Positions 1 to 64,000 of a stretch of DNA of 64,000 bases are shown one piece after another. The stretch comes from Candidatus Altimarinota bacterium. GTDB lineage: Bacteria; Patescibacteriota; Gracilibacteria; CAIRYL01; GCA-016699755. Position numbers and translations under genes: made by a program. The stretch covers positions 1,151,431 through 1,215,430 of the forward strand of contig OY760935.1 of the NCBI GenBank assembly GCA_963664295.1, in the 5' to 3' direction. The notes below the pieces were generated by a model. That model did no database searches. It worked only from the letters and a program-made list of their open reading frames with translations, and was not told the DNA's origin. The stretch's first letter is position 1. Each line of letters starts with the position of its first letter.

Positions 1-435
1 TTTGATCAAGAAAAATTAAAGTTTGATATTGTGCCGGAAACTTTTCGGCGTACGAATTTGGGTTCAGCAGAAATTGTAAATGTGGAAAGAGCTTTGAAGG
101 CAGATGGACGTTTTGAGGGTCATGTTGTTCAGGGTCATATTGATGGTTTTTTAGAGCTTTTAGAGCGAAAAAAAGAGGGAGAAGGTGAGTTTTTTACTTT
201 TAAAAAACCTGTTGAATATGCAAAGTATTTTACTGAAAAAGGTAGTATTGCCTTAAATGGAGTTTCTTTGACTATTGCAAAAGAGGATCAAGACACTTTT
301 GGAGTAGCCTTAATACCACATACTTTGGAAATAACTAATTTTGGAAAGATGAAAACTGGAGATTTAATCAATTTTGAGTGTGATATTTTTGCCAAATTAT
401 TATATAAATGGCACTGTGATGAGCAAAAACAATAA
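1..435 (+). CDS. ribE: Riboflavin synthase alpha chain, 5'-truncated by the window edge
   Basis: Frame is open from base 1. Motifs VNVERAL, GRFEGHVVQGHIDG, KGSIALNGVSLT, LIPHT and INFECD. Confidence 0.95.
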   Translation, partial: FDQEKLKFDIVPETFRRTNLGSAEIVNVERALKADGRFEGHVVQGHIDGFLELLERKKEGEGEFFTFKKPVEYAKYFTEKGSIALNGVSLTIAKEDQDTFGVALIPHTLEITNFGKMKTGDLINFECDIFAKLLYKWHCDEQKQ

Positions 436-838
436 AAAAGTATTAGTTTTTGGTACTTTTGATTATTTACACAAAGGGCATAAAAAATTTTTACAAGATG
501 CAAAAAAGCTTGGTGATCAATTTTTTGTCGTAGTAGCAAGAGACAAAAATGTGTTAGAGCTTAAAGGTGAATTACCGCATTTTTCAGAAAGCGAACGAAA
601 AGAAGAATTAGAAAAATTAGATTTTATTAATAAGGTGATTTTAGGTGATGAAAAAGACAAGTTTGTGCCAATTAAAGAGCTTGAACCAGATATTATCGCT
701 CTTGGGTTTGACCAAAAAGCACCACTAAAAGAATTAAAAAATAAATTTTCTAATATAAAAATAGTTAGACTTTTTCCTTATTTTCCGCAAAAATTTAAAT
801 CAAGCATTATTAAGAAAAAACTACCAAAAAAGAAATGA
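419..838 (+). CDS. Cytidylyltransferase-family protein, probable archaeal-type FAD synthase (RibL-like)
   Basis: FGTFDYLHKGH (HxGH), VVVARD, PDIIALGFDQ. Overlaps ribE. ATG at 419 preferred over the GTG at 374. Confidence 0.8.
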   Translation: MSKNNKKVLVFGTFDYLHKGHKKFLQDAKKLGDQFFVVVARDKNVLELKGELPHFSESERKEELEKLDFINKVILGDEKDKFVPIKELEPDIIALGFDQKAPLKELKNKFSNIKIVRLFPYFPQKFKSSIIKKKLPKKK

Positions 839-1797
839 GCAATTCGATTTTTACAGTATTTAGGCGAGCCCTTGATCAGGCAATAAAATCAATTACCAGA
901 AGTCGCTGGACAAGTGTGATGACTATTACCGCTTTGGTTTTGGTTTTTTTGCTTGTTCATACTATGAGTGCTTTTATTTCCTCTGCGGAAAATATTGTGC
1001 GTAATTTGCAAAACAAGGTGGATATTGGTGTTTTTTTTAATGAAGAGGCTGATGAGCATGAAATTGAGATTTTCTTAAAAGCTTTAGATGACAAAAAAAC
1101 AAAAGGGGATATAAAAAATTATACTTATTTTTCTCGTGATCAAGAATTGGAGGAATTTGAAAAGAAATATCCAGACAGAATGGTGTTTTTGCGTAGGCAT
1201 AATCTTGGCAATCCGCTTCTTTCTATGGTGGAAATTATTCCTGCACGCGATAAGACAGATGAACTTACAGCATTTTTATTTCGTGAAGAATATTCCAATG
1301 TGGTGAACCAAAAAGCCTTAAGAGATAGTGAAGATTCTCGAAAAAGAGTGAAAAATTTTCTCACTGTTGCTAGTTTTGCAGAAAATTCCGGCGGGGCAGT
1401 TCTTTTGCTTTTTATGATTATTGCCACTGGCTTACTTTTTCATGCTGTGGGAACTGCTGTAAAAATGCATGAACAAGAAATTTTTATTATGCGTCTTGTT
1501 GGTGCTAATTTTTGGAATATTCGTTTGCCTTATATACTTGAAGGCTTAATGATTGCGCTTTCTGCCTTTGTGATTAGTCTTTTGCTTGGTGGAATAATAT
1601 TTTTTATTTTTTCTTCCATTATTGAAAATGCTTTTTCTGACCCAGAAATTAGCCAACATATAAGCGACTTTACAAGCAAGTTATTAACCATGTTTTCTGT
1701 TGATGTCTTACGCAATGCTTCAATTATTTTGTTTTTGGCCTTTATTGGTTCGTTTTTGGCTATAGAAAAGCATTTACGCACTCAAAAAATATTGTAA
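835..1797 (+). CDS. ftsX: Cell division permease FtsX
   Basis: N-terminal TM, large extracellular loop with NPL, EIFIMRLVGA..IRLPYILEG motif, three C-terminal TMs. Confidence 0.85.
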   Translation: MSNSIFTVFRRALDQAIKSITRSRWTSVMTITALVLVFLLVHTMSAFISSAENIVRNLQNKVDIGVFFNEEADEHEIEIFLKALDDKKTKGDIKNYTYFSRDQELEEFEKKYPDRMVFLRRHNLGNPLLSMVEIIPARDKTDELTAFLFREEYSNVVNQKALRDSEDSRKRVKNFLTVASFAENSGGAVLLLFMIIATGLLFHAVGTAVKMHEQEIFIMRLVGANFWNIRLPYILEGLMIALSAFVISLLLGGIIFFIFSSIIENAFSDPEISQHISDFTSKLLTMFSVDVLRNASIILFLAFIGSFLAIEKHLRTQKIL

Positions 1798-1801
1798 TTT
1801 T

Positions 1802-2539
1802 ATGCAAAAAGCACAAGGAACAGCTTTTGTACTTAAAAAACAGGATTATCTTGATAATGATTTAATTTTAACTGTTTTTTCTTTGGAGGAAGGCTTGTTT
1901 ACTGCTTTAGTTAAAGGGGCTAGAAAGCAAGGTAATAAATGGCGAAATCAATTTATACCTTTTTCAGAAATTGATTGTGAATATATTATTCCTCGAGTAA
2001 AAACTTCTTTGCGAAAATTAACAAAAATTGAAACCAGGCAAAATTGTCTATTAAATTGTTCACCAGAAAAATTGATGCATTTTGCCTTTGTTGCTGAGCT
2101 TCTTATTCGCTTTTGTCCTAGTGAGCAAAAAATGCAGAGAATTTTTGATTTATTGCAAAATTCTTTTCAGGAATTAAGCACGACTGATAATAGTCAGGGA
2201 TTTTTATTAGTTTTTGTGATTAAATTTTTTACTGTTTTAGGTTATTTTCCGTGTTTTAGCACTTGCGGTGAATGTGGTAAGAAAATTCCTGTTAATTCTG
2301 CGGTGGTGTGGAAAAAATCTTTACTTTGTTCGCATTGTTCTGGGCAGGTTGATTGTAATTTGAGTTTTACGGAGTTAAAAATTTTAGCTTTTTTTCAAAA
2401 CCAACCTTTTGAGCATGCTCTCAAGGTTTCTTTGAATAAAGAGGTTTTTAATAAATTGTTTTATTTAGCGCAAAAAGAGTTTATGGTTCATTCGCCAAAA
2501 CCCTTAAAAACTTTAGGTGTTTTATATGAGCTAGCTTAA
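1802..2539 (+). CDS. recO: DNA repair protein RecO
   Basis: N-terminal VLKKQDY..DLILTVFS.EEG..ALVKGARK; LGYFP followed by CxxC...CxxC zinc finger. Confidence 0.92.
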   Translation: MQKAQGTAFVLKKQDYLDNDLILTVFSLEEGLFTALVKGARKQGNKWRNQFIPFSEIDCEYIIPRVKTSLRKLTKIETRQNCLLNCSPEKLMHFAFVAELLIRFCPSEQKMQRIFDLLQNSFQELSTTDNSQGFLLVFVIKFFTVLGYFPCFSTCGECGKKIPVNSAVVWKKSLLCSHCSGQVDCNLSFTELKILAFFQNQPFEHALKVSLNKEVFNKLFYLAQKEFMVHSPKPLKTLGVLYELA

Positions 2540-2543
2540 TTTA

Positions 2544-2792
2544 TTAAGCAGCTTTTTCTTTTTCATGCCAAGCATCAGGATTACGGACTGTGTCAGTTGC
2601 GTCCATTATTTCTCGCACAAGCTTTTTACATGTTGCACAATTTTCTGGTATTGCTTCTTCAAACATTTCCAAAAAACCCTGATTATTAAGCGAGGTAGGG
2701 CTTTTTGTCTCTGGATCATAAAAACCAACTCCATTTTGACACAAGGATTTTGTTGTAGGGCATGTCATTGGATATTGTTCAGGCATTTTCAT
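2544..2792 (-). CDS. Small orphan protein with four Cys (C..C..CxxC)
   Basis: 82 aa ORF filling the recO-ftsK gap, preceded by its own sigma70-like promoter. Confidence 0.7.
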   Translation of the reverse strand: MKMPEQYPMTCPTTKSLCQNGVGFYDPETKSPTSLNNQGFLEMFEEAIPENCATCKKLVREIMDATDTVRNPDAWHEKEKAA

Positions 2793-2815
2793 AAATCAAT
2801 CTATAATTGGCAAAA

Positions 2816-2844
2816 ATCCTATTCTTTATTTATTTTTTTGTCAA
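2816..2844 (-). promoter_or_regulatory. Sigma70-like promoter for the 82 aa orphan
   Basis: Minus strand TTGACA-17 nt-TAGGAT. Confidence 0.6.
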
Positions 2845-2911
2845 ATTTTATGCTTTCTTCTCACTTGCAATTATGCTTAAAGCAAGGCAAAATACGCTTG
2901 TATAAAATTTT

Positions 2912-5029
2912 ATGGCAAAACGAAGAAGAAAATTAACGGCAGTGGGCACAAAAAAAACCGCCACTAAAAAAAAGAAAATAAAATTAAATATTGAAAAAAG
3001 CACATTGAGAGAAATTTGGGGTGTTTTTTTTGCAGTTTTAGGTATTTTAAGCGCTTTAGCCTTGGGTTATCAGCTTGGGGTTTTTGGGCAAGGGTTGGCA
3101 CTTGTTCTGATTAGTCTTTTTGGAATTGGTGCTTATATTTTTCCAATTGTTCTTTTGTTTTTATCTTTGGCGTTTTTTGTTTATAAAAAAGTTGCTTTTG
3201 ATTACACAAGATTTTTAGGAATTATTATTCTTTTGCTTGGTTTGATGGGCTTTGTGCATACTTTTTTGCCTGAAGATCAGCTTTTAGAGATGTCTAGCGA
3301 TGGCGGGGGATATGTTGGCTTTGCTTCTAGTGTGTTTTTTATAAAATATATTGGCTTTGTAGGTGCGCGAGTTGTGTTGTTTGCATTATTTTTGGTGGGA
3401 CTTTTGTTAACTTTCCCTTTTTCTTTGACTGCTTTTTTGAATGGAGTCATGGCCTTTGTTGGTGCTATCTTAAAAAAAGAAAAGAAAAAGAAAGACGAAA
3501 AACCAAAAAAAGTAAAATTTATTGCTTCTGATGAAGAGCGCAAAAAAGCTGAACAAAAACGCAAAAAATTTGAAAAAGAAATGCTTAATAAAGAGGAAAA
3601 AGAGCCATCAAAACCTCTTATTGCTAAGCCAAAAGAAGGCTGGGAACCGCCTGATCTTGATCTTCTTTCTAACGAAAGAGCGGATATTGATGTTGATGAT
3701 AAAAAATTAACTCAAAAAGCAGAGTTAATTGGTGAAAAATTATTGGAATTTGGAGTAGAAGTAAGTATGGGCAAGTATTATCAAGGTCCAACTGTGACAC
3801 AATTCACACTTAAGCCTGCTGAAGGAGTAAAATTAACCAAGATTACCAATCTTAAAAATGACTTAGCACTTGCACTTTCCGCTCGATCTATTCGTATTGA
3901 AGCTCCTATTCCTGGTAAAGATTTGGTGGGCATTGAAACACCAAATGAAAAAAGAACAATGGTCAGATTGCGTGAGATTTTGGAAAGTTCTGAATTTGAT
4001 AAACTTGGAGGTAGTTTGCGATTAGGTCTTGGTAGAGATGTTTCTGGTGATGCTGTGGCTTTTGATCTTGCAAAAATGCCTCATCTTTTAATTGCGGGTG
4101 CTACTGGTGCTGGTAAATCTGTGGGTATGAATTCATTTTTGCTTTCGCTCTTGTTTCAAAATTCTCCTGCGGATTTAAAAATGATTTTAATTGACCCAAA
4201 AAGAGTTGAGTTGGCTAGCTTTAATGGACTTCCTCATCTTTTAACGCCAGTTATTACTGAAGCAGAGCAAGCCCTTTCTGCTTTGCGTTGGGCTGTTGCT
4301 GAGATGATGCGTAGGTATAATGAAATGAGTGAAAAAAGATGTAGAAATATTGAAGAATATAATAAGCAGGCAGAAGAAAAAATGCCAAAAATTGTTATTG
4401 TGATTGATGAATTGGCTGACTTAATGATGCGTCAGCACAAAAAAGAAACTGAAGGAGTGATTTGTCGCATTGCACAAATGGCAAGAGCAGTGGGAATGCA
4501 CCTTATTGTTGCCACACAGAGACCATCTGTCGATGTTATTACTGGTTTGATTAAGGCGAATATCCCAGCAAGAATTGCTTATGCTGTCACTAGCTCTGTT
4601 GATTCACGCACTATTATTGATTCTATTGGTGCAGAAGATTTGCTTGGTGGTGGTGATCTTTTGTTTACTAATGCTAGCCTTGGTCGTCCACTTAGGGTAC
4701 AGGGTGTGTTTATTTCTTCTGAGGAGATACAAAGAGTCACCAATAGAATAAAATTAACTACTGAGGCTGATTATGACGATACTATTTTAAATGCGCCGAA
4801 AGGAAATGCTCCAGTAGGAATTGGGTCTGGAGAAGGCTCCGGTGACGACGACGATTTGCTTGAAGAGGCAATAGAAGTAATTAGAAGTAGTAAAAAAGCT
4901 TCTGCTTCATTATTGCAAAGAAGACTTTCTGTTGGCTATGCCAGAGCAGCAAGAATTCTTGATATTCTTGAGGAAAGAGGAATGATTGGCCCTGCTAGAG
5001 GAGCAAAACCAAGAGATATTTATCTTTAA
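2912..5029 (+). CDS. ftsK: DNA translocase FtsK/SpoIIIE
   Basis: N-terminal TM domain, RIEAPIPGK, MPHLLIAGATGAGKS, IVIDELADLM, ATQRPSVDV, gamma domain SASLLQRRLSVGYARAARILD. Confidence 0.97.
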   Translation: MAKRRRKLTAVGTKKTATKKKKIKLNIEKSTLREIWGVFFAVLGILSALALGYQLGVFGQGLALVLISLFGIGAYIFPIVLLFLSLAFFVYKKVAFDYTRFLGIIILLLGLMGFVHTFLPEDQLLEMSSDGGGYVGFASSVFFIKYIGFVGARVVLFALFLVGLLLTFPFSLTAFLNGVMAFVGAILKKEKKKKDEKPKKVKFIASDEERKKAEQKRKKFEKEMLNKEEKEPSKPLIAKPKEGWEPPDLDLLSNERADIDVDDKKLTQKAELIGEKLLEFGVEVSMGKYYQGPTVTQFTLKPAEGVKLTKITNLKNDLALALSARSIRIEAPIPGKDLVGIETPNEKRTMVRLREILESSEFDKLGGSLRLGLGRDVSGDAVAFDLAKMPHLLIAGATGAGKSVGMNSFLLSLLFQNSPADLKMILIDPKRVELASFNGLPHLLTPVITEAEQALSALRWAVAEMMRRYNEMSEKRCRNIEEYNKQAEEKMPKIVIVIDELADLMMRQHKKETEGVICRIAQMARAVGMHLIVATQRPSVDVITGLIKANIPARIAYAVTSSVDSRTIIDSIGAEDLLGGGDLLFTNASLGRPLRVQGVFISSEEIQRVTNRIKLTTEADYDDTILNAPKGNAPVGIGSGEGSGDDDDLLEEAIEVIRSSKKASASLLQRRLSVGYARAARILDILEERGMIGPARGAKPRDIYL

Positions 5030-5346
5030 AGAGCTCCTCTTACATCTTCCAAAGCTTCAATAAACTTTGGCACATCTTCTGCATCCATAATTATGGTTGA
5101 TTTTCTACCTCTGGATTTTTCTGAGATTTTAAGAAATTTACCATAAGTGCTTTGTTTTAAGTCTATGAAGAATGTGCGATTACGAGCCTCAATCTTTCTG
5201 GAAAGAATTTCATTAGCATAACTACCATTATCTCCAGTATTAGTAGCTTCTGGAGCTTGGTCGGCGTTTTCTTCAGTTTCTACAGCAACTGCTTGTGTAG
5301 CTTGCTGGTTTTCTTGGTCAAATTCTGCAAATGGATCATCAATCAT
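5026..5346 (-). CDS. PUR-domain (Pur-alpha-like, DUF3276) single-stranded nucleic-acid-binding protein
   Basis: EILSRKIEARNRTFFIDLKQ..GKFLKISE..RKSTIIM..EDVPKFIEAL matches the PUR repeat pattern. Acidic disordered N-terminus. Confidence 0.75.
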   Translation of the reverse strand: MIDDPFAEFDQENQQATQAVAVETEENADQAPEATNTGDNGSYANEILSRKIEARNRTFFIDLKQSTYGKFLKISEKSRGRKSTIIMDAEDVPKFIEALEDVRGAL

Positions 5347-5461
5347 TGTGTTTTCTTAAAAAAATTCTAAAAAAATTTTCCCATATAATCTGCGCTCCTG
5401 CAAGATTTAATAAAAAAAACTTGCATAAAAAATAATTTTCTGGAAAAATAAGCAAGCTTTT

Positions 5462-5509
5462 TCTTATCGCCCTTTTATCAAAGGGTGCAAATATTTAGCC
5501 CAAATAAGA
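5462..5509 (+). promoter_or_regulatory. Candidate S6:S18-type leader hairpin upstream of rpsF
   Basis: TCTTAT(5462-5467)/ATAAGA(5504-5509) outer stem and GCCCTTT(5469-5475)/AAAGGGT(5480-5486) inner stem. The outer stem reaches the start codon. Confidence 0.45.
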
Positions 5510-5979
5510 TGAGTAAAAAATATGAATTAGTTTTTATTATTCAGCCCGAAAAAACAGAGAAAGAAGCTCTTTCTGAGGCTGAAAAAATCAAAAAGACTCT
5601 TGAGAAAACAGGAGCAAAAGTTGTTTTTGATGATTTTTGGGGCAAGAGAGATCTTGCTTATGCTATTCAAAAACATAATCAAGGTTATTATCAGCTTTTT
5701 GAGTTTGAGATTGACCCTCAAAAATTATCAGAAGTTGATAATGAGCTTAATCTTGCCAAAAATGTAATTAGACACTTGGTCACAGCTATGCCTGATGATT
5801 ATGAAACTAAAAGTTTTAAAGATTTTGCTCAAGATGAACCCGTTGCAAAAAAACCAGTTAAAAAGCAAGTAGCAACAAAAAAACCATCAACAAAAGCAAA
5901 GTCAAAACCAGTAAAAGATGACCAAAAGGAGGCAAATGAAAAGCTTGATAAAATGCTTTCTAGCGACTTTGATGTTTAA
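5509..5979 (+). CDS. rpsF: 30S ribosomal protein S6 with Lys-rich C-terminal extension
   Basis: KYELVFIIQP, WGKRDLAYAIQK, GYY, VIRHLV. ATG at 5509. Confidence 0.95.
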   Translation: MSKKYELVFIIQPEKTEKEALSEAEKIKKTLEKTGAKVVFDDFWGKRDLAYAIQKHNQGYYQLFEFEIDPQKLSEVDNELNLAKNVIRHLVTAMPDDYETKSFKDFAQDEPVAKKPVKKQVATKKPSTKAKSKPVKDDQKEANEKLDKMLSSDFDV

Positions 5980-6003
5980 TTTTTAATAATTTAAGATTTA
6001 ATT

Positions 6004-6207
6004 ATGTCAGAAAAAAAATGCGAATTCTGCGCTGAAAAAATGTCTAATATTGATTATAAAAATGTACCTCTTTTAAAGAGATATTTAACTTTATATGCAA
6101 AAATTAAACCTCGTTATTATACTGGGGTTTGCCTAAGACACCAAAAAGAGCTTGCTCGTGCCATTAAAAGAGCAAGACATTTGGCTCTTATTCCTTTTGT
6201 TCGTTAA
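6004..6207 (+). CDS. rpsR: 30S ribosomal protein S18 (zinc-binding type)
   Basis: [49 protein letters not shown]. Confidence 0.97.
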
Positions 6208-6459
6208 TTATTTTCTTTTTTTGAGGAATTTTTTAATTGCATTAAATGCCTTTGCGCCTAATTTTACTGGTTGCCAGAGGTAGTGCTTAACTATTTCGCT
6301 TATTTCTTCGATGTTTTCTGTGACTCGGTGTACATTGCCGAGTATTTTATATGCTCTTAATAATACCAATATTAACACTAAAATCAGGAGTAAAAATCCT
6401 CCAGCAAGTGTTAAGTTTAGTATGTCGCCAGTATTTTCAACTGAAATTCCAAAAATCAT
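6208..6459 (-). CDS. Small single-pass membrane protein
   Basis: 83 aa with one strong hydrophobic segment and an amphipathic basic C-terminus. Confidence 0.7.
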   Translation of the reverse strand: MIFGISVENTGDILNLTLAGGFLLLILVLILVLLRAYKILGNVHRVTENIEEISEIVKHYLWQPVKLGAKAFNAIKKFLKKRK

Positions 6460-6550
6460 TTTTATTTATTAAGTTATTTTTATTTTGCCTGTTATTTTTT
6501 TAAAGTGCAAGAAAATTGTTCAAAAATTGATATGAGCTTTTATTTATAAG

Positions 6551-7471
6551 CTAATCTTTGAATTTTTCTTTGTGAATTTTGCGTAAATGTTGGTCTGTTA
6601 TATGGGTATAAATCTGGGTTGTTTTTATACTTTCGTGGCCTAGCATTGTTTGTACTGCTCTGATATCTGCACCATTTTTTAGTAATGAGGTCGCAAAACT
6701 GTGGCGAAGAGTATGTGGAGTCACTTTTTTTACTAATCCTGCTTTGCGTGCATATTTACCAACTATTGCCTCAATTGTGTTTCTGCTTAGTCTTCTTTTT
6801 TCGCTATCTATGGAATTTTTTAGATTTGGTGCATGGGAAATAAAAAGTGGCTTTAGCGCATCTGTTCTGGCTTTTAAATAATCTTCTATTTTTTGAACTG
6901 CTTTTTTGCTTAAAAAAACTAAACGCATTTTACTGCCTTTTCCACGAACGGAAAATTCTTGTGATTTTAGATTTATATTTTCTTTGTTTAATGAGCAAAG
7001 CTCAGAAACACGCATGCCAGTAGAAAATAACACTTGTAATATTGCAGAATCACGAAGGCCTATTAGTGAATTTGTATCTACTACATTAAAAAGCATTTCA
7101 AGCTCTTGTTCTGTGAGGAATTCCACTGTCCTTTCAGGTATTTTTGGTAGTTCTATTTTTTCTGCTGATAAAGATTTTATATCGTTTTTTTGGAGATATT
7201 TTAAAAAAGCTCTTAAGGCAACAAGGTGATAAGCTTGAGTTTTTAAGTTTAATTTGCCGTTTTTTCCTTCCATTCTATTAAGTTTTAAGCGGAAATTTTG
7301 AATATCTTCCTGATTTATTTCTGACGGTTTTCTTTTTTTGCCAAAAAAATCAGCAAAACGATTTAGCCAATGACGAAAATTGCGCAGAGTATTGCTGGAA
7401 AGGTTTTTTCCTACTTCTGCATAAATTAAAAAATCATTTATACATTCTATAATGTTCTTTTCTTTGTTCAT
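6551..7471 (-). CDS. XerC/XerD-family tyrosine recombinase
   Basis: SAM-like N-domain, RDSAIL..TGMRVSEL, GKGSK, TPHTLRHSFAT, GADIRAVQTMLGH, TTQIY. Catalytic residues are intact. Confidence 0.93.
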   Translation of the reverse strand: MNKEKNIIECINDFLIYAEVGKNLSSNTLRNFRHWLNRFADFFGKKRKPSEINQEDIQNFRLKLNRMEGKNGKLNLKTQAYHLVALRAFLKYLQKNDIKSLSAEKIELPKIPERTVEFLTEQELEMLFNVVDTNSLIGLRDSAILQVLFSTGMRVSELCSLNKENINLKSQEFSVRGKGSKMRLVFLSKKAVQKIEDYLKARTDALKPLFISHAPNLKNSIDSEKRRLSRNTIEAIVGKYARKAGLVKKVTPHTLRHSFATSLLKNGADIRAVQTMLGHESIKTTQIYTHITDQHLRKIHKEKFKD

Positions 7472-7888
7472 TTAGATTGGTTCACCAAAGAAATACTCCC
7501 ACCATTGTTCTCTTTTTGGTCTTGTTTTCATTATTTCTATCCTTCTTTCTTTTTCGGAGAGCCCTTTTAGTTTTTCTTCTATTGGCTCTTCTTCTTTTGG
7601 TGGAAGAATAATCACGCTTTCTCCAGGATTTACTTTGTTTTTTCTTTCTTTTGCCCATTTATCTTTGTATTGCGCTGATTCAAGATAAAGCATTTCTGAG
7701 AGCAGTTTTTGGTTTTCTGTTTCTAGTCTTTGATTTTCTGTTTGAAATTGTTCTATTGCCCTATCTCTTTGTCCTGTTCTCATGATTGATGCACCCCAAG
7801 AAAAAAGAAGCCATAACACAATAGCTACTCCGCCTAATATTACAAAGCTTACTATTATTGTGCTTTTTTCTTCTTTATTGTTATGCAT
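7472..7888 (-). CDS. Septum formation initiator (FtsB/DivIC-like)
   Basis: N-terminal TM, coiled coil, KDKWAKE..KVNPGESVIIL, C-terminal QWWEYFF. Confidence 0.75.
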   Translation of the reverse strand: MHNNKEEKSTIIVSFVILGGVAIVLWLLFSWGASIMRTGQRDRAIEQFQTENQRLETENQKLLSEMLYLESAQYKDKWAKERKNKVNPGESVIILPPKEEEPIEEKLKGLSEKERRIEIMKTRPKREQWWEYFFGEPI

Positions 7889-7933
7889 AGCGAAGTTATT
7901 TTATATTTTTTTATCTTATTCAAAAAGCAAATA

Positions 7934-9106
7934 TTATTTTTTATTGTGGCTATCGAGCCAAATTTTCATTGCCCGAGTTTTTTCTTTTAAGCCATCTGTT
8001 GTTGTTTTATCAGCTAGTTTTTTGATTGGATAGATGCATCCCGCAGGTGTATCTGCTGTAGTTTTATTGCTGGAAATTGTGGTTATTGTGTATGAAAATT
8101 GCAAACAATTTAAATGATGTTCGAGGCTTTGAACAGTTTCTAGGTCAATTGTTTGAAACATTTCTTCATAAACAATTAATTGGGAAAAATTTTTGGCAAA
8201 TTGCCAATTTTCTTCAGCTTCTTCTGTTCTGCCAAAAACTTCGCTTCTTATGACGGCTGTGTCTATTTCTGCGCGTTCTGGTTCTTTTTCTTTCTCTTTT
8301 TGTTCTTTAAATTTTAGTTTTTCTTTATCTGAGTCTGTTAAATAGCCAACACCAAAACTAAACATTTTTCCTTTATATTTTATGCTGAGATTTTTTTTCA
8401 TCCAATCTTCTGCGTTTTTTTTCGCATTTGCATTGATTTTATCGTAATCAAAATTAAAAAAATCTCTACCTTCAATCATGGCAGCAATTTTATCTAGCGT
8501 TTTTATTTTTGCTTCTAGTTCATCGTAAGATTGTTTTAATTTGCCAAAAATGCTTTTTGATTTTAAGTCAGGACATTTTTCTTCATTGTTATAAGAAGGG
8601 TCAAAATAGTCACCTTCACACTCACCTTCCTCTTTTTCAAGGTTTTCATTTGCTCCAAATTTTCTTAAGCAATTTATCTCTTTTCTTAGCTCTTTTATTT
8701 TTTCAGTTGCATAATTGATGTCCACTTTTACTGTTTCTTCATTAAATTCTCTTTCAGTTTCTTTTTGTGCTCCGCAGGCTATTTCTGATACAGGTGCTAA
8801 TGTTGCTATTTTGCCTAATTCTTTTTCAAGATAATCAAGATCTTTTCTGAGGCAGGTGTTTTTTTGAGAATCTTTGATTGTTTCTATAACATCTGTATCC
8901 GACATCATGGCAAGTCTTATTTTTATTCTTGCTGATGGATTGTCGCAACCACTGTTGTATTTTCCTATATCTTCTTTTAGGGTTTCTATTTCTTCTGCTA
9001 TTTCTCCAGCTTTGCCATTTACTCCATAAACTCCGTTGTAAGCAAATGTTGAGCTATTTGCGCTAAATATTATTATGCCAATGATGAAAATAATTATTTT
9101 TTTCAT
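7934..9106 (-). CDS. Secreted Cys-containing helical protein, unknown function (operon gene 5)
   Basis: Signal peptide MKKIIIFIIGIIIFSANSSTFA. TAATG overlap with the upstream gene. Confidence 0.85.
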   Translation of the reverse strand: MKKIIIFIIGIIIFSANSSTFAYNGVYGVNGKAGEIAEEIETLKEDIGKYNSGCDNPSARIKIRLAMMSDTDVIETIKDSQKNTCLRKDLDYLEKELGKIATLAPVSEIACGAQKETEREFNEETVKVDINYATEKIKELRKEINCLRKFGANENLEKEEGECEGDYFDPSYNNEEKCPDLKSKSIFGKLKQSYDELEAKIKTLDKIAAMIEGRDFFNFDYDKINANAKKNAEDWMKKNLSIKYKGKMFSFGVGYLTDSDKEKLKFKEQKEKEKEPERAEIDTAVIRSEVFGRTEEAEENWQFAKNFSQLIVYEEMFQTIDLETVQSLEHHLNCLQFSYTITTISSNKTTADTPAGCIYPIKKLADKTTTDGLKEKTRAMKIWLDSHNKK

Positions 9107-10719
9107 TAAGTGCTTTTGCAATCTATTTTTTTTGTATCTATTTGTTGAGCATTAGGAAACTCCATAAAAGTATTGTTTATTGCCTCTGCTGTGCCTGCAA
9201 ATTCTTTAATTAATTGCAATATTTCTTCCCAATAATGTTGTTTTACTTCTGTTTTTCTATTTTCTAGTGCAGTTCTTTTGAATTTTTTAATTAAATCTTG
9301 ATTAGCTTGGGCTAGGGGAGATTTTAAGTTTTTTATACTTTCTGCACATTTTGTTGATAAATCAATGGCATCATAACCGCCTCCTCTTAGTGCTCCGCTA
9401 GGAATTCTATTTAAATAATTTTGACAATCAGCAGATAAAAGCATGTCTAGCATGTCACGATTTTTCATTAGTTGATCTGTATCACCATCGCCGTGAACAT
9501 AAGAACCGCCAATTGGATAAGATTCAGCTTGGATAAAGTGAATTTCTTGAGCTACTGAGTAATCTTGGTCCCTTGTTGTGCGATCGCCTGATGGTGGTGG
9601 TTTTTTTTCTACAAATACATGGATATTAAATATTCCCAAAAACCAATTGCGAATATCCCAAATAACAGGCGTGTTTTTGCTTGGATTTAATGATTCTTTT
9701 TTTCTGTATGCTTCTTCTAGTTCTTCTGATGTGTAATTTACTAAACATTGTACACAGTTTGTTTTGGTGACGTTTCTGTTGGGCGATCCTTTTATAAACT
9801 CAACATCAATACAAATAAAACCATTGCAAAATTCTTCCACGCAAAACATATTGCCAAACATACCAACTTCTTCGCCACCGCAAGCATCAGCGCCAACATT
9901 ATCAATTGTATATGTACTTGGATATTGTCCTCCTTGATAATTATAATCCCAGCCTGTCCAATCTTGTTTTCTGTACCACTGGTTTGTTCCTAAGTTATTA
10001 TCCTGATTTGGATTATTGGCCAAATTATTACTATCATCGTCTAAGATTATCAAGTTTGGATCTGCGCAAATTGGCAATTCTTCAATTTCTGTGCAGTTTC
10101 CATCTTCATCACATACTATTATTGTTTGATTTTGATTACCATTATTATCTGTAATATTTGGAGGTGCATCATAGCCGTCATCAATGGTATTGTTTTCATT
10201 TATTCCTGCATTATCGCCAGGGTTAATGCTCATATCATTGCCTTCATTTGCAAAAGGATCATACGTTCTAGCATTTGGTATTCTTGCTTCTTTTCCAAAA
10301 TAAATTGTGTCGATTATATTTAAATCAACAACGAGATCAAATTCACTATCTGCCCTGGTGCCGTTTGACCAAATTTCTGTAGCGTAAGCAATTTCTTTTT
10401 CGAGATTTTCTATTTTTGCAACTGACCTTTCAAAGTCATATAAGTCATGAAGTTCGTTTAAGCATTGCTGAATTTCAGTACGATCCATATTTGCACAGAT
10501 TTTTTTTACTTCTTTTAAGGTGGCAGTGCCATCTAGAATATCTTCAAGCTTACTGTCTGATAGTCCGGTTTGTTTACTTATTCTACTAATCACTGTTTTA
10601 TGATCACTTTCTTTTACCTCTTTGTATATTTTTGAAAAATATTTATCATCAGCATTACTAATACTGAAAATTAGCGTGTTTATTATTATGGCCGTCAGAA
10701 TTAAAAATAGTTTTTTCAT
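9106..10719 (-). CDS. Secreted Cys-rich protein, unknown function (operon gene 4)
   Basis: Signal peptide MKKLFLILTAIIINTLIFSISNA, many Cys, Asn-rich linker. ATGA overlap. Confidence 0.85.
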   Translation of the reverse strand: MKKLFLILTAIIINTLIFSISNADDKYFSKIYKEVKESDHKTVISRISKQTGLSDSKLEDILDGTATLKEVKKICANMDRTEIQQCLNELHDLYDFERSVAKIENLEKEIAYATEIWSNGTRADSEFDLVVDLNIIDTIYFGKEARIPNARTYDPFANEGNDMSINPGDNAGINENNTIDDGYDAPPNITDNNGNQNQTIIVCDEDGNCTEIEELPICADPNLIILDDDSNNLANNPNQDNNLGTNQWYRKQDWTGWDYNYQGGQYPSTYTIDNVGADACGGEEVGMFGNMFCVEEFCNGFICIDVEFIKGSPNRNVTKTNCVQCLVNYTSEELEEAYRKKESLNPSKNTPVIWDIRNWFLGIFNIHVFVEKKPPPSGDRTTRDQDYSVAQEIHFIQAESYPIGGSYVHGDGDTDQLMKNRDMLDMLLSADCQNYLNRIPSGALRGGGYDAIDLSTKCAESIKNLKSPLAQANQDLIKKFKRTALENRKTEVKQHYWEEILQLIKEFAGTAEAINNTFMEFPNAQQIDTKKIDCKST

Positions 10720-11429
10720 GCTTCGTAGCCACAATTAAGAAATTTTCCAGGTATTCTGACTAATTGTTCAAAATAATCTTTTAAAGCGTCTCTAGTCTCT
10801 TCTAAGCAAAAGGTTAAACACTCTAATCTGCGATGAATTACATAGGCCATTTGCATTTCTGACAAAGAATCAAGCGCTATTCTTATAGCAATTCCTACTG
10901 TTTCGATTTCTTGGGCAATTTCGTCTTTAATCATTTTGTGACGCATGAACAAGGTGCTCATTTCACCTGTCCATTCTGATGATATTTCACTATTTTTTTC
11001 AGAAATCATTGTTGGGCTTTGAAGAGTGAGAAACAAAACACATTGATATTCTTGAGTTTCTAATAACACTCCTCGAGGTGGTTTTTCTTTTTCTTCTAAC
11101 GCAAAATCAACAAAGCCAGCATTTTCTAAAGAGTCACTGGAGGTTTGTTCTATATCGCAATTTGAACATTTTTTTATTTTTTTACCTTTAGTTATGTCTT
11201 TGATTATCTCTTCAAAGCGTTTATCCATTTCTTTGTGAAATTTATCACGAATATCTTCCCAGTAGATTTCATCTTCATACATATCAAACCAGGTGCTTTT
11301 TAGTGTTCCTGTTTGGTATTGTTCTAATAATTCATCACAACGAGGAATTTTCATTGTGTCTGCATGAGCATTATTTAGTAAAATTAAGCTCAAAATTAGT
11401 GCCGATAATATTTTTTTACTTAATTGCAT
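10716..11429 (-). CDS. Secreted Cys-containing helical protein, unknown function (operon gene 3)
   Basis: Signal peptide ending AHA. Overlaps both neighbours. Confidence 0.85.
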   Translation of the reverse strand: MQLSKKILSALILSLILLNNAHADTMKIPRCDELLEQYQTGTLKSTWFDMYEDEIYWEDIRDKFHKEMDKRFEEIIKDITKGKKIKKCSNCDIEQTSSDSLENAGFVDFALEEKEKPPRGVLLETQEYQCVLFLTLQSPTMISEKNSEISSEWTGEMSTLFMRHKMIKDEIAQEIETVGIAIRIALDSLSEMQMAYVIHRRLECLTFCLEETRDALKDYFEQLVRIPGKFLNCGYEA

Positions 11430-12094
11430 TTATCAACAATACATTCAATGTTTTCTAAAATATCAACAACTTTATTTTTGAGGTCTACAACATCTTCCAC
11501 TAAAAATTTCTCCAATCTTTCTGTGAGATCAGTTAATTTAAAAGCTAAAAAACCCATTTTTTTACGATTTGCATCTTTTCTTAGCAAATGAGGCATTACA
11601 ATTTTTAATTGTTCTATTTTGAAATCAGCATGCATTATGCATTCGTTTCTAAGGCTTTGTAGTTCTGTTGTTGTATAAGTGAAAGCACAATTTTCGAGTG
11701 GCGCATTATTAAATTTTGTTTTTATGTCTTGTAGGCTCATTGTTTGACAGCCAAATCTATTGATAAAGATTTTATTTGCGTTTTGAAGAGTTGAGTTTTT
11801 TTCTTCACCTGTTTTGCCAGCAAATTGATTTGCTCCACCGCAAATCCAGTACAAATGACAACGATATGTGCGAATTATTTGAGGAAAAGATTCTGCAAGT
11901 TCGGAAGTATTTTTATTATTTTGATTCATTAAATTTTCCAAGACTTCATACAGTTCTTGATCTGCACTATCGAAGGCTTGGCACCAGGCATTGCGACAAG
12001 AATCAATTTTACTAATTTCTTCTTCTGCTGAAAAACAGGGAATAGTATTAAAAAATAAAATTAAGCCTGTAATTATTGATAAAATTTTTTGCAT
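11420..12094 (-). CDS. Secreted Cys-rich helical protein, unknown function (operon gene 2)
   Basis: Signal peptide. Start codon directly abuts the stop of the giant gene. Confidence 0.85.
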   Translation of the reverse strand: MQKILSIITGLILFFNTIPCFSAEEEISKIDSCRNAWCQAFDSADQELYEVLENLMNQNNKNTSELAESFPQIIRTYRCHLYWICGGANQFAGKTGEEKNSTLQNANKIFINRFGCQTMSLQDIKTKFNNAPLENCAFTYTTTELQSLRNECIMHADFKIEQLKIVMPHLLRKDANRKKMGFLAFKLTDLTERLEKFLVEDVVDLKNKVVDILENIECIVDKCN

Positions 12095-15000
12095 TTATTC
12101 GGTTATAAGATAAGTTGTGCTTTTTGAAAATATTTTTAAGTTATCCTCGCTAATAATAGCAGAAAATATATAATCTCCTTTGTAAATATCGGCTAGATAG
12201 TCTAGAAATGCACATAATTCTATGTTGCCATGAGTTATGTGAGTTCCTGGTGTGTTATCGAGATTGTTTTCAGGATTGTCTAAAGGGTCTATTACATCGG
12301 GACATTGATTATTTGGTAGCTCAGGACAGTCGCCATCATCGCCATCATCGCCGTTATCCCCACCATCATCATCCCCGTCATCATCCCCACCATTATTATC
12401 ACCGTCATCGCCATCATCACCGTTATCTCCATCATTATCATCACCGTCATCACCGTTATCTCCATCATTATCATCACCGTCATCACCGTTATCTCCACCA
12501 TTATCATCACCGTCATCACCGTTATCCCCACCATTATCATCGCCATCATCACCGTTATCCCCACCATCATCCCCACCATTATCATCGCCATCATCACCGT
12601 TATCCCCACCATCATCCCCACCATTATCATCGCCATCATCACCGTTATCCCCACCATTATCATCGCCATCATCGCCGTTATCGCCATCATCGCCGTTATC
12701 ACCATCATCACCGTTATCCCCATCATCACCGTCATCATCCCCACCATTATCATCGCCATCATCGCCGTTATCACCATCATCACCGTTATCCCCACCATTA
12801 TCATCCCCGTCATCCCCGTCATCCCCACCATTATCATCCCCGTCATCCCCACCATTATCATCCCCGTCATCACTTGAATTAAGTGGATTTTTGCCTTGTT
12901 TATATTCTTCTAGGTTGATTAGACCTCCGCCATCTGTATCTTCATTAGCATCACTAGGGTCATATTTATTTAAACCATATTTGTCTTCCCAATAATCTGG
13001 CATACCATCTCCGTCAGAGTCTTGCATGTTATTATCCTCGTTATCGCCACCATCATCATCCCCGTCATCCCCGTCATCACTTGAATTAAGTGGATTTTTG
13101 CCTTGTTTATATTCTTCTAGGTTGATTAGACCTCCGCCATCTGTATCTTCATTAGCATCACTAGGGTCATATTTATTTAAACCATATTTGTCTTCCCAAT
13201 AATCTGGCATACCATCTCCGTCAGAGTCAATATTGTCAGATTGTTGAGGATTAGTTTTATTTTGATATTCTGTGAGACTATTAAATCCATCATTATCTGA
13301 GTCATAATCGGCATCATTAGGATTATATTTATCTAAATTATTACTATTTTCCCAATAATCCGGCATACCATCATAATCAGAATCCCAAAGATTATCATCA
13401 TTAGAGCCTAATGGGTCTGTTTTGTATTGATATTCATAAAGATTATTTGCACCTCCGCCATCTGTATCTTCATTAGCATCACTAGGGTTATATTTATTTA
13501 AACCATATTTGTCTTCCCAATAATCTGGCATACCATCTCCGTCAGAGTCTTGAGAGTTGTCATCATTGCTATTATTTGGATCTGTATTATTTCTAAATTC
13601 TGCTAAGTTATCTGCTCCGCTAAAATCAAAATCCATAGATGCATCTTGTGGGTCAAATTCATTTAATCCATATTTTATTTCCCAATAATCCGGCAATCCA
13701 TCAAAATCACTATCTGTTATTCGGCAATCTTTTATGTCGAGTACTTTTTTTGCCATCATTGCAAATTCTCCTCTACTAATTTCTTCGTCAGGGAAGGTGA
13801 AACCGCTTTTATTACTTATTATGCCTAAGTTATCAGCAGTAATTATGTAGTCTTTATACCAAGCATCATCGTTGACATCTATAATTAAATGTTTTGCTTC
13901 TGTTTCTAGGCTTATTCCTGCTTGTCTTAGAATTATTGCAACTGCTTCTGCTCGAGATATATTCCAACTTGGCTGAAAATAACCATCACCAAAACCCATA
14001 ACCATTTTAAAATTTTTGGCTTTTACAACACAAAAATGGTACCAATCATTCTCAGAAACATCTGGGAATGGATTTTTTTCTGAATAACGCTCTAATTCTT
14101 TTTCGCTTGGGGTTGTGCAGTCTAAACAAGTAGTTGCGCCTAAGGCGATTTTTACAAACTCAGCACGAGTAATTTTATCATTTGCGCGGAAAGTATTATC
14201 TGCAAACCCGCTTAAGATATTACGATTATATAAATCTAAAATTGCTTCATAAGCAGGATGAGCTTTGTCTATGTCAGAAAATGGCAATTCTTTTTTTATT
14301 TCTTCGCTTGCACCAAATAAGGATTGGTGTTTTTTTGTGTCAAAAAATGCTGTTTCCGCTGTATTTTCATTGATTATGTATTGTTTTTGATTAATATATA
14401 TATCTTCAAAAATAGTGTGAATATAAACTTCAAATATTGCTTGTCCTTGGTAAATTATTTGAAAAACAACTGGTTCTTCAGGGCTTGTGGTTTCTTTGAT
14501 TCTTAGGTCTAAATTATTTTCATCTAAGAAAATAATTGAGCCTTTTGCAGAAATTGCTGTGATTAACTCATTTGTCTCATTGTTGTAAATTACCATGCCG
14601 CCAGGAATATTTTTTGCGTCTGCTGGCACACCTCCTGTAATAAATTTATCAGATTGATTGGTGTCAAATAAAATCACGCCAGAGGCATTTTTAGCTTTTT
14701 CTGTTGTCATTGGGCTTGTTTCCAGTTTTACATCTGAATTTGTGTCAGCAACATAATAAACATTGGCAATTGTATAAGCTGTTATTTCTTCAATTAAACC
14801 TATTCTTGTTGGTAAGTTTTCTGTTGCAGAAAATGCTTTTAGTTTGTAGTTTTCTTTTTCTAATTTTATTCTGCCGTTTTCTCCAGAAATTATTGCTACT
14901 ATTTCTCCTAAGCTGTCTTTTACTACTGCATCAGGTGATAAATTAAAATCATCAATGTAATATTCAGAAAATTCATCAGAAAAATAACGCCCATTCTCAT

Positions 15001-18000
15001 TTGCAGAAGGAGTTTGTATTAGCTTATATTCATCCCAGCGTTTTCGCATTAAAACAAAAGGCATGTTTTCTGTTTCTGGGTTTATTTCTCCTTTAGCTAT
15101 TCTGTTTTGTATGTCTCCATCAAGACTGATATCCGGAGTATATACTCTGATTATTATTTCTTGTTCTGTTTCATTGCCAGACTGATCTGCGATTGTGATA
15201 TTAATTGGATAATCACCAGGTTCTATATATGGACCAACTATTGCTGTTTCACCTGTTTGTCCGTCTGGCCAGGTGATATTAACCTCACTTTCAAAATCAA
15301 AAACACCAATAAGGTTTAATTCTGTTTCCCTGAGTAATGGGACATTGAACACAGTTTCCCCTGAGTAGATTGGTGGATCTTCATCATTTTCTTTTAGTGG
15401 AGCTAGTAGTTTTTGTTCAGAGTAAGTAGAAAAATCATCATTAAAAATTTGCCTTATTCTTGCATGATAAAATCCTTCTTCAAGTGGTAGCGCAAGTCTA
15501 TTATTTTTTAAGGTGGATATATAGAACTTATCTGCCTCTATTGTGTGATTTCCAATTTGAATTTCATTTAAATCATCAATCCATTCGTTTTGAGTAATAT
15601 TTTCTGGAATTAAGTCTTCTGCTAACAAAAGCACTTCTCTGTTTTCAGTGGAATTATCTTTATTAAATCCTGATACTGTATTTTTGATTGAAATTTGCAT
15701 GCCTAATAAATCTTCTTCAAATCCATCAAACCAGCTCAAGCTTACTTCATTTGCATAATTTGAAGCGTCAAAATTTTTAAGAGCAGGTCTGTAGGGGATT
15801 AAGTCTTCAAAAACACCAATTTGTGGATCAAAAGGAAATATTGATTTTGCATTATTAGTTTCCTGATTTTTTTTGAGATAAATATTATTGTCTAATGCAT
15901 AGATAAAATCTTCATCACTATCGTCATCAACATCAATGAAAATCATTTTTTTAATATCATCTGCTTCTTCACTGTAGTTCATTAATTTTTCACCTGTGCC
16001 GGTTTGGGAATTTATAATAAAAACTCCTTGTCTATATATTCCTGTAGCAGCTGTGTTGTCTGATATTGCACAAGCTTGATTGTTTTGATTTTGACCATCT
16101 CCTGCATCTAGCAGGGTTGGCGTGTTGTCGGCAATGAGATTTTGCCAGGCATCATTGCTGTTATTATTTGTCATTATCTTCTCTAGCTCAGCGGTGAACA
16201 TTGTGTCAGGATTTTCCTCAAAAGCTATTTCAATATTATTTGTAGCTATTAGTGTTTTGCTTTCTTCTTCTAAAATATTTTTTTCTTTTGCAATTAAAGT
16301 TTTCATTTGCTCTAGTTTTGCAATTGAGTCGGGCTTGTTTTTGAGTTTTATTGGCTTTAGTCCAAGTTCTCTGTGAATTTCAGAAACATCTTTAAGTTCA
16401 TAATTGCCTGAATTTATTTTGTTAATTAAAAAGTTAAGGTTTTTTGATTCTGCTTGGAATGCTGTTATTAGTGCTTCTGCTTGTTGGCTATTATTTTCTG
16501 TTTGATTTTGACTTGTGAAATCAATTTCTTCCTCTCTTTTATCTAGCCAGTCTTCAAAGGTTTCTCCGTCTTCACCCATTTCTATATCTCCTAGATCAAT
16601 ATTGTAATCTTTTTCAAATTCTTCGGTTTTTGACATGTAATAATCCCAGATTGCTTTAATGTCTTTTGTAAATTTTCTTGCTTTTTTTTCTGCCTCGTTT
16701 GTTAAGTCAGTCACTGCGTCGTTCCACGGTCTTACTTTTTCTCTAACATATTCAACAATTTGATCAAACTCCATTTCTAGGTTTACTTTTACCGTCACTC
16801 GTACTTCTTTGAAAGCAGTCATGTCGATATCTGGAATGTCTATTCTGAAAAAGTCAAAAGGCATAAGACCTTTTCCTCTAAGGGTTGCTCCTTCAACAAA
16901 GCCTTTAATACTAAATTCAGGATAAATACCATTATAGTACTTCATTAGTAAGCACCAAATCCAAAGCATTTTGTCGATTGTTTCTAAAATAGAAGCAAGG
17001 GTAGAAAAAATATCCGGTAGTTTTGGTGGTGGTGGCAAATCAGGCAAATCAGGCAATGGTATGTCTGGTAGCTCTGGCAAATCAGGCAAATCAGGTAGCT
17101 CTGGCAAGAGAGGTAAGCCTGGTAAGTTAATATTTATATTAGGAAGATCAGGCAGAGACAGGCGAGGTAATTTAGGAAATTTAACACGCTCTGGCACAAG
17201 TCTAAGTTTTGGTATTTGTACTTCCAATCGAACTTTAATTTGCGAGAGGTCGATTGTTATGTCTGGCAATCTTGGAAGTTTTATTACAGGCGGAGTTGGT
17301 ATGAGAGACATTAAAATTTGCCAGATATCAAAGTTAAGAGAGCATTGCTCATTCATGCAAACATCGCATTGAGTGTTAAAATCATGAATAATATCAAATA
17401 TTTTTTGAATACTCTTAAAAATTTCTTTAATTGTTTGAATTAGCTCAATCCATTTTTCTAGTCTTATTTTGTTGCGATAAAGCCAGCCACCAAGTAAATC
17501 AATAATTTTATCTATATAACACATTACTGTGTCTAAATATCTAGCTAGCTGTGCATCCCAACCTGCTAGAATTTCTGCAAGATTAAAGTATGATTTTAAG
17601 ATTTCTATGTTTTGATCTATGCTCTTTAAAAGACTGTTTAAATCAACAGTAATTCTTTGACCTATTGCCATCATTGCATTGCATTCTTTTTCTGGTGTTC
17701 CTTCTGCACATTTTAACGCTAAATGCACCCCATCATCATCACACTCTAGCCAGTCAACTCGATTACATTCATTTTTTAGATCTCTTTTCCATAATTCAAA
17801 ATCTTCTAAGATTGCCCTTATTTCTCTTTGAGTTAAATAAGGCACTTTTAGCTCAATCACTTCTCTTTTAATTTCAATAAAAGGTACTCTGTTTAAAAAT
17901 GTCCAGATATCATCAATTTTATCAATTGCTCCACTTGTTGCTTGTGCTACCTTGCTGTTTGCTATTTTATCTTCCAGATTTTGTGCTTTTTCTTGTCTTT

Positions 18001-21000
18001 CTTGATATTTTTGCTTTTTTTCTTCTAATTTTTGGATTTTTTTGTTTATTTCCTTGGTTTCATCAGCGCTTTTTCCGGTTTTACTTTCAGTGAGTGTTTT
18101 TATTTCTCCAGTTGTATTTTTAATTTTATCTCCATAATAAGAAGATATTTTTTTATCAGATAAATCAATATCGGAATCGAATGTGCTTCCAAAGAAGTTT
18201 TTTTCATCGTCACTAAGTTCATCAATAGATTTTAAGCTAAATATTTTACTAATATCTGGTAAATAGAAAGTAAGATTGGGCAACGTAAGCATTGCTCTTA
18301 CTTCATACCATTGCTCAGTGAGCCATCTATCAAAAAATTCTGGAATAGCAAATATTCTGCGATTAGAAATATTTTCTAAATCAAAAGAAAAAGTTCCTAA
18401 GTCAAAATTTAATTTATAATCTGCATTACTTGGGGTGACTTTTTGTAATGTTCCCTCATAGCCATCAATATTAAATACAGACTTGCCTCCTAATGAGCTT
18501 GCAAAACCACTAGCGCCTGAGCCAATACTAGAAACAGCGTTATTTATTTTATCGCACAAGCTACTGGTTCCAGGTATAGAAGTGGCAGTCATGATACATT
18601 TGCCTACTGTCCAGTCATAGCCCTGACAAAAAACAATTCCCATTGCGCCGGTAAGAGTTGGAGATAGATATAAACGCCAAATTCCTGCACATGCACCACC
18701 ATAAGGAAAGCAACTTGAGCCAGAACAAGGTGCTGGTTCACAGAATGGTTGTTGTAGAGCCATACCAATTACTGGCACAGCATTTGCAGTAAAGCCAACT
18801 TTAGCAGCCAGACCATTAGGCATACAGCTTCCTATTGGTCCAGGAACCAAAAAAGCATAGTTAATTGGTATTGGCAAACAAGCATTTCCTCTGCAAGTTA
18901 ATCCTTCTAGAAGCTTAATAGCAGAATCTAGTTGCATGTTTTGTTCTGCTAAAAAGTCCTCTACATCTTGTGGAAGCAAAAAGCCTATTTTTCCGTCGGC
19001 ATGATCATCGTCAGTGTTTACATAATTATCCCAACTGTCTGGTATGCCATCATTATCAGAGTCAGTTGTGTTTTGACTTATTGTTGGTTCAACATAGTCA
19101 GGCATTCCATCTTGGTTTACATCAGCCTCAAAAACATCTGGTATGCCATTTCCATCTGCATCTGTGTAATAATTGCTAGTTAAATTTTCTGGTAATTCAG
19201 TTGGGTTATCAGCAACTTCTTTAATAACAAAATTTCGATTGTCCGCATTAAATATATTTAAAGCTGGCAAGCTTGCATTTGGAAAATTAATAAAAATATC
19301 CAATTTATCATCAAGAGGGTAATCATTACTGCTTAAATAAGCACCTTCTATGTTTATATTTAAATTATCCTGATATAAAGATTGATAACTAATTTGAACC
19401 AGTTCGCCATTTTTTGCAGTTATTTCATTAAATCTAAGATAAGAATTTAGATAATCAGGAGTATTGATAAAATAATTTTCTCCGCAATTTTCACAAGTAA
19501 TAGTATGCTCTAAAATACTCATTTCAGGCTGAATTTGATCAGCAATATAAATTATTTGATCTTGCCCAGAGTTATTTTTAAATTCAATATAATTTTCTAT
19601 AACATCGCCGTCTTCGAGATTATCGCCATTGCTATCAAGAATTTGACGTGAAGTTTCGATAAAATCGCTATTGTCTGTAATTGATACAAAAAGTTTTTTT
19701 TCTGTATTGATATTAGTATATTGATCAAAGTTGGCGCCAAGTTCGTCTTGCAAGCTAAGCATTATTGCTGTTTGTTGCATTATTTCATCTTGATTTGCGT
19801 TTGGGTTTTGTGCCTCAGTGTAGGCAAGCATTGCATCTTCATTATTTGCATATTCTTCCTCCTTTGTTATTGGTAAATAAAATGAATTTTCATTTGTGCC
19901 AATGTTTTCAACTCCTTCATAGGAAATATATATTTTTTCATTGCTATTATTTTCGTTTAACGAAACAGCAAAACTTTGAATTAGATCATAATTTTCTTCA
20001 AAGCCACTTTCTGCGCCCCAATAAATAATAAGTTCGTTTTTATTTGTAAAGGCAAGAAAGTCAACAAAAGAGTCATTGTCAAAATCTTTTATTAAAACTT
20101 TTTTAAAAGGCCCCATATTTTCGAGTTCTGTTTTTGTTATTACTTCATTGTTATTTTCAAAACTAATTGTTTTATTATTCTCAAAGCCAGCTATAACATC
20201 ATCATGTCTATTTTCACTTGGTATTACATCAGAATAATTAGGTTCATAAGGATAAGCTGTAATATCGCCAAGATTTTTTAAATTATTGCCATCAATTACT
20301 CTTTGTTCTCCATTTTCCGAAGAAATTAAAAGATCTTTTTTATTATCACCATTAAAATCAACTAGATCTAAATCTTTGATATAAAAATTTTCATCAGAAA
20401 AAATTTCTTCACCAATAGTTTTATTAAATCCTTCTATTTTTGCTGATGGTTTTTCTAAGCTTAAAGTTGGATCACCTAAAACAATAGTAGCAGGTTTGTT
20501 GATACTTTTGCTGGCTTGTCCAAGATTTTCACCACCTGCAAGAAGCAAGGCAAATTTATTTTCATTTTCCCAACCAAAATTATATTCATTTTTTAATAAA
20601 CTAACTTCATCTTCGCTAATTATTATATAACCTTTTTCACTTCCTTCTATAAAATTTTCTAAAACAGAGTCGTTATCTATTTCAATTGTTCTAAATTCAT
20701 AATTTTTTATATGAATTTGTCCAACAATAAGATCTTGATCATAAATAAGAGAAAATAATCCATTTTCTTCATAATTTAATGCAAACCTATTGTCATAAAA
20801 ATTAAAGTGACCATCTTTATTTATGGTTAAGACATCAGCTTCTTCAAATTTTATTGTCAGTAAATCATTTTCCACAAGAGCACTTACTGTGCCTGATTGG
20901 TCAAAATTATCAAAAGCAATTCCGTTATTAAAAGTTTCTACATAATTAGCGCTAAGATCTGCATTGTTGTCTAAAAATAAACTTAGTTCACTTAATGTTT

Positions 21001-24000
21001 TTCCGCTATTACTATCAAATATTTTTAGCCTTAATGGTTGTGCAGAATAAACAATTGGTTTTATCCACAATTCTTCGTCAAAAAGTTCTATTTCACCTTT
21101 TGAAGATATTTTTGCCCTAGCAAATGGAGCAATATTTGGCACAATTTGGGTCAATACTGCCTGACTTGCTCCTGAATATAAAAATTCATCTGCAACAGTG
21201 TCTTCTGTGGTGCTTATTTTTCCTGCTTCTGCGCCAAAAATACTTGCAAGAATGGTGTTTGGATTTTCTATTCTAAATTCGTTTTTATAAGTTCTACTGC
21301 CAATATCCATTTCTTTTAAGGCAGGTGGAAATCCTTCTGCTTCTGCAAAAATTCTTAATACTCCTGCTTTGCGACCTGTTTTGAGAGTCACTTTTCCTGT
21401 GCCATCAACTTCAATTTGGCTATCATCCGCAGTTGAACCATTTGTATAGTCAACTGTAAAGACAGGAAGTTCTATGTTTGGCACATTTAATTGATTACCT
21501 TGTTGGTCAAATAATTTAATATAAAAATTTGTTTCTTCTGATGTGCCCATTGAGTCAGGTTCATCAACAAAACCAATTGAATATGGTTCATTATCACTTT
21601 CTCCGCTAACATTAATTTGTGCTGGTTGCAAACAAGCTCCTGTTAGGCTGGCCTCAGTATTTTCGCCAAAATAAATAGTAGTTCCAAATTCGGCCTCACC
21701 GTCAAGAATAATATTGTTTGGTGAAACCATAGCAATGAGACTATCAGCCACAGAAGAATAAAGAGTAGTTGAATAATCTTCTATTTTATTGTCGTTTTCA
21801 TCAACAACATAAGTGTTGTAAATATCAGCACGCATTCCGCTTCTATATTCTCGAATACCTGTTTCATCAATTTTTATAGCTAGGTTATCTTGCGCATTAA
21901 GATTATTTGATGAATTGCCAAAATCATCAGTGCTAACAAAAACCTCAATAGAGCCAGCAGAATTTATTTGTAAATTAATAGTTGCTTTTCCTTGAATAGT
22001 GTTTATTTGTATTCCTTCTTTTTCTGTGTTGGTGTCTTCATTTAATATTTGTGCTCCGCCGTTTACACTAATTGTTAATTCTGCCATTGTGTAAACTAAT
22101 TCACCATCGCTATTATATAAACTAGCAAAAACATTAGTTGGACAACCAACAGGCACTATTTCATTTTCAGGCACTAAGGTAATTGAGCAATTGCCATTAC
22201 AAATTGCATCATTATTTTGATTATTTTCATCAAATAGTTCAGAAAGTTCTTCATTTTCGTCTTCAATTCCCAAAATAGATTCCCACATATCCCAATTATC
22301 AGTACTACAGCCTGCGTCAAAAGTGACAATGCCCTTGCTCATTAAATCGTTTAACCAACAACTAAAAGCAGAAGGCCATTCCCAAATATCAACTCCCTCA
22401 ATAGGTCCACATTTTTCATCAATATCATTTTCATAATAATCAACGTCAAAATTATTTTGATAATTTGAATTTAAGTAGTTTGCTTGTTTTGTTTGATAAT
22501 AATCCCACTCAGCATCAATTAAGCTGTCTTTATTTTCTGCTCCGTCCCACTGTAGATATTGGTCGTCACCATTGGCATTGATAAACGCAAAGCTATAAGG
22601 AGCTGATTTTTTATCTGGAAAAGTTTTATTTTGCGATAAAAATCCTTCCATTACTGCTTCATGTTTTTCGTCCACATTGAGATTGTGCCATTTGAGCATT
22701 TCTGTAAAAAATTCGGAGCCAAAAGTTTCGAATTCGCTCACAAGAAAATTTTGACTAGGTAGTTTAACTGTGGTGAAGGTAATTAATTTTGGCGTTAGAG
22801 GGGTACAATTATTAAAATCAATATTATTGTTTAATAAATTATAATTAAAGCCTTCAACAAATTGCCAAACAGTTAAAAAATAAGAAGGAAAATAAGCTGT
22901 GACACTTCCTCCGCCATTTTGATAAAAATTTTCAAAACCAGGACCAGAATAAGAATGATATTTAGATTTTAATATTTGATTTATATCGCTCGTTCTTTGA
23001 TTGTTTGGGTTTTGTAAATGAAGAGCCCAAGCTTCGCCATCATTTTTTGCTTCTGGAAAGGCTAGGCGCAAATAATCTGTTGCCTCGTTAACAAATTGAT
23101 TAAAAGTTGCATCATAATCTTGATAATCAAAATAATAATTTTCATTTTCTATAATCCAGTTAAAGTTTTGATAATTTGGTGTTCCATAAAGCTGAGATCC
23201 AGCAAAACCAAAATTGAAACCGAGTCCAAATTCATCATCCTCATCTATATTACAATTATAATTAAAGACAATATTTTGAGCAGAATTACTTGCTTTGATG
23301 TAATTATTAAACATTATTAAGTTTTCACGTATTATTTTTGTGTTTATTTCATTTTCTTTATTAGTAAGCTCTTCTTTAAATTTTGTTTCTATTTCTTCAA
23401 CAGTGGGAGTTTGTTCACTTGCTTCAATAATAGAAAAAATATCCGGAAAAGTGACCTGAGTTAATTCGTTTAAATGATTTTGAAAACTGACATAGCGCTT
23501 GCTATCTGAAGGGATTTTTTGAGCAATACCATAAGGAGCAGCGAATTGTGCTGTGATGGTTTCTGGTCTTGGCTCATTATGAACAACGGTTGTGTCTAGT
23601 GTTTTATAAGAAACATTAGATGTGGTGCAAACTAGGTTATACCACTGATTTAGAGTTTCATATTCAGGCATCAAATTACCTTGGGCACAATTTTGATAAG
23701 AATGATCACCGGCATCAGTTTCAATACTGCCCCAATAATTAAAAACAGGATCAGTGGCTGATTGAGGTTGGCAATTGCTCGGGTTAAAGTAATTGTTAAT
23801 ACAACAACCACCATATTGTGGACAATATGGTGATCCACCAACATACATACTACTTGAGCTATACATGCGGTTCATTTGTACTTGTTGTGAATTGGGATGA
23901 TTTGCTGACGGCGCACTTCCGCGATAAAGAGAGCACTCTTCTGCGCTATTCATATCACCTATTCTTTTTCCATTAACAAAATAATATTTAACCATGTGAT

Positions 24001-25396
24001 AATTGCCTGTGCAGTTGTCTTCATCATCACCGCCAAAAGGGTCAAAAATAAAACGCAAACGACAGCAATTGTAGTCAACTTGGCTAATATAGGTTTTTGG
24101 TTTTTGCCAAGAATGAGCTAGTTCAACAATTTTATCTTCTAAATGTAAATTTACATTTTTTAAATATTCTTGAGTAAAAACATCAGTTTTTGTTATTAAA
24201 AAAGGCACTGTATCTGCTTGATTATCTTCCCAGCGACCACTGTTTTCTATTTTTTCTAAAGACTCAGAAGTAAAACTATCTACTACATGAATATATTCAG
24301 ACCAAATATCCTCAATTTTGTCTTTGGTTGTAAAATCTGGAAAAGAAAGCATGTCTAAATCACCATCTAAAATAGGTGAATTTGCTGGATCTTCATCAGT
24401 CATGCCATCACCATCATTATCTATTTCATCAATACCATCTTCATCTATTTGTCCATCACCATCATTATCAACCCCTTGAAAACTATCACCAGTATCTTCA
24501 TCTATTTGCCCATCACCATCATTATCAATTCCGTCCAAAGGATCTTCATCATAAAGCCCATCATTGTCATCATCAACTCCAACAGAACCATATATTTTAT
24601 CCATTGCCGATGACATAGCATCATTTAGAAGGCGGGCATTGTAGCGTAAAAAAGCAAAATCAGCCCGATGCTCACTAAGTTTCTGATAATTTTCCAGTTT
24701 TTGTGGATTTATTCTTTCTGCCTCATTGATAAGGTCAGCATAAAAAACAGCATCATTATATTTATTAGGATCATTATTTGTTCTGTAGCTATGATTTTTG
24801 TCCAAAAAGTCAGCTATTTTTTGTTTTTTTTCTTCCTCTGTGCCTTTAGGGCGAATAAGTCCATGCCAAATTTCTGACTCTGGTTCACTATTTATTTTTA
24901 CAAAAGTATCACTTTCTTTGTAATAAGTATAAGAAGCATTTTTAAAATCAGTGTATGGAAAAACACTCGAGTAGTTTATTGATTCAGTTTCAATAATAGG
25001 CAGTGGCACATCGCCAATTAAAATAACCCCTGAAAGTTGATTGATGCCATTAGTTGTTTTTTCTCCTTCTAAATAAAGCTTTTCTAAAACAGAATAAATA
25101 TTTTGAGTATTTTCTTGGTCAGAAACTGGCAAAATTAAAGCTTTTGTATTTTCTAAATCATTTTGAACATCACGGGAATAACGGTAGATTTTACCAGATA
25201 AAGTGCTGAGATCGTTGATTTCTCCTGCATTCCAAAGAGATTTTTCAACAAAAATAACCGCAATATCATAATTGATTTCTTCTGCAGAACTTAGAAGTGG
25301 TTTATACGAAAAAAGCCAGGGAGCAACTATAGTAATTGCCAAAAAAGCAGTGAATATTTTTTTAAGCCTTAGGATAGTCTTTTCCCATTTTTTCAT
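12095..25396 (-). CDS. Giant 4433 aa secreted surface protein with Ca-binding DxDxDG repeats, FG-GAP/VCBS-like repeats, Ig-like segments, Pro-rich/helical core, three SLH domains, TSP3-like repeats and G/D/N tail
   Basis: N-terminal signal/TM; GIDNDGDGQIDED repeats; DFNGDNKKDLLI and DFDNDSFVDFL; LPDLP run; PFSDI..GFADNTFRANDKITRAEF (SLH); DSDGDGMPDYWE repeats. Confidence 0.9.
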   Translation of the reverse strand: MKKWEKTILRLKKIFTAFLAITIVAPWLFSYKPLLSSAEEINYDIAVIFVEKSLWNAGEINDLSTLSGKIYRYSRDVQNDLENTKALILPVSDQENTQNIYSVLEKLYLEGEKTTNGINQLSGVILIGDVPLPIIETESINYSSVFPYTDFKNASYTYYKESDTFVKINSEPESEIWHGLIRPKGTEEEKKQKIADFLDKNHSYRTNNDPNKYNDAVFYADLINEAERINPQKLENYQKLSEHRADFAFLRYNARLLNDAMSSAMDKIYGSVGVDDDNDGLYDEDPLDGIDNDGDGQIDEDTGDSFQGVDNDGDGQIDEDGIDEIDNDGDGMTDEDPANSPILDGDLDMLSFPDFTTKDKIEDIWSEYIHVVDSFTSESLEKIENSGRWEDNQADTVPFLITKTDVFTQEYLKNVNLHLEDKIVELAHSWQKPKTYISQVDYNCCRLRFIFDPFGGDDEDNCTGNYHMVKYYFVNGKRIGDMNSAEECSLYRGSAPSANHPNSQQVQMNRMYSSSSMYVGGSPYCPQYGGCCINNYFNPSNCQPQSATDPVFNYWGSIETDAGDHSYQNCAQGNLMPEYETLNQWYNLVCTTSNVSYKTLDTTVVHNEPRPETITAQFAAPYGIAQKIPSDSKRYVSFQNHLNELTQVTFPDIFSIIEASEQTPTVEEIETKFKEELTNKENEINTKIIRENLIMFNNYIKASNSAQNIVFNYNCNIDEDDEFGLGFNFGFAGSQLYGTPNYQNFNWIIENENYYFDYQDYDATFNQFVNEATDYLRLAFPEAKNDGEAWALHLQNPNNQRTSDINQILKSKYHSYSGPGFENFYQNGGGSVTAYFPSYFLTVWQFVEGFNYNLLNNNIDFNNCTPLTPKLITFTTVKLPSQNFLVSEFETFGSEFFTEMLKWHNLNVDEKHEAVMEGFLSQNKTFPDKKSAPYSFAFINANGDDQYLQWDGAENKDSLIDAEWDYYQTKQANYLNSNYQNNFDVDYYENDIDEKCGPIEGVDIWEWPSAFSCWLNDLMSKGIVTFDAGCSTDNWDMWESILGIEDENEELSELFDENNQNNDAICNGNCSITLVPENEIVPVGCPTNVFASLYNSDGELVYTMAELTISVNGGAQILNEDTNTEKEGIQINTIQGKATINLQINSAGSIEVFVSTDDFGNSSNNLNAQDNLAIKIDETGIREYRSGMRADIYNTYVVDENDNKIEDYSTTLYSSVADSLIAMVSPNNIILDGEAEFGTTIYFGENTEASLTGACLQPAQINVSGESDNEPYSIGFVDEPDSMGTSEETNFYIKLFDQQGNQLNVPNIELPVFTVDYTNGSTADDSQIEVDGTGKVTLKTGRKAGVLRIFAEAEGFPPALKEMDIGSRTYKNEFRIENPNTILASIFGAEAGKISTTEDTVADEFLYSGASQAVLTQIVPNIAPFARAKISSKGEIELFDEELWIKPIVYSAQPLRLKIFDSNSGKTLSELSLFLDNNADLSANYVETFNNGIAFDNFDQSGTVSALVENDLLTIKFEEADVLTINKDGHFNFYDNRFALNYEENGLFSLIYDQDLIVGQIHIKNYEFRTIEIDNDSVLENFIEGSEKGYIIISEDEVSLLKNEYNFGWENENKFALLLAGGENLGQASKSINKPATIVLGDPTLSLEKPSAKIEGFNKTIGEEIFSDENFYIKDLDLVDFNGDNKKDLLISSENGEQRVIDGNNLKNLGDITAYPYEPNYSDVIPSENRHDDVIAGFENNKTISFENNNEVITKTELENMGPFKKVLIKDFDNDSFVDFLAFTNKNELIIYWGAESGFEENYDLIQSFAVSLNENNSNEKIYISYEGVENIGTNENSFYLPITKEEEYANNEDAMLAYTEAQNPNANQDEIMQQTAIMLSLQDELGANFDQYTNINTEKKLFVSITDNSDFIETSRQILDSNGDNLEDGDVIENYIEFKNNSGQDQIIYIADQIQPEMSILEHTITCENCGENYFINTPDYLNSYLRFNEITAKNGELVQISYQSLYQDNLNINIEGAYLSSNDYPLDDKLDIFINFPNASLPALNIFNADNRNFVIKEVADNPTELPENLTSNYYTDADGNGIPDVFEADVNQDGMPDYVEPTISQNTTDSDNDGIPDSWDNYVNTDDDHADGKIGFLLPQDVEDFLAEQNMQLDSAIKLLEGLTCRGNACLPIPINYAFLVPGPIGSCMPNGLAAKVGFTANAVPVIGMALQQPFCEPAPCSGSSCFPYGGACAGIWRLYLSPTLTGAMGIVFCQGYDWTVGKCIMTATSIPGTSSLCDKINNAVSSIGSGASGFASSLGGKSVFNIDGYEGTLQKVTPSNADYKLNFDLGTFSFDLENISNRRIFAIPEFFDRWLTEQWYEVRAMLTLPNLTFYLPDISKIFSLKSIDELSDDEKNFFGSTFDSDIDLSDKKISSYYGDKIKNTTGEIKTLTESKTGKSADETKEINKKIQKLEEKKQKYQERQEKAQNLEDKIANSKVAQATSGAIDKIDDIWTFLNRVPFIEIKREVIELKVPYLTQREIRAILEDFELWKRDLKNECNRVDWLECDDDGVHLALKCAEGTPEKECNAMMAIGQRITVDLNSLLKSIDQNIEILKSYFNLAEILAGWDAQLARYLDTVMCYIDKIIDLLGGWLYRNKIRLEKWIELIQTIKEIFKSIQKIFDIIHDFNTQCDVCMNEQCSLNFDIWQILMSLIPTPPVIKLPRLPDITIDLSQIKVRLEVQIPKLRLVPERVKFPKLPRLSLPDLPNININLPGLPLLPELPDLPDLPELPDIPLPDLPDLPPPPKLPDIFSTLASILETIDKMLWIWCLLMKYYNGIYPEFSIKGFVEGATLRGKGLMPFDFFRIDIPDIDMTAFKEVRVTVKVNLEMEFDQIVEYVREKVRPWNDAVTDLTNEAEKKARKFTKDIKAIWDYYMSKTEEFEKDYNIDLGDIEMGEDGETFEDWLDKREEEIDFTSQNQTENNSQQAEALITAFQAESKNLNFLINKINSGNYELKDVSEIHRELGLKPIKLKNKPDSIAKLEQMKTLIAKEKNILEEESKTLIATNNIEIAFEENPDTMFTAELEKIMTNNNSNDAWQNLIADNTPTLLDAGDGQNQNNQACAISDNTAATGIYRQGVFIINSQTGTGEKLMNYSEEADDIKKMIFIDVDDDSDEDFIYALDNNIYLKKNQETNNAKSIFPFDPQIGVFEDLIPYRPALKNFDASNYANEVSLSWFDGFEEDLLGMQISIKNTVSGFNKDNSTENREVLLLAEDLIPENITQNEWIDDLNEIQIGNHTIEADKFYISTLKNNRLALPLEEGFYHARIRQIFNDDFSTYSEQKLLAPLKENDEDPPIYSGETVFNVPLLRETELNLIGVFDFESEVNITWPDGQTGETAIVGPYIEPGDYPINITIADQSGNETEQEIIIRVYTPDISLDGDIQNRIAKGEINPETENMPFVLMRKRWDEYKLIQTPSANENGRYFSDEFSEYYIDDFNLSPDAVVKDSLGEIVAIISGENGRIKLEKENYKLKAFSATENLPTRIGLIEEITAYTIANVYYVADTNSDVKLETSPMTTEKAKNASGVILFDTNQSDKFITGGVPADAKNIPGGMVIYNNETNELITAISAKGSIIFLDENNLDLRIKETTSPEEPVVFQIIYQGQAIFEVYIHTIFEDIYINQKQYIINENTAETAFFDTKKHQSLFGASEEIKKELPFSDIDKAHPAYEAILDLYNRNILSGFADNTFRANDKITRAEFVKIALGATTCLDCTTPSEKELERYSEKNPFPDVSENDWYHFCVVKAKNFKMVMGFGDGYFQPSWNISRAEAVAIILRQAGISLETEAKHLIIDVNDDAWYKDYIITADNLGIISNKSGFTFPDEEISRGEFAMMAKKVLDIKDCRITDSDFDGLPDYWEIKYGLNEFDPQDASMDFDFSGADNLAEFRNNTDPNNSNDDNSQDSDGDGMPDYWEDKYGLNKYNPSDANEDTDGGGANNLYEYQYKTDPLGSNDDNLWDSDYDGMPDYWENSNNLDKYNPNDADYDSDNDGFNSLTEYQNKTNPQQSDNIDSDGDGMPDYWEDKYGLNKYDPSDANEDTDGGGLINLEEYKQGKNPLNSSDDGDDGDDDGGDNEDNNMQDSDGDGMPDYWEDKYGLNKYDPSDANEDTDGGGLINLEEYKQGKNPLNSSDDGDDNGGDDGDDNGGDDGDDGDDNGGDNGDDGDNGDDGDDNGGDDDGDDGDNGDDGDNGDDGDNGDDGDDNGGDNGDDGDDNGGDDGGDNGDDGDDNGGDDGGDNGDDGDDNGGDNGDDGDDNGGDNGDDGDDNDGDNGDDGDDNDGDNGDDGDDGDNNGGDDDGDDDGGDNGDDGDDGDCPELPNNQCPDVIDPLDNPENNLDNTPGTHITHGNIELCAFLDYLADIYKGDYIFSAIISEDNLKIFSKSTTYLITE
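12330..12870 (-). repeat. Low-complexity tandem repeat encoding a Gly/Asp/Asn tract (GDDGDDNGGDN-like units)
   Basis: Imperfect iterations of catcaccgttatccccaccattatcatcgccat on the plus strand. Confidence 0.95.
12859..13552 (-). repeat. Near-identical intragenic direct repeats encoding DSDGDGMPDYWEDKYGLNKYDPSDANEDTDGGG units
   Basis: 12859-13021 and 13066-13228 read as identical (period 207 nt). Partial third copy at about 13451-13552 with one visible mismatch. Confidence 0.9.
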
Positions 25397-25492
25397 TTCA
25401 AGCTATATTTTGCCAAAAAAACCCTTTAAAAAAAAGCTAAAAGCCTTGAATTTTTCTACTAAAACAGGGAAAATCCAAGGGCGTAAAAAAAT

Positions 25493-27646
25493 ATGAGCAT
25501 AAATTCGTCAGAGGATCGATTAAATCAACAAGAACGCGTTGATGATCCAAAAAAATTACAGGCAGAGCAAGAAAAAAAAGAGTTTAATACAGAAACCCAA
25601 AGGGTTATGGATGAACTTGAAAAAGAAAAAGAAGGTTTTTTGGATTTATTTAAAGGAGACACCGCAGAAGATCAGCAAAAAGCAAAAGAATGGTATGAAA
25701 AAAGAGCAACAGATCCTATAAAAGCATTTAAGCTTAAGCAAGATTTGGCTGTTTGGAAAGGTGCAAAAACACAAGCTAATGAAGTAGTAAAAAAAACAGA
25801 AGGGCTGAGTGTAGCAGAAGATAAAATAAAAGAAATTTGGGACGATAAAGACACAAAACCAGCAGAAAAAACCAAACAATTTGATGCATTATACAAAGCA
25901 TCAGAAACACACAAAAAAGCCGAAACAGCAATTACAAGGGCAAAATTAGCACCAAAAAGAAAAGCATTATTAAAAAAACAATTAGCAGATTTATGGGAAA
26001 CAGAAGACGCACCAGACATAGAACAAGCAATTAATGACGAGATTTTTGGAGCATTAGATGAACATAAAGACACAGGTGAAAAAGTAATTGAACAAAGAGC
26101 AGATTTAAATAAAAAACTAGAAGAATCACAAGTTGGCGGTGTTGGATTATTTTCAAAAGCAGAAATAAAAGCACAGAAAAAAGATTGGTCAAAAAAAATA
26201 TTTAAACCTTTTTATACTGGCAAGCCAGATTTTATTGCGGATGAAAAATTGGTTTTTAAAATGATGAAGGAGGCAGAAAAAAATCTTGCCAAAGAAATTA
26301 CAGAGCGTAAAAAAATAACCAGTGAATTTGTTGATGTGCGTAAGGTTTTTAGTGGACTACAAGATAAAAAAGCTGACAGAAGCAAGGGTCCAAAATTTGG
26401 CAACTTGATAAGTCCAAAAAAATGGGAAAAGTCTAGCAAAAGAGAAAAAGAGGAAACATTGCAAGATATTGTGAAAACTGCACAAGATTTTCAGTTTCAA
26501 AGTCCATATGGCGCAAAGAGGTCTGTCACCGCAGGTAGAGCAGGTAAGGCTTTTAAGGAGTCCATGTCTCTTAGTAGATGGCAAGAAAAAGAGGAGACAA
26601 AATTCACAAAAAAAGAAATGCCTAAACTAGAAACACAAGGCTTGGTAATTCAAGACTGGAGTGAAGCTCATGTTTATTTTTCAAAAGGCATAGAAAGGTT
26701 AGAAGGATTTATTGCTTCTGATATGCCAATTGTGCAGACAGAAATTGCAAAATGGAAAGAACATCGCTTAACTTGCGAAAGAGAAATGATGGCAGATGTA
26801 AACACATTAGAACAAAGAGATGAATACACAGATCAAGAAAAAGCCAAGATAGATTTATGGCAAAAAAATAGCGACTCATTAAAAGGTAAAAACGACATAC
26901 TTGCACAAAAAGTAAAAAATTTAGCCATAAAAATTGGCTTAATAGATCAAGAAGAACAAGAAATAGAAGCACAAAAACAAGCGGAAGGAGAAAAAGATAT
27001 AATAGAAACAATTCAAGATGCAGGTGCAGAAACCGAACTTTTAACTTTAGCCGCATTAAATAAGGAAAAAGAAGGTAAACAAAAAAAGGACCAAGAAGCT
27101 GGCACTAGGGGTAATAATGTTTTTGAGGAAACAAGAAAAAATGAAATTAAATCAACACTCGAAGGTGAGTTTGGCTCTCTCTCAAAAAGGCAAGAAAATT
27201 ATGTCAAAAATCCTGATGATTATAATGTTAGAAAAAGAGATCAAGAATGGGTAGATGAAGCAGAGGAGGTTGATAGTGCGTTTAATGACCTAGAAACAGG
27301 AACAGGAATAGTAGCAGAAACAAAAGACACAGTAGTTGTTGATCTTGCAAAAAATAAAGTAGGAGCAGGTTTAGCAAAAACAGAAAAAAATAACTTTAAA
27401 AGAAGACTAGAAAGAGGAGATGATATTAGTATTACAGATAGTCGTTCCCCAGCTGTAAGTCGTGAAAACAAGAAAGCACAATTAGAGCAAAGTATCATGC
27501 AAAAAATGGAAATGGCAGGACAAGAAGAGTTGCCACCTGCAATTGTTTCTGGGCAAGACGATAATCGCAAAAAATTATCTACACTTTTTCAACAATTTGA
27601 AAGTAGCAATGTGGCTCGTAGAGAATCTGTGCGTAAAATTAAATAA
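25493..27646 (+). CDS. Large charged helical/coiled-coil orphan protein
   Basis: 717 aa uninterrupted ORF, E/K/Q-rich, no signal peptide or recognisable motif. Confidence 0.85.
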   Translation: MSINSSEDRLNQQERVDDPKKLQAEQEKKEFNTETQRVMDELEKEKEGFLDLFKGDTAEDQQKAKEWYEKRATDPIKAFKLKQDLAVWKGAKTQANEVVKKTEGLSVAEDKIKEIWDDKDTKPAEKTKQFDALYKASETHKKAETAITRAKLAPKRKALLKKQLADLWETEDAPDIEQAINDEIFGALDEHKDTGEKVIEQRADLNKKLEESQVGGVGLFSKAEIKAQKKDWSKKIFKPFYTGKPDFIADEKLVFKMMKEAEKNLAKEITERKKITSEFVDVRKVFSGLQDKKADRSKGPKFGNLISPKKWEKSSKREKEETLQDIVKTAQDFQFQSPYGAKRSVTAGRAGKAFKESMSLSRWQEKEETKFTKKEMPKLETQGLVIQDWSEAHVYFSKGIERLEGFIASDMPIVQTEIAKWKEHRLTCEREMMADVNTLEQRDEYTDQEKAKIDLWQKNSDSLKGKNDILAQKVKNLAIKIGLIDQEEQEIEAQKQAEGEKDIIETIQDAGAETELLTLAALNKEKEGKQKKDQEAGTRGNNVFEETRKNEIKSTLEGEFGSLSKRQENYVKNPDDYNVRKRDQEWVDEAEEVDSAFNDLETGTGIVAETKDTVVVDLAKNKVGAGLAKTEKNNFKRRLERGDDISITDSRSPAVSRENKKAQLEQSIMQKMEMAGQEELPPAIVSGQDDNRKKLSTLFQQFESSNVARRESVRKIK

Positions 27647-27660
27647 ATTATTAAATAATT

Positions 27661-29172
27661 ATGGATAAAGTAAAAATTTTTGACACAACACTTCGTGATG
27701 GCGAACAAGCGCCAGGAGCAAGCTTAAACACAGAAGAAAAAATAAGAATAGCTAGAAATCTGGATAATCTGGGGGTTGATATTATTGAAGCTGGTTTTGC
27801 TGCTTCCTCTCCTGATGATTCCAATGCGATTTTAGAAATTGGTAAAGTTGTAAAAAAGGCACAAGTTTGTTCACTTGCTCGGGCAGTGGAAAGGGACATA
27901 AAATTAGCTGGAGAAGCCTTAAAAAAATCAAAAAATCCTCGACTTCATACTTTTATTTCTACTAGTGAAATTCATATGAAGTATCAAATTAAAAAAACTG
28001 AACAAGAAGTCATAGATATAACTGCCAAATCTGTTGCTTTGGCTCGCAATTATTGTGATGATGTGGAGTTTTCTGCCATGGACGCAACTCGTAGTGAAAT
28101 GGATTTTTTGTTAAAAGTTTTTGAAACAGCAGTAAAAAATGGCGCAAAAACATTAAATATTGCAGATACAGTAGGCTACATGCTTCCTTGGGTTTTTGCT
28201 GATTTTGTTAAAAAAGTAGTTGATCATTTTAAAGACACAGATGTGGTTATATCTGTGCATTGTCATGATGATCTTGGTTTGGCTAGTGCAAATTCATTAT
28301 CAGCAGTGACAGCAGGTGCAAGACAAATTGAATGTGCTGTAAATGGATTAGGAGAAAGAGCAGGAAATACTCCTCTTGAAGAAGTTGTTATGGCAATGAA
28401 AACTCGCAAAGACATTTTTGGGATTGATACTAATATAAATACAAAAAAATTAGTAAAAACTTCAAAGCTGGTATCAAACTTAACTGGCTTTCCTGTCCCT
28501 CCAAATAAAGCAATTGTTGGCAGAAATGCTTTTGCACATGAGGCAGGTATCCACCAAGATGGTATTTTAAAGCACAGAGAAACTTATGAAATAATGTCTG
28601 CCGAAGATGTGGGCTGGCAAACAAATACACTTGTTTTGGGTAAACATTCTGGTAGAGCCGCATTAAAAGATCGCTATAAAGACCTTGGTTTCGAGCTTAA
28701 CGAAGAAGAAATTGTAAAAATTTTTCAAAGATTTAAAGACCTCGCAGACCGCAAAAAAGAAATTTATGATGAAGACTTAGAAGCAATTTTAGAAGACGAA
28801 AGAGGAAAAATTGGACAAAAATATGAACTTGATTTACTACAAGTATCCACAGGAAACAAAATGATCCCAACTGCCACAATTCGTTTAATGGAAAATGGAG
28901 AAAAAGAGTTAATTGGTGTAGCAAATGGTACGGGTCCAGTTGATGCGCTCTGCAATGCTATTAGTAAAATTACTGGTGAAAAAAATCGTTTAACAGAGTT
29001 TTCTGTCAAAGCTGTCACTGCTGGTATTGACGCAGTGGCAGAGGTGACCATAAAAATTGAAAAAGAAGGCAGAACATATACAGGATATGGTGCAGCGGAA
29101 GATATTGTTTTTGCTAGCGCAAAAGCCTATCTCAATGCGCTTAATCGTAGTATTCGTCAAAGAAAAAAATAA
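27661..29172 (+). CDS. leuA: 2-isopropylmalate synthase
   Basis: IFDTTLRDGEQAPG, HCHDDLG, NGLGERAGN, FAHEAGIHQDG, LGKHSGR, regulatory domain with GPVDA. Confidence 0.95.
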   Translation: MDKVKIFDTTLRDGEQAPGASLNTEEKIRIARNLDNLGVDIIEAGFAASSPDDSNAILEIGKVVKKAQVCSLARAVERDIKLAGEALKKSKNPRLHTFISTSEIHMKYQIKKTEQEVIDITAKSVALARNYCDDVEFSAMDATRSEMDFLLKVFETAVKNGAKTLNIADTVGYMLPWVFADFVKKVVDHFKDTDVVISVHCHDDLGLASANSLSAVTAGARQIECAVNGLGERAGNTPLEEVVMAMKTRKDIFGIDTNINTKKLVKTSKLVSNLTGFPVPPNKAIVGRNAFAHEAGIHQDGILKHRETYEIMSAEDVGWQTNTLVLGKHSGRAALKDRYKDLGFELNEEEIVKIFQRFKDLADRKKEIYDEDLEAILEDERGKIGQKYELDLLQVSTGNKMIPTATIRLMENGEKELIGVANGTGPVDALCNAISKITGEKNRLTEFSVKAVTAGIDAVAEVTIKIEKEGRTYTGYGAAEDIVFASAKAYLNALNRSIRQRKK

Positions 29173-29209
29173 AACTTGTTTAATTTAACTAAAGTGCCAC
29201 AATATAAAG

Positions 29210-30919
29210 GTGAAAAACAATGAAATAGCAGATGAATTTGATCAATTTGCAGAAATTTTAGAATTTCAAGGTAAAGAAAAAGACCTCTTTCGCATTCGGT
29301 CATACAGACGAGGTGCGCAAATTTTGCGTAATTTGCCGGAAGCAATAGACAAAATATCTTTTAAAGAGCTCATAAAGATTAGCGGAATTGGTGAAGGATT
29401 GGCGCATAAAATCATTGAATATACAGAAAAAGGCAAAATTTATGAATTTGAAGATGAGTATAAAAAAATTCCTCCAGGGATTTTTGAGTTAATGAAAATC
29501 CCAACATTAGGGCCAAAAAGAATGAAATTGCTTTATGATTCTTTAAATATTACTGATCCTGCAGAATTAAAAACAGCAATTGAAAAAGGTGAAGTGCAAA
29601 AATTGCCTACTTTTGGCGAAAAAAGTGCTCAAAAACTGCTTTGGGGATTAGAAATTTATTCAGGAATTACCGAAAGAGTGCCCAGAGGAGCGGTTTACGG
29701 ACTTGCTTATAGAATTTTAAATAAAATGCAGGCACAAAAATTTGTAAAAAAAGCAGAAATTGCTGGCTCTTTTCGCAGAGGAGCGGACACAGTGCATGAT
29801 TTAGATTTTTTGGCTACTGGTGATGCGGAAAAAATAATAGAATTTTTTTGCTCTCTTGAAGATGTAGCAGAGGTGATGTCTAGAGGCACAACAAAAGTTA
29901 GTGTTTTATTAAAAAACAATTTACCTGCCGACTTGCGCGTAGTTTCTGAGGATATTTGGGGCAGTGGTTTGCAACATTTCACAGGTTCAAAAAATCATAA
30001 TGTTCACATTCGATCTAGAGCAAAAAAAATGGGATTAAAAATATCCGAATGGGGAGTTTTTAAAAGAGACAAAGTAATAGCAGGTAAAACCGAAGAAGAA
30101 GTATATAAAGCAGTAGGTTTGCCTTGGTTTCCGCCGGAAATTCGTGAAGATAGTGGAGAATTTCAAAAAGCAAAAGAAAATAAATTACCAAAATTAATTG
30201 AAGAAAAAGATATAAAAGGTGACCTACATTTACATAGTGTTTTTTCTGATGGCAATTCCACTATCGAAGAAATAGCCAAAAAAGCAATAAAAAGAAAATA
30301 TGAATACATTGCTATTACTGATCACTCTCAAGCATTAGCTTATATTGCCAATGGACTTGACGAAAAACGTTTAATAGAACAAAAGAAAGAGATTGAAAGA
30401 GTTCAAAAATTATATCCACAAATTAAGATTTTTTGGGGCACAGAATGCGATATTCTTAAAGATGGCTCTTTGGATTTTCCTGATAAAATTTTAAAAAATT
30501 TTGATTTCGTAATTGCTTCTATACATAGCGGATTATATGGTGATCAGACAAAACGAACTATGAAAGCACTACAAAATCCTTATATCAATGTATTAGGTCA
30601 TCCAACTGGTCGCCGTTTTGGTTATCGAGAAGAAGTGCCTGCAGATTACTCAAAAATTTTCAAAGAATGTGTAATAAGAAATATAGCCTTGGAAATAAAC
30701 TCAACCTTTGATCGTCTTGATTTGCGCAGTGAGCTTGCCAGAGAAGCAGTTTACGATTATGGAGCAAAAATAATTATCAATACAGATTCTCATGTAGCAG
30801 AAAAAATGGACGATATTCATTTTGGTGTCACAGTTGCTCGCAGAGCCTGGCTAGAAAAAAAGCATGTAATAAACACGCTTTCTTTAAAACAATTTGAAAA
30901 ATTTATTAAGAAAAATTAG
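29210..30919 (+). CDS. polX: DNA polymerase X with PHP exonuclease domain
   Basis: HhH motifs, AGSFRRG..HDLDFL, ADLR, HFTGSKNHN; PHP motifs GDLHLHS..SDG, ITDHS, GHPTGR, INTDSH. Confidence 0.95.
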   Translation: MKNNEIADEFDQFAEILEFQGKEKDLFRIRSYRRGAQILRNLPEAIDKISFKELIKISGIGEGLAHKIIEYTEKGKIYEFEDEYKKIPPGIFELMKIPTLGPKRMKLLYDSLNITDPAELKTAIEKGEVQKLPTFGEKSAQKLLWGLEIYSGITERVPRGAVYGLAYRILNKMQAQKFVKKAEIAGSFRRGADTVHDLDFLATGDAEKIIEFFCSLEDVAEVMSRGTTKVSVLLKNNLPADLRVVSEDIWGSGLQHFTGSKNHNVHIRSRAKKMGLKISEWGVFKRDKVIAGKTEEEVYKAVGLPWFPPEIREDSGEFQKAKENKLPKLIEEKDIKGDLHLHSVFSDGNSTIEEIAKKAIKRKYEYIAITDHSQALAYIANGLDEKRLIEQKKEIERVQKLYPQIKIFWGTECDILKDGSLDFPDKILKNFDFVIASIHSGLYGDQTKRTMKALQNPYINVLGHPTGRRFGYREEVPADYSKIFKECVIRNIALEINSTFDRLDLRSELAREAVYDYGAKIIINTDSHVAEKMDDIHFGVTVARRAWLEKKHVINTLSLKQFEKFIKKN

Positions 30920-31536
30920 CCAAGCTCTCGGCCAATTTTATCAATAATATCAAGACATTCACCAATTCTTTCATTTTCTGGTTCTATAGTGATTGCTTTT
31001 TCTAATAATATTCTTGCTTTGTTTACTTTTTTGTCTTCTAGGTAGCAAACTCCAAGATCGCAAAGCACGGTAGGACTGTCTGGGTCTATGTGTAGGGCTC
31101 TTTCTAGTATTGCAAGTCCGCGATTTTTCTCTCCTTTATGAAAAAGACCCCAACCAAGACAGCGTAAAATTTCCGGATTATTTGGATCATGATCATTAGC
31201 AATATCAAGATACTTAATGGCTGTTTCCCAATTTTCATCATAGAGACTTAAAAAGCCAACAACATGATTTGCTTCAGAATTATTTTCATCAATTGTTAAA
31301 ATATAATCAGCACATTTTTTTGCTTTTTCGCTTTCACCCAAAGAAAGAAAGTTGTTTGCTATTTCAGAAATTGCTTCAACACACTGAGGGTCATCTATAA
31401 TAATTTTTTCCAAAGTTTTTACTGCTTCATCATGTTTGCCAGCAATTTTTAGTTTTTCAGACCGACAAAGAAGCTCAATAGCCCTTTTGGAAAGCGCTTT
31501 TCTTGAGTGCTTTGCTCTTAGTGTTTTTTCTGTCAT
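30916..31536 (-). CDS. Tetratricopeptide repeat protein
   Basis: Repeated A....DP.N.E....LG pattern. Confidence 0.88.
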   Translation of the reverse strand: MTEKTLRAKHSRKALSKRAIELLCRSEKLKIAGKHDEAVKTLEKIIIDDPQCVEAISEIANNFLSLGESEKAKKCADYILTIDENNSEANHVVGFLSLYDENWETAIKYLDIANDHDPNNPEILRCLGWGLFHKGEKNRGLAILERALHIDPDSPTVLCDLGVCYLEDKKVNKARILLEKAITIEPENERIGECLDIIDKIGRELG

Positions 31537-31615
31537 TTTATTTTTAAATCAAATCCTATTATTCTCTCATATTTTTAAAGATTTGACCAGGTTTTTATAT
31601 TGACACAAAAACAGT

Positions 31616-32482
31616 TTAATTACCTAGCTTAGATTTCAAGAAAGCCTTGAAATCATCTTTTAAATCATCTCTTTCAAGCGCAGAATCCACAACAGCCTGC
31701 AAAAAACCAAGTTTACTGCCTGTGTCAAAACGCTCTCCCTTAATCTTTTTGCCAAAAATTGCTCTTGTTTCAGACAGCTTAATAAATCCGTCAATCAATC
31801 TTAGCTCTCCATCTTTACTTCTTTTTGCTTTTTTAAGTGCATCAAATATTTCTGGAGTACAGACATATTGACCAATAATAGCTAAATTAGAAGGTGCTTC
31901 TTTAATGCTTGGTTTTTCAACCATATCAAGAATTTCAAAACTATCACTATTGCTTTTTGGTTTAACAATTCCAAACCTAGGAATATCTTGTTCCAGCACT
32001 TCTTGAACTCCTATTACAGAGCTTTGTTCTCGTTCATAAGTTTCTATTAGTTGTTTTGGTGCGGGTGTTTTATATTTAATAATATCATCACCAAAAATTA
32101 CACAAAAAGGTTCATCGCCAACAACAGATTCAGCCTGTAAAATAGCATCACCATCACCTTTTGGTTCAGGTTGACGCACAAAAACAAATTTAGCTAAGTT
32201 TTCCATTTTTTTAGCTAATTTTAATTCTTCTTTTTTATTTTTTTTCTCCAAAAGATACTCAAGCTCAAAACAAGTGTCAAAATGATCTTCTATTGCTCTT
32301 TTTCCACGCCCAGTAATAAGAATTATCTCTTCTATGCCACTTTTATTAGCTTCTTCAGCAAGAATTTGAATTACTGGCTTATCTACAATAGGTAGCATTT
32401 CCTTTGGAATTGCCTTTGTAAAGGGTAGAAATCTTGTGCCAAAACCGGCAACAGGGAATATTGCTTTTTTAACTTTTTTCAT
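31616..32482 (-). CDS. galU: UTP-glucose-1-phosphate uridylyltransferase
   Basis: KAIFPVAGFGTRFLPFTKAIPKEMLPIVDKP, VRQPEPKG, VEKP, RFDTGSKLG. Confidence 0.95.
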   Translation of the reverse strand: MKKVKKAIFPVAGFGTRFLPFTKAIPKEMLPIVDKPVIQILAEEANKSGIEEIILITGRGKRAIEDHFDTCFELEYLLEKKNKKEELKLAKKMENLAKFVFVRQPEPKGDGDAILQAESVVGDEPFCVIFGDDIIKYKTPAPKQLIETYEREQSSVIGVQEVLEQDIPRFGIVKPKSNSDSFEILDMVEKPSIKEAPSNLAIIGQYVCTPEIFDALKKAKRSKDGELRLIDGFIKLSETRAIFGKKIKGERFDTGSKLGFLQAVVDSALERDDLKDDFKAFLKSKLGN

Positions 32483-32526
32483 AGTAAAAAAATTTTCTCA
32501 ATTACAAGAGTTAATGTAAAGAGATT

Positions 32527-32691
32527 TTATCTATCAGCATTAAGATCGTCTATCCTTTCCATTAAGAGTGTAAAATCATCTCTGCAACTCATTTCTTCTT
32601 CTGCTTCTAGTCCGCTTAGATTTCCTCGAAGCACTTCTCTTTCAAGATCAGGAGCAATAGGTTGTTCTATAGTGTCTGGATTTTCTTTCAT
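32527..32691 (-). CDS. 54 aa acidic orphan peptide (below the ORF-track cutoff)
   Basis: Hand-translated MKENPDTIEQPIAPDLEREVLRGNLSGLEAEEEMSCRDDFTLLMERIDDLNADR. Fills the hsp20-galU gap; TTGACA upstream at 32747-32752. Confidence 0.6.
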   Translation of the reverse strand: MKENPDTIEQPIAPDLEREVLRGNLSGLEAEEEMSCRDDFTLLMERIDDLNADR

Positions 32692-32752
32692 TTTTTAAAA
32701 AATAGAGGAAAAGATTTTTCCCTATTTCTTATTTATTGTCAAGATTTGTTTT

Positions 32753-33172
32753 TTAACTTAATTCCACAGGAATTTTTTTAGATTTTGCTTTTTTTGCCTT
32801 TGGTACTGCAATAACAAGCACGTTTTTTTTCATTTTTGCCTTAATATCAGCAGAATTTACAGCACTAGGAAGAACAATAGAGCGAGAAAAAGTTCCCCAA
32901 AAACATTCTTCAGTAAAAAAGTTATTTGGTTTTGGTAGTTTTTCTGGAAAATTGCGCTTTCCACGAACAGTAAGTACGTCCTCAGAAACAGTAATTTCTA
33001 CTTCATTTGGCTCCACGCCAGCCATAGGAGCAACTACAAAAAGAGTATCCTCAGTATCAAAAATATCTAGAGCAAGTCTGCCCTCATTTTCATCAAGTTC
33101 TACATTATCATGTTCATCAGAAGGAATATGAAAAGTAGCATCTTTGTTTTTTGTTTCTGCGTCTATTGCCAT
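32753..33172 (-). CDS. Hsp20/alpha-crystallin small heat shock protein
   Basis: LDIFDTED..VVAPMAGV..EITV..LTVRG, ECFWGTFSRSIVLP, NVLVIAVPK. Confidence 0.93.
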   Translation of the reverse strand: MAIDAETKNKDATFHIPSDEHDNVELDENEGRLALDIFDTEDTLFVVAPMAGVEPNEVEITVSEDVLTVRGKRNFPEKLPKPNNFFTEECFWGTFSRSIVLPSAVNSADIKAKMKKNVLVIAVPKAKKAKSKKIPVELS

Positions 33173-33260
33173 TTTCTTATAAAGAAAAATCTTTTATCAG
33201 CTTCTCATAAATATTATTAAATTGCAAAAAAATAGCGTGTTATGGCTAAAAACATTATTT

Positions 33261-34352
33261 TTAGCTAATTTGATCAAGAATTTTAAAAATTTGCTCATGG
33301 TCTTCACTAGTGTGCGCTAAAAAATTAGCAATACGAAAAGTATATGGCTTTGTTTTGCCATATCCTCCGGCAAGAAAAATACCTGCTTCAGCACATTGAT
33401 TTTTTGCTTGAGCGATTTTGTCTTCATCTCCTTTTACAACAACTACGGTATCACTGCGAAAATCAGAATTTTGCACAAAAGGCTCAAAATAAGGGTGATT
33501 ATCAAAATAACCCCAAATTTTTTGTGCTTTTTCTTTATTTTTTTCTGCACAAGTTGCAAGATTGCCGATATTTTTTTTTATGCGCTCCAAAACTTTGCCC
33601 AATAAAGCAATTTGCATTACTGGAGGAGTTTCTGAGGTTTGATATTTTTCATCCATTTTTTTCCACATAGCTGGCAAAGAGTGAAAAGTGCCTATATCTC
33701 CGCCTTGCTCTTGTTTTTGTTTAGCTTTTTCAAAAAAACGAGGGGAGCAAATAAAAACTCCCAAACCTGATGGAATTCCAAAGCATTTTTGCACAGAAAA
33801 AATAAAGCAATCAGTGTTATTTAAATCATAATCCACAGCGCCAGCACAACTAGTTGCATCAACACACAAAAGTTGGTCAGGAAATTTTTTGCGCAAATCA
33901 GCAAGTTCCTCTGGCGCAAACATTGCGCCAGTAGAAGTTTCGTTGGCAGTTATAAAAAGAGCTTCAGAGTCTTTAGTAATTTCTATCTCACTTATTTTAT
34001 GCCTGTCACCAAATTCTTTTTCTAACAATTCAACATCAAAACCAAGTTCTTTGCTCATTTTGTACCACTTTTGCCCAAAGGCACCTTGTGCTACATGGCT
34101 TGCCTTTTTTTCAATAGCATGACGCACAGCCATTTCCATTGCTTCTGAGGCAGAGCTGGTATAAAAAACATAATAATTTTCCGGTATTTTTAAAAATTTT
34201 TTCAAAGAAAGAATTGTATTTTTGCTCATTTCTGAGAAATCAGGACTTCTGTGAGATTTTTCCAATATTCCGCTTTCGGCAATAGACTTAATATCATCAG
34301 CTATGCCTGGAAATAGAGCAGAAGGACCAACAGAAAAATTTTTAATATTCAT
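33261..34352 (-). CDS. serC: Phosphoserine aminotransferase (class V PLP enzyme)
   Basis: NFSVGPS, SHRS, NETSTG, DATS, SVQKCFG, ETPP. Directly downstream of serA. Confidence 0.85.
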   Translation of the reverse strand: MNIKNFSVGPSALFPGIADDIKSIAESGILEKSHRSPDFSEMSKNTILSLKKFLKIPENYYVFYTSSASEAMEMAVRHAIEKKASHVAQGAFGQKWYKMSKELGFDVELLEKEFGDRHKISEIEITKDSEALFITANETSTGAMFAPEELADLRKKFPDQLLCVDATSCAGAVDYDLNNTDCFIFSVQKCFGIPSGLGVFICSPRFFEKAKQKQEQGGDIGTFHSLPAMWKKMDEKYQTSETPPVMQIALLGKVLERIKKNIGNLATCAEKNKEKAQKIWGYFDNHPYFEPFVQNSDFRSDTVVVVKGDEDKIAQAKNQCAEAGIFLAGGYGKTKPYTFRIANFLAHTSEDHEQIFKILDQIS

Positions 34353-34356
34353 ATTT

Positions 34357-35571
34357 TTAAGATAAAAAATAGCATTTAATTGTTTGTGGAATTGCTTTTA
34401 ATTCCTTAAGTATTTTTTCAGTTTTTCCAGATTCAATATCTGTCACAACATAACCAATGTTTTTTGATGTATTTAAAAATTGAGAAGCAATATTTATTCC
34501 TTGTTTTTCAAATACAGAGTTGATTTTTGCCAATATTCCTGGTGAATTTTTGTGAATATGAAGAAATCTACTTGTGTTTTGGTGGGGTGGAAGCATTATT
34601 TTTGGAAAATTAATCGCATCTGCTGTTTTGCCAGTAGTAATAAAATCAATTAACTTATTAGCAACTTCTTTGGCTATTCCTGTTTGTGCTTCTGCGGTTG
34701 ATCCGCCTATATGTGGAGTGAGTAAAGCATTTGGATATTTTGCATAAGGAGTTTTTAATTCTTCGGTTGGAGATTTTGGCTCTTTGATATATACATCAGT
34801 TGCAAAACCACCAAGTTTACCAGATTTTAAGGCTTTGCAAACCGCTTTATCATCAACAATATCGCCTCTGCTGGTATTTATTAGTAAGGCTCCATCTTTC
34901 ATTTGGGAAATTGTTTCATCATTGATCATGCCTTGAGTGGAAGGCAGGCTAGGCACATGAAGAGTGATTACATCTGCTTCTTTTAGCACTCCTTTGATTG
35001 TGCTTTTGCGTTTTGCATTGCCAAGTGGAAGCACATTAGCAACATCATAAAAAACAACATTCATACCCAAAGCCTCCGCCATAAGTCCAACTTGTGAGCC
35101 AATATTAGAAAAGCCAATAATACCAATTGTTTTTTCTCTTATTTCTTGACCATCTACTTTTTTTAGCCATTGTCCCGCATGTGCACCCAAGTTTTTTTCG
35201 TGAATTTTGCGGAAAAGAGATAAAGTAAAGGCAATAGTAAGTTCAGCAACAGAGCGAGTGGAAGAAAAAGGTCCATGAAAAACAGGAATTCCTGTTTTTT
35301 CTGCTTCTTCAAGGTCAACTTTATTAACACCAACAATAAAACAACCAATTGCTTTTAAGTTTTTTGCTTTTTTAAATAAATCTTTTTTTAGCCAAGTGCG
35401 CGAACGAACACCAAGTATTGCCACATCTTCAATTTTTTTCATTAATTCTTCTTCAGGTATAGCACTTGGAAGAAGTTCAATGTTTTTAAAGCCAGCTTTT
35501 TTAAGCATATCCACTGCTTTTTGATTGATGTTTTCGAGGAGTAAAACTTTTTCGTTTTTAATTTTTTGCAT
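34357..35571 (-). CDS. serA: D-3-phosphoglycerate dehydrogenase with ACT domain
   Basis: GVRSRT, TRSVAEL, LINTSRG, TPHIGGSTAEAQ, C-terminal HIHKNSPGILAKIN. Confidence 0.95.
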   Translation of the reverse strand: MQKIKNEKVLLLENINQKAVDMLKKAGFKNIELLPSAIPEEELMKKIEDVAILGVRSRTWLKKDLFKKAKNLKAIGCFIVGVNKVDLEEAEKTGIPVFHGPFSSTRSVAELTIAFTLSLFRKIHEKNLGAHAGQWLKKVDGQEIREKTIGIIGFSNIGSQVGLMAEALGMNVVFYDVANVLPLGNAKRKSTIKGVLKEADVITLHVPSLPSTQGMINDETISQMKDGALLINTSRGDIVDDKAVCKALKSGKLGGFATDVYIKEPKSPTEELKTPYAKYPNALLTPHIGGSTAEAQTGIAKEVANKLIDFITTGKTADAINFPKIMLPPHQNTSRFLHIHKNSPGILAKINSVFEKQGINIASQFLNTSKNIGYVVTDIESGKTEKILKELKAIPQTIKCYFLS

Positions 35572-35598
35572 AAATTTATTTAAAAAATTAGTTAATGA

Positions 35599-36267
35599 CT
35601 AAATAAGAATTTGTTTGATTATTTTTTCTAAGTCATGGGTGTTTTTTGCTAAAAAACTTGCATTATTTATGATTATTTCTCTTTGAGCATGTTCTATATA
35701 GCCAATAAAAAAATCAGCAATTTCATCAAGAGTAGCTAAGTCTGTTGCTCCATCGCCAATCATAATAATTTTTCTTTTTTTATTTGGCATTAGTTCTTTT
35801 ATTGCTTCTGTTTTTGAATTTTGTATTTTGCTTTTTTTGGGCTCGTATTTGCCATTTTTATCAAGTGCAAAAAAGCTACTTTTTCTTTTTTTGATACCTA
35901 ATTTTTTTGCTAATGGTTTAATGAGAAAATCTGGTCCTCCGCTAACAACAAAAATTTCATGGCCTTGTTTTTGTAATTTTTTTATTAACTCTTTTATTCC
36001 TTGGGTTAATCTTTGTTCGCATATTTCTAAGCTTTTTTGAATATCTTTTTCATTTACATTAGGCAAAAGTGCCATTCTTTGTTCCACGCTTTCTTGAAGA
36101 GTAATTTTGCCTTCCATTCCCAAATTGGTGATTTTTTCAATTTCAAAAAAAACCTCTTTTTGTTTTTTGAAAGGGGTTTTTTGGAGCAATATTTCAGCAA
36201 GTATTTCCAGCGATTCTTCGCTTATTACAGTGCTATCAACATCGAAAACAATATTCGCTTTCTCCAT
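35599..36267 (-). CDS. serB: HAD-IB phosphoserine phosphatase
   Basis: FDVDST, ITNLGMEG, VVSGG, IGDGATD. First gene of the ser operon. Confidence 0.85.
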   Translation of the reverse strand: MEKANIVFDVDSTVISEESLEILAEILLQKTPFKKQKEVFFEIEKITNLGMEGKITLQESVEQRMALLPNVNEKDIQKSLEICEQRLTQGIKELIKKLQKQGHEIFVVSGGPDFLIKPLAKKLGIKKRKSSFFALDKNGKYEPKKSKIQNSKTEAIKELMPNKKRKIIMIGDGATDLATLDEIADFFIGYIEHAQREIIINNASFLAKNTHDLEKIIKQILI

Positions 36268-36305
36268 GTGTAGAGTGTACACTCACTTGTTTATTTTTGG
36301 CAATC

Positions 36306-36470
36306 TTAATTTTTTTCTATTGCTTCCGTTAAGCTAGTAATTGCTATTTGAGTCCAAATAGCTGTTTTCATTACCTCTTGGTCTAGTTGGTGAAACAGGT
36401 CTAGCAATATTAAGGCTTGAGTGTCTTCAGGTTCTTCTGAGTGCATCAATCTATTAACAAGAGATTCCAT
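36306..36470 (-). CDS. 54 aa helical orphan peptide (below the ORF-track cutoff)
   Basis: Hand-translated MESLVNRLMHSEEPEDTQALILLDLFHQLDQEVMKTAIWTQIAITSLTEAIEKN. TTGACA upstream at 36516-36521. Confidence 0.55.
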   Translation of the reverse strand: MESLVNRLMHSEEPEDTQALILLDLFHQLDQEVMKTAIWTQIAITSLTEAIEKN

Positions 36471-36560
36471 AAATCAACATAAAAAGGTTTACTAATTTAA
36501 CGTTTTATTTTTATTTGTCAATTTAATTGGGTATAATTTGAAAGATTTTTTGTTTTTTTA

Positions 36561-37160
36561 ATGTTGAAAATTGGAATTTTGGCTTCAGGTGCAGGATCAG
36601 ACTTACCTGCTTTATTTGACGCAGAGATAGAAGGAGTTGAATTTGTAGCTGTAATAAGTAATAAACAAAGCCAAGCGCTAGAAAAAGCAGAAAAATATGG
36701 AATTGATAATTATTTTATAAGCACAAAAGAAAAAACAAGAGAAGAGTTTGAACAAGAAGTAATTAGTATATTAAAAGAAAAAGAAGTTGATTTAATTTTG
36801 ACAATTGGTTTTATGCGAATTCTTACGCCTTTGTTTTTAGATGCTTTTCCTCATGCTATTTTTAATATTCATCCTTCTCTTTTACCTGCTTTTAAAGGAG
36901 GTATGGATAAAGGCGTACATGAATCCGTATTAGAAATGGGATGTAAAGTGACTGGCGCTACTATCCATCTTGTTAATAAAGATGTTGATGGTGGTCCTAT
37001 TGCTATGCAAGATTGTGTTAAAATTGCTTATGACGAAACAGTAGATACCCTAAAAGAAAAAGTGCAAAAATTAGAACAAAAAATGCTGATTAGTTTAGTT
37101 GAAAACTATCGAGATCAAAAAATAATTTTTGAAAATAATTTAATTAAAATTCTCCCATGA
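36561..37160 (+). CDS. purN: Phosphoribosylglycinamide formyltransferase
   Basis: LASGAGS, GFMRIL, NIHPSLLPAFKG, TGATIHLV..VDGGP. Confidence 0.95.
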   Translation: MLKIGILASGAGSDLPALFDAEIEGVEFVAVISNKQSQALEKAEKYGIDNYFISTKEKTREEFEQEVISILKEKEVDLILTIGFMRILTPLFLDAFPHAIFNIHPSLLPAFKGGMDKGVHESVLEMGCKVTGATIHLVNKDVDGGPIAMQDCVKIAYDETVDTLKEKVQKLEQKMLISLVENYRDQKIIFENNLIKILP

Positions 37161-38440
37161 AAGTACGCAATAAAATAATTGCCCGTTTGTTGGAAATAAT
37201 TTTTGATGCAGGATTTGTTTTATTAGCCTTTGTTTTGGCTTTTTATGTGCGCATTGGCGCATTTAAAAGCACTGATTTTCCGTTTGATCCTTATTTTAAA
37301 TTAGCATTATTCATCACTCCTTTATTTATTTTATTATTTATCTGGAGCGGACTTTATTCTTTTAGTTCCAAAAATTTATTCCAAAAATTACATGCTATTT
37401 CTTTTTCTGCCTTAGTGGGAAGCATGGCCTTTGTTTTGATTTTCTTTTTTAATAGAGAAGTTTTCTTTTCACGCGCTATTGTTTTGTTTGTTTTTTTGTT
37501 TTCTACTTTTTTTGTTTGGATTTTTCACGCGCTTTTATTTTTTTACCGCAGAAATAAATGGAAAAAAGGTAAAAATATTCATAACACACTAATTATTGGT
37601 GCTAATCGGGCAACAGAAAAGGTAATAAAGAATTTAAAAAATAAAACAGAATATTTTCCGGTCGCCATTCTTGCTCCTTATGGCTCAAAAAAGAAGGAAA
37701 TTTTAGGAATACCTGTTGTAGGTAAGCTTGATGCTTTGGAAAAAACTGTAGAAAATTATCAAATTGACGAAATTATTCAGTGTGATGCAGTTGAACAAAG
37801 TCTTAATCTTATTGCTTTTGCTGAGGGTAAATTTTTGGGCTTTAAAATTGCCCCTGAGGTTTTGGGTGCTTTTCACAAAAACATAGAACCGGAAAAAATA
37901 AGCTCTGTTAGCTTTTTGTCTCTTAATCTTTCTCCACTTTTTGGCTGGGGTCAGTTTTTTAAACGCATTTTTGATATTTTATTTTCTGTTTTATTTTTAC
38001 CTTTTTTATTAGTTATTTACTTAATTAAGCGACCATTTGGTAAAGTTTTTGCAACAGAAAAAAGAGCAAGAGGTTTTGATGATGAATTTAATATGTTGAG
38101 ATTTAGCGACAATGGAGCGCTTGGGAAGTTTTTTAAAAAAACATACTTACTTGATTTACCTGCTTTTTGGAATGTTTTTAAGGGAGAAATGAGTGTTATT
38201 GGGCCTAGACCTTCTACTATTAAAGACAGAGAAAATTATCCGCTTCATTTTCGCAGAAGACTAATCCTTAAGCCAGGTATCACTGGTGCTTGGCAACTTG
38301 CCAAAATGCAAGGAGCAGAGGACGACACTCTTTTAATGCTGGAAAAAGATTTAAATTATATTCATGGTTGGAATTTTGGATTAGATTTAAAGATATTGTT
38401 TAAAAGTTTTTATTTAGTTTTAAAAAAAGTTTTTAAATGA
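37157..38440 (+). CDS. Polyprenyl-phosphate sugar phosphotransferase (WcaJ/WbaP-like)
   Basis: Four N-terminal TMs, CoA-binding-like domain, KRIFDI, NVFKGEMSVIGPRP, KPGITGAWQ, DLNYI..DLKIL. Confidence 0.9.
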   Translation: MKVRNKIIARLLEIIFDAGFVLLAFVLAFYVRIGAFKSTDFPFDPYFKLALFITPLFILLFIWSGLYSFSSKNLFQKLHAISFSALVGSMAFVLIFFFNREVFFSRAIVLFVFLFSTFFVWIFHALLFFYRRNKWKKGKNIHNTLIIGANRATEKVIKNLKNKTEYFPVAILAPYGSKKKEILGIPVVGKLDALEKTVENYQIDEIIQCDAVEQSLNLIAFAEGKFLGFKIAPEVLGAFHKNIEPEKISSVSFLSLNLSPLFGWGQFFKRIFDILFSVLFLPFLLVIYLIKRPFGKVFATEKRARGFDDEFNMLRFSDNGALGKFFKKTYLLDLPAFWNVFKGEMSVIGPRPSTIKDRENYPLHFRRRLILKPGITGAWQLAKMQGAEDDTLLMLEKDLNYIHGWNFGLDLKILFKSFYLVLKKVFK

Positions 38441-39384
38441 AGTGCATTATTCTTGCTGGTGGCTTTGCAACACGACTTTGGCCTTTAACAGAAAAAACGC
38501 CAAAACCACTTTTAAATTTGGCAGGTAAGCCACTTCTTTCTCATATTGCAGAAAAAATCCCAGCAGAAGTGGAAATTTTTGTGTCCGTTAATTCTCGTTT
38601 TGCTGATGATTTTGAAAATTGGAAAAAAGATTTTAAAGGCAAAAATAAGGTTAATGTTTTTATTGAAGACGCAAATAATGAAGATGAAAAATTAGGAGCC
38701 CTTTTTTCTGTAGCAACTTGCATAAAAGAAAACAAAATAAATGACGATTTATTATTGGTAGCAGGGGATAATTATTTTGATTTTTCAGTAGAACAATTTA
38801 TAGCTACTTTTGACAAAAGTCCTTTGGTGGCTGTTTTTGATATTCAAAACAAAGAAGAGGCAAAAAAATTTGGCGTTGTTGTTGGTCAAAATGGTGTGGT
38901 GAATAAGTTTATGGAAAAACCGGACAATCCACCTTCGACCTTGGTTTCTACTGGATGCTCCATTATTCCGCAGGAATTATTAAAAAACTTATGTGATTAT
39001 GCAGAAGTTCATCGTGATAACCTTGGTGGTGTTTTTGAGCATTTTTTACAGAAAAAAATTTCTGTTGAATATTTTGCTTTTTCAGAAAAATGGTTTGATA
39101 TTGGTTCTTTTAATGATTTTTTAAGAGCTCATCAACACTTAGTCACAGAAACTGTTTTAGAGGGAGATAATGTAAAGAAAAATAATTGTGAATTTTTAGG
39201 AGCAGTTTTTTTAGGAAAAAATACTGAATTAGATAATGTTTTAATTGAAAATTCAATTATTTTAGATGGTGCAAGGGTGAAAAATAGTGAAATTCGTAAC
39301 TCGGTTGTGGGTCAAAATGCTGTTATTTTTGGTGTTGATTTAAATAAAAAAATAATTCGTGATAAAGCTTTTATAAGCCTTTAA
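38437..39384 (+). CDS. Sugar-phosphate nucleotidyltransferase with left-handed beta-helix tail
   Basis: IILAGGFATRLWPLT..PKPLL, AGDN, EKP, WFDIG, IENSII/IRNSVVG repeats. Confidence 0.9.
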   Translation: MKCIILAGGFATRLWPLTEKTPKPLLNLAGKPLLSHIAEKIPAEVEIFVSVNSRFADDFENWKKDFKGKNKVNVFIEDANNEDEKLGALFSVATCIKENKINDDLLLVAGDNYFDFSVEQFIATFDKSPLVAVFDIQNKEEAKKFGVVVGQNGVVNKFMEKPDNPPSTLVSTGCSIIPQELLKNLCDYAEVHRDNLGGVFEHFLQKKISVEYFAFSEKWFDIGSFNDFLRAHQHLVTETVLEGDNVKKNNCEFLGAVFLGKNTELDNVLIENSIILDGARVKNSEIRNSVVGQNAVIFGVDLNKKIIRDKAFISL

Positions 39385-39451
39385 ATAGGTTTTTTGTTTG
39401 TATAAAAAATATATTCATAAAATATTATTTGTTTATGACAAGTTGTTTTTA

Positions 39452-39480
39452 TTGCCAATAAAATAACTTTTTTGTAAAGT
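39452..39480 (+). promoter_or_regulatory. Sigma70-like promoter upstream of the candidate ncRNA
   Basis: TTGCCA-17 nt-TAAAGT. Confidence 0.55.
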
Positions 39481-39486
39481 GATCTG

Positions 39487-39981
39487 AAAACAAAAATCAA
39501 AAACAAAAAAGTTCCTTCAAAACATCATAAATTTAAGCAGAGAAAATAAGAGCCTTTTTGCAAAGCAGAAGTGAGCCGGGTCGCACTCATCAAAAATAAA
39601 AAATTAAAAATGAGCCCGTAGCCTTCACTTCAAAGCCTAGCTAAAAGAAACTCTCTAAAAAAATCTGAGCAAACCGGGGTTTATCCTTTGTTTGGATATA
39701 AAACTCAGCAAAAAGGTTCACTTTTCTTTGCTTTCCGATATAGCTTTAATTTTTTGACCAAATTTTAAAGCTTACTACTTACTGTCTTGTTTGCACAAAA
39801 TTTTAATATTTTGCTCTGTAAACAACTAAAGACGAGTCGTGGGCAGACTATAAAATTACCCAAAGGAAGGCTTGAAACTGGATTGGTCATCTAAATTGTC
39901 TGAATTATCCCTTTATTTGCAAGGAAGATAAAAAGACTTTAAAACAAAAACAAAAAACACCTATAACTTGGGTGTTTTTTT
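39487..39981 (+). ncRNA. Candidate large structured non-coding RNA of unrecognised class
   Basis: No ORF of 60 aa or more. Two stacked 12-bp long-range helices, several further stems and two putative pseudoknots. Flanked by a promoter and an intrinsic terminator. Confidence 0.7.
39952..39981 (+). terminator. Intrinsic terminator, possibly bidirectional
   Basis: AAAAAACACCTA-TAACT-TGGGTGTTTTTTT. Confidence 0.75.
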
Positions 39982-40317
39982 GTGTTTTTAGTAAAAACAA
40001 GCTGTGCATTGTTTGCCTAGATAGACAAATGCGCCGAAAAATATCCTTAAATATTACTAAAAAATATTAATTGTTTTTATATATTTTCTTTTTGTAATCA
40101 AAAAGAAGCTCGAATGGGTCGGACTTGATTTTTTTGAAAAAACTAAAGCTTTTTTCTTCAAAAATCATGTTCTCGTTTCGTGTGCTCATTAATATTCGCC
40201 CACTCCACTCTCGCACCGTCCTCCTCGCATTCTGATAAAAACCTTTCCTTTTATCAAAAAAGAGCAAGAATACAAAATTGCTCAATGCCTAAAAATTCAA
40301 ATCATTCGCCCCTATTT

Positions 40318-40360
40318 CGTCATTGCGAGGACGACGCCAAAAGCTTAGGATGTGGCAATC
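40318..40360 (+). repeat. REP/RPE-like palindromic element remnant
   Basis: CGTCATTGCGAGG...GTGGCAATC resembles the widespread GTCATTGCGAG..GTGGCAATC element, which translates as RHCE. Confidence 0.5.
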
Positions 40361-40542
40361 TATATAATTACGGGGCTCAGTTGAATTTTCTTAACGGCAT
40401 TATTCGCAAATTGTATTAACTGCCTTTTTTGAATTGCGGAAGGCAGATTGTAATACTGATAACAAACATCAAAATGGTGCACATTATGGTGCTGGTTATA
40501 ACAACACGTGATTCACATAGGCACTAAGTGGACTCGGAATTA

Positions 40543-41547
40543 TTATTTCTCTTTGATTGTCTCTTTTACCTCCTCGCCAAAGTGTCTACCTTTGCCATCA
40601 GAAATAAAAACCAAAACCTCATCATCTTTTTTAAGCTTAGTCACAGATATAGGCTTACCTTCAGGAGAAGTTAGGCGGATTGTTTCTGCATTTTGCATAA
40701 TCAAAGAAACAGTTTCATTATTTACCTCTGCTTCTATGAGCATCATTGGTCGTTTTTCAATTTTAACTCTGCCAACAGCCACCACAGCAGTTTCACCTTG
40801 TGGATTAACAGTCAAAACTTCATCACCTGCAGAAAGTTCGCATAGATATTTAGTTTTATTATTAGGCATTTTTACATAAGCATGCACAGCACCAGCGTTT
40901 ACACGAAAAGGGCGTGCGTCACAATAAGGACTTTGAACATTTTCGTTATAAACAAGAAAAAATGATTTTGAAGTGTTACCAACAAGCAAACCCTCTCCTG
41001 GTTGCAACATGCTAGTTGTGTCAATACAGCACCTGTCGCTCATTGCAACTTGTTTTGTTTGAATTATTTTTGCTGTTTGCAAATTTGGTTTTTCTAAGCC
41101 TGCTTTGCTGATAATTTCACCAATTTCTTTGATATCATTTACACTTTGAGGAATTAAAAGCACGCCATCTGCACCTTTTTCCATTGTTTCAAGGGCCAAT
41201 TTTGCTTCTTCTGGTGTTTTTACGCTTTGAATTAAATTACTTGTTTTTGAAATTAAGTTTTCCAAAGGAATAATAGTCCAATCAAGATTTTCAATAATAA
41301 CAGGAATTTTTCCTTTATATTTTATTACTTTATCTTCATCTTCTTTTTTTGTGATTTTTACTAAATCAAAATCTTTACCAAGCTGTAAATCACCCTTTTT
41401 TTCGCCAATTACTGTGATTTTTGCTAATGATTTTGTTTCCTCAATTTTATCATCAGGAACCCACACAGCATCAACTCCGCTTTCTAATGCGGCTGTGACC
41501 ATTTTTTTGTCAAATGGGTCTATTTTTATCCAAAATATTTTTTTCAT
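40543..41547 (-). CDS. 3-dehydroquinate synthase II (archaeal-type, AroB')
   Basis: DWTIIPLENLI, LETMEKGADGV, DRCCIDT, GEGLLVG, RPFRVNAGAVHAY, GRVKIEKRP, QNAETIRL, GRHFG. Confidence 0.93.
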   Translation of the reverse strand: MKKIFWIKIDPFDKKMVTAALESGVDAVWVPDDKIEETKSLAKITVIGEKKGDLQLGKDFDLVKITKKEDEDKVIKYKGKIPVIIENLDWTIIPLENLISKTSNLIQSVKTPEEAKLALETMEKGADGVLLIPQSVNDIKEIGEIISKAGLEKPNLQTAKIIQTKQVAMSDRCCIDTTSMLQPGEGLLVGNTSKSFFLVYNENVQSPYCDARPFRVNAGAVHAYVKMPNNKTKYLCELSAGDEVLTVNPQGETAVVAVGRVKIEKRPMMLIEAEVNNETVSLIMQNAETIRLTSPEGKPISVTKLKKDDEVLVFISDGKGRHFGEEVKETIKEK

Positions 41548-41557
41548 GATTTTATTC

Positions 41558-42403
41558 TTAGAATGGTAAATCTTCTGGCTTGATTTCACTCTCGTGATTT
41601 ATTTCAGGAATTTCAGGTAAATCTTCTGAGCTTGATGCAGAAGTAGAGGACTGAGTGCTTGTTGCTGGAGCGCCTGCTGTCATAGGTGCATTGCCCATTG
41701 AGTTATATCCTAAAAGAAGAACTTCATCAGCATTGATTTCTGTTGTATAGCGCTTATCGCCATCAGGAGTTTCCCATGAACGAGTTGTACAAGGTCCTTG
41801 CACCATTACTTTTTGGCCTTTTTTGATTTTTTCGCCAACTTCTTTGGCCAGTGCGCCCCAAGCAACAACATTGTGAAACTCGGTTTCTTCTTGCATATCT
41901 CCACCTTCTGGTTGCCAGCGCATATTTGTTGCAACGCCAAAATTGCAAACATCTTCGCCACTTGGAGTTTGACGAAGCTCGGGATCGCGACTCATATTAC
42001 CAATTATAAAAGCTTTGTTTATGCCCCCTGATACTGGTGATAAATCAGCTAGTTGAGGTAATTCATATTTAGAATCAAGAAGAATAATCTCTCGAGCAGT
42101 GACCTTTGTTTTTCTTCTTTTTTGTCCATCTTCTGACTCCCATTCTTCAGTTTTTAGTCTTCCGGAAATATAAACTTGAGAACCTTGTTTAAGGAATTGT
42201 TGGGCAATTTCTGCTTGTCGTCCCCAAAGCACAACAGTGTGATAAGAAGTTCCTGTTTGCCATTCATTGTTATCTCTGCGTTGAAATAATGTTTTAACTT
42301 GGAGACTTATATCAGTGACAGATTTGCCACTTGGTGTTTGTCTGAGTTCAAATGTATCAGCAACATTGCCGATAAGCATGATTTGATTTAATGAGAAAGC
42401 CAT
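41558..42403 (-). CDS. ssb: Single-stranded DNA-binding protein with two tandem OB folds
   Basis: Two complete SSB domains (LN..MLIGN..ELRQTPSG..H.VV.WG) and the acidic tip EDLPF. Confidence 0.93.
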   Translation of the reverse strand: MAFSLNQIMLIGNVADTFELRQTPSGKSVTDISLQVKTLFQRRDNNEWQTGTSYHTVVLWGRQAEIAQQFLKQGSQVYISGRLKTEEWESEDGQKRRKTKVTAREIILLDSKYELPQLADLSPVSGGINKAFIIGNMSRDPELRQTPSGEDVCNFGVATNMRWQPEGGDMQEETEFHNVVAWGALAKEVGEKIKKGQKVMVQGPCTTRSWETPDGDKRYTTEINADEVLLLGYNSMGNAPMTAGAPATSTQSSTSASSSEDLPEIPEINHESEIKPEDLPF

Positions 42404-42483
42404 TTTTGTGTATAAAATATTCTAAATAATTGTTGCATATTTTTGTTTTTTCGCAAAAGTAAAAATTTATACACTGTCTATTC

Positions 42484-42512
42484 TTGATTTTTTGCTCTAA
42501 AAGTGATATGAT
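42484..42512 (+). promoter_or_regulatory. Promoter of the pilus assembly operon
   Basis: TTGATT-17 nt-TATGAT with an extended -10 TG. Same architecture as the pilin promoter. Confidence 0.5.
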
Positions 42513-42534
42513 ATATAGATAAAAAAACAAAAAT

Positions 42535-43710
42535 ATGAAAAATACAAACAACGAAACAAATTTTGAAAACATTGAAGAAAATATGCTTTCTACAGATGTG
42601 GAACACGAAGAGCATGTTGATGGCGAAGAAAAGCCAAAAACTTCATTTTTTTCTAAGTTTTTTGGCAAGAAAAAGCCACAAAAACCATCTGGCACGATTG
42701 AAATAGAAACTGCTACCCAAGAAACGGAGCTTGAAAATGTTGATACTGAAGAAAAAGTAGAAACAAGCCCAAAAAAAGCAGGAATGTTTTCGAAAATTTT
42801 TGCAAAAAAAAGCGAAAAATCAGCTATTGAACCAGAGCAAAAAGAACAAAAACAAGAGCAAAATAAAGCAGAGCCTAAAGATGAAACAGAAATGGTTGAA
42901 GAATTAAGTGGCAATGCTTTTACAAATATGTTCAAAAAAGATAGTCCAGAAAAAAACGATGATTTTATTGGCACAATTATTGAGACAGCAAAAGATGAAG
43001 ACGAAAATAAATTTTCTGAGATAACAAATCAGTTTAATGAAGAACAAGATGAAGAAGAAAAGGTTGAAGAAAAAGAAAAAAAAGAAATAAAACTTTTTCA
43101 TGTAGCACAATTTGTTGCCATGATCAGCTTTTTGGTTCCAGTTATCTCTTTTTCTTTTTACTGGGTTCAGCTAGGTGAAGATAATATTGTTGCCAATTCT
43201 TTCAATTTGGAAACTCCAGGAAAAATACTAAAAAGTAATCAAGAAAAAATAGAGCAAGAAAAAGAAGAAATTGAAATTTTTGAGGAAAAACAAAAAGACT
43301 ATGAAGCTAAAAAAGAAAACTTAACTAATAATAAAATTCTCGCTGACATTATTGATAAAAGAATTAACTGGTTAGGTGTGATTAAAAAAATTGAAGATAT
43401 TACAGAGCAACATTTTCAGGCTAGTATCTCTGATAGTGTTATTTATTCAGCTTATTCAGGAAAAAGTTCCGAGTCAGAAATTTCTATTCAAGGTGAAGTT
43501 AGAGATGATAGCGGAAAAAGCATGACCCAATTGGTAAAATTGATAGAATCTTTAAATAAAGATGCTTACTTTGAGGGAGCAGAGGTGAGAAATTTTTCAA
43601 AAAGAGAAGATATTGAAAAAGGTACTTTTGTCACCTCTTTTAACTTAACTTTTGATTATGTTCCTGACCCTATGTTAATAGATCAAGGTAGTTTAAAGGC
43701 TACTGAGTAA
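42535..43710 (+). CDS. PilN-like protein with long acidic cytoplasmic N-terminus
   Basis: TM, coiled coil, RINWLGVIKKIE, ISIQGEV, LIESLNKDAYF, SFNLTF. Lies upstream of pilO/B/C. Confidence 0.7.
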   Translation: MKNTNNETNFENIEENMLSTDVEHEEHVDGEEKPKTSFFSKFFGKKKPQKPSGTIEIETATQETELENVDTEEKVETSPKKAGMFSKIFAKKSEKSAIEPEQKEQKQEQNKAEPKDETEMVEELSGNAFTNMFKKDSPEKNDDFIGTIIETAKDEDENKFSEITNQFNEEQDEEEKVEEKEKKEIKLFHVAQFVAMISFLVPVISFSFYWVQLGEDNIVANSFNLETPGKILKSNQEKIEQEKEEIEIFEEKQKDYEAKKENLTNNKILADIIDKRINWLGVIKKIEDITEQHFQASISDSVIYSAYSGKSSESEISIQGEVRDDSGKSMTQLVKLIESLNKDAYFEGAEVRNFSKREDIEKGTFVTSFNLTFDYVPDPMLIDQGSLKATE

Positions 43711-43735
43711 TTCTTAATTTTAAACAAAAATAAAA

Positions 43736-44443
43736 ATGAAAACTTTTACAAAAAAAAATTTAGAAGCATTAAGAGCTAGAAACACAAAAACGCTTCATCA
43801 TATACACAAGCTAAAAGAAAGTTCGATATTTTTCTTTAGTATTGCGTTTGCAATAATAGCTCTAACTCTCTTTTTTCATACTTTTCCTAAAGCAGATGGA
43901 TATAAAGAGGTAAAACAAGAAATAGTTGATACAAACTATGAGCTAACAAAATTAAAAGATAATAAAATTGCTGTAAAAAATGAAGCAGAAAAAGCAGAAG
44001 AAGTTTATAACAGTTTGGTTGGTGGAGTAGAAGAAAATCTTGCAAAAATTTTGCCACCAGAAGAAAGCATTGGCGAATTAACAAGATTTTTAGAGGGTTA
44101 TGCTGTTAGGTTTGATCAAGAAGATAATCCATTAAAAGTTAACAATATTTCTTATGGAAAAGCTCAATTAAGCCCAAATAAAGAATATTATGTTTTGCCA
44201 GTAAAAATGAATATTGTTGCTGGAGCGAAAAATTTTAGTAATTTTCTTGATTTAATCAATAGATCAGGTTCAATTGATGAAAAAGATTTTTTCCAAGGTG
44301 AACCAGTAAGATTAATGACCATTGAAAGAATTAACATTAGTGCTCCAATTGGAGAAGAAGAAGTAGATGATGTTTATTCTTTTAATGTGGAAATTAATAC
44401 TTTTTACAAACCAAGAAGCAATAAAACTTCAAATGAAAAATGA
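43736..44443 (+). CDS. PilO-like protein
   Basis: TM, coiled coil, KILPPEESIGEL, VLPVKMNI, NFSNFL, RLMTIERINI. Confidence 0.7.
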   Translation: MKTFTKKNLEALRARNTKTLHHIHKLKESSIFFFSIAFAIIALTLFFHTFPKADGYKEVKQEIVDTNYELTKLKDNKIAVKNEAEKAEEVYNSLVGGVEENLAKILPPEESIGELTRFLEGYAVRFDQEDNPLKVNNISYGKAQLSPNKEYYVLPVKMNIVAGAKNFSNFLDLINRSGSIDEKDFFQGEPVRLMTIERINISAPIGEEEVDDVYSFNVEINTFYKPRSNKTSNEK

Positions 44444-45681
44444 AAAAAGAAAGTCTCACACAACTACAAGAGGCTATATTGGCGGGAAACATACCGCGAA
44501 TTGTAAAAAATGTTTTACAGCTGGCACTGGATATGGGTGCATCTGATATTCATATGGAACCTTATGAAAATTTGGTTAGAAATAGATTAAGAGTTGATGG
44601 TGATTTGCGAGAAATTGTTGAATATCCGCCAAATATACATGCAGCCGTAGTATCAAGAGTTAAAATAATGTCCAATCTAAAAATAGATGAACAAAGAAAG
44701 CCTCAAGATGGCAGGTTGCAAATGATTACAGATGACAGAAGAGCTATTGAATTGCGTGTTTCAACTTTACCAACAGTGCATGGAGAAAAAATTTGTATGA
44801 GATTGCAAGATAAAAACAAAGAAATACCAAGCCTTGATGAATTAGGCTTAAAAGGCAATAACAGAAAAATAGTTGATGAAGTAATTAAAAATCCAAATGA
44901 AATTATCTTGGTCACAGGACCAACAGGAAGTGGTAAAACAACAACATTGTATTCTATTCTCTCTCTTCTTAATAAATCTAACGTGAATATTTTAACTATT
45001 GAAGATCCGGTTGAATATGGCATGAATGGCTTATCTCAGAGCCAGGTAAAACCTGATATTGGTTATGATTTTGCTAGTGGCTTGCGTGCTGCTTTGCGTC
45101 AAGATCCAGATATTATTATGGTGGGAGAAATTCGCGATCAAGAGACGATAGAAATTGCTATTAAAGCAGCTTTAACAGGTCATATGGTGCTTTCAACTAT
45201 TCATACCAATTCAGCAGCAGCCACAGTGACCAGAATTTTAGATATGGGCATTGCTCCTTTTAAGATAACTTCTTCTTTACGCACAATCGAAGCGCAAAGA
45301 TTAGCAAAAAAACTATGCCCACATTGCAAAGAAGCATATAAACCTGAACCGGCTCTAAAAGAAGAGATTTTAAGTAGACTAAAAGATGTTGCCGATGATG
45401 AGTTTGATAAATCATTACTTGATGACATTACTCTTTATCGGGGCAAGGGTTGTGATGAATGTGATGGCAGAGGAACAAAAGGAAGAATTGGTATTTATGA
45501 GGTAATGCAAATTGATCGTGATGTTGAAAAATTAATTCTAAATGGTGCAGCTGAACACGAAATCGAAGATTGTGCAGTTAAACAAGGCATGATCACTCTT
45601 GATAAATGCGCTTATATCAATGCTATTGAAGGTATTATTCCTATTGAGGAGGTTTATCGCATAGCAGGCGCAGATGATTAA
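44440..45681 (+). CDS. pilB: Type IV pilus assembly ATPase (PilB/GspE family), lacking the long N-terminal domain
   Basis: ASDIHMEP, RKPQDG, GPTGSGKTTT, TIEDPVE, LRQDPDIIMVGEIRD, TGHMVLSTIHTN, two CxxC motifs. Confidence 0.92.
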   Translation: MKKESLTQLQEAILAGNIPRIVKNVLQLALDMGASDIHMEPYENLVRNRLRVDGDLREIVEYPPNIHAAVVSRVKIMSNLKIDEQRKPQDGRLQMITDDRRAIELRVSTLPTVHGEKICMRLQDKNKEIPSLDELGLKGNNRKIVDEVIKNPNEIILVTGPTGSGKTTTLYSILSLLNKSNVNILTIEDPVEYGMNGLSQSQVKPDIGYDFASGLRAALRQDPDIIMVGEIRDQETIEIAIKAALTGHMVLSTIHTNSAAATVTRILDMGIAPFKITSSLRTIEAQRLAKKLCPHCKEAYKPEPALKEEILSRLKDVADDEFDKSLLDDITLYRGKGCDECDGRGTKGRIGIYEVMQIDRDVEKLILNGAAEHEIEDCAVKQGMITLDKCAYINAIEGIIPIEEVYRIAGADD

Positions 45682-45698
45682 AATTTAATTCTTAAAAA

Positions 45699-46889
45699 AT
45701 GTCTGATACATCTCAATTACATATTGGCAAAGACGAATACAAAGCTATTGATGTACAAGCCAAAGTTGGCTTTGAATCTAGTGGTGGTGGTTTATTTAAT
45801 CGTGTCAATGATTATTTAATCAATGTATCGTCTGTAAAAACAAAGTCAAAAGTAACTTTTTATAGGCTTTTGGCAACTATGATCAATGCTGGTGTTTCTT
45901 TGGTAAAATCACTACACATCCTTGAGGAGCAAATAGAAGATCCAAAGCTTAAAAGGGTTTGTGCTTCTTTGGCAAAAGGAGTGGAAAGCGGACAAAGCCT
46001 TTCTTATGGTATGGAGAGCTTTCCTGATGTTTTTCCTGATTCTCAGGTTGGTATGGTGAAGTCTGGTGAGGCCTCCGGTAAGCTAAATAGCGTACTTTTG
46101 CAAATTGCTAATCAGGTTGAAAAATCTTCAAAAATAGGAAGCAAAATCAAAGGAGCAATGATGTATCCTTTGGCGATTATTATTGTTCTTATTGTCGTGA
46201 CAACTGCTGTGATGGTTTTGGTTATTCCAAAGCTAGAAAGCATGTTTTCTCAAGCAGGAGCAGATTTGCCAGCCGCAACACAATTACTTATTGATATGAG
46301 TAAATTTCTCACAGCAAATCATATTGGCCTGCCAAATTGGGCATTTTTGGCAATATTACTTGTTTTGTTTATTGTTGGTCTTAATGTTTGGAAAAAAACA
46401 CCAGCAGGTAAATATTATTGGGATAAATTTATCTTAGCCTTGCCTGTGTTTGGCACTTTAAATAAAAAAGTTATTTTAGCTAAATTTTGTAATAGCTTAG
46501 CTACCCTCACAAAAAGTGGTATTGCTATAGTAAAAGCAATAAAAATTACCTCAGATATTGTGGGTAATGAGATTTATAAAAGAAGAATATTACTTATTGC
46601 AGACGATGTGCAAAAAGGTATTACTATTGCAGAAAATATTAAAGATGATAAAAAAATGTTCCCAGTAATGGTGGTTTCAATGATCGGCGTAGGCGAACAA
46701 ACAGCTCAATTAGACAATGTGTCAGAGAAAATAGCTGATTTTTATGACGATGAAGTAGATAACATGGTAAAAAATCTATCTTCTCTTATGGAGCCAATGG
46801 TTATTCTTTTGATTGGTGGTGTGGTTGGTTTTTTGGTAGCAGCTATTATGCTTCCGGTAATGAAGATGAGTGAGGTTGCAGTGGGTTAA
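45699..46889 (+). CDS. pilC: Type IV pilus platform protein (PilC/GspF)
   Basis: LATMINAGV, GEASGKL, AMMYP, GEQTAQLD, LMEP. Confidence 0.93.
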   Translation: MSDTSQLHIGKDEYKAIDVQAKVGFESSGGGLFNRVNDYLINVSSVKTKSKVTFYRLLATMINAGVSLVKSLHILEEQIEDPKLKRVCASLAKGVESGQSLSYGMESFPDVFPDSQVGMVKSGEASGKLNSVLLQIANQVEKSSKIGSKIKGAMMYPLAIIIVLIVVTTAVMVLVIPKLESMFSQAGADLPAATQLLIDMSKFLTANHIGLPNWAFLAILLVLFIVGLNVWKKTPAGKYYWDKFILALPVFGTLNKKVILAKFCNSLATLTKSGIAIVKAIKITSDIVGNEIYKRRILLIADDVQKGITIAENIKDDKKMFPVMVVSMIGVGEQTAQLDNVSEKIADFYDDEVDNMVKNLSSLMEPMVILLIGGVVGFLVAAIMLPVMKMSEVAVG

Positions 46890-46893
46890 AAAC

Positions 46894-46922
46894 TTGATTT
46901 TAGTTTTAATTTGTGTTATTAT
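46894..46922 (+). promoter_or_regulatory. Dedicated pilin promoter
   Basis: TTGATT-17 nt-TATTAT with an extended -10 TG. Confidence 0.5.
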
Positions 46923-46983
46923 TTAATGAATTGAAAAAAATTCAATTAAAAATAAATTTTTCTAAAAATTTTTCAAAACAAAA

Positions 46984-47562
46984 ATGAAAAAAACATTAAA
47001 AAAAGGTTTTACCCTTATTGAGCTTCTAGTGGTGATTACTATTATTGGTATTCTTGCTACTGGTGCTTCAACTGTTTACATCTCTGCTCAGCAGAAAGCT
47101 CGTGACTCTGTTCGCCAAACTGATGTTATGTCAATCAAATCTTCAGTAGAACAAGCTTACGGTGATGAATCTGCTTATCCTGCACCAGATGATCTTGATG
47201 ATCTTGTGACTAATGGATATTTGACTGAGTTCCCAACAGATCCAAAAACAGGACAAACTGATGATGATACACAATTTGTTTATGTTTATGGTTCTGCTAA
47301 AGACGACGGTGGTAGTGGTGTTTCAGGTCAGCTTTATGAAATCAGTGCTAACTACGAAAACACTGGTAGTCAAAGCAAAGAGTTAACTGCTGCTGACAAC
47401 GGTGATGATGATACTCGTTGGGAAGTTGGTAATAAAACAAGTGTAGTTGATTCAAGTTGTGACACAGATGGTAGCTCTGCTGATACTAATGACTATGGTT
47501 ATTATGCACCAGATGATGCTGATTATAGTGGTGCTACAACAGTTATTATTGACGATCTTTAA
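46984..47562 (+). CDS. Type IV pilin, probably the major pilin
   Basis: Class III signal KKG/FTLIELLVVITIIGILA, QKARDSVR. Own promoter and strong terminator. Confidence 0.92.
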   Translation: MKKTLKKGFTLIELLVVITIIGILATGASTVYISAQQKARDSVRQTDVMSIKSSVEQAYGDESAYPAPDDLDDLVTNGYLTEFPTDPKTGQTDDDTQFVYVYGSAKDDGGSGVSGQLYEISANYENTGSQSKELTAADNGDDDTRWEVGNKTSVVDSSCDTDGSSADTNDYGYYAPDDADYSGATTVIIDDL

Positions 47563-47588
47563 TAAACAATAAATAACTTAAAGTTTTT

Positions 47589-47616
47589 AAAGCCCGCCTA
47601 AACAGGCGGGCTTTTT
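47589..47616 (+). terminator. Intrinsic terminator after the pilin gene
   Basis: AAAGCCCGCC-TAAACA-GGCGGGCTTTTT. Confidence 0.9.
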
Positions 47617-47659
47617 GTATAAAAACTTAATTTCTTGCCTTATTCCAGTTGCTTAATTT

Positions 47660-48394
47660 ATGATAAAGAAGATGAAAAAAGATGTAATTTTAAAAATAAA
47701 AAACCTCAGCAAAAAATTTGCTAACAATCAAGCAGTAAAAAACCTTAATCTTGAAATATATAAAGGAGAAGTTTTTGGCTTTCTTGGTCCCAATGGAGCA
47801 GGAAAAACCACAACAGTAAAAATAATTCTTAATTTATTACAAGCCACAAAAGGAGAAATTCAAATTTTTAATAAATCACATACAGACCTAAAAATAAAAG
47901 AAAAAATTGGTTTTTTGCCTGAACAAACTTATTTTTATCAACATTTAACAGGAGAAGAATTTTTATTATTTACAGGTGAAATATTTGGTTTAAGTAAAAA
48001 AGAAGCACAAAAAAAAGCAAAAAAATTAATTAAAAAAGTAAATTTACCAAAAGGTGCAGAAAAAAGGTTAATAAAAGATTATTCTAAGGGAATGCAACAA
48101 AGAATTGGCATTGCGCAGGCATTAATGAATGACCCTCAGCTTATTTTTCTTGATGAGCCAATGAGTGGACTTGATCCTGTTGGCAGAAGGGAAGTGAAAG
48201 ACCTTATTCTTGAGCTCAAAAAAGAAGGCAAAACAATATTTTTTAATTCTCATATTCTTGCAGATGCAGAGGTTTTATGTGATCGAGTTGGTATTATTAA
48301 AAAAGGTAAATTAATTTCTTTGGGCACTGTAAAACAATTATTAAAAAATAAAAAAAGCTTGGAAGATTATTTTGTCAAAATCGTCACTGCTTAG
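47660..48394 (+). CDS. ABC transporter ATP-binding protein
   Basis: GPNGAGKTT, YSKGMQQR, FLDEPMSGLDP, NSH. Confidence 0.95.
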   Translation: MIKKMKKDVILKIKNLSKKFANNQAVKNLNLEIYKGEVFGFLGPNGAGKTTTVKIILNLLQATKGEIQIFNKSHTDLKIKEKIGFLPEQTYFYQHLTGEEFLLFTGEIFGLSKKEAQKKAKKLIKKVNLPKGAEKRLIKDYSKGMQQRIGIAQALMNDPQLIFLDEPMSGLDPVGRREVKDLILELKKEGKTIFFNSHILADAEVLCDRVGIIKKGKLISLGTVKQLLKNKKSLEDYFVKIVTA

Positions 48395-49692
48395 TAAGCA
48401 TTTTTTGTGTCATATATTTTGCGTGAATAAAGCTTGTTTTCTGCAATAATGCGTTTGTTTATGCCTTCTTTTTCTTTATGCCCTACCGCTAAATAACGAA
48501 AAGCATCAGCACCATGAGAACTCCAATCATGCAAAGGGTATGATTGAAATTCTTTAGTTTTTTCATTAAAAGCTTTTTTGTAATTATCCAAAGCATCAAG
48601 AAGGCGAGCACATTTTTTTTCATCAAAGGCACAAAAGGGCAAAATTTTTCGCACTGCATTTATGCCATCAATAAGGGGAATATTTTTTATGATTTGAAAA
48701 TTAATTCCCAAATTACGAGCAATTTCTATGCGACTTTTACCACTGCCAAGTTCACGCACTTTAATGTCATGCGGTGCATAATGAAAACCGTATTTGTAGG
48801 GTTTTTTTCTTAATTCGTTAATATAAAACTCCAAACCCTCTCCAGAAGCTTCAAGATAATCAATAATATAAATCTTTTTGCCAATATTTTGGGTAAAAAT
48901 AATTGCTGTAGAGTCACTCATGCCTAAATCCCACCAAGTATCAACAGGTATTTCTTTTTCTGCTTTTATTTTGCCAATAAAAGCTTTTTTTAGCTCCTTA
49001 CTGTAATAAGATCCTTTTGTTGAGCCCTCAAAAGAGCAAAAATAATCTCGTTGAATAAAATCCTGATCAAGACCTTCTTTTTGTTCTTTTTCAAGCATTT
49101 TTTTTGTTATTACGCCTGTGTTTTCGATTGTTAATTTTTCTGCAAACCAATCTGGGTTTTTTTTAGCCATTTTATAAAGTCGATAAGCATGATTTTTGCC
49201 ATTAGGAGTGGTATTAAAAACTGCCCAGCCGTTGTTTTCCAGTAAAATTGGACTAATAATTTCCCAAATTTGTGGATTTTGGTAAGCATATTCAGAAAAA
49301 ATACAGCCAATTGGATTTGTTCCGCGGATTGCATGGGGATTTTCTGTGCCTAAACACTGAAAAATACTCCCATTTTTAAATATTAGCTTCATTTCTTGGT
49401 CATTTTTTTTCTTAATTAATTTTTTCGGAAAATGATTTAATAAAGCAAATCCGTCTTTGTCTATGCCATCCCAAAGTATTTTTCTGGCCTGAGTATAAGT
49501 TGGGAAAAAATAGTAATAAACTCCTTTGCGCTCAAAAATTTTTTTAGCTATTAAATTGATTAAAGTTTTGTCTTTTCCAGCTCTGCGGTGCCAAATACAA
49601 ATTGCTCTTTTTGTGCCACTATCCATTGCTTTTAAGAGTGGCAATTGATAATCACGCGGTTTGTACTTATAAGGTATTCTTAATTTATGCAT
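48391..49692 (-). CDS. Phage terminase large subunit
   Basis: PRDYQ, WHRRAGKD (Walker A), IFSEYA (Walker B), NTTPNGKNH, nuclease motifs WDLGMSDSTA, APHD, HDWSSHGADAFRY. Confidence 0.9.
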   Translation of the reverse strand: MHKLRIPYKYKPRDYQLPLLKAMDSGTKRAICIWHRRAGKDKTLINLIAKKIFERKGVYYYFFPTYTQARKILWDGIDKDGFALLNHFPKKLIKKKNDQEMKLIFKNGSIFQCLGTENPHAIRGTNPIGCIFSEYAYQNPQIWEIISPILLENNGWAVFNTTPNGKNHAYRLYKMAKKNPDWFAEKLTIENTGVITKKMLEKEQKEGLDQDFIQRDYFCSFEGSTKGSYYSKELKKAFIGKIKAEKEIPVDTWWDLGMSDSTAIIFTQNIGKKIYIIDYLEASGEGLEFYINELRKKPYKYGFHYAPHDIKVRELGSGKSRIEIARNLGINFQIIKNIPLIDGINAVRKILPFCAFDEKKCARLLDALDNYKKAFNEKTKEFQSYPLHDWSSHGADAFRYLAVGHKEKEGINKRIIAENKLYSRKIYDTKNAY

Positions 49693-49924
49693 TGTTTTTT
49701 TCTAAATCAGCAAAATTAATAATTTCAACAATTATTCCTTCTTGTTCAAAGTTTTTTTTAAAATCCAATACTCTTTTTGCAGATTCTTTAATTAAACTTG
49801 TTAAAGAATTTATAGAAACGCCCTCATTTTTTATTATTTTGAGGGCTTTTTTTTGTGCTAATTGGACTATTTCAACATCTTTTTCAAATATTTCTAAATT
49901 TAAGTCTTTTTGTTTTTTTGGCAT
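49685..49924 (-). CDS. 79 aa protein in the small-terminase position, function uncertain
   Basis: Overlaps the terminase start. Helical, with a C-terminal beta-strand-like IIVEIINF. Confidence 0.6.
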   Translation of the reverse strand: MPKKQKDLNLEIFEKDVEIVQLAQKKALKIIKNEGVSINSLTSLIKESAKRVLDFKKNFEQEGIIVEIINFADLEKNNA

Positions 49925-49962
49925 TTTGTTTTTTTAAAAAGGTGCACTAGGGGATAAAAAAA

Positions 49963-50202
49963 TTAAATAAAATGATAAAGTTGTGATTTTATTGCTTTTT
50001 GTTGCATACAAAAGCTTTTTGGCTCGATTTGTAGTGCGTTTGCCCAAAATTTTTCTACAAAATCATCAAGGTCTTCATCTTTTTCAAAAATAAACTCAAC
50101 TCTTTTTGGATCTTTGGTGCGATCCATTTCTTTGATTTGATAGCCAAGAGTTGTTAATGTTGTAGCAAGGCTAAAATCGCTTGTTCTGAATGTTGTTTTC
50201 AT
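49963..50202 (-). CDS. DUF5659-like phage-associated protein
   Basis: FRTSDFSLATTL..LGY.I..MDR..PKRVEFIF..VEKFW..IEPKSF..KAIKSQLY pattern. ATG at 50202 preferred. Confidence 0.65.
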   Translation of the reverse strand: MKTTFRTSDFSLATTLTTLGYQIKEMDRTKDPKRVEFIFEKDEDLDDFVEKFWANALQIEPKSFCMQQKAIKSQLYHFI

Positions 50203-50251
50203 AAGTTTTTTAAAAAAAGTTTGTAAAAATTTGTTTTTCATGTTTCTCTAT

Positions 50252-50280
50252 ATTCTAACTATTAAAAACTATAATGTCAA
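50252..50280 (-). promoter_or_regulatory. Near-consensus promoter driving the DUF5659-small ORF-terminase unit
   Basis: Minus strand TTGACA-17 nt-TAGAAT. Confidence 0.7.
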
Positions 50281-50376
50281 TATAATTTTGTTTAATTTTA
50301 AATTAAAAAGTATTTAATCAGAAATTATAAACTTTGAACCTCAAAATTTTTATATATAATAATAAACAGAAAAAGT

Positions 50377-51042
50377 ATGAAATATGGCGAAAAAATAGCG
50401 GCAAAAATTGAGGAACTAGTCAAAGAAAAAGGCGTTAAAAGAACAAAATTGGGCGAAATTCTTGGTGCGCCAAAAAATGTCACAGCACAAAGAAAATATA
50501 GTAAGTTTAATAACTTTCTTAATAGTGTTCGTAAGTCAAAAATTGATTTTCAGGATTTAAAAAAAATAGCTGATTTTTTGGATAAGGAATTAGAGTGGTT
50601 TTTAGCACAAGAAAGCGCAGGAGCTTTTTCTATTAACAAAAATAAAACACGCTTAGTGCCTTTTCTTGGTCCTGTAAAGAGCATTAAAAATAATTCTTGG
50701 TCAGAAAAAGATGTGCTTGATTGGCTTGTTTATCCTGTTGATGCAGAAGGTTCAGATAAAATATTTGCATTAGAAGTTCAGTCAGACTGCATGACACCCA
50801 ATATTTGCAAAAAAGACATTATTTTTGTAGACCCGCAATTTGAAGGAACTTGTAATAATAAAATCATAGTTGCTTTTGTTAAAAATTATTCAGAACCAAT
50901 CTTAAGAAGAATGTTGGTGCGTCAAGACGGTACAATTGAATTAAAGTGTGACAACATTACCTGCTCTTCAATTATCATCAATCCTCAGGAAAATGATATG
51001 CAGATTGCCGGTTTAGTAAGGCAAAAATTGGCAAAAATTTAA
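50377..51042 (+). CDS. CI/LexA-like repressor (HTH + S24 domain) with substituted catalytic residues
   Basis: N-terminal HTH ending LKKIADFLDKELEWFL; VPFLGPV; FALEVQSDCMTP..KDIIFVDP; ILRRML; LKCDN; IAGLV. Confidence 0.8.
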   Translation: MKYGEKIAAKIEELVKEKGVKRTKLGEILGAPKNVTAQRKYSKFNNFLNSVRKSKIDFQDLKKIADFLDKELEWFLAQESAGAFSINKNKTRLVPFLGPVKSIKNNSWSEKDVLDWLVYPVDAEGSDKIFALEVQSDCMTPNICKKDIIFVDPQFEGTCNNKIIVAFVKNYSEPILRRMLVRQDGTIELKCDNITCSSIIINPQENDMQIAGLVRQKLAKI

Positions 51043-51073
51043 ACATCTTGACAAAAAACAATTTTTGCAGTTC

Positions 51074-51463
51074 ATGGAAATTTCATTTTTCCCTTATTTT
51101 AGCGTTGATTTAGAGTTTTATTGTTCATATTATGGGGTGAGCGCCCCTTTTGTTAAGATTATGTTATTAAGATCCCCTTATAAACAAAAAAGAATGTTTT
51201 GTGTCTCCACATCAGCAATGGTCCCCAGATTAAACCCCGGAGATGTTGTCCTTGTTGATAAAGAAATAGATAAAAAGCATTTAAACGGCAAAATTATTGT
51301 TTTTAAATTTAAATCGAAAATTAATATTCGTAGAATATTTATTAAGGGCAATAAAATTATTTTAAAACCAGAAAATCCTTCTTATCAAAGTGGTATTATA
51401 GACTTTAACAAAAAGGATTTTCTTATCTTGGGAACTGTGGAAGGGGTTTTTATGTCCTTATAA
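51074..51463 (+). CDS. Stand-alone S24/S26-fold domain protein with substituted catalytic residues (start uncertain, alternative 51161)
   Basis: VSTSAMVPRLNPGDVVLVD, NGKIIV, IRRI, ILKPENPSY, ILGTV. Confidence 0.7.
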   Translation: MEISFFPYFSVDLEFYCSYYGVSAPFVKIMLLRSPYKQKRMFCVSTSAMVPRLNPGDVVLVDKEIDKKHLNGKIIVFKFKSKINIRRIFIKGNKIILKPENPSYQSGIIDFNKKDFLILGTVEGVFMSL

Positions 51464-52153
51464 AGCTTTTTTTCTTTTAAAAACATAAGCAATTGCAATT
51501 GAGAAAATTGCTAATAATCCAGTTTGTGCTGGACCTGTTTCCGTTGTTGTCATTTCCTGATTTTGAGGCATTATTGTGTTTTTTATTACTGTTATTGGCT
51601 CACTATAAGTATTGCTTGTTTTTATATCAGCATTGCCTGTGTGAGTATTAACTCTAAAAGGATTTGTGTTTGTTGCAATTTCTACGGTATTTTCTGCTGT
51701 TGCTTTTAAGTTAGCGGTATCTTCTTCTGTTTTTATAGGCTCTAGAGGTTCAGGCTTATTAAGAATATTTGTTTCATCATTGCTTGGTGCTGTGCTTACC
51801 TGATTAACATTGTCCACAGTTGTTGCTTCTGCTACAAAATCATCTCCTTCGTTTGCCACAGTATGAGTATTATCTTCTGTGTTAGTTGTTTCATCAGCTT
51901 TGATAAATTTGTCAGCTGATAAAGTTCCCTCCAGAGGAGGTGCTTCTTCTGTAATAGAAGCTTTTAGTTCGTCCCCACTTTTATTTGTTAGAAGGGGAGT
52001 GACGCCAACTCCAATTAAAGTAATGCCAATAATTGCTAAGAAAATGGCTAAAGCTTTTTTCTTAGGAGCTTGTTCTTTCTGCAAAATTTGCTTTATTTGC
52101 TCATTTGCTTTTTCTGTTTGACCTTCTAAAACTGTTCTCCAAGATTTTTTCAT
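51458..52153 (-). CDS. Membrane-anchored Thr/Asn/Glu-rich protein with C-terminal xxTG sorting-like signal
   Basis: N-terminal TM, disordered linker, TTETGP + hydrophobic helix + KRKK. Confidence 0.8.
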   Translation of the reverse strand: MKKSWRTVLEGQTEKANEQIKQILQKEQAPKKKALAIFLAIIGITLIGVGVTPLLTNKSGDELKASITEEAPPLEGTLSADKFIKADETTNTEDNTHTVANEGDDFVAEATTVDNVNQVSTAPSNDETNILNKPEPLEPIKTEEDTANLKATAENTVEIATNTNPFRVNTHTGNADIKTSNTYSEPITVIKNTIMPQNQEMTTTETGPAQTGLLAIFSIAIAYVFKRKKAL

Positions 52154-53301
52154 TTTGTTAATTTAAAAGATTGTCTAATTAAAAGTGCTCCACTTGTTAA
52201 AAGTAGGGCAATTAAGATTGCTTCTTTTGCACCAGTATCACTGGTTTTTCCTGTGTTTGGATTAACCAACTCATCTCCTGTTGTTGTATATTCTGTGTAA
52301 ATTGGATGACTTTCTGAGCCTGTTTGTCCAATTATTGCAAAAACTTCATCTGAATAATCAGTTTCATTTCTTCTATCGTCATAGGCTGTTATTGCAAAGT
52401 AATATTTTTTATTATTTTCAAGGTTGTTAATGCTTGTGTTGTTAGTTTTGCCAACATCTTTTCTGAAAAGATAAACTCCACTTTGAGTTGAATAATAAAC
52501 AAAATATCCACTTGCTTTTTCGTTGAAATCCCAAACTAGATCTGCTTTTTTGTTGCCTGATTTTAGGCGCAGATTTGTTGGTCTTTCAAGAATTGTACTA
52601 AATGGATCTTCTAAGTTTGTGTTGTCATTGACAACTACATCACCATTATTATCGTTATTATTTCCAGTATTATTATTTTGGTTATTTCCTTGGTTATTAT
52701 TTGTGTTTTCTCCATTTAAAGATAATTTTAATGTTTTTGGTGCTTCTGTGAGGAGATTTTCTGTTAATGAGCCAGAAATGGCAAAAACACCAGTATTTCC
52801 TAGTTCAGATTGTTGATAATTATGAAATTCTAAATTTGTTTCTGTTTTTTGATCAGTAATTACTTCAAAAATAACACTAACTACTGGTATTTCTTGGTCT
52901 TTTGCTGTTCCTCCTATTTTAGCTCTACCTATTTGCACAAGACCTTCTTTTTTATTGATTTTATTGCCATCTGGAGCAGCTAAATCAAAAGTTGAGCTTT
53001 CGTCATTAATTTCAAGCGCATTTAGTTTTGCAGGATCGTATTTTATCCAAGAGGCCACAGAGTTAATTTCTTGATTATTTGTATTTGAAATAACAACATC
53101 AACAACAACTCTTTCGCCTTTAGATAGAACATTTTCTCTTACAAGAGTGTTTCCTTCTTCTTTGAAATACTCACAACCTTCTCTGGTTTTGCAATTTTCT
53201 GCAAAACTTAGGCTTAATTTGTTTTCTGCTTGTGCAGAAACAGAAATTCCAAGTAAGAATATACCTAAAAATAATGTTTTAATTAGTTTATTCATTTTCA
53301 T
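52150..53301 (-). CDS. Secreted cohesin-like + fibronectin type III protein with C-terminal xxTG sorting-like signal
   Basis: Signal peptide; VVVDVVI..INSVASWIKYDPAKL..GLVQIG..VVSVIFEV; RPTNL..LVWD..GYFVYY..NLENNKKYYFAITAYD; TSDTGA + TM + basic tail. Confidence 0.8.
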   Translation of the reverse strand: MKMNKLIKTLFLGIFLLGISVSAQAENKLSLSFAENCKTREGCEYFKEEGNTLVRENVLSKGERVVVDVVISNTNNQEINSVASWIKYDPAKLNALEINDESSTFDLAAPDGNKINKKEGLVQIGRAKIGGTAKDQEIPVVSVIFEVITDQKTETNLEFHNYQQSELGNTGVFAISGSLTENLLTEAPKTLKLSLNGENTNNNQGNNQNNNTGNNNDNNGDVVVNDNTNLEDPFSTILERPTNLRLKSGNKKADLVWDFNEKASGYFVYYSTQSGVYLFRKDVGKTNNTSINNLENNKKYYFAITAYDDRRNETDYSDEVFAIIGQTGSESHPIYTEYTTTGDELVNPNTGKTSDTGAKEAILIALLLTSGALLIRQSFKLTK

Positions 53302-53878
53302 TTTGTAAAATCAAAGCAGGTGATGCGGGTTTTTTTAATAAGTTTTTTACATGTCCATTAAAAATTCCCAAAACCTCAGTATGACCACCTTTTTGTGCGT
53401 TATAAAAATCAATCATGATAATGTCTTGTTTCAATTTGTTGAATTTTATAGAAGCAATTTTTATCTCTTTTGTGTTTAATATTTCTTCTTTAAAAGAAAA
53501 TCCCAACTTCATTACACCATTTTGATTGTCAAAATTATTTTCATTTGGTGCAATTAGTATTTTTTCTTCTAGCTCTTCGTTGATATTAATTTCCGCACCT
53601 TCAATTGTTTCTGGATTAAAAGCTAAAAAACTTCTTAATGAATTAATTTTTGCGTTTTTTGGATTTTTAAGAATAATTTCAAGTTCTAGTTCTTGGTCAC
53701 TATTTTTTGTTTCTTTTAAGCTTAGTTCAACAATTTTTTCGCTTTCTTTTGCGTTTTTTACTGCTTCTAATAATTCTGGTGGTACATTGTTTTTTTCTTC
53801 TATTTCACTTTTAACAGGTATTTGCGTGCAAGCTGTTAAAGAAAACATTATGCCGAAAATTAAATATATTTTTTTCAT
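53288..53878 (-). CDS. Lipoprotein with cohesin-like domain
   Basis: Lipobox SLTAC; LEIILKNP..INSLRSFLAFNPETI..GVMKLG..IASIKF. Confidence 0.75.
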   Translation of the reverse strand: MKKIYLIFGIMFSLTACTQIPVKSEIEEKNNVPPELLEAVKNAKESEKIVELSLKETKNSDQELELEIILKNPKNAKINSLRSFLAFNPETIEGAEININEELEEKILIAPNENNFDNQNGVMKLGFSFKEEILNTKEIKIASIKFNKLKQDIIMIDFYNAQKGGHTEVLGIFNGHVKNLLKKPASPALILQNENE

Positions 53879-56800
53879 TTATTGATTAGTAAAAACAGGA
53901 ACTATGCCATTGTCTTCAATTTCATATGGTGTAAATTCGCTTGTGTTTCTTGTTTCTGTATTTTGATTAGCTTGGCTAAAGTTTTGCGCAAAGATTGTAA
54001 AATCTGTGAAGTCAATTTTGCCATCACCATTTAAATCCATTGTTTCTTCGGTTGCATTTTCTACATTTTTTCCGTACACAGTGGAGAACAATGTGAAGTC
54101 TAAAAAGTCAATTGTGCCATCTTCATTAAAGTCAGCACGAACTAATAAACTATCTGCGCCTTCTCCTAAATATTTATAGCCTTGGAAAACCTGACTTCTT
54201 GTTTTTACTTCTTGTCCAATAGCATTTTTTAAGTTTTCTTGGGTTATGTAATAATCTGTGTTTGGGACTTGATTATCTGTTGATATCCTTATGTTTGTGT
54301 TGTCTGCGCCAAAGCGAGCAGATCTTATATTCAATACTTTTCCTCCACTTTTTTCAAAGATTGAAAAATTGCTTCCATCTTCGTTTAGGCTTGAGTATTT
54401 TATTGCCTGATTAAAAGTTAATTTAACTTCATTTGTGCTCATTGATTCAGCCTTAATTAATCTTGGAGTTGTTTTGTAATCTTCCTCTGTAAATGAGTCA
54501 AAATTGACTTGATTACTTATTTTTTGTGTTTGTGCGAGACCAAGTTCATCGCTATCTGCAATCAGAGTGTAAACTGTGTCTTGTGCCATGAAATTAGTTG
54601 TTAGCTTTACAATTCTTCCATCAGCACTGTAGTCAATATCTCTAATTGGTAATACGGTTTTTTTGTTTTCGTATTCAACAACTTGAAAAGCGCTACTTTT
54701 TATTCTTTTAGTATCAATTGCTTGAGAAAAAAGTGCTTCCACTGTTCTATTGTTGGTAGCAATTGCTGATTTTAAGTAAGGCATATCTATTTCATCTTCT
54801 GGCAATATACCATCAGAAACAATAAGCTTAATTTCTCCTTCAGCAGAATTTCCATTTGTATCAGTAGCAATAATTTCTATTAAATAAGGCTCTGTTGATG
54901 GATTTGCTCTTTCTTCAATAACAACATCTGAAAGAATAAACCATTGACCTTTTGAACCTTCTTTTACAGAAGGAGTAAGAGGAACTATTTTAGTACCAAT
55001 GTTTGTAGTTTCTTCGTCGTTATCATCATCTGTATTGTCAGCAGTATTATTACTTGTTGGGGTTGCTGATGATGGAATTACACCAGCTTCATTGCTGTTT
55101 TCAGCAGTAGGGTTTGAGCTTGTAGAAACACTGCTTTCATCAATAGGATCACCTTGATAGCTTGCAATATTGCCCAAGTTTGCAATTACAGTGTCTATTG
55201 ATGCATCACCTTCTTCTACAAAAACATAAAAACTCATTTTTGTTTTTCCGTCATTTATTCCTGTTCTTGGGCTTGTGTAGTTGCGGTCATTATCTATAAG
55301 TGGTGGGTCACCTTCTACAGATTGATCAGAAACATAGAATGAAAAATCATCATAAGTATAGAAATTTCCTGATTTATCAGTGACAGTAAAACTAAGCTTT
55401 CTGTGACCTGGGTTTATTGATCTATCCACGGAAATTTTATCTGACTTAAACCAAGCACCATTGCCCTCAGTTGTTGTTTTTGTCATTTCCATAGGTCCAA
55501 GACCAATCTCCATTAAATTTACTGTCATATTTTTAAGATCATCAGCACCATTTGGGTCAGTTGCTTTTGCGTATAAAGTGACAGTTGAAGTGCCATCATT
55601 TGCAACACTAGCCCTAGGAACAGCATAAACATCATCTTTGTGAATATTTGGTATGTCGCTAGAATTTTGTTGTACATTTAAAGTTATTGAGCCTTTTGTT
55701 TTTTCGCCTTCTTCATCAACAACAGTGATAGGTATTTCATATGTTCCTAATGAGAGACCATCAGGTAATTCAAAATCAGTAGCCTCAAACCAAATTGTAT
55801 CTCCGGACAAACTTGAATCAGCATAAGCTGTTGGCATAATCATGTCCCAAATAAAAGAACTAGTACTATTACAAGTGCGAGAATCATCATTTGGTTTAGA
55901 TGAAGTTCCCTGGCAATTAACACCGCTTTTAAGGACATAACTTCTTGTTTGTACGCCATCAACACATGAACTCCAGGTTCCAGGCTCCCAGTCGCTAGTT
56001 ACACAGGTTCTTAAGTCGCAAGCTTGTTCGCTTGGAGGTGAAATATCTGCGTCTTCTTCACACTCTACTCCTGATTTAAGTGTCACTGACCTTGTTTTTA
56101 TGCCATTTGATCCGCAATCAGACCATTCACCAACCACATAATCACTAACAGTACATGTTCTCATGGAATCCAAAGATGTATACATATCATCAATAGGTCT
56201 GACAATTTTTGTGCCTAAACCTATTACGCCAAGGTCGAGAATGACCTTATTAACATTATCTGCGCCATCAGCATCAGAAACTTCAATGTAAAAAGATACT
56301 GTTTTGTCTTCTGTTGGTGATATTGTTGCTGGATATGCATAAGCATTTTCAATAACTGGTGCTATGCCAGAGGTTGTGTCTCTGGTTATCATAAGCTCAA
56401 CAGTGCCATAGGCGGTTATACCACTTTTGTTTTCAGCAGTAATATCTATTGTCACCGGCTCTTCGCTTGTTGATGCCTCAGGAGGTATTGTGACATCTAA
56501 ATAAAACCATCTTTTATTATCAGTAATCATTGATAATGCACTAGGTGTGTCATTGTCCACATTTTCATCATCTTCAGTGCCACCAGTAAAAGTAGCCACT
56601 GTGCTACCATTGATAAATCTTAAGTCAGCTGTGACTTTTTCAATATCATCAACTCCCAAAGGATCTTCTATGCGAACCCAAAGCCTAGTTGTTCCATAAA
56701 GATTAGAAACCCTATAAGGACTTGCATAAGATTCATCAGATAAAATAGTTAGTTCTTTTTCTGCTTCATTAACAATAATTGCATTTTCTAATTCTGTTTT

Positions 56801-59800
56801 TGTTCCATTAGGGGCAACAACGCTAAGATCATACAATCCGCTAGTGAAATCAATAGGCACAACAGCAATTATTTCAGAAGAAGTAATACTGCTTGTTTCA
56901 ATAGTAGTGCTACCAATTTTTACGCTAGAATTATCACGGAAATTTTGACCACTTATTATAATTTCGCTATTTACATCATTATTTACTGAGCCAGGAGAAA
57001 CAGAGGTAGCAACTGGGTCTTTTGAGTCATAACCAAAAAATCCTTTATTGTTTTTATTACCTATGTTTGCACCATCTTTTGCTTCAAATTCTTCTGGATC
57101 AATAATTAAATAATATAATTTATCGTTTTCTTGAGCATAGGTGTCCAAAGTAATTGAATTACCATCTTTAGTAGCATTGGTGATGATTAATTTTTCTTGA
57201 TCAAATCCATCAAAGCTTAAAATTGTAAACAATAGAGGATTTGCACTGCTATCTGCTGGTTCAGCATTAAAGTTAATAGTAATACTATTAGTATCATTAT
57301 TGATAATCTCGCTAATACCAAAATCAGATGATTGGAAAGTGCTTTTTTTGCCCAAAAACACTGCTTGAGCATAAAAATTTTCTATTGTTTCATTGCTGTT
57401 ATAGTCCTTTATTGTTCCTTTTTGAATTTGTAATAAATACATATTGCCAGCCTTGGTTTCCACATTTTTTAGAGTGATTTCTTTATAATTATCAGCAATT
57501 TCTATTACAGTGTCTTCTGTGACTAATTCGTCTCCATTTGTTTGTCCACTACTATCAATTTTTTTGACAGAATAAATATCACACACTCCTTCCACTGACC
57601 CACTTGTTGTTTGGCAAGTTCCAGAAATAGCAGAAGAAGCGAGGATTGAATTTTCAAAATAAATTGTAATATTACCATCTTCACTGCTTTCTGCTTTTAA
57701 TACTTTTGGTGAAAGATTAATAACAGAAGAAGCCCCATAAGGATTAAAGGCAAAAATATTAATTGAAAGATTTTCTCCGTCTGTACTTTTTAAGCCACCT
57801 TCTGTCGTGCTTTCAATAATCAACTTATTGTTGCCAGCAGGACTTGTGCTCATTATATAATTTGTATTTTCACTTGGATTGATTTCGATTGAGCCACTTG
57901 GAGTTTCAACCTCACCAATATCACCGATATTTGCATAATAAGAATTAGTATCCCAAGAAAGCATGGCGGTTTCGCCATTAGCTAAATATTTAGGACTAAT
58001 ATCAATATAACATTGAACATCTCTGATTGAGGTAATTAATGATATCGCGTTATCACTTAAGTCAGGCTCAGAAGTAGAAGTACTTATTTCTGCGACAGAA
58101 ATAATATCGCCAACATTACTCTCTCCTGCTATGTCTGCTGAATAAGTAATTGTGCCAATGTCGTCAGGGTTTAAAGTTCCAAGATTACAGTTTATTTGTG
58201 AATTTACAATGGAACAATCAGCAGTATTGGAGTCGAGTTGAATATTTTCTAATTCATCTGGTAAAAAATCTGTCAAAACAACATTATCAGCAGAAGCGTT
58301 GCCAGTATTAGCATAAGTAATTGTGTAATTTACTGTTTCATTGGGCTTTATTACTGATTGATCACTGCTTTTGTTAATTGTTAAATTTGCGAATGAATTT
58401 GCAGAAATAGTGATTATATTCTTATCAGAACCGCCATTACTACTTTTTGTGTCGCTATTTACAGTTCCTATGTCAGTTGCCTTTGCTTCAAATATGATTG
58501 TGCCACTTTCTTGTGGAAGAAGGTCGCCAATAAAACAACGAATTCCGCTTGTGCTTGTTGTACAACTTTGTCCATTATTATTTGTAATTTGAATATTATT
58601 AAATAGTTCGCTTGAATCAAATTCATTTGTAATAAAAACATTTCTAGCAATCAAGTCGCTTGTATTTTTATAATTTATTTCAATGTTTGTGTTTTCTCCA
58701 ACATTAAGAACAGAAGGAGAAACAAGAGACTCAACTTCAACATATGATGTGTTGTTGATAATTAATTCTTCTTCAAAAATATTATTTTCATTATTAAAAT
58801 CATTTGTTCCGGAGATTGTTGAATAAAAATCAATTCTTCCTGTTGAAACAACATTAGCAACATATTCAATAGAGCCATTCGCTCCAGGATCAAGACTGTT
58901 GATATTGCAAGAAATTTCAGAGCGGTCAGAATTGACCACACAGCCTGTTTTGTTTTGAATTTCAGCAATACCAGCAAAATTCATTTTTGATTTTATTTGC
59001 ATGTTTTCTGCTGTTTTGTTGCCAGCATTTTTATAGTCAATAGTCATGTAAACAACTCCATCTCTAAGCTCAGCATTACTTTCTAAAGATAAGTCTGAGT
59101 AAGAACTAGGACCCACTTTTGTTTGAAATGTATTACCATCGAATAAATTATTATTTATTCCTATTGAAGGTGTTGATAGGCTTTCTCCTCCAGTATCTGC
59201 ACTCATGTTATAACTAATCACACTTTCTTCAAATGGTGCTAGCTCATCTATTGTACAAGTAATTTTATTAGTCAAAGCATTAAATGTGCACTGATCACTT
59301 GAAAAGCTATTAAACTCAAAAGAAAAATTATCATGAATTTCGTCATAAATTTTTACATTTTGAGCTGATGAACCACTTGTATTTTTATAATTAAGAAAAA
59401 CATTTATTGTGTCACTTTCATTAAGAACATTTCTACTTGCTGTTTTTTCAATTTCAAAATTAACAGGATTACCAATAATAATGTTTTTTGTTGTATTGCT
59501 ATAGTTGTTTAGACCATTGGCGTCAGCAGTGCTATTGCTGAGTATGTTTGCATAGATTGTTAATTGTCCTTGGTAATATTTTTTTGTTTCTAGTTTCAAA
59601 AACCCAGCACCGCCAGCACTTAAATTGTCAATTTGGCATTCAGCTGAGCCATTTTCGTAATCAATAACACAAAGACAATCATTGCCTTCAAAATTACAAG
59701 TATAATCATCGATATCTAAAGTTGTTGCAGGATTAAATCTTAAATTTAAAAGATTATTTTTCGCAGAAACATTGCCTGTATTTTTAAAATCAACACGAAT

Positions 59801-61318
59801 ATCAAAGTCGTTTGTTAAATCTTCAAAAGAAGTTTCTATTGAAAGATCTGCTTTATAATCAGAACTTATTAAAATTTTTTCCGTATCAGCATTATCATTT
59901 TCGTTAATATCATCTTTATCGCTATAGATAATAATTTCATCATCAATAGTGCCAGCGCTTAAAGCAGTAGCACTATAAGAAACACTGCCACTTGTTTCGC
60001 CTGTCACTGTGCCAATAGCACAAGAAATCTTTCTATCTACAGCACTGTATTCACAGCCATCATTAGTATCAAAATATTCAAATGCAGTAGGTAAAATATT
60101 TTCTATATATACATTTTGTCCAGAATTTGCACTATTGTTTCCATATTTAATGTTGTATGTAATTGTGTCGCCAGGGTTGATCACAGTGCGATTAGCTGAT
60201 TTTTTAACATATAAATCAGGATTGTCAGAAATAATCACCTCAGCTGAACAAGTGTTTTTATCTGTTAAAACATCCTGCATAGATGTTTGTACCCTAAGAA
60301 CAGTAGGAGTGTTTGTTTGTTCAATATTGATAATATCTAAACCTTTAATTTGGAAATCGTCTTTTTCAATTGATAGCGGATTTATTGCTTTTGAAAATTC
60401 AATTTCAAATATGTCAGTGTCAACAGGGACAATGCTTTCAATATAAAAATCAGACAAGTAATTTGTGTCAGGATAGCCAGTAAAAAACGCATAATCATAA
60501 TTTTCTGCAATATTGCCACTTGAATTTCCTGTTAAACCACCACCAGCAATAAGGCGATAGGTTTCAAAAGGAATTTGTTCGCCAAGATTTTCAATAACCA
60601 CACTTCTTCCTTGAATATCAATAGTGGTAAAAGTGTTTTTTAGGGCAGGATAAAAATTAAAATCACTTAAGTTTGCTACTGAAACATAGTCAGAAAAATC
60701 AACTTGTACGCTAGTTGGAGAAAGTGTGCTGATATCAGTAATTCTAAAATCACCTGTATTTTGAACACTAATTTTGCCGTCTCTGCTTAATAATGCTTTT
60801 TCTTCAAGAGTGTCAGTTTCTTGCACAATAGAAAAATTATTGATTTTAATTGGCATAGCAGAGCCAAGAGGAACACTGCTTGAAATATTAAAAGATACTT
60901 TCATAAAAGTTTCCCCATCTAAAATAGAAACTCCTTCACGTCCTGTTGCAGCAATTGCTTTAATCACACCAGAAGTTGATTTATTCGAATCAAAAAGAAA
61001 ACCTTGATCATAAAAAGGAGTATCAGTGTTATCAATATCAATCACAGAAAGTTGTTCAGAGTTCCACTCTAATTCAAAAGAAAAACCAACCACATTATCA
61101 AAATCCTGATTAGCCTTTATTTCTATTTGACCAGTTTCACCTTGAACAGCTAGGTAGTTGTCAGGGATAAAAACCTCTTTGTCTGTTGTTGTGTTTGTGC
61201 CAGTTGTGCTAAATATATTTGCTTGAAAATATTCAGCAATTTTATCGCTGTACATAAACATAAAACCAGCCAAAGCCACAACCAGAAAAGCCAGTAAAAT
61301 TTTTATTTTTTTGTTCAT
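53879..61318 (-). CDS. Giant 2479 aa surface protein: cohesin, Ig-like (SbsA/Big) repeats, DUF11 repeats, IPT/TIG, two TSP1-like repeats, C-terminal dockerin
   Basis: VVGFSFELEWNSEQL..TFMKVSF (cohesin); DLYVKKS..PGDTITYNIKYGN (DUF11); SVSPGS..ISGQNF (IPT); WSDCG..TRSV and WSSCVDGVQTRS (TSP1); DFNEDGTIDFLDF...DLNGDGKIDFTDF (dockerin). Confidence 0.88.
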   Translation of the reverse strand: MNKKIKILLAFLVVALAGFMFMYSDKIAEYFQANIFSTTGTNTTTDKEVFIPDNYLAVQGETGQIEIKANQDFDNVVGFSFELEWNSEQLSVIDIDNTDTPFYDQGFLFDSNKSTSGVIKAIAATGREGVSILDGETFMKVSFNISSSVPLGSAMPIKINNFSIVQETDTLEEKALLSRDGKISVQNTGDFRITDISTLSPTSVQVDFSDYVSVANLSDFNFYPALKNTFTTIDIQGRSVVIENLGEQIPFETYRLIAGGGLTGNSSGNIAENYDYAFFTGYPDTNYLSDFYIESIVPVDTDIFEIEFSKAINPLSIEKDDFQIKGLDIINIEQTNTPTVLRVQTSMQDVLTDKNTCSAEVIISDNPDLYVKKSANRTVINPGDTITYNIKYGNNSANSGQNVYIENILPTAFEYFDTNDGCEYSAVDRKISCAIGTVTGETSGSVSYSATALSAGTIDDEIIIYSDKDDINENDNADTEKILISSDYKADLSIETSFEDLTNDFDIRVDFKNTGNVSAKNNLLNLRFNPATTLDIDDYTCNFEGNDCLCVIDYENGSAECQIDNLSAGGAGFLKLETKKYYQGQLTIYANILSNSTADANGLNNYSNTTKNIIIGNPVNFEIEKTASRNVLNESDTINVFLNYKNTSGSSAQNVKIYDEIHDNFSFEFNSFSSDQCTFNALTNKITCTIDELAPFEESVISYNMSADTGGESLSTPSIGINNNLFDGNTFQTKVGPSSYSDLSLESNAELRDGVVYMTIDYKNAGNKTAENMQIKSKMNFAGIAEIQNKTGCVVNSDRSEISCNINSLDPGANGSIEYVANVVSTGRIDFYSTISGTNDFNNENNIFEEELIINNTSYVEVESLVSPSVLNVGENTNIEINYKNTSDLIARNVFITNEFDSSELFNNIQITNNNGQSCTTSTSGIRCFIGDLLPQESGTIIFEAKATDIGTVNSDTKSSNGGSDKNIITISANSFANLTINKSSDQSVIKPNETVNYTITYANTGNASADNVVLTDFLPDELENIQLDSNTADCSIVNSQINCNLGTLNPDDIGTITYSADIAGESNVGDIISVAEISTSTSEPDLSDNAISLITSIRDVQCYIDISPKYLANGETAMLSWDTNSYYANIGDIGEVETPSGSIEINPSENTNYIMSTSPAGNNKLIIESTTEGGLKSTDGENLSINIFAFNPYGASSVINLSPKVLKAESSEDGNITIYFENSILASSAISGTCQTTSGSVEGVCDIYSVKKIDSSGQTNGDELVTEDTVIEIADNYKEITLKNVETKAGNMYLLQIQKGTIKDYNSNETIENFYAQAVFLGKKSTFQSSDFGISEIINNDTNSITINFNAEPADSSANPLLFTILSFDGFDQEKLIITNATKDGNSITLDTYAQENDKLYYLIIDPEEFEAKDGANIGNKNNKGFFGYDSKDPVATSVSPGSVNNDVNSEIIISGQNFRDNSSVKIGSTTIETSSITSSEIIAVVPIDFTSGLYDLSVVAPNGTKTELENAIIVNEAEKELTILSDESYASPYRVSNLYGTTRLWVRIEDPLGVDDIEKVTADLRFINGSTVATFTGGTEDDENVDNDTPSALSMITDNKRWFYLDVTIPPEASTSEEPVTIDITAENKSGITAYGTVELMITRDTTSGIAPVIENAYAYPATISPTEDKTVSFYIEVSDADGADNVNKVILDLGVIGLGTKIVRPIDDMYTSLDSMRTCTVSDYVVGEWSDCGSNGIKTRSVTLKSGVECEEDADISPPSEQACDLRTCVTSDWEPGTWSSCVDGVQTRSYVLKSGVNCQGTSSKPNDDSRTCNSTSSFIWDMIMPTAYADSSLSGDTIWFEATDFELPDGLSLGTYEIPITVVDEEGEKTKGSITLNVQQNSSDIPNIHKDDVYAVPRASVANDGTSTVTLYAKATDPNGADDLKNMTVNLMEIGLGPMEMTKTTTEGNGAWFKSDKISVDRSINPGHRKLSFTVTDKSGNFYTYDDFSFYVSDQSVEGDPPLIDNDRNYTSPRTGINDGKTKMSFYVFVEEGDASIDTVIANLGNIASYQGDPIDESSVSTSSNPTAENSNEAGVIPSSATPTSNNTADNTDDDNDEETTNIGTKIVPLTPSVKEGSKGQWFILSDVVIEERANPSTEPYLIEIIATDTNGNSAEGEIKLIVSDGILPEDEIDMPYLKSAIATNNRTVEALFSQAIDTKRIKSSAFQVVEYENKKTVLPIRDIDYSADGRIVKLTTNFMAQDTVYTLIADSDELGLAQTQKISNQVNFDSFTEEDYKTTPRLIKAESMSTNEVKLTFNQAIKYSSLNEDGSNFSIFEKSGGKVLNIRSARFGADNTNIRISTDNQVPNTDYYITQENLKNAIGQEVKTRSQVFQGYKYLGEGADSLLVRADFNEDGTIDFLDFTLFSTVYGKNVENATEETMDLNGDGKIDFTDFTIFAQNFSQANQNTETRNTSEFTPYEIEDNGIVPVFTNQ

Positions 61319-61495
61319 TTATTTTTATTTCTCATGAGAGTAAATCTCTACATTATCCTATATTTTAGCCTTTTTTTCAAGCTAAATCCCCTTGACGAAG
61401 CATTAAAAAAACATGATTAAAAAACTGCTTTCAGTAAATCTGGTCTTTTATTTTTTTTCGCACTCCCTATAATTAACTAAGATTTTTAAATTAAA

Positions 61496-62344
61496 ATGCA
61501 ACATTTCGCAGACCATCTTATAAACAAAGCAAAGGAAAAACAAAGTCCAATTTGTCTTGGGCTTGATCCTCATTTTGAAAAAATACCAGATGTATTCAAA
61601 AAAAATACAGCTCCAGAGAGAGCAATAGAAGATTATCTAGTTCGTGTAATGCAGGCAACTGCTGAGCATGTTGTTGCTGTTAAGCCAAATATAGCTTTTT
61701 TTGAAGAATGGGGAGCTCCAGGAATAGTTGCTTTTGACAATATTTGTGAAAAAGCAAAAGAACTTGGCTTGTTGGTTGTTGTTGATGCAAAAAGAGGTGA
61801 TATAGGCTCTACTGCCGAGGCATATGCTAGAGCATTTTTAACAAAAGATATTTACGACTCACTCACAATAAATCCATATTTTGGTGAAGATGGAGTGCGT
61901 CCTTTTATAAATTACGCAGAAAAAAACGGCAAAGGACTTTTTATATTAGTAAAAACCTCCAATCCAACAGGTGGAGAGTTTCAAGATCTTGTTTCAGAAG
62001 ATTCTTTTGTGCATGAACATGTTGCTCGCGCAGTTGCCCGTTGGGGATCAAGCAGTCTTGGTGCTCACACTTTTTCCCTTGTTGGTGCAGTTGTTGGTGC
62101 AACTTATCCCGAAGACATTAAAAATCTCCGTCGGGAAATGGCAGGACAAGTTTTTCTAATTCCTGGTTATGGCGCCCAAGGTGGTACGGCCGAGGATGTA
62201 ATGGGGGCTTTTTATGAAGGAGGAAAAGGTGCAATTATCAATTCTTCTCGCAAAATTCTTTTTGCTGGTGATGAAAATAATTTTGAAGAAGCATCAGCAG
62301 AAGAAGCAAAAAAAGCAAAAAACGAATTTATATCAATATGGTAA
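61496..62344 (+). CDS. pyrF: Orotidine-5'-phosphate decarboxylase (long type)
   Basis: CLGLDP, KPNIAFFE, DAKRGDIGST, KTSNP, GAVVGAT, PGYGAQGG, NSSR. Confidence 0.96.
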   Translation: MQHFADHLINKAKEKQSPICLGLDPHFEKIPDVFKKNTAPERAIEDYLVRVMQATAEHVVAVKPNIAFFEEWGAPGIVAFDNICEKAKELGLLVVVDAKRGDIGSTAEAYARAFLTKDIYDSLTINPYFGEDGVRPFINYAEKNGKGLFILVKTSNPTGGEFQDLVSEDSFVHEHVARAVARWGSSSLGAHTFSLVGAVVGATYPEDIKNLRREMAGQVFLIPGYGAQGGTAEDVMGAFYEGGKGAIINSSRKILFAGDENNFEEASAEEAKKAKNEFISIW

Positions 62345-62901
62345 AGATAGGTATTTTAGGTATTCAGGGTTCGCGTGAGGAGCACGAAAAAATGCTTAAA
62401 AAAATAAAAGCAGAGCCAGTTTGGGTGCGCAAAAAAGAAGATATAGATAAAATTCAAGGTATAATATTGCCAGGTGGTGAATCCACAGCAATAGGCAAAG
62501 CCTTAAAAAGAGAGGGGATTTTTAATTATTTACAAGAAAAAATAAAAAAAGGTTTACCAGCATGGGGCACTTGCGCAGGTGCAATTTTATTAGCAAAAAA
62601 AGGTAGTCCATATAGTCTGCAAGTAATGAATATTGAAATAGAACGCAATGCCTATGGCAGACAAAACGAATCTTTTGAGCAAGAAATAGAAATAAAAGAA
62701 TTAGGAACAAAAAAATTTCCAGCAGTTTTTATACGCGCACCAAGAATAAGAAAAGTGGAAAAAAGTGTAAAAATATTAGCAGAAATAAAAAAAGAACCAA
62801 TTTTTGTGCAAGAAGGCAATATGCTTGTTTCTACATTCCATCCAGAACTCACAGAAGACACGAGAGTTCACGAGTATTTTGTAAAAATTTGCAAAAAATA
62901 G
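62338..62901 (+). CDS. pdxT: Pyridoxal 5'-phosphate synthase glutaminase subunit
   Basis: GILGIQG, LPGGEST, GTCAGAILL, RNAYGRQ, FIRAP, FHPEL. Confidence 0.96.
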   Translation: MVKIGILGIQGSREEHEKMLKKIKAEPVWVRKKEDIDKIQGIILPGGESTAIGKALKREGIFNYLQEKIKKGLPAWGTCAGAILLAKKGSPYSLQVMNIEIERNAYGRQNESFEQEIEIKELGTKKFPAVFIRAPRIRKVEKSVKILAEIKKEPIFVQEGNMLVSTFHPELTEDTRVHEYFVKICKK

Positions 62902-62909
62902 AGATTATC

Positions 62910-62938
62910 TTGACATATTTATAATATTAGGTTTTAAT
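62910..62938 (+). promoter_or_regulatory. Sigma70-like promoter of the downstream orphan
   Basis: TTGACA-17 nt-TTTAAT. Confidence 0.55.
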
Positions 62939-62967
62939 ATAAAGCCTTAATTTTATTTATAATAAAT

Positions 62968-63555
62968 ATGAAGAACGATAAAGTTGCTCATTTGCATACT
63001 CCAAGTGAAAAAGTAAGCACTGCTGAGCAAAAACTTTCTGAATCCAAGAGTAGAATACTAGAATTAACACCTAGGACAGAAGGTGTTCGTCAAAGATTAG
63101 AGATAGCAATTAACCAAGTTAATCCTGAAATTAAAGATCAAATTGATGCCTTCAGAGAAACCATAGAAGATGTTATGAACTCAATTATGTTTAATAATGA
63201 AATCATAGAAAGACTACAAACCTCAATTCAAAATAATCGCGAACTTGTAAGCACAGACCAGTTATTGTCAAATAACTTATTTCAAACAGTTGCAAACTTA
63301 GAACAAGGTATTGATTTGGATGAGCAAACTATGGATCTTGCTGAAGAACAAATAACAAGAATTGAGCTTGTAATTGAAAAATTAACATCAGGTGATGAAT
63401 ATAGTTCTTCAGAGGTAGCAAAAGAATTTGGGGAATATGTAAAATCTTTAAAAGAATTTGCTCGACAAATGGATTTAGCAGAAAGAGCTATGAAAAAACC
63501 TGTTTTAGAAAATAAATTTGATCCTAAAAACCCAAGAAAGCCTTTTAAGAAATAA
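62968..63555 (+). CDS. Helical coiled-coil orphan protein
   Basis: 195 aa ORF with heptad character and its own promoter. Confidence 0.75.
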   Translation: MKNDKVAHLHTPSEKVSTAEQKLSESKSRILELTPRTEGVRQRLEIAINQVNPEIKDQIDAFRETIEDVMNSIMFNNEIIERLQTSIQNNRELVSTDQLLSNNLFQTVANLEQGIDLDEQTMDLAEEQITRIELVIEKLTSGDEYSSSEVAKEFGEYVKSLKEFARQMDLAERAMKKPVLENKFDPKNPRKPFKK

Positions 63556-63613
63556 AAATCCCTTGACATCTGCATAGTTTAGTTTACAATGTGCTCCTTC
63601 TTTTTATTTGACA

Positions 63614-63862
63614 ATGAAAAAAGACAGAGAAGCACTAATTATTCAAGATACAACTTTATGTAAAAATTGTTCTGCGTTTGAACATAGTCATAGTGCAGAT
63701 TTTTGTAGAATTGGTGAAGTAGTTGAAGGTGTTATCAATCCAGGAACCATGAATCATGATTGCCCTATTTTTAAAGCTGCCAGAGATTTAACAATAAACA
63801 GGGTGGCTCCTTTGTTGTCTGAAATTGTTCAGCAAATAAGTTTAAACAATAATCCAAATTAA
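63614..63862 (+). CDS. Small orphan with four Cys (CxxC..C..CP)
   Basis: ATG at 63614. Upstream TTGACA-16 nt-TACAAT at 63563-63590. Confidence 0.65.
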   Translation: MKKDREALIIQDTTLCKNCSAFEHSHSADFCRIGEVVEGVINPGTMNHDCPIFKAARDLTINRVAPLLSEIVQQISLNNNPN

Positions 63863-63863
63863 A

Positions 63864-64000
63864 ATGTTAGATACCATTAAAACCAGAAAAAAAGTTTTTG
63901 TACCAGAAGACATGATATTACTTAATCAAGATTGTTTAATGTTGGTTAATGGAGGAAATGGTAATTGTGGCAATTGTCCAGCCAAAGCAAAACAGCCAAA
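63864..64000 (+). CDS. Small Cys-containing orphan, 3'-truncated by the window edge
   Basis: Hand-translated MLDTIKTRKKVFVPEDMILLNQDCLMLVNGGNGNCGNCPAKAKQP. Starts 1 nt after the previous stop. Confidence 0.55.
   Translation, partial: MLDTIKTRKKVFVPEDMILLNQDCLMLVNGGNGNCGNCPAKAKQP

Follow-up and report, generated by a model that had tools for sequence, protein, structure and literature searches.

A predicted family of large structured RNAs with a pseudoknotted core in Patescibacteria, and its possible role as a decoy for readers of A-rich start leaders

New classes of large structured RNAs are rare and have repeatedly given new folds and assemblies. The sponge RNAs CrcZ/CrcY and CsrB/RsmZ have their own promoter and terminator, are often duplicated, and carry a repeated single-stranded motif that resembles a start leader. 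ROOL and GOLLD occur in phages. Together with OLE, these two are outlined in PMC12286853 as large, ornate RNAs of unknown function with kissing loops and A-rich loop contacts. The raiA RNA, as outlined in PMC12968392, is a stand-alone, trans-acting orphan closed by a long-range helix, with two pseudoknots, one of 6 bp formed by a loop and one of 2 bp beside the closing strand.

The DNA analyzed here, referred to as the window, is a 64,000-nt stretch of the genome of a Candidatus Altimarinota bacterium (contig OY760935.1, positions 1,151,431 to 1,215,430, forward strand). That genome, G000, is one contig of 1.215 Mb, and the other G- and f-labels denote further genomes of the class and families in the comparison set. 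Judged from its sequence features, one part of the window is very probably the gene for an ~500-nt noncoding RNA, and this predicted RNA represents a new family of large structured RNAs that is absent from Rfam.

Among described RNAs, raiA (RF03072) has the nearest architecture, since both have a closing helix, a loop pseudoknot, and a 2-bp pseudoknot by the closing strand. However, in the outline of PMC12968392 both raiA pseudoknots come from one loop inside the closing helix P1, whereas in the window family they are formed by different elements, with the kissing partner located 3′ of the closing helix. The two RNAs also differ in size (~450 nt versus ~200 nt for raiA) and in phylum, and RF03072 gave no match at the locus in five carriers at E ≤ 10. 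The family likewise combines a conserved 3′ with a variable 5′ region, as GOLLD does in the outline of PMC12286853. Unlike ROOL, GOLLD, and OLE, it has no Rfam match and is chromosomal in one class of Patescibacteria; unlike ROOL and GOLLD, it was found neither in viral collections nor beside tRNA arrays. The sponge RNAs resemble it in promoter and terminator, duplication, and repeated motif, but the conserved tertiary core of the window family is far more elaborate.

The locus and its predicted transcript

The initial annotation had singled out positions 39452-39981 as the only large ORF-free gap in the window. It is indeed the largest, although not the sole one, as a second gap at 5980-6550 runs for 571 nt without a 100-aa ORF. 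The RNA-bearing gap extends to ~40507, beyond the stretch first singled out, and contains a multicopy repeat. A repeat element lies at 40071-40309, with copies at 783362-783177, close to the RNase P RNA gene, and at 759751-759503 and a partial copy at 266615, and a shorter palindromic repeat at 40274-40410 likewise recurs. The left neighbor of the RNA is a nucleotidyltransferase gene on the plus strand that ends at 39384, and the right neighbor is a convergent 3-dehydroquinate synthase II gene. At 40543-42403 on the minus strand, this archaeal-type synthase gene follows one that encodes two SSB domains.

All coordinates and letters reported for 39452-39981 are correct, and the four inner helices pair as claimed. 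The plus strand of this stretch folds at −127.5 kcal/mol (z = −4.99), a value that 0 of 100 shuffles matched, while the minus strand reaches z = −2.56. A sigma-70–type promoter, TTGCCA-17-TAAAGT, is located at 39452-39480 (plus strand) and has exactly the layout common to the homologs: TTG-(16-18)-TANNNT-N4-TGA precedes 36 of 40 cores, as compared with 14 of 504 gap-rich stretches taken from G000. At the other end, an intrinsic terminator-like hairpin with a U tract occupies 39952-39985 (plus strand). It is 89% identical over 47 nt to the terminator of a second copy in G000, and a U-tailed hairpin lies directly 3′ of the core in 28 of the 28 cores listed. Taken alone, promoter-like and terminator-like sites in the region are at chance level (10 versus 8.9 and 2 versus 1.5, respectively), and the two sites gain significance because the homologs share them. 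Transcription is predicted to start at ~39485, and the predicted gene spans 39485-39985 on the plus strand; with the conserved TGA and the U tract as its ends, it measures ~497 nt. In the family, the gene measures 355 to 594 nt, with a median of 452 nt in 47 copies. Contigs from a second study cover 39400-39717 only, at a depth below 4; they carry four changes before 39535 and one structure-compatible change after it, a C-G pair that becomes U-G in the 5′ domain of this other strain, and the coverage is too low for these changes to carry weight. Short ORFs in the stretch, including a three-codon ORF at 39610, are not conserved.

A search of the window against Rfam 15 gave no gathering-level match and only terminator-driven noise at E ≤ 10, so that the window RNA matched no family; searches of 2 and of 12 homologous loci also gave no match. 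As the initial annotation had held, the RNA is not RNase P RNA, tmRNA, or SRP RNA. The real RNase P RNA gene of G000 is at 782741-783079 (176 bits), and the real tmRNA gene is at 748048-748482, with no tmRNA call in the window; of 52 matches, just 24 have a tag-like frame with its stop after codon 9. There was no SRP model match, and G000 lacks SRP RNA, Ffh, and FtsY. The locus is not an origin of replication, given that the skew minimum of G000 lies near 975 kb, far from it. No description of the family surfaced in the literature searched, although the database of 5.14 million clusters presented in bioRxiv 10.64898/2026.10.21.760802 may contain it without a name; PMC10085705 is unrelated to the family.

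The remaining candidate of this kind is a highly diverged housekeeping RNA, and 6S RNA (RF00013) is the only one missing from G000, where none was found. Like the window RNA, 6S RNA comes from a stand-alone gene, and the window copy has an ~200-nt closed domain. Nevertheless, neither the 6S model nor a lineage profile matched, the closed domain of the window copy is not conserved, and the 6S-like RNAs of relatives are rods of 152-161 nt with other motifs. These 6S-like RNAs occur in 8 of 39 relatives and score 34-44 bits, all below the Rfam cutoff. Mainly because genome G029 carries both a 6S-like RNA and a separate RNA of the window type, identity with 6S is excluded, and with RNase P RNA and tmRNA encoded elsewhere and no SRP proteins, we regard a diverged housekeeping RNA as hardly credible.

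The pseudoknotted core and the variable 5′ domain

The conserved part of the family is a core of ~165 nt at 39730-39889. Its 5′ strand (39730-39740, plus strand) forms the closing helix, which is 98% paired in the alignment, by pairing of 39730-39736 with 39865-39871. The sixth pair of this helix, which the search pattern leaves unconstrained, is kept in 48 of 49 copies by five pair types. The core hairpin at 39742-39772 (plus strand), supported by fold and covariation, has a loop at 39755-39761 that forms a kissing pseudoknot through seven Watson-Crick pairs with 39883-39889 (plus strand). Two of these seven pairs are switched in the window relative to the commonest form in the family, and a kissing helix of at least 4 bp is present in 47 of 49 copies in a best-of search run without a shuffle control. 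Neither the closing helix nor the kissing pseudoknot had been noticed in the initial annotation.

Between these elements, covariation supports an interrupted stem at 39784-39833 (plus strand), with a conserved bulge on its 3′ side and a variable, often A-rich loop, and a three-pair hairpin at 39836-39848 (plus strand), whose 7-nt loop contains an invariant GG (39841-39842). The middle pair of this hairpin is U-A in 31 and C-G in 18 of 49 copies. In the alignment, an invariant CC (39860-39861) precedes the 3′ strand of the closing helix, the two together occupying 39860-39871 on the plus strand. The GG and CC likely form a second pseudoknot; we count this pairing as inferred because it never changed on both sides and the pattern demanded it. 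Downstream, fold and alignment place an interrupted stem at 39898-39937 (plus strand), an abbreviated version of a 3′ domain that in the homologs is longer and covaries.

In an alignment of 27 homologs that leaves out the window, a structure with both pseudoknots has 96.0% of cells paired and 43 of 67 pairs change on both sides, although the nested structure was derived from the same sequences and the copies are kin and not independent. None of 500 shuffles reached as high a value, and slid controls gave 28-40%. Compensatory change among homologs, the shared promoter layout, the U-tailed hairpin, changing neighbors, and the lack of an Rfam match uphold the earlier proposal of a stand-alone large structured RNA gene of a new class. 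With about 50 diverse copies, a fold backed by covariation, defined ends, and natural short versions of ~355 nt, the family is ready for in vitro work.

The region upstream of the core is far less constant. An A-rich, weakly paired 5′ leader (39485-39534, plus strand) contains a pyrimidine-A5-pyrimidine unit, as indicated by fold and motif scan. It is followed by a variable 5′ domain (39535-39733, plus strand) in which two stacked 12-bp helices close a multibranch loop; alone, this domain folds at z = −4.73. The second G000 copy has part of it in common, and 61 genomes searched with a model of the domain yielded no convincing match. Across the homologs the domain differs widely in size and sequence and is absent from several Peribacteria-type copies, and the distance from start to core ranges from 35 to 316 nt. 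Thus, the helices emphasized in the initial annotation are real, but the 12-bp helices and the multibranch domain are a lineage-specific appendage, and the core that defines the family lies in the 3′ half. The first 12-bp helix pairs as proposed, yet its last four pairs (39730-39733) compete with the better conserved long-range closing helix. Similarly, the TATCC/GGATA helix can form, although another arm competes with it in the partition function.

The competition for the core 5′ strand bears on two alternative readings. By analogy with ROOL, GOLLD, and OLE, the RNA could build an assembly of RNA alone, in which separate molecules would be joined through the kissing pair and the alternative pairings of the core strand, and the A5 units would make A-minor contacts. 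Its size, kissing loop, and A-rich loops fit the contact types described in the outline of PMC12286853. The core 5′ strand can pair upstream or downstream, as strand swapping needs (an upstream alternative of at least 7 bp in 38 of 49 copies); the two folds of the window RNA differ by just 3.5 kcal/mol, and the RNA has no linked partner gene. Nevertheless, the upstream alternative is absent from several copies and better than shuffles (p ≤ 0.05) in only 11 of 49, which for the same reason argues against a universal conformational switch. We consider such an assembly unlikely, while placing it first among the alternatives.

The RNA might also be a ribozyme of a new class that cleaves, ligates, or splices, its 5′ domain serving as an exchangeable substrate arm. 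A compact double-pseudoknot core with invariant bases would suit a catalyst, and two similar strands are able to exchange on one guide-like strand. A ribozyme of this sort is nonetheless improbable: no Rfam ribozyme or intron matched, no exon, tRNA, or mobile gene flanks the RNA, and the group I–like GACUA/UAGUC pair varies among copies. This pair presumably lacks the bulged guanosine-site geometry of group I introns.

Distribution of the family and its gene neighborhoods

A single-sequence model of 39738-39940 (R2) matched G115 (43 bits) and G144 (30 bits), both of family f12, among 151 genomes of the class, but had no match in the 39 nearest genomes. BLAST with one f12 copy located homologs in 26 of 31 f12 genomes. 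A further model (R3), built from the 27 homologs with the window left out, scored the window at 39.5 bits (E = 4.7e-8 by a rough calibration) and the second G000 copy, which lies at 756834-756582 and has a promoter and a terminator of its own, at 33.2 bits. Around the second copy (G000:C1:756350-757068, minus strand), parts of the 3′ end of the RNA gene are repeated in tandem downstream of it, and these repeats vary by strain; one 109-nt unit is absent from the contigs of another strain. R3 also matched families f2, f17, f27, and f34, with matches in at least 17 of the 151 genomes when the best 13 candidates per genome were scored.

A sequence pattern of the deep core was present in 41 of 401 class genomes, as compared with 2 for the reversed-pattern control, and was distributed over f12 (23 of 31), f25 (12 of 14), f27 (2 of 16), and f2 (1 of 12); a match in G298 looks like chance. 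Neither the pattern nor the core model found the RNA in the seven other genomes of the window's own family, and a second test of four of these did not find it either. Outside the class, one genome matched among 401 genomes of the phylum, against a reversed-pattern control of two. A pattern scan of a genome collection returned 37 loci, namely 27 strong ones, 4 divergent ones from Peribacteria, and 6 without support. The true loci belong to Peregrinibacteria, Peribacteria, Gracilibacteria, and Patescibacteria, and the six loci from outside Patescibacteria received no score from the profile or R3. BLAST of the window stretch against 100 relatives gave short low-complexity matches only, the same stretch found nothing of note in phages and plasmids, two metagenome scans were unproductive, and in 19 relatives of the order the region that follows the upstream gene was not syntenic. 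In viral sequences, 84 loose-pattern matches were obtained, none of which R3 scored, and a promoter preceded 0 of the 11 with full pairing. The lack of finds in viral contigs and phages, where ROOL and GOLLD occur, also speaks against an assembly of RNA alone.

Several genomes carry two or three copies of the RNA, some in tandem. These multiple copies, the patchy occurrence in the class, and the strain-variable repeats behind the second G000 copy would fit a DNA-level or selfish element, such as the relic of a nonautonomous mobile element. We hold this to be very improbable given the many G-U pairs, the strand-specific promoter and terminator, and a tree of 35 cores in which copies group by host family, with weak deep forks; only one IS200-like gene was present among the 62 scanned neighbors. 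That the RNA is retained, and often duplicated, in genomes of ~1 Mb that have little noncoding DNA and have lost SRP suggests that it truly benefits the cell.

Of the 39 loci in which a downstream gene is visible, 30 have this gene in convergent orientation, as the window does, and the neighboring genes vary (62 of 75 neighbors scanned). Because downstream genes are mostly convergent and of varied families, with no constant gene on the same strand, a riboswitch or cis-acting leader is ruled out, in agreement with the initial annotation. Among the 62 neighbors, recG lies upstream of the RNA in five loci, and a SLOG-family gene is convergent to it in four.

The recurrence next to recG, together with the near-fixation of the RNA in two families and the unpaired bases next to the closing helix and the small hairpin, which stay invariant across deep branches, could point to a scaffold or cofactor of a ribonucleoprotein enzyme, with the invariant core as a protein or ligand site and the A-rich parts as spacers. 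No nuclease, ligase, or reverse transcriptase recurs among the 62 neighbors, however, and neither a reverse transcriptase nor Ro60, the partners of retron, DRT, and Y RNAs, was found in the four carriers tested or among the scanned neighbors. Such a scaffold is therefore also unlikely, slightly more so than an assembly of RNA alone.

The A5 unit and the proposed decoy role

An A-rich linker with tandem pyrimidine-A5 units, identified by motif scan at 39938-39957 (plus strand), runs into the terminator. Across 47 genes there are 158 pyrimidine-AAAAA-pyrimidine units, as compared with 32.1 ± 5.5 in dinucleotide shuffles (maximum 43, n = 50), with the caveats that the motif definition was drawn from these same sequences and that kinship among the copies limits their independence. 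This ~5-fold enrichment is present in all three lineage groups, and other lengths of A run are not enriched. A longer motif occurs in 46 of 47 genes, with 88 sense and 0 antisense instances at shifting positions. The window copy has a weak preference for A5 (five A5 versus five A4), and the motif is absent from the RNase P RNA and tmRNA of G000. The exact spacing of five adenines exceeds what a spacer in a ribonucleoprotein would need, and the floating positions suit the fixed tertiary contacts of an RNA-only assembly poorly.

A possible counterpart of the unit lies at translation starts. With starts taken crudely as the first ATG, a Shine-Dalgarno word was present at 9 of 939 starts in G000, where start leaders are U-rich and then A-rich; Bacteroidetes are likewise reported to make scant use of Shine-Dalgarno (PMC6847099). 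In 38 of 939 G000 genes, a doubled A5 unit is located no more than 25 nt before the start, versus 7 further upstream and 9 antisense. At G000 starts in general, the enrichment covers A runs of 5, 6, and 7 alike, antisense too, so a length of five is not special there.

Because A5 is enriched in the RNAs, Shine-Dalgarno is nearly unused, and the doubled unit is start-proximal, we favor a decoy role, tentatively. The RNA would act in trans by displaying single-stranded pyrimidine-AAAAA units to a protein whose usual targets are the A-rich leaders of translation starts, and the compact core would stabilize the RNA and keep the A-rich loops open. Speculatively, the partner would be part of translation initiation, in which case the capacity for initiation would be tuned or stored by the RNA; we take ribosomal protein bS1 or the 30S subunit to be the candidate partner. 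Hfq and CsrA were each absent from all five carriers examined, and cold-shock protein is absent from G000 and its presence does not track the RNA; these proteins are thereby ruled out as the partner, and with them the classical sponge models. Only ~4% of G000 starts have the doubled unit, which counts against a decoy, and a sponge role leaves many invariant bases of the core unexplained. Reasoning from sequence comparison, we give a probability of about one in three to the joint reading of a stand-alone RNA gene with a pseudoknotted core that most likely serves as a decoy for the reader of A-rich leaders.

A more specific form of this decoy reading is doubtful: the pseudoknotted core may dock on the translation machinery of Gracilibacteria, which is free of Shine-Dalgarno, by mimicking A-rich leaders, and thereby store or throttle initiation in host-dependent cells. 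If true, it would be the translation counterpart, in RNA, of the action of 6S on RNA polymerase. The exact five-A repeat offers a testable handle on the start of translation without Shine-Dalgarno pairing. The RNA is no substitute for the hibernation factor, a protein that carriers possess. That factor's family, PF02482, was not found in the sampled genomes of f13 (0 of 36), f23 (0 of 18), and f30 (0 of 15).

Elsewhere in G000, a structured unit of ~110 nt is repeated behind both tRNA-Lys genes (G000:C1:135346-136163, minus strand, and 557472-557648). The units have no Rfam match, and each terminates with a duplicate of the 3′ end of the tRNA. They contain a motif reminiscent of twister ribozymes.
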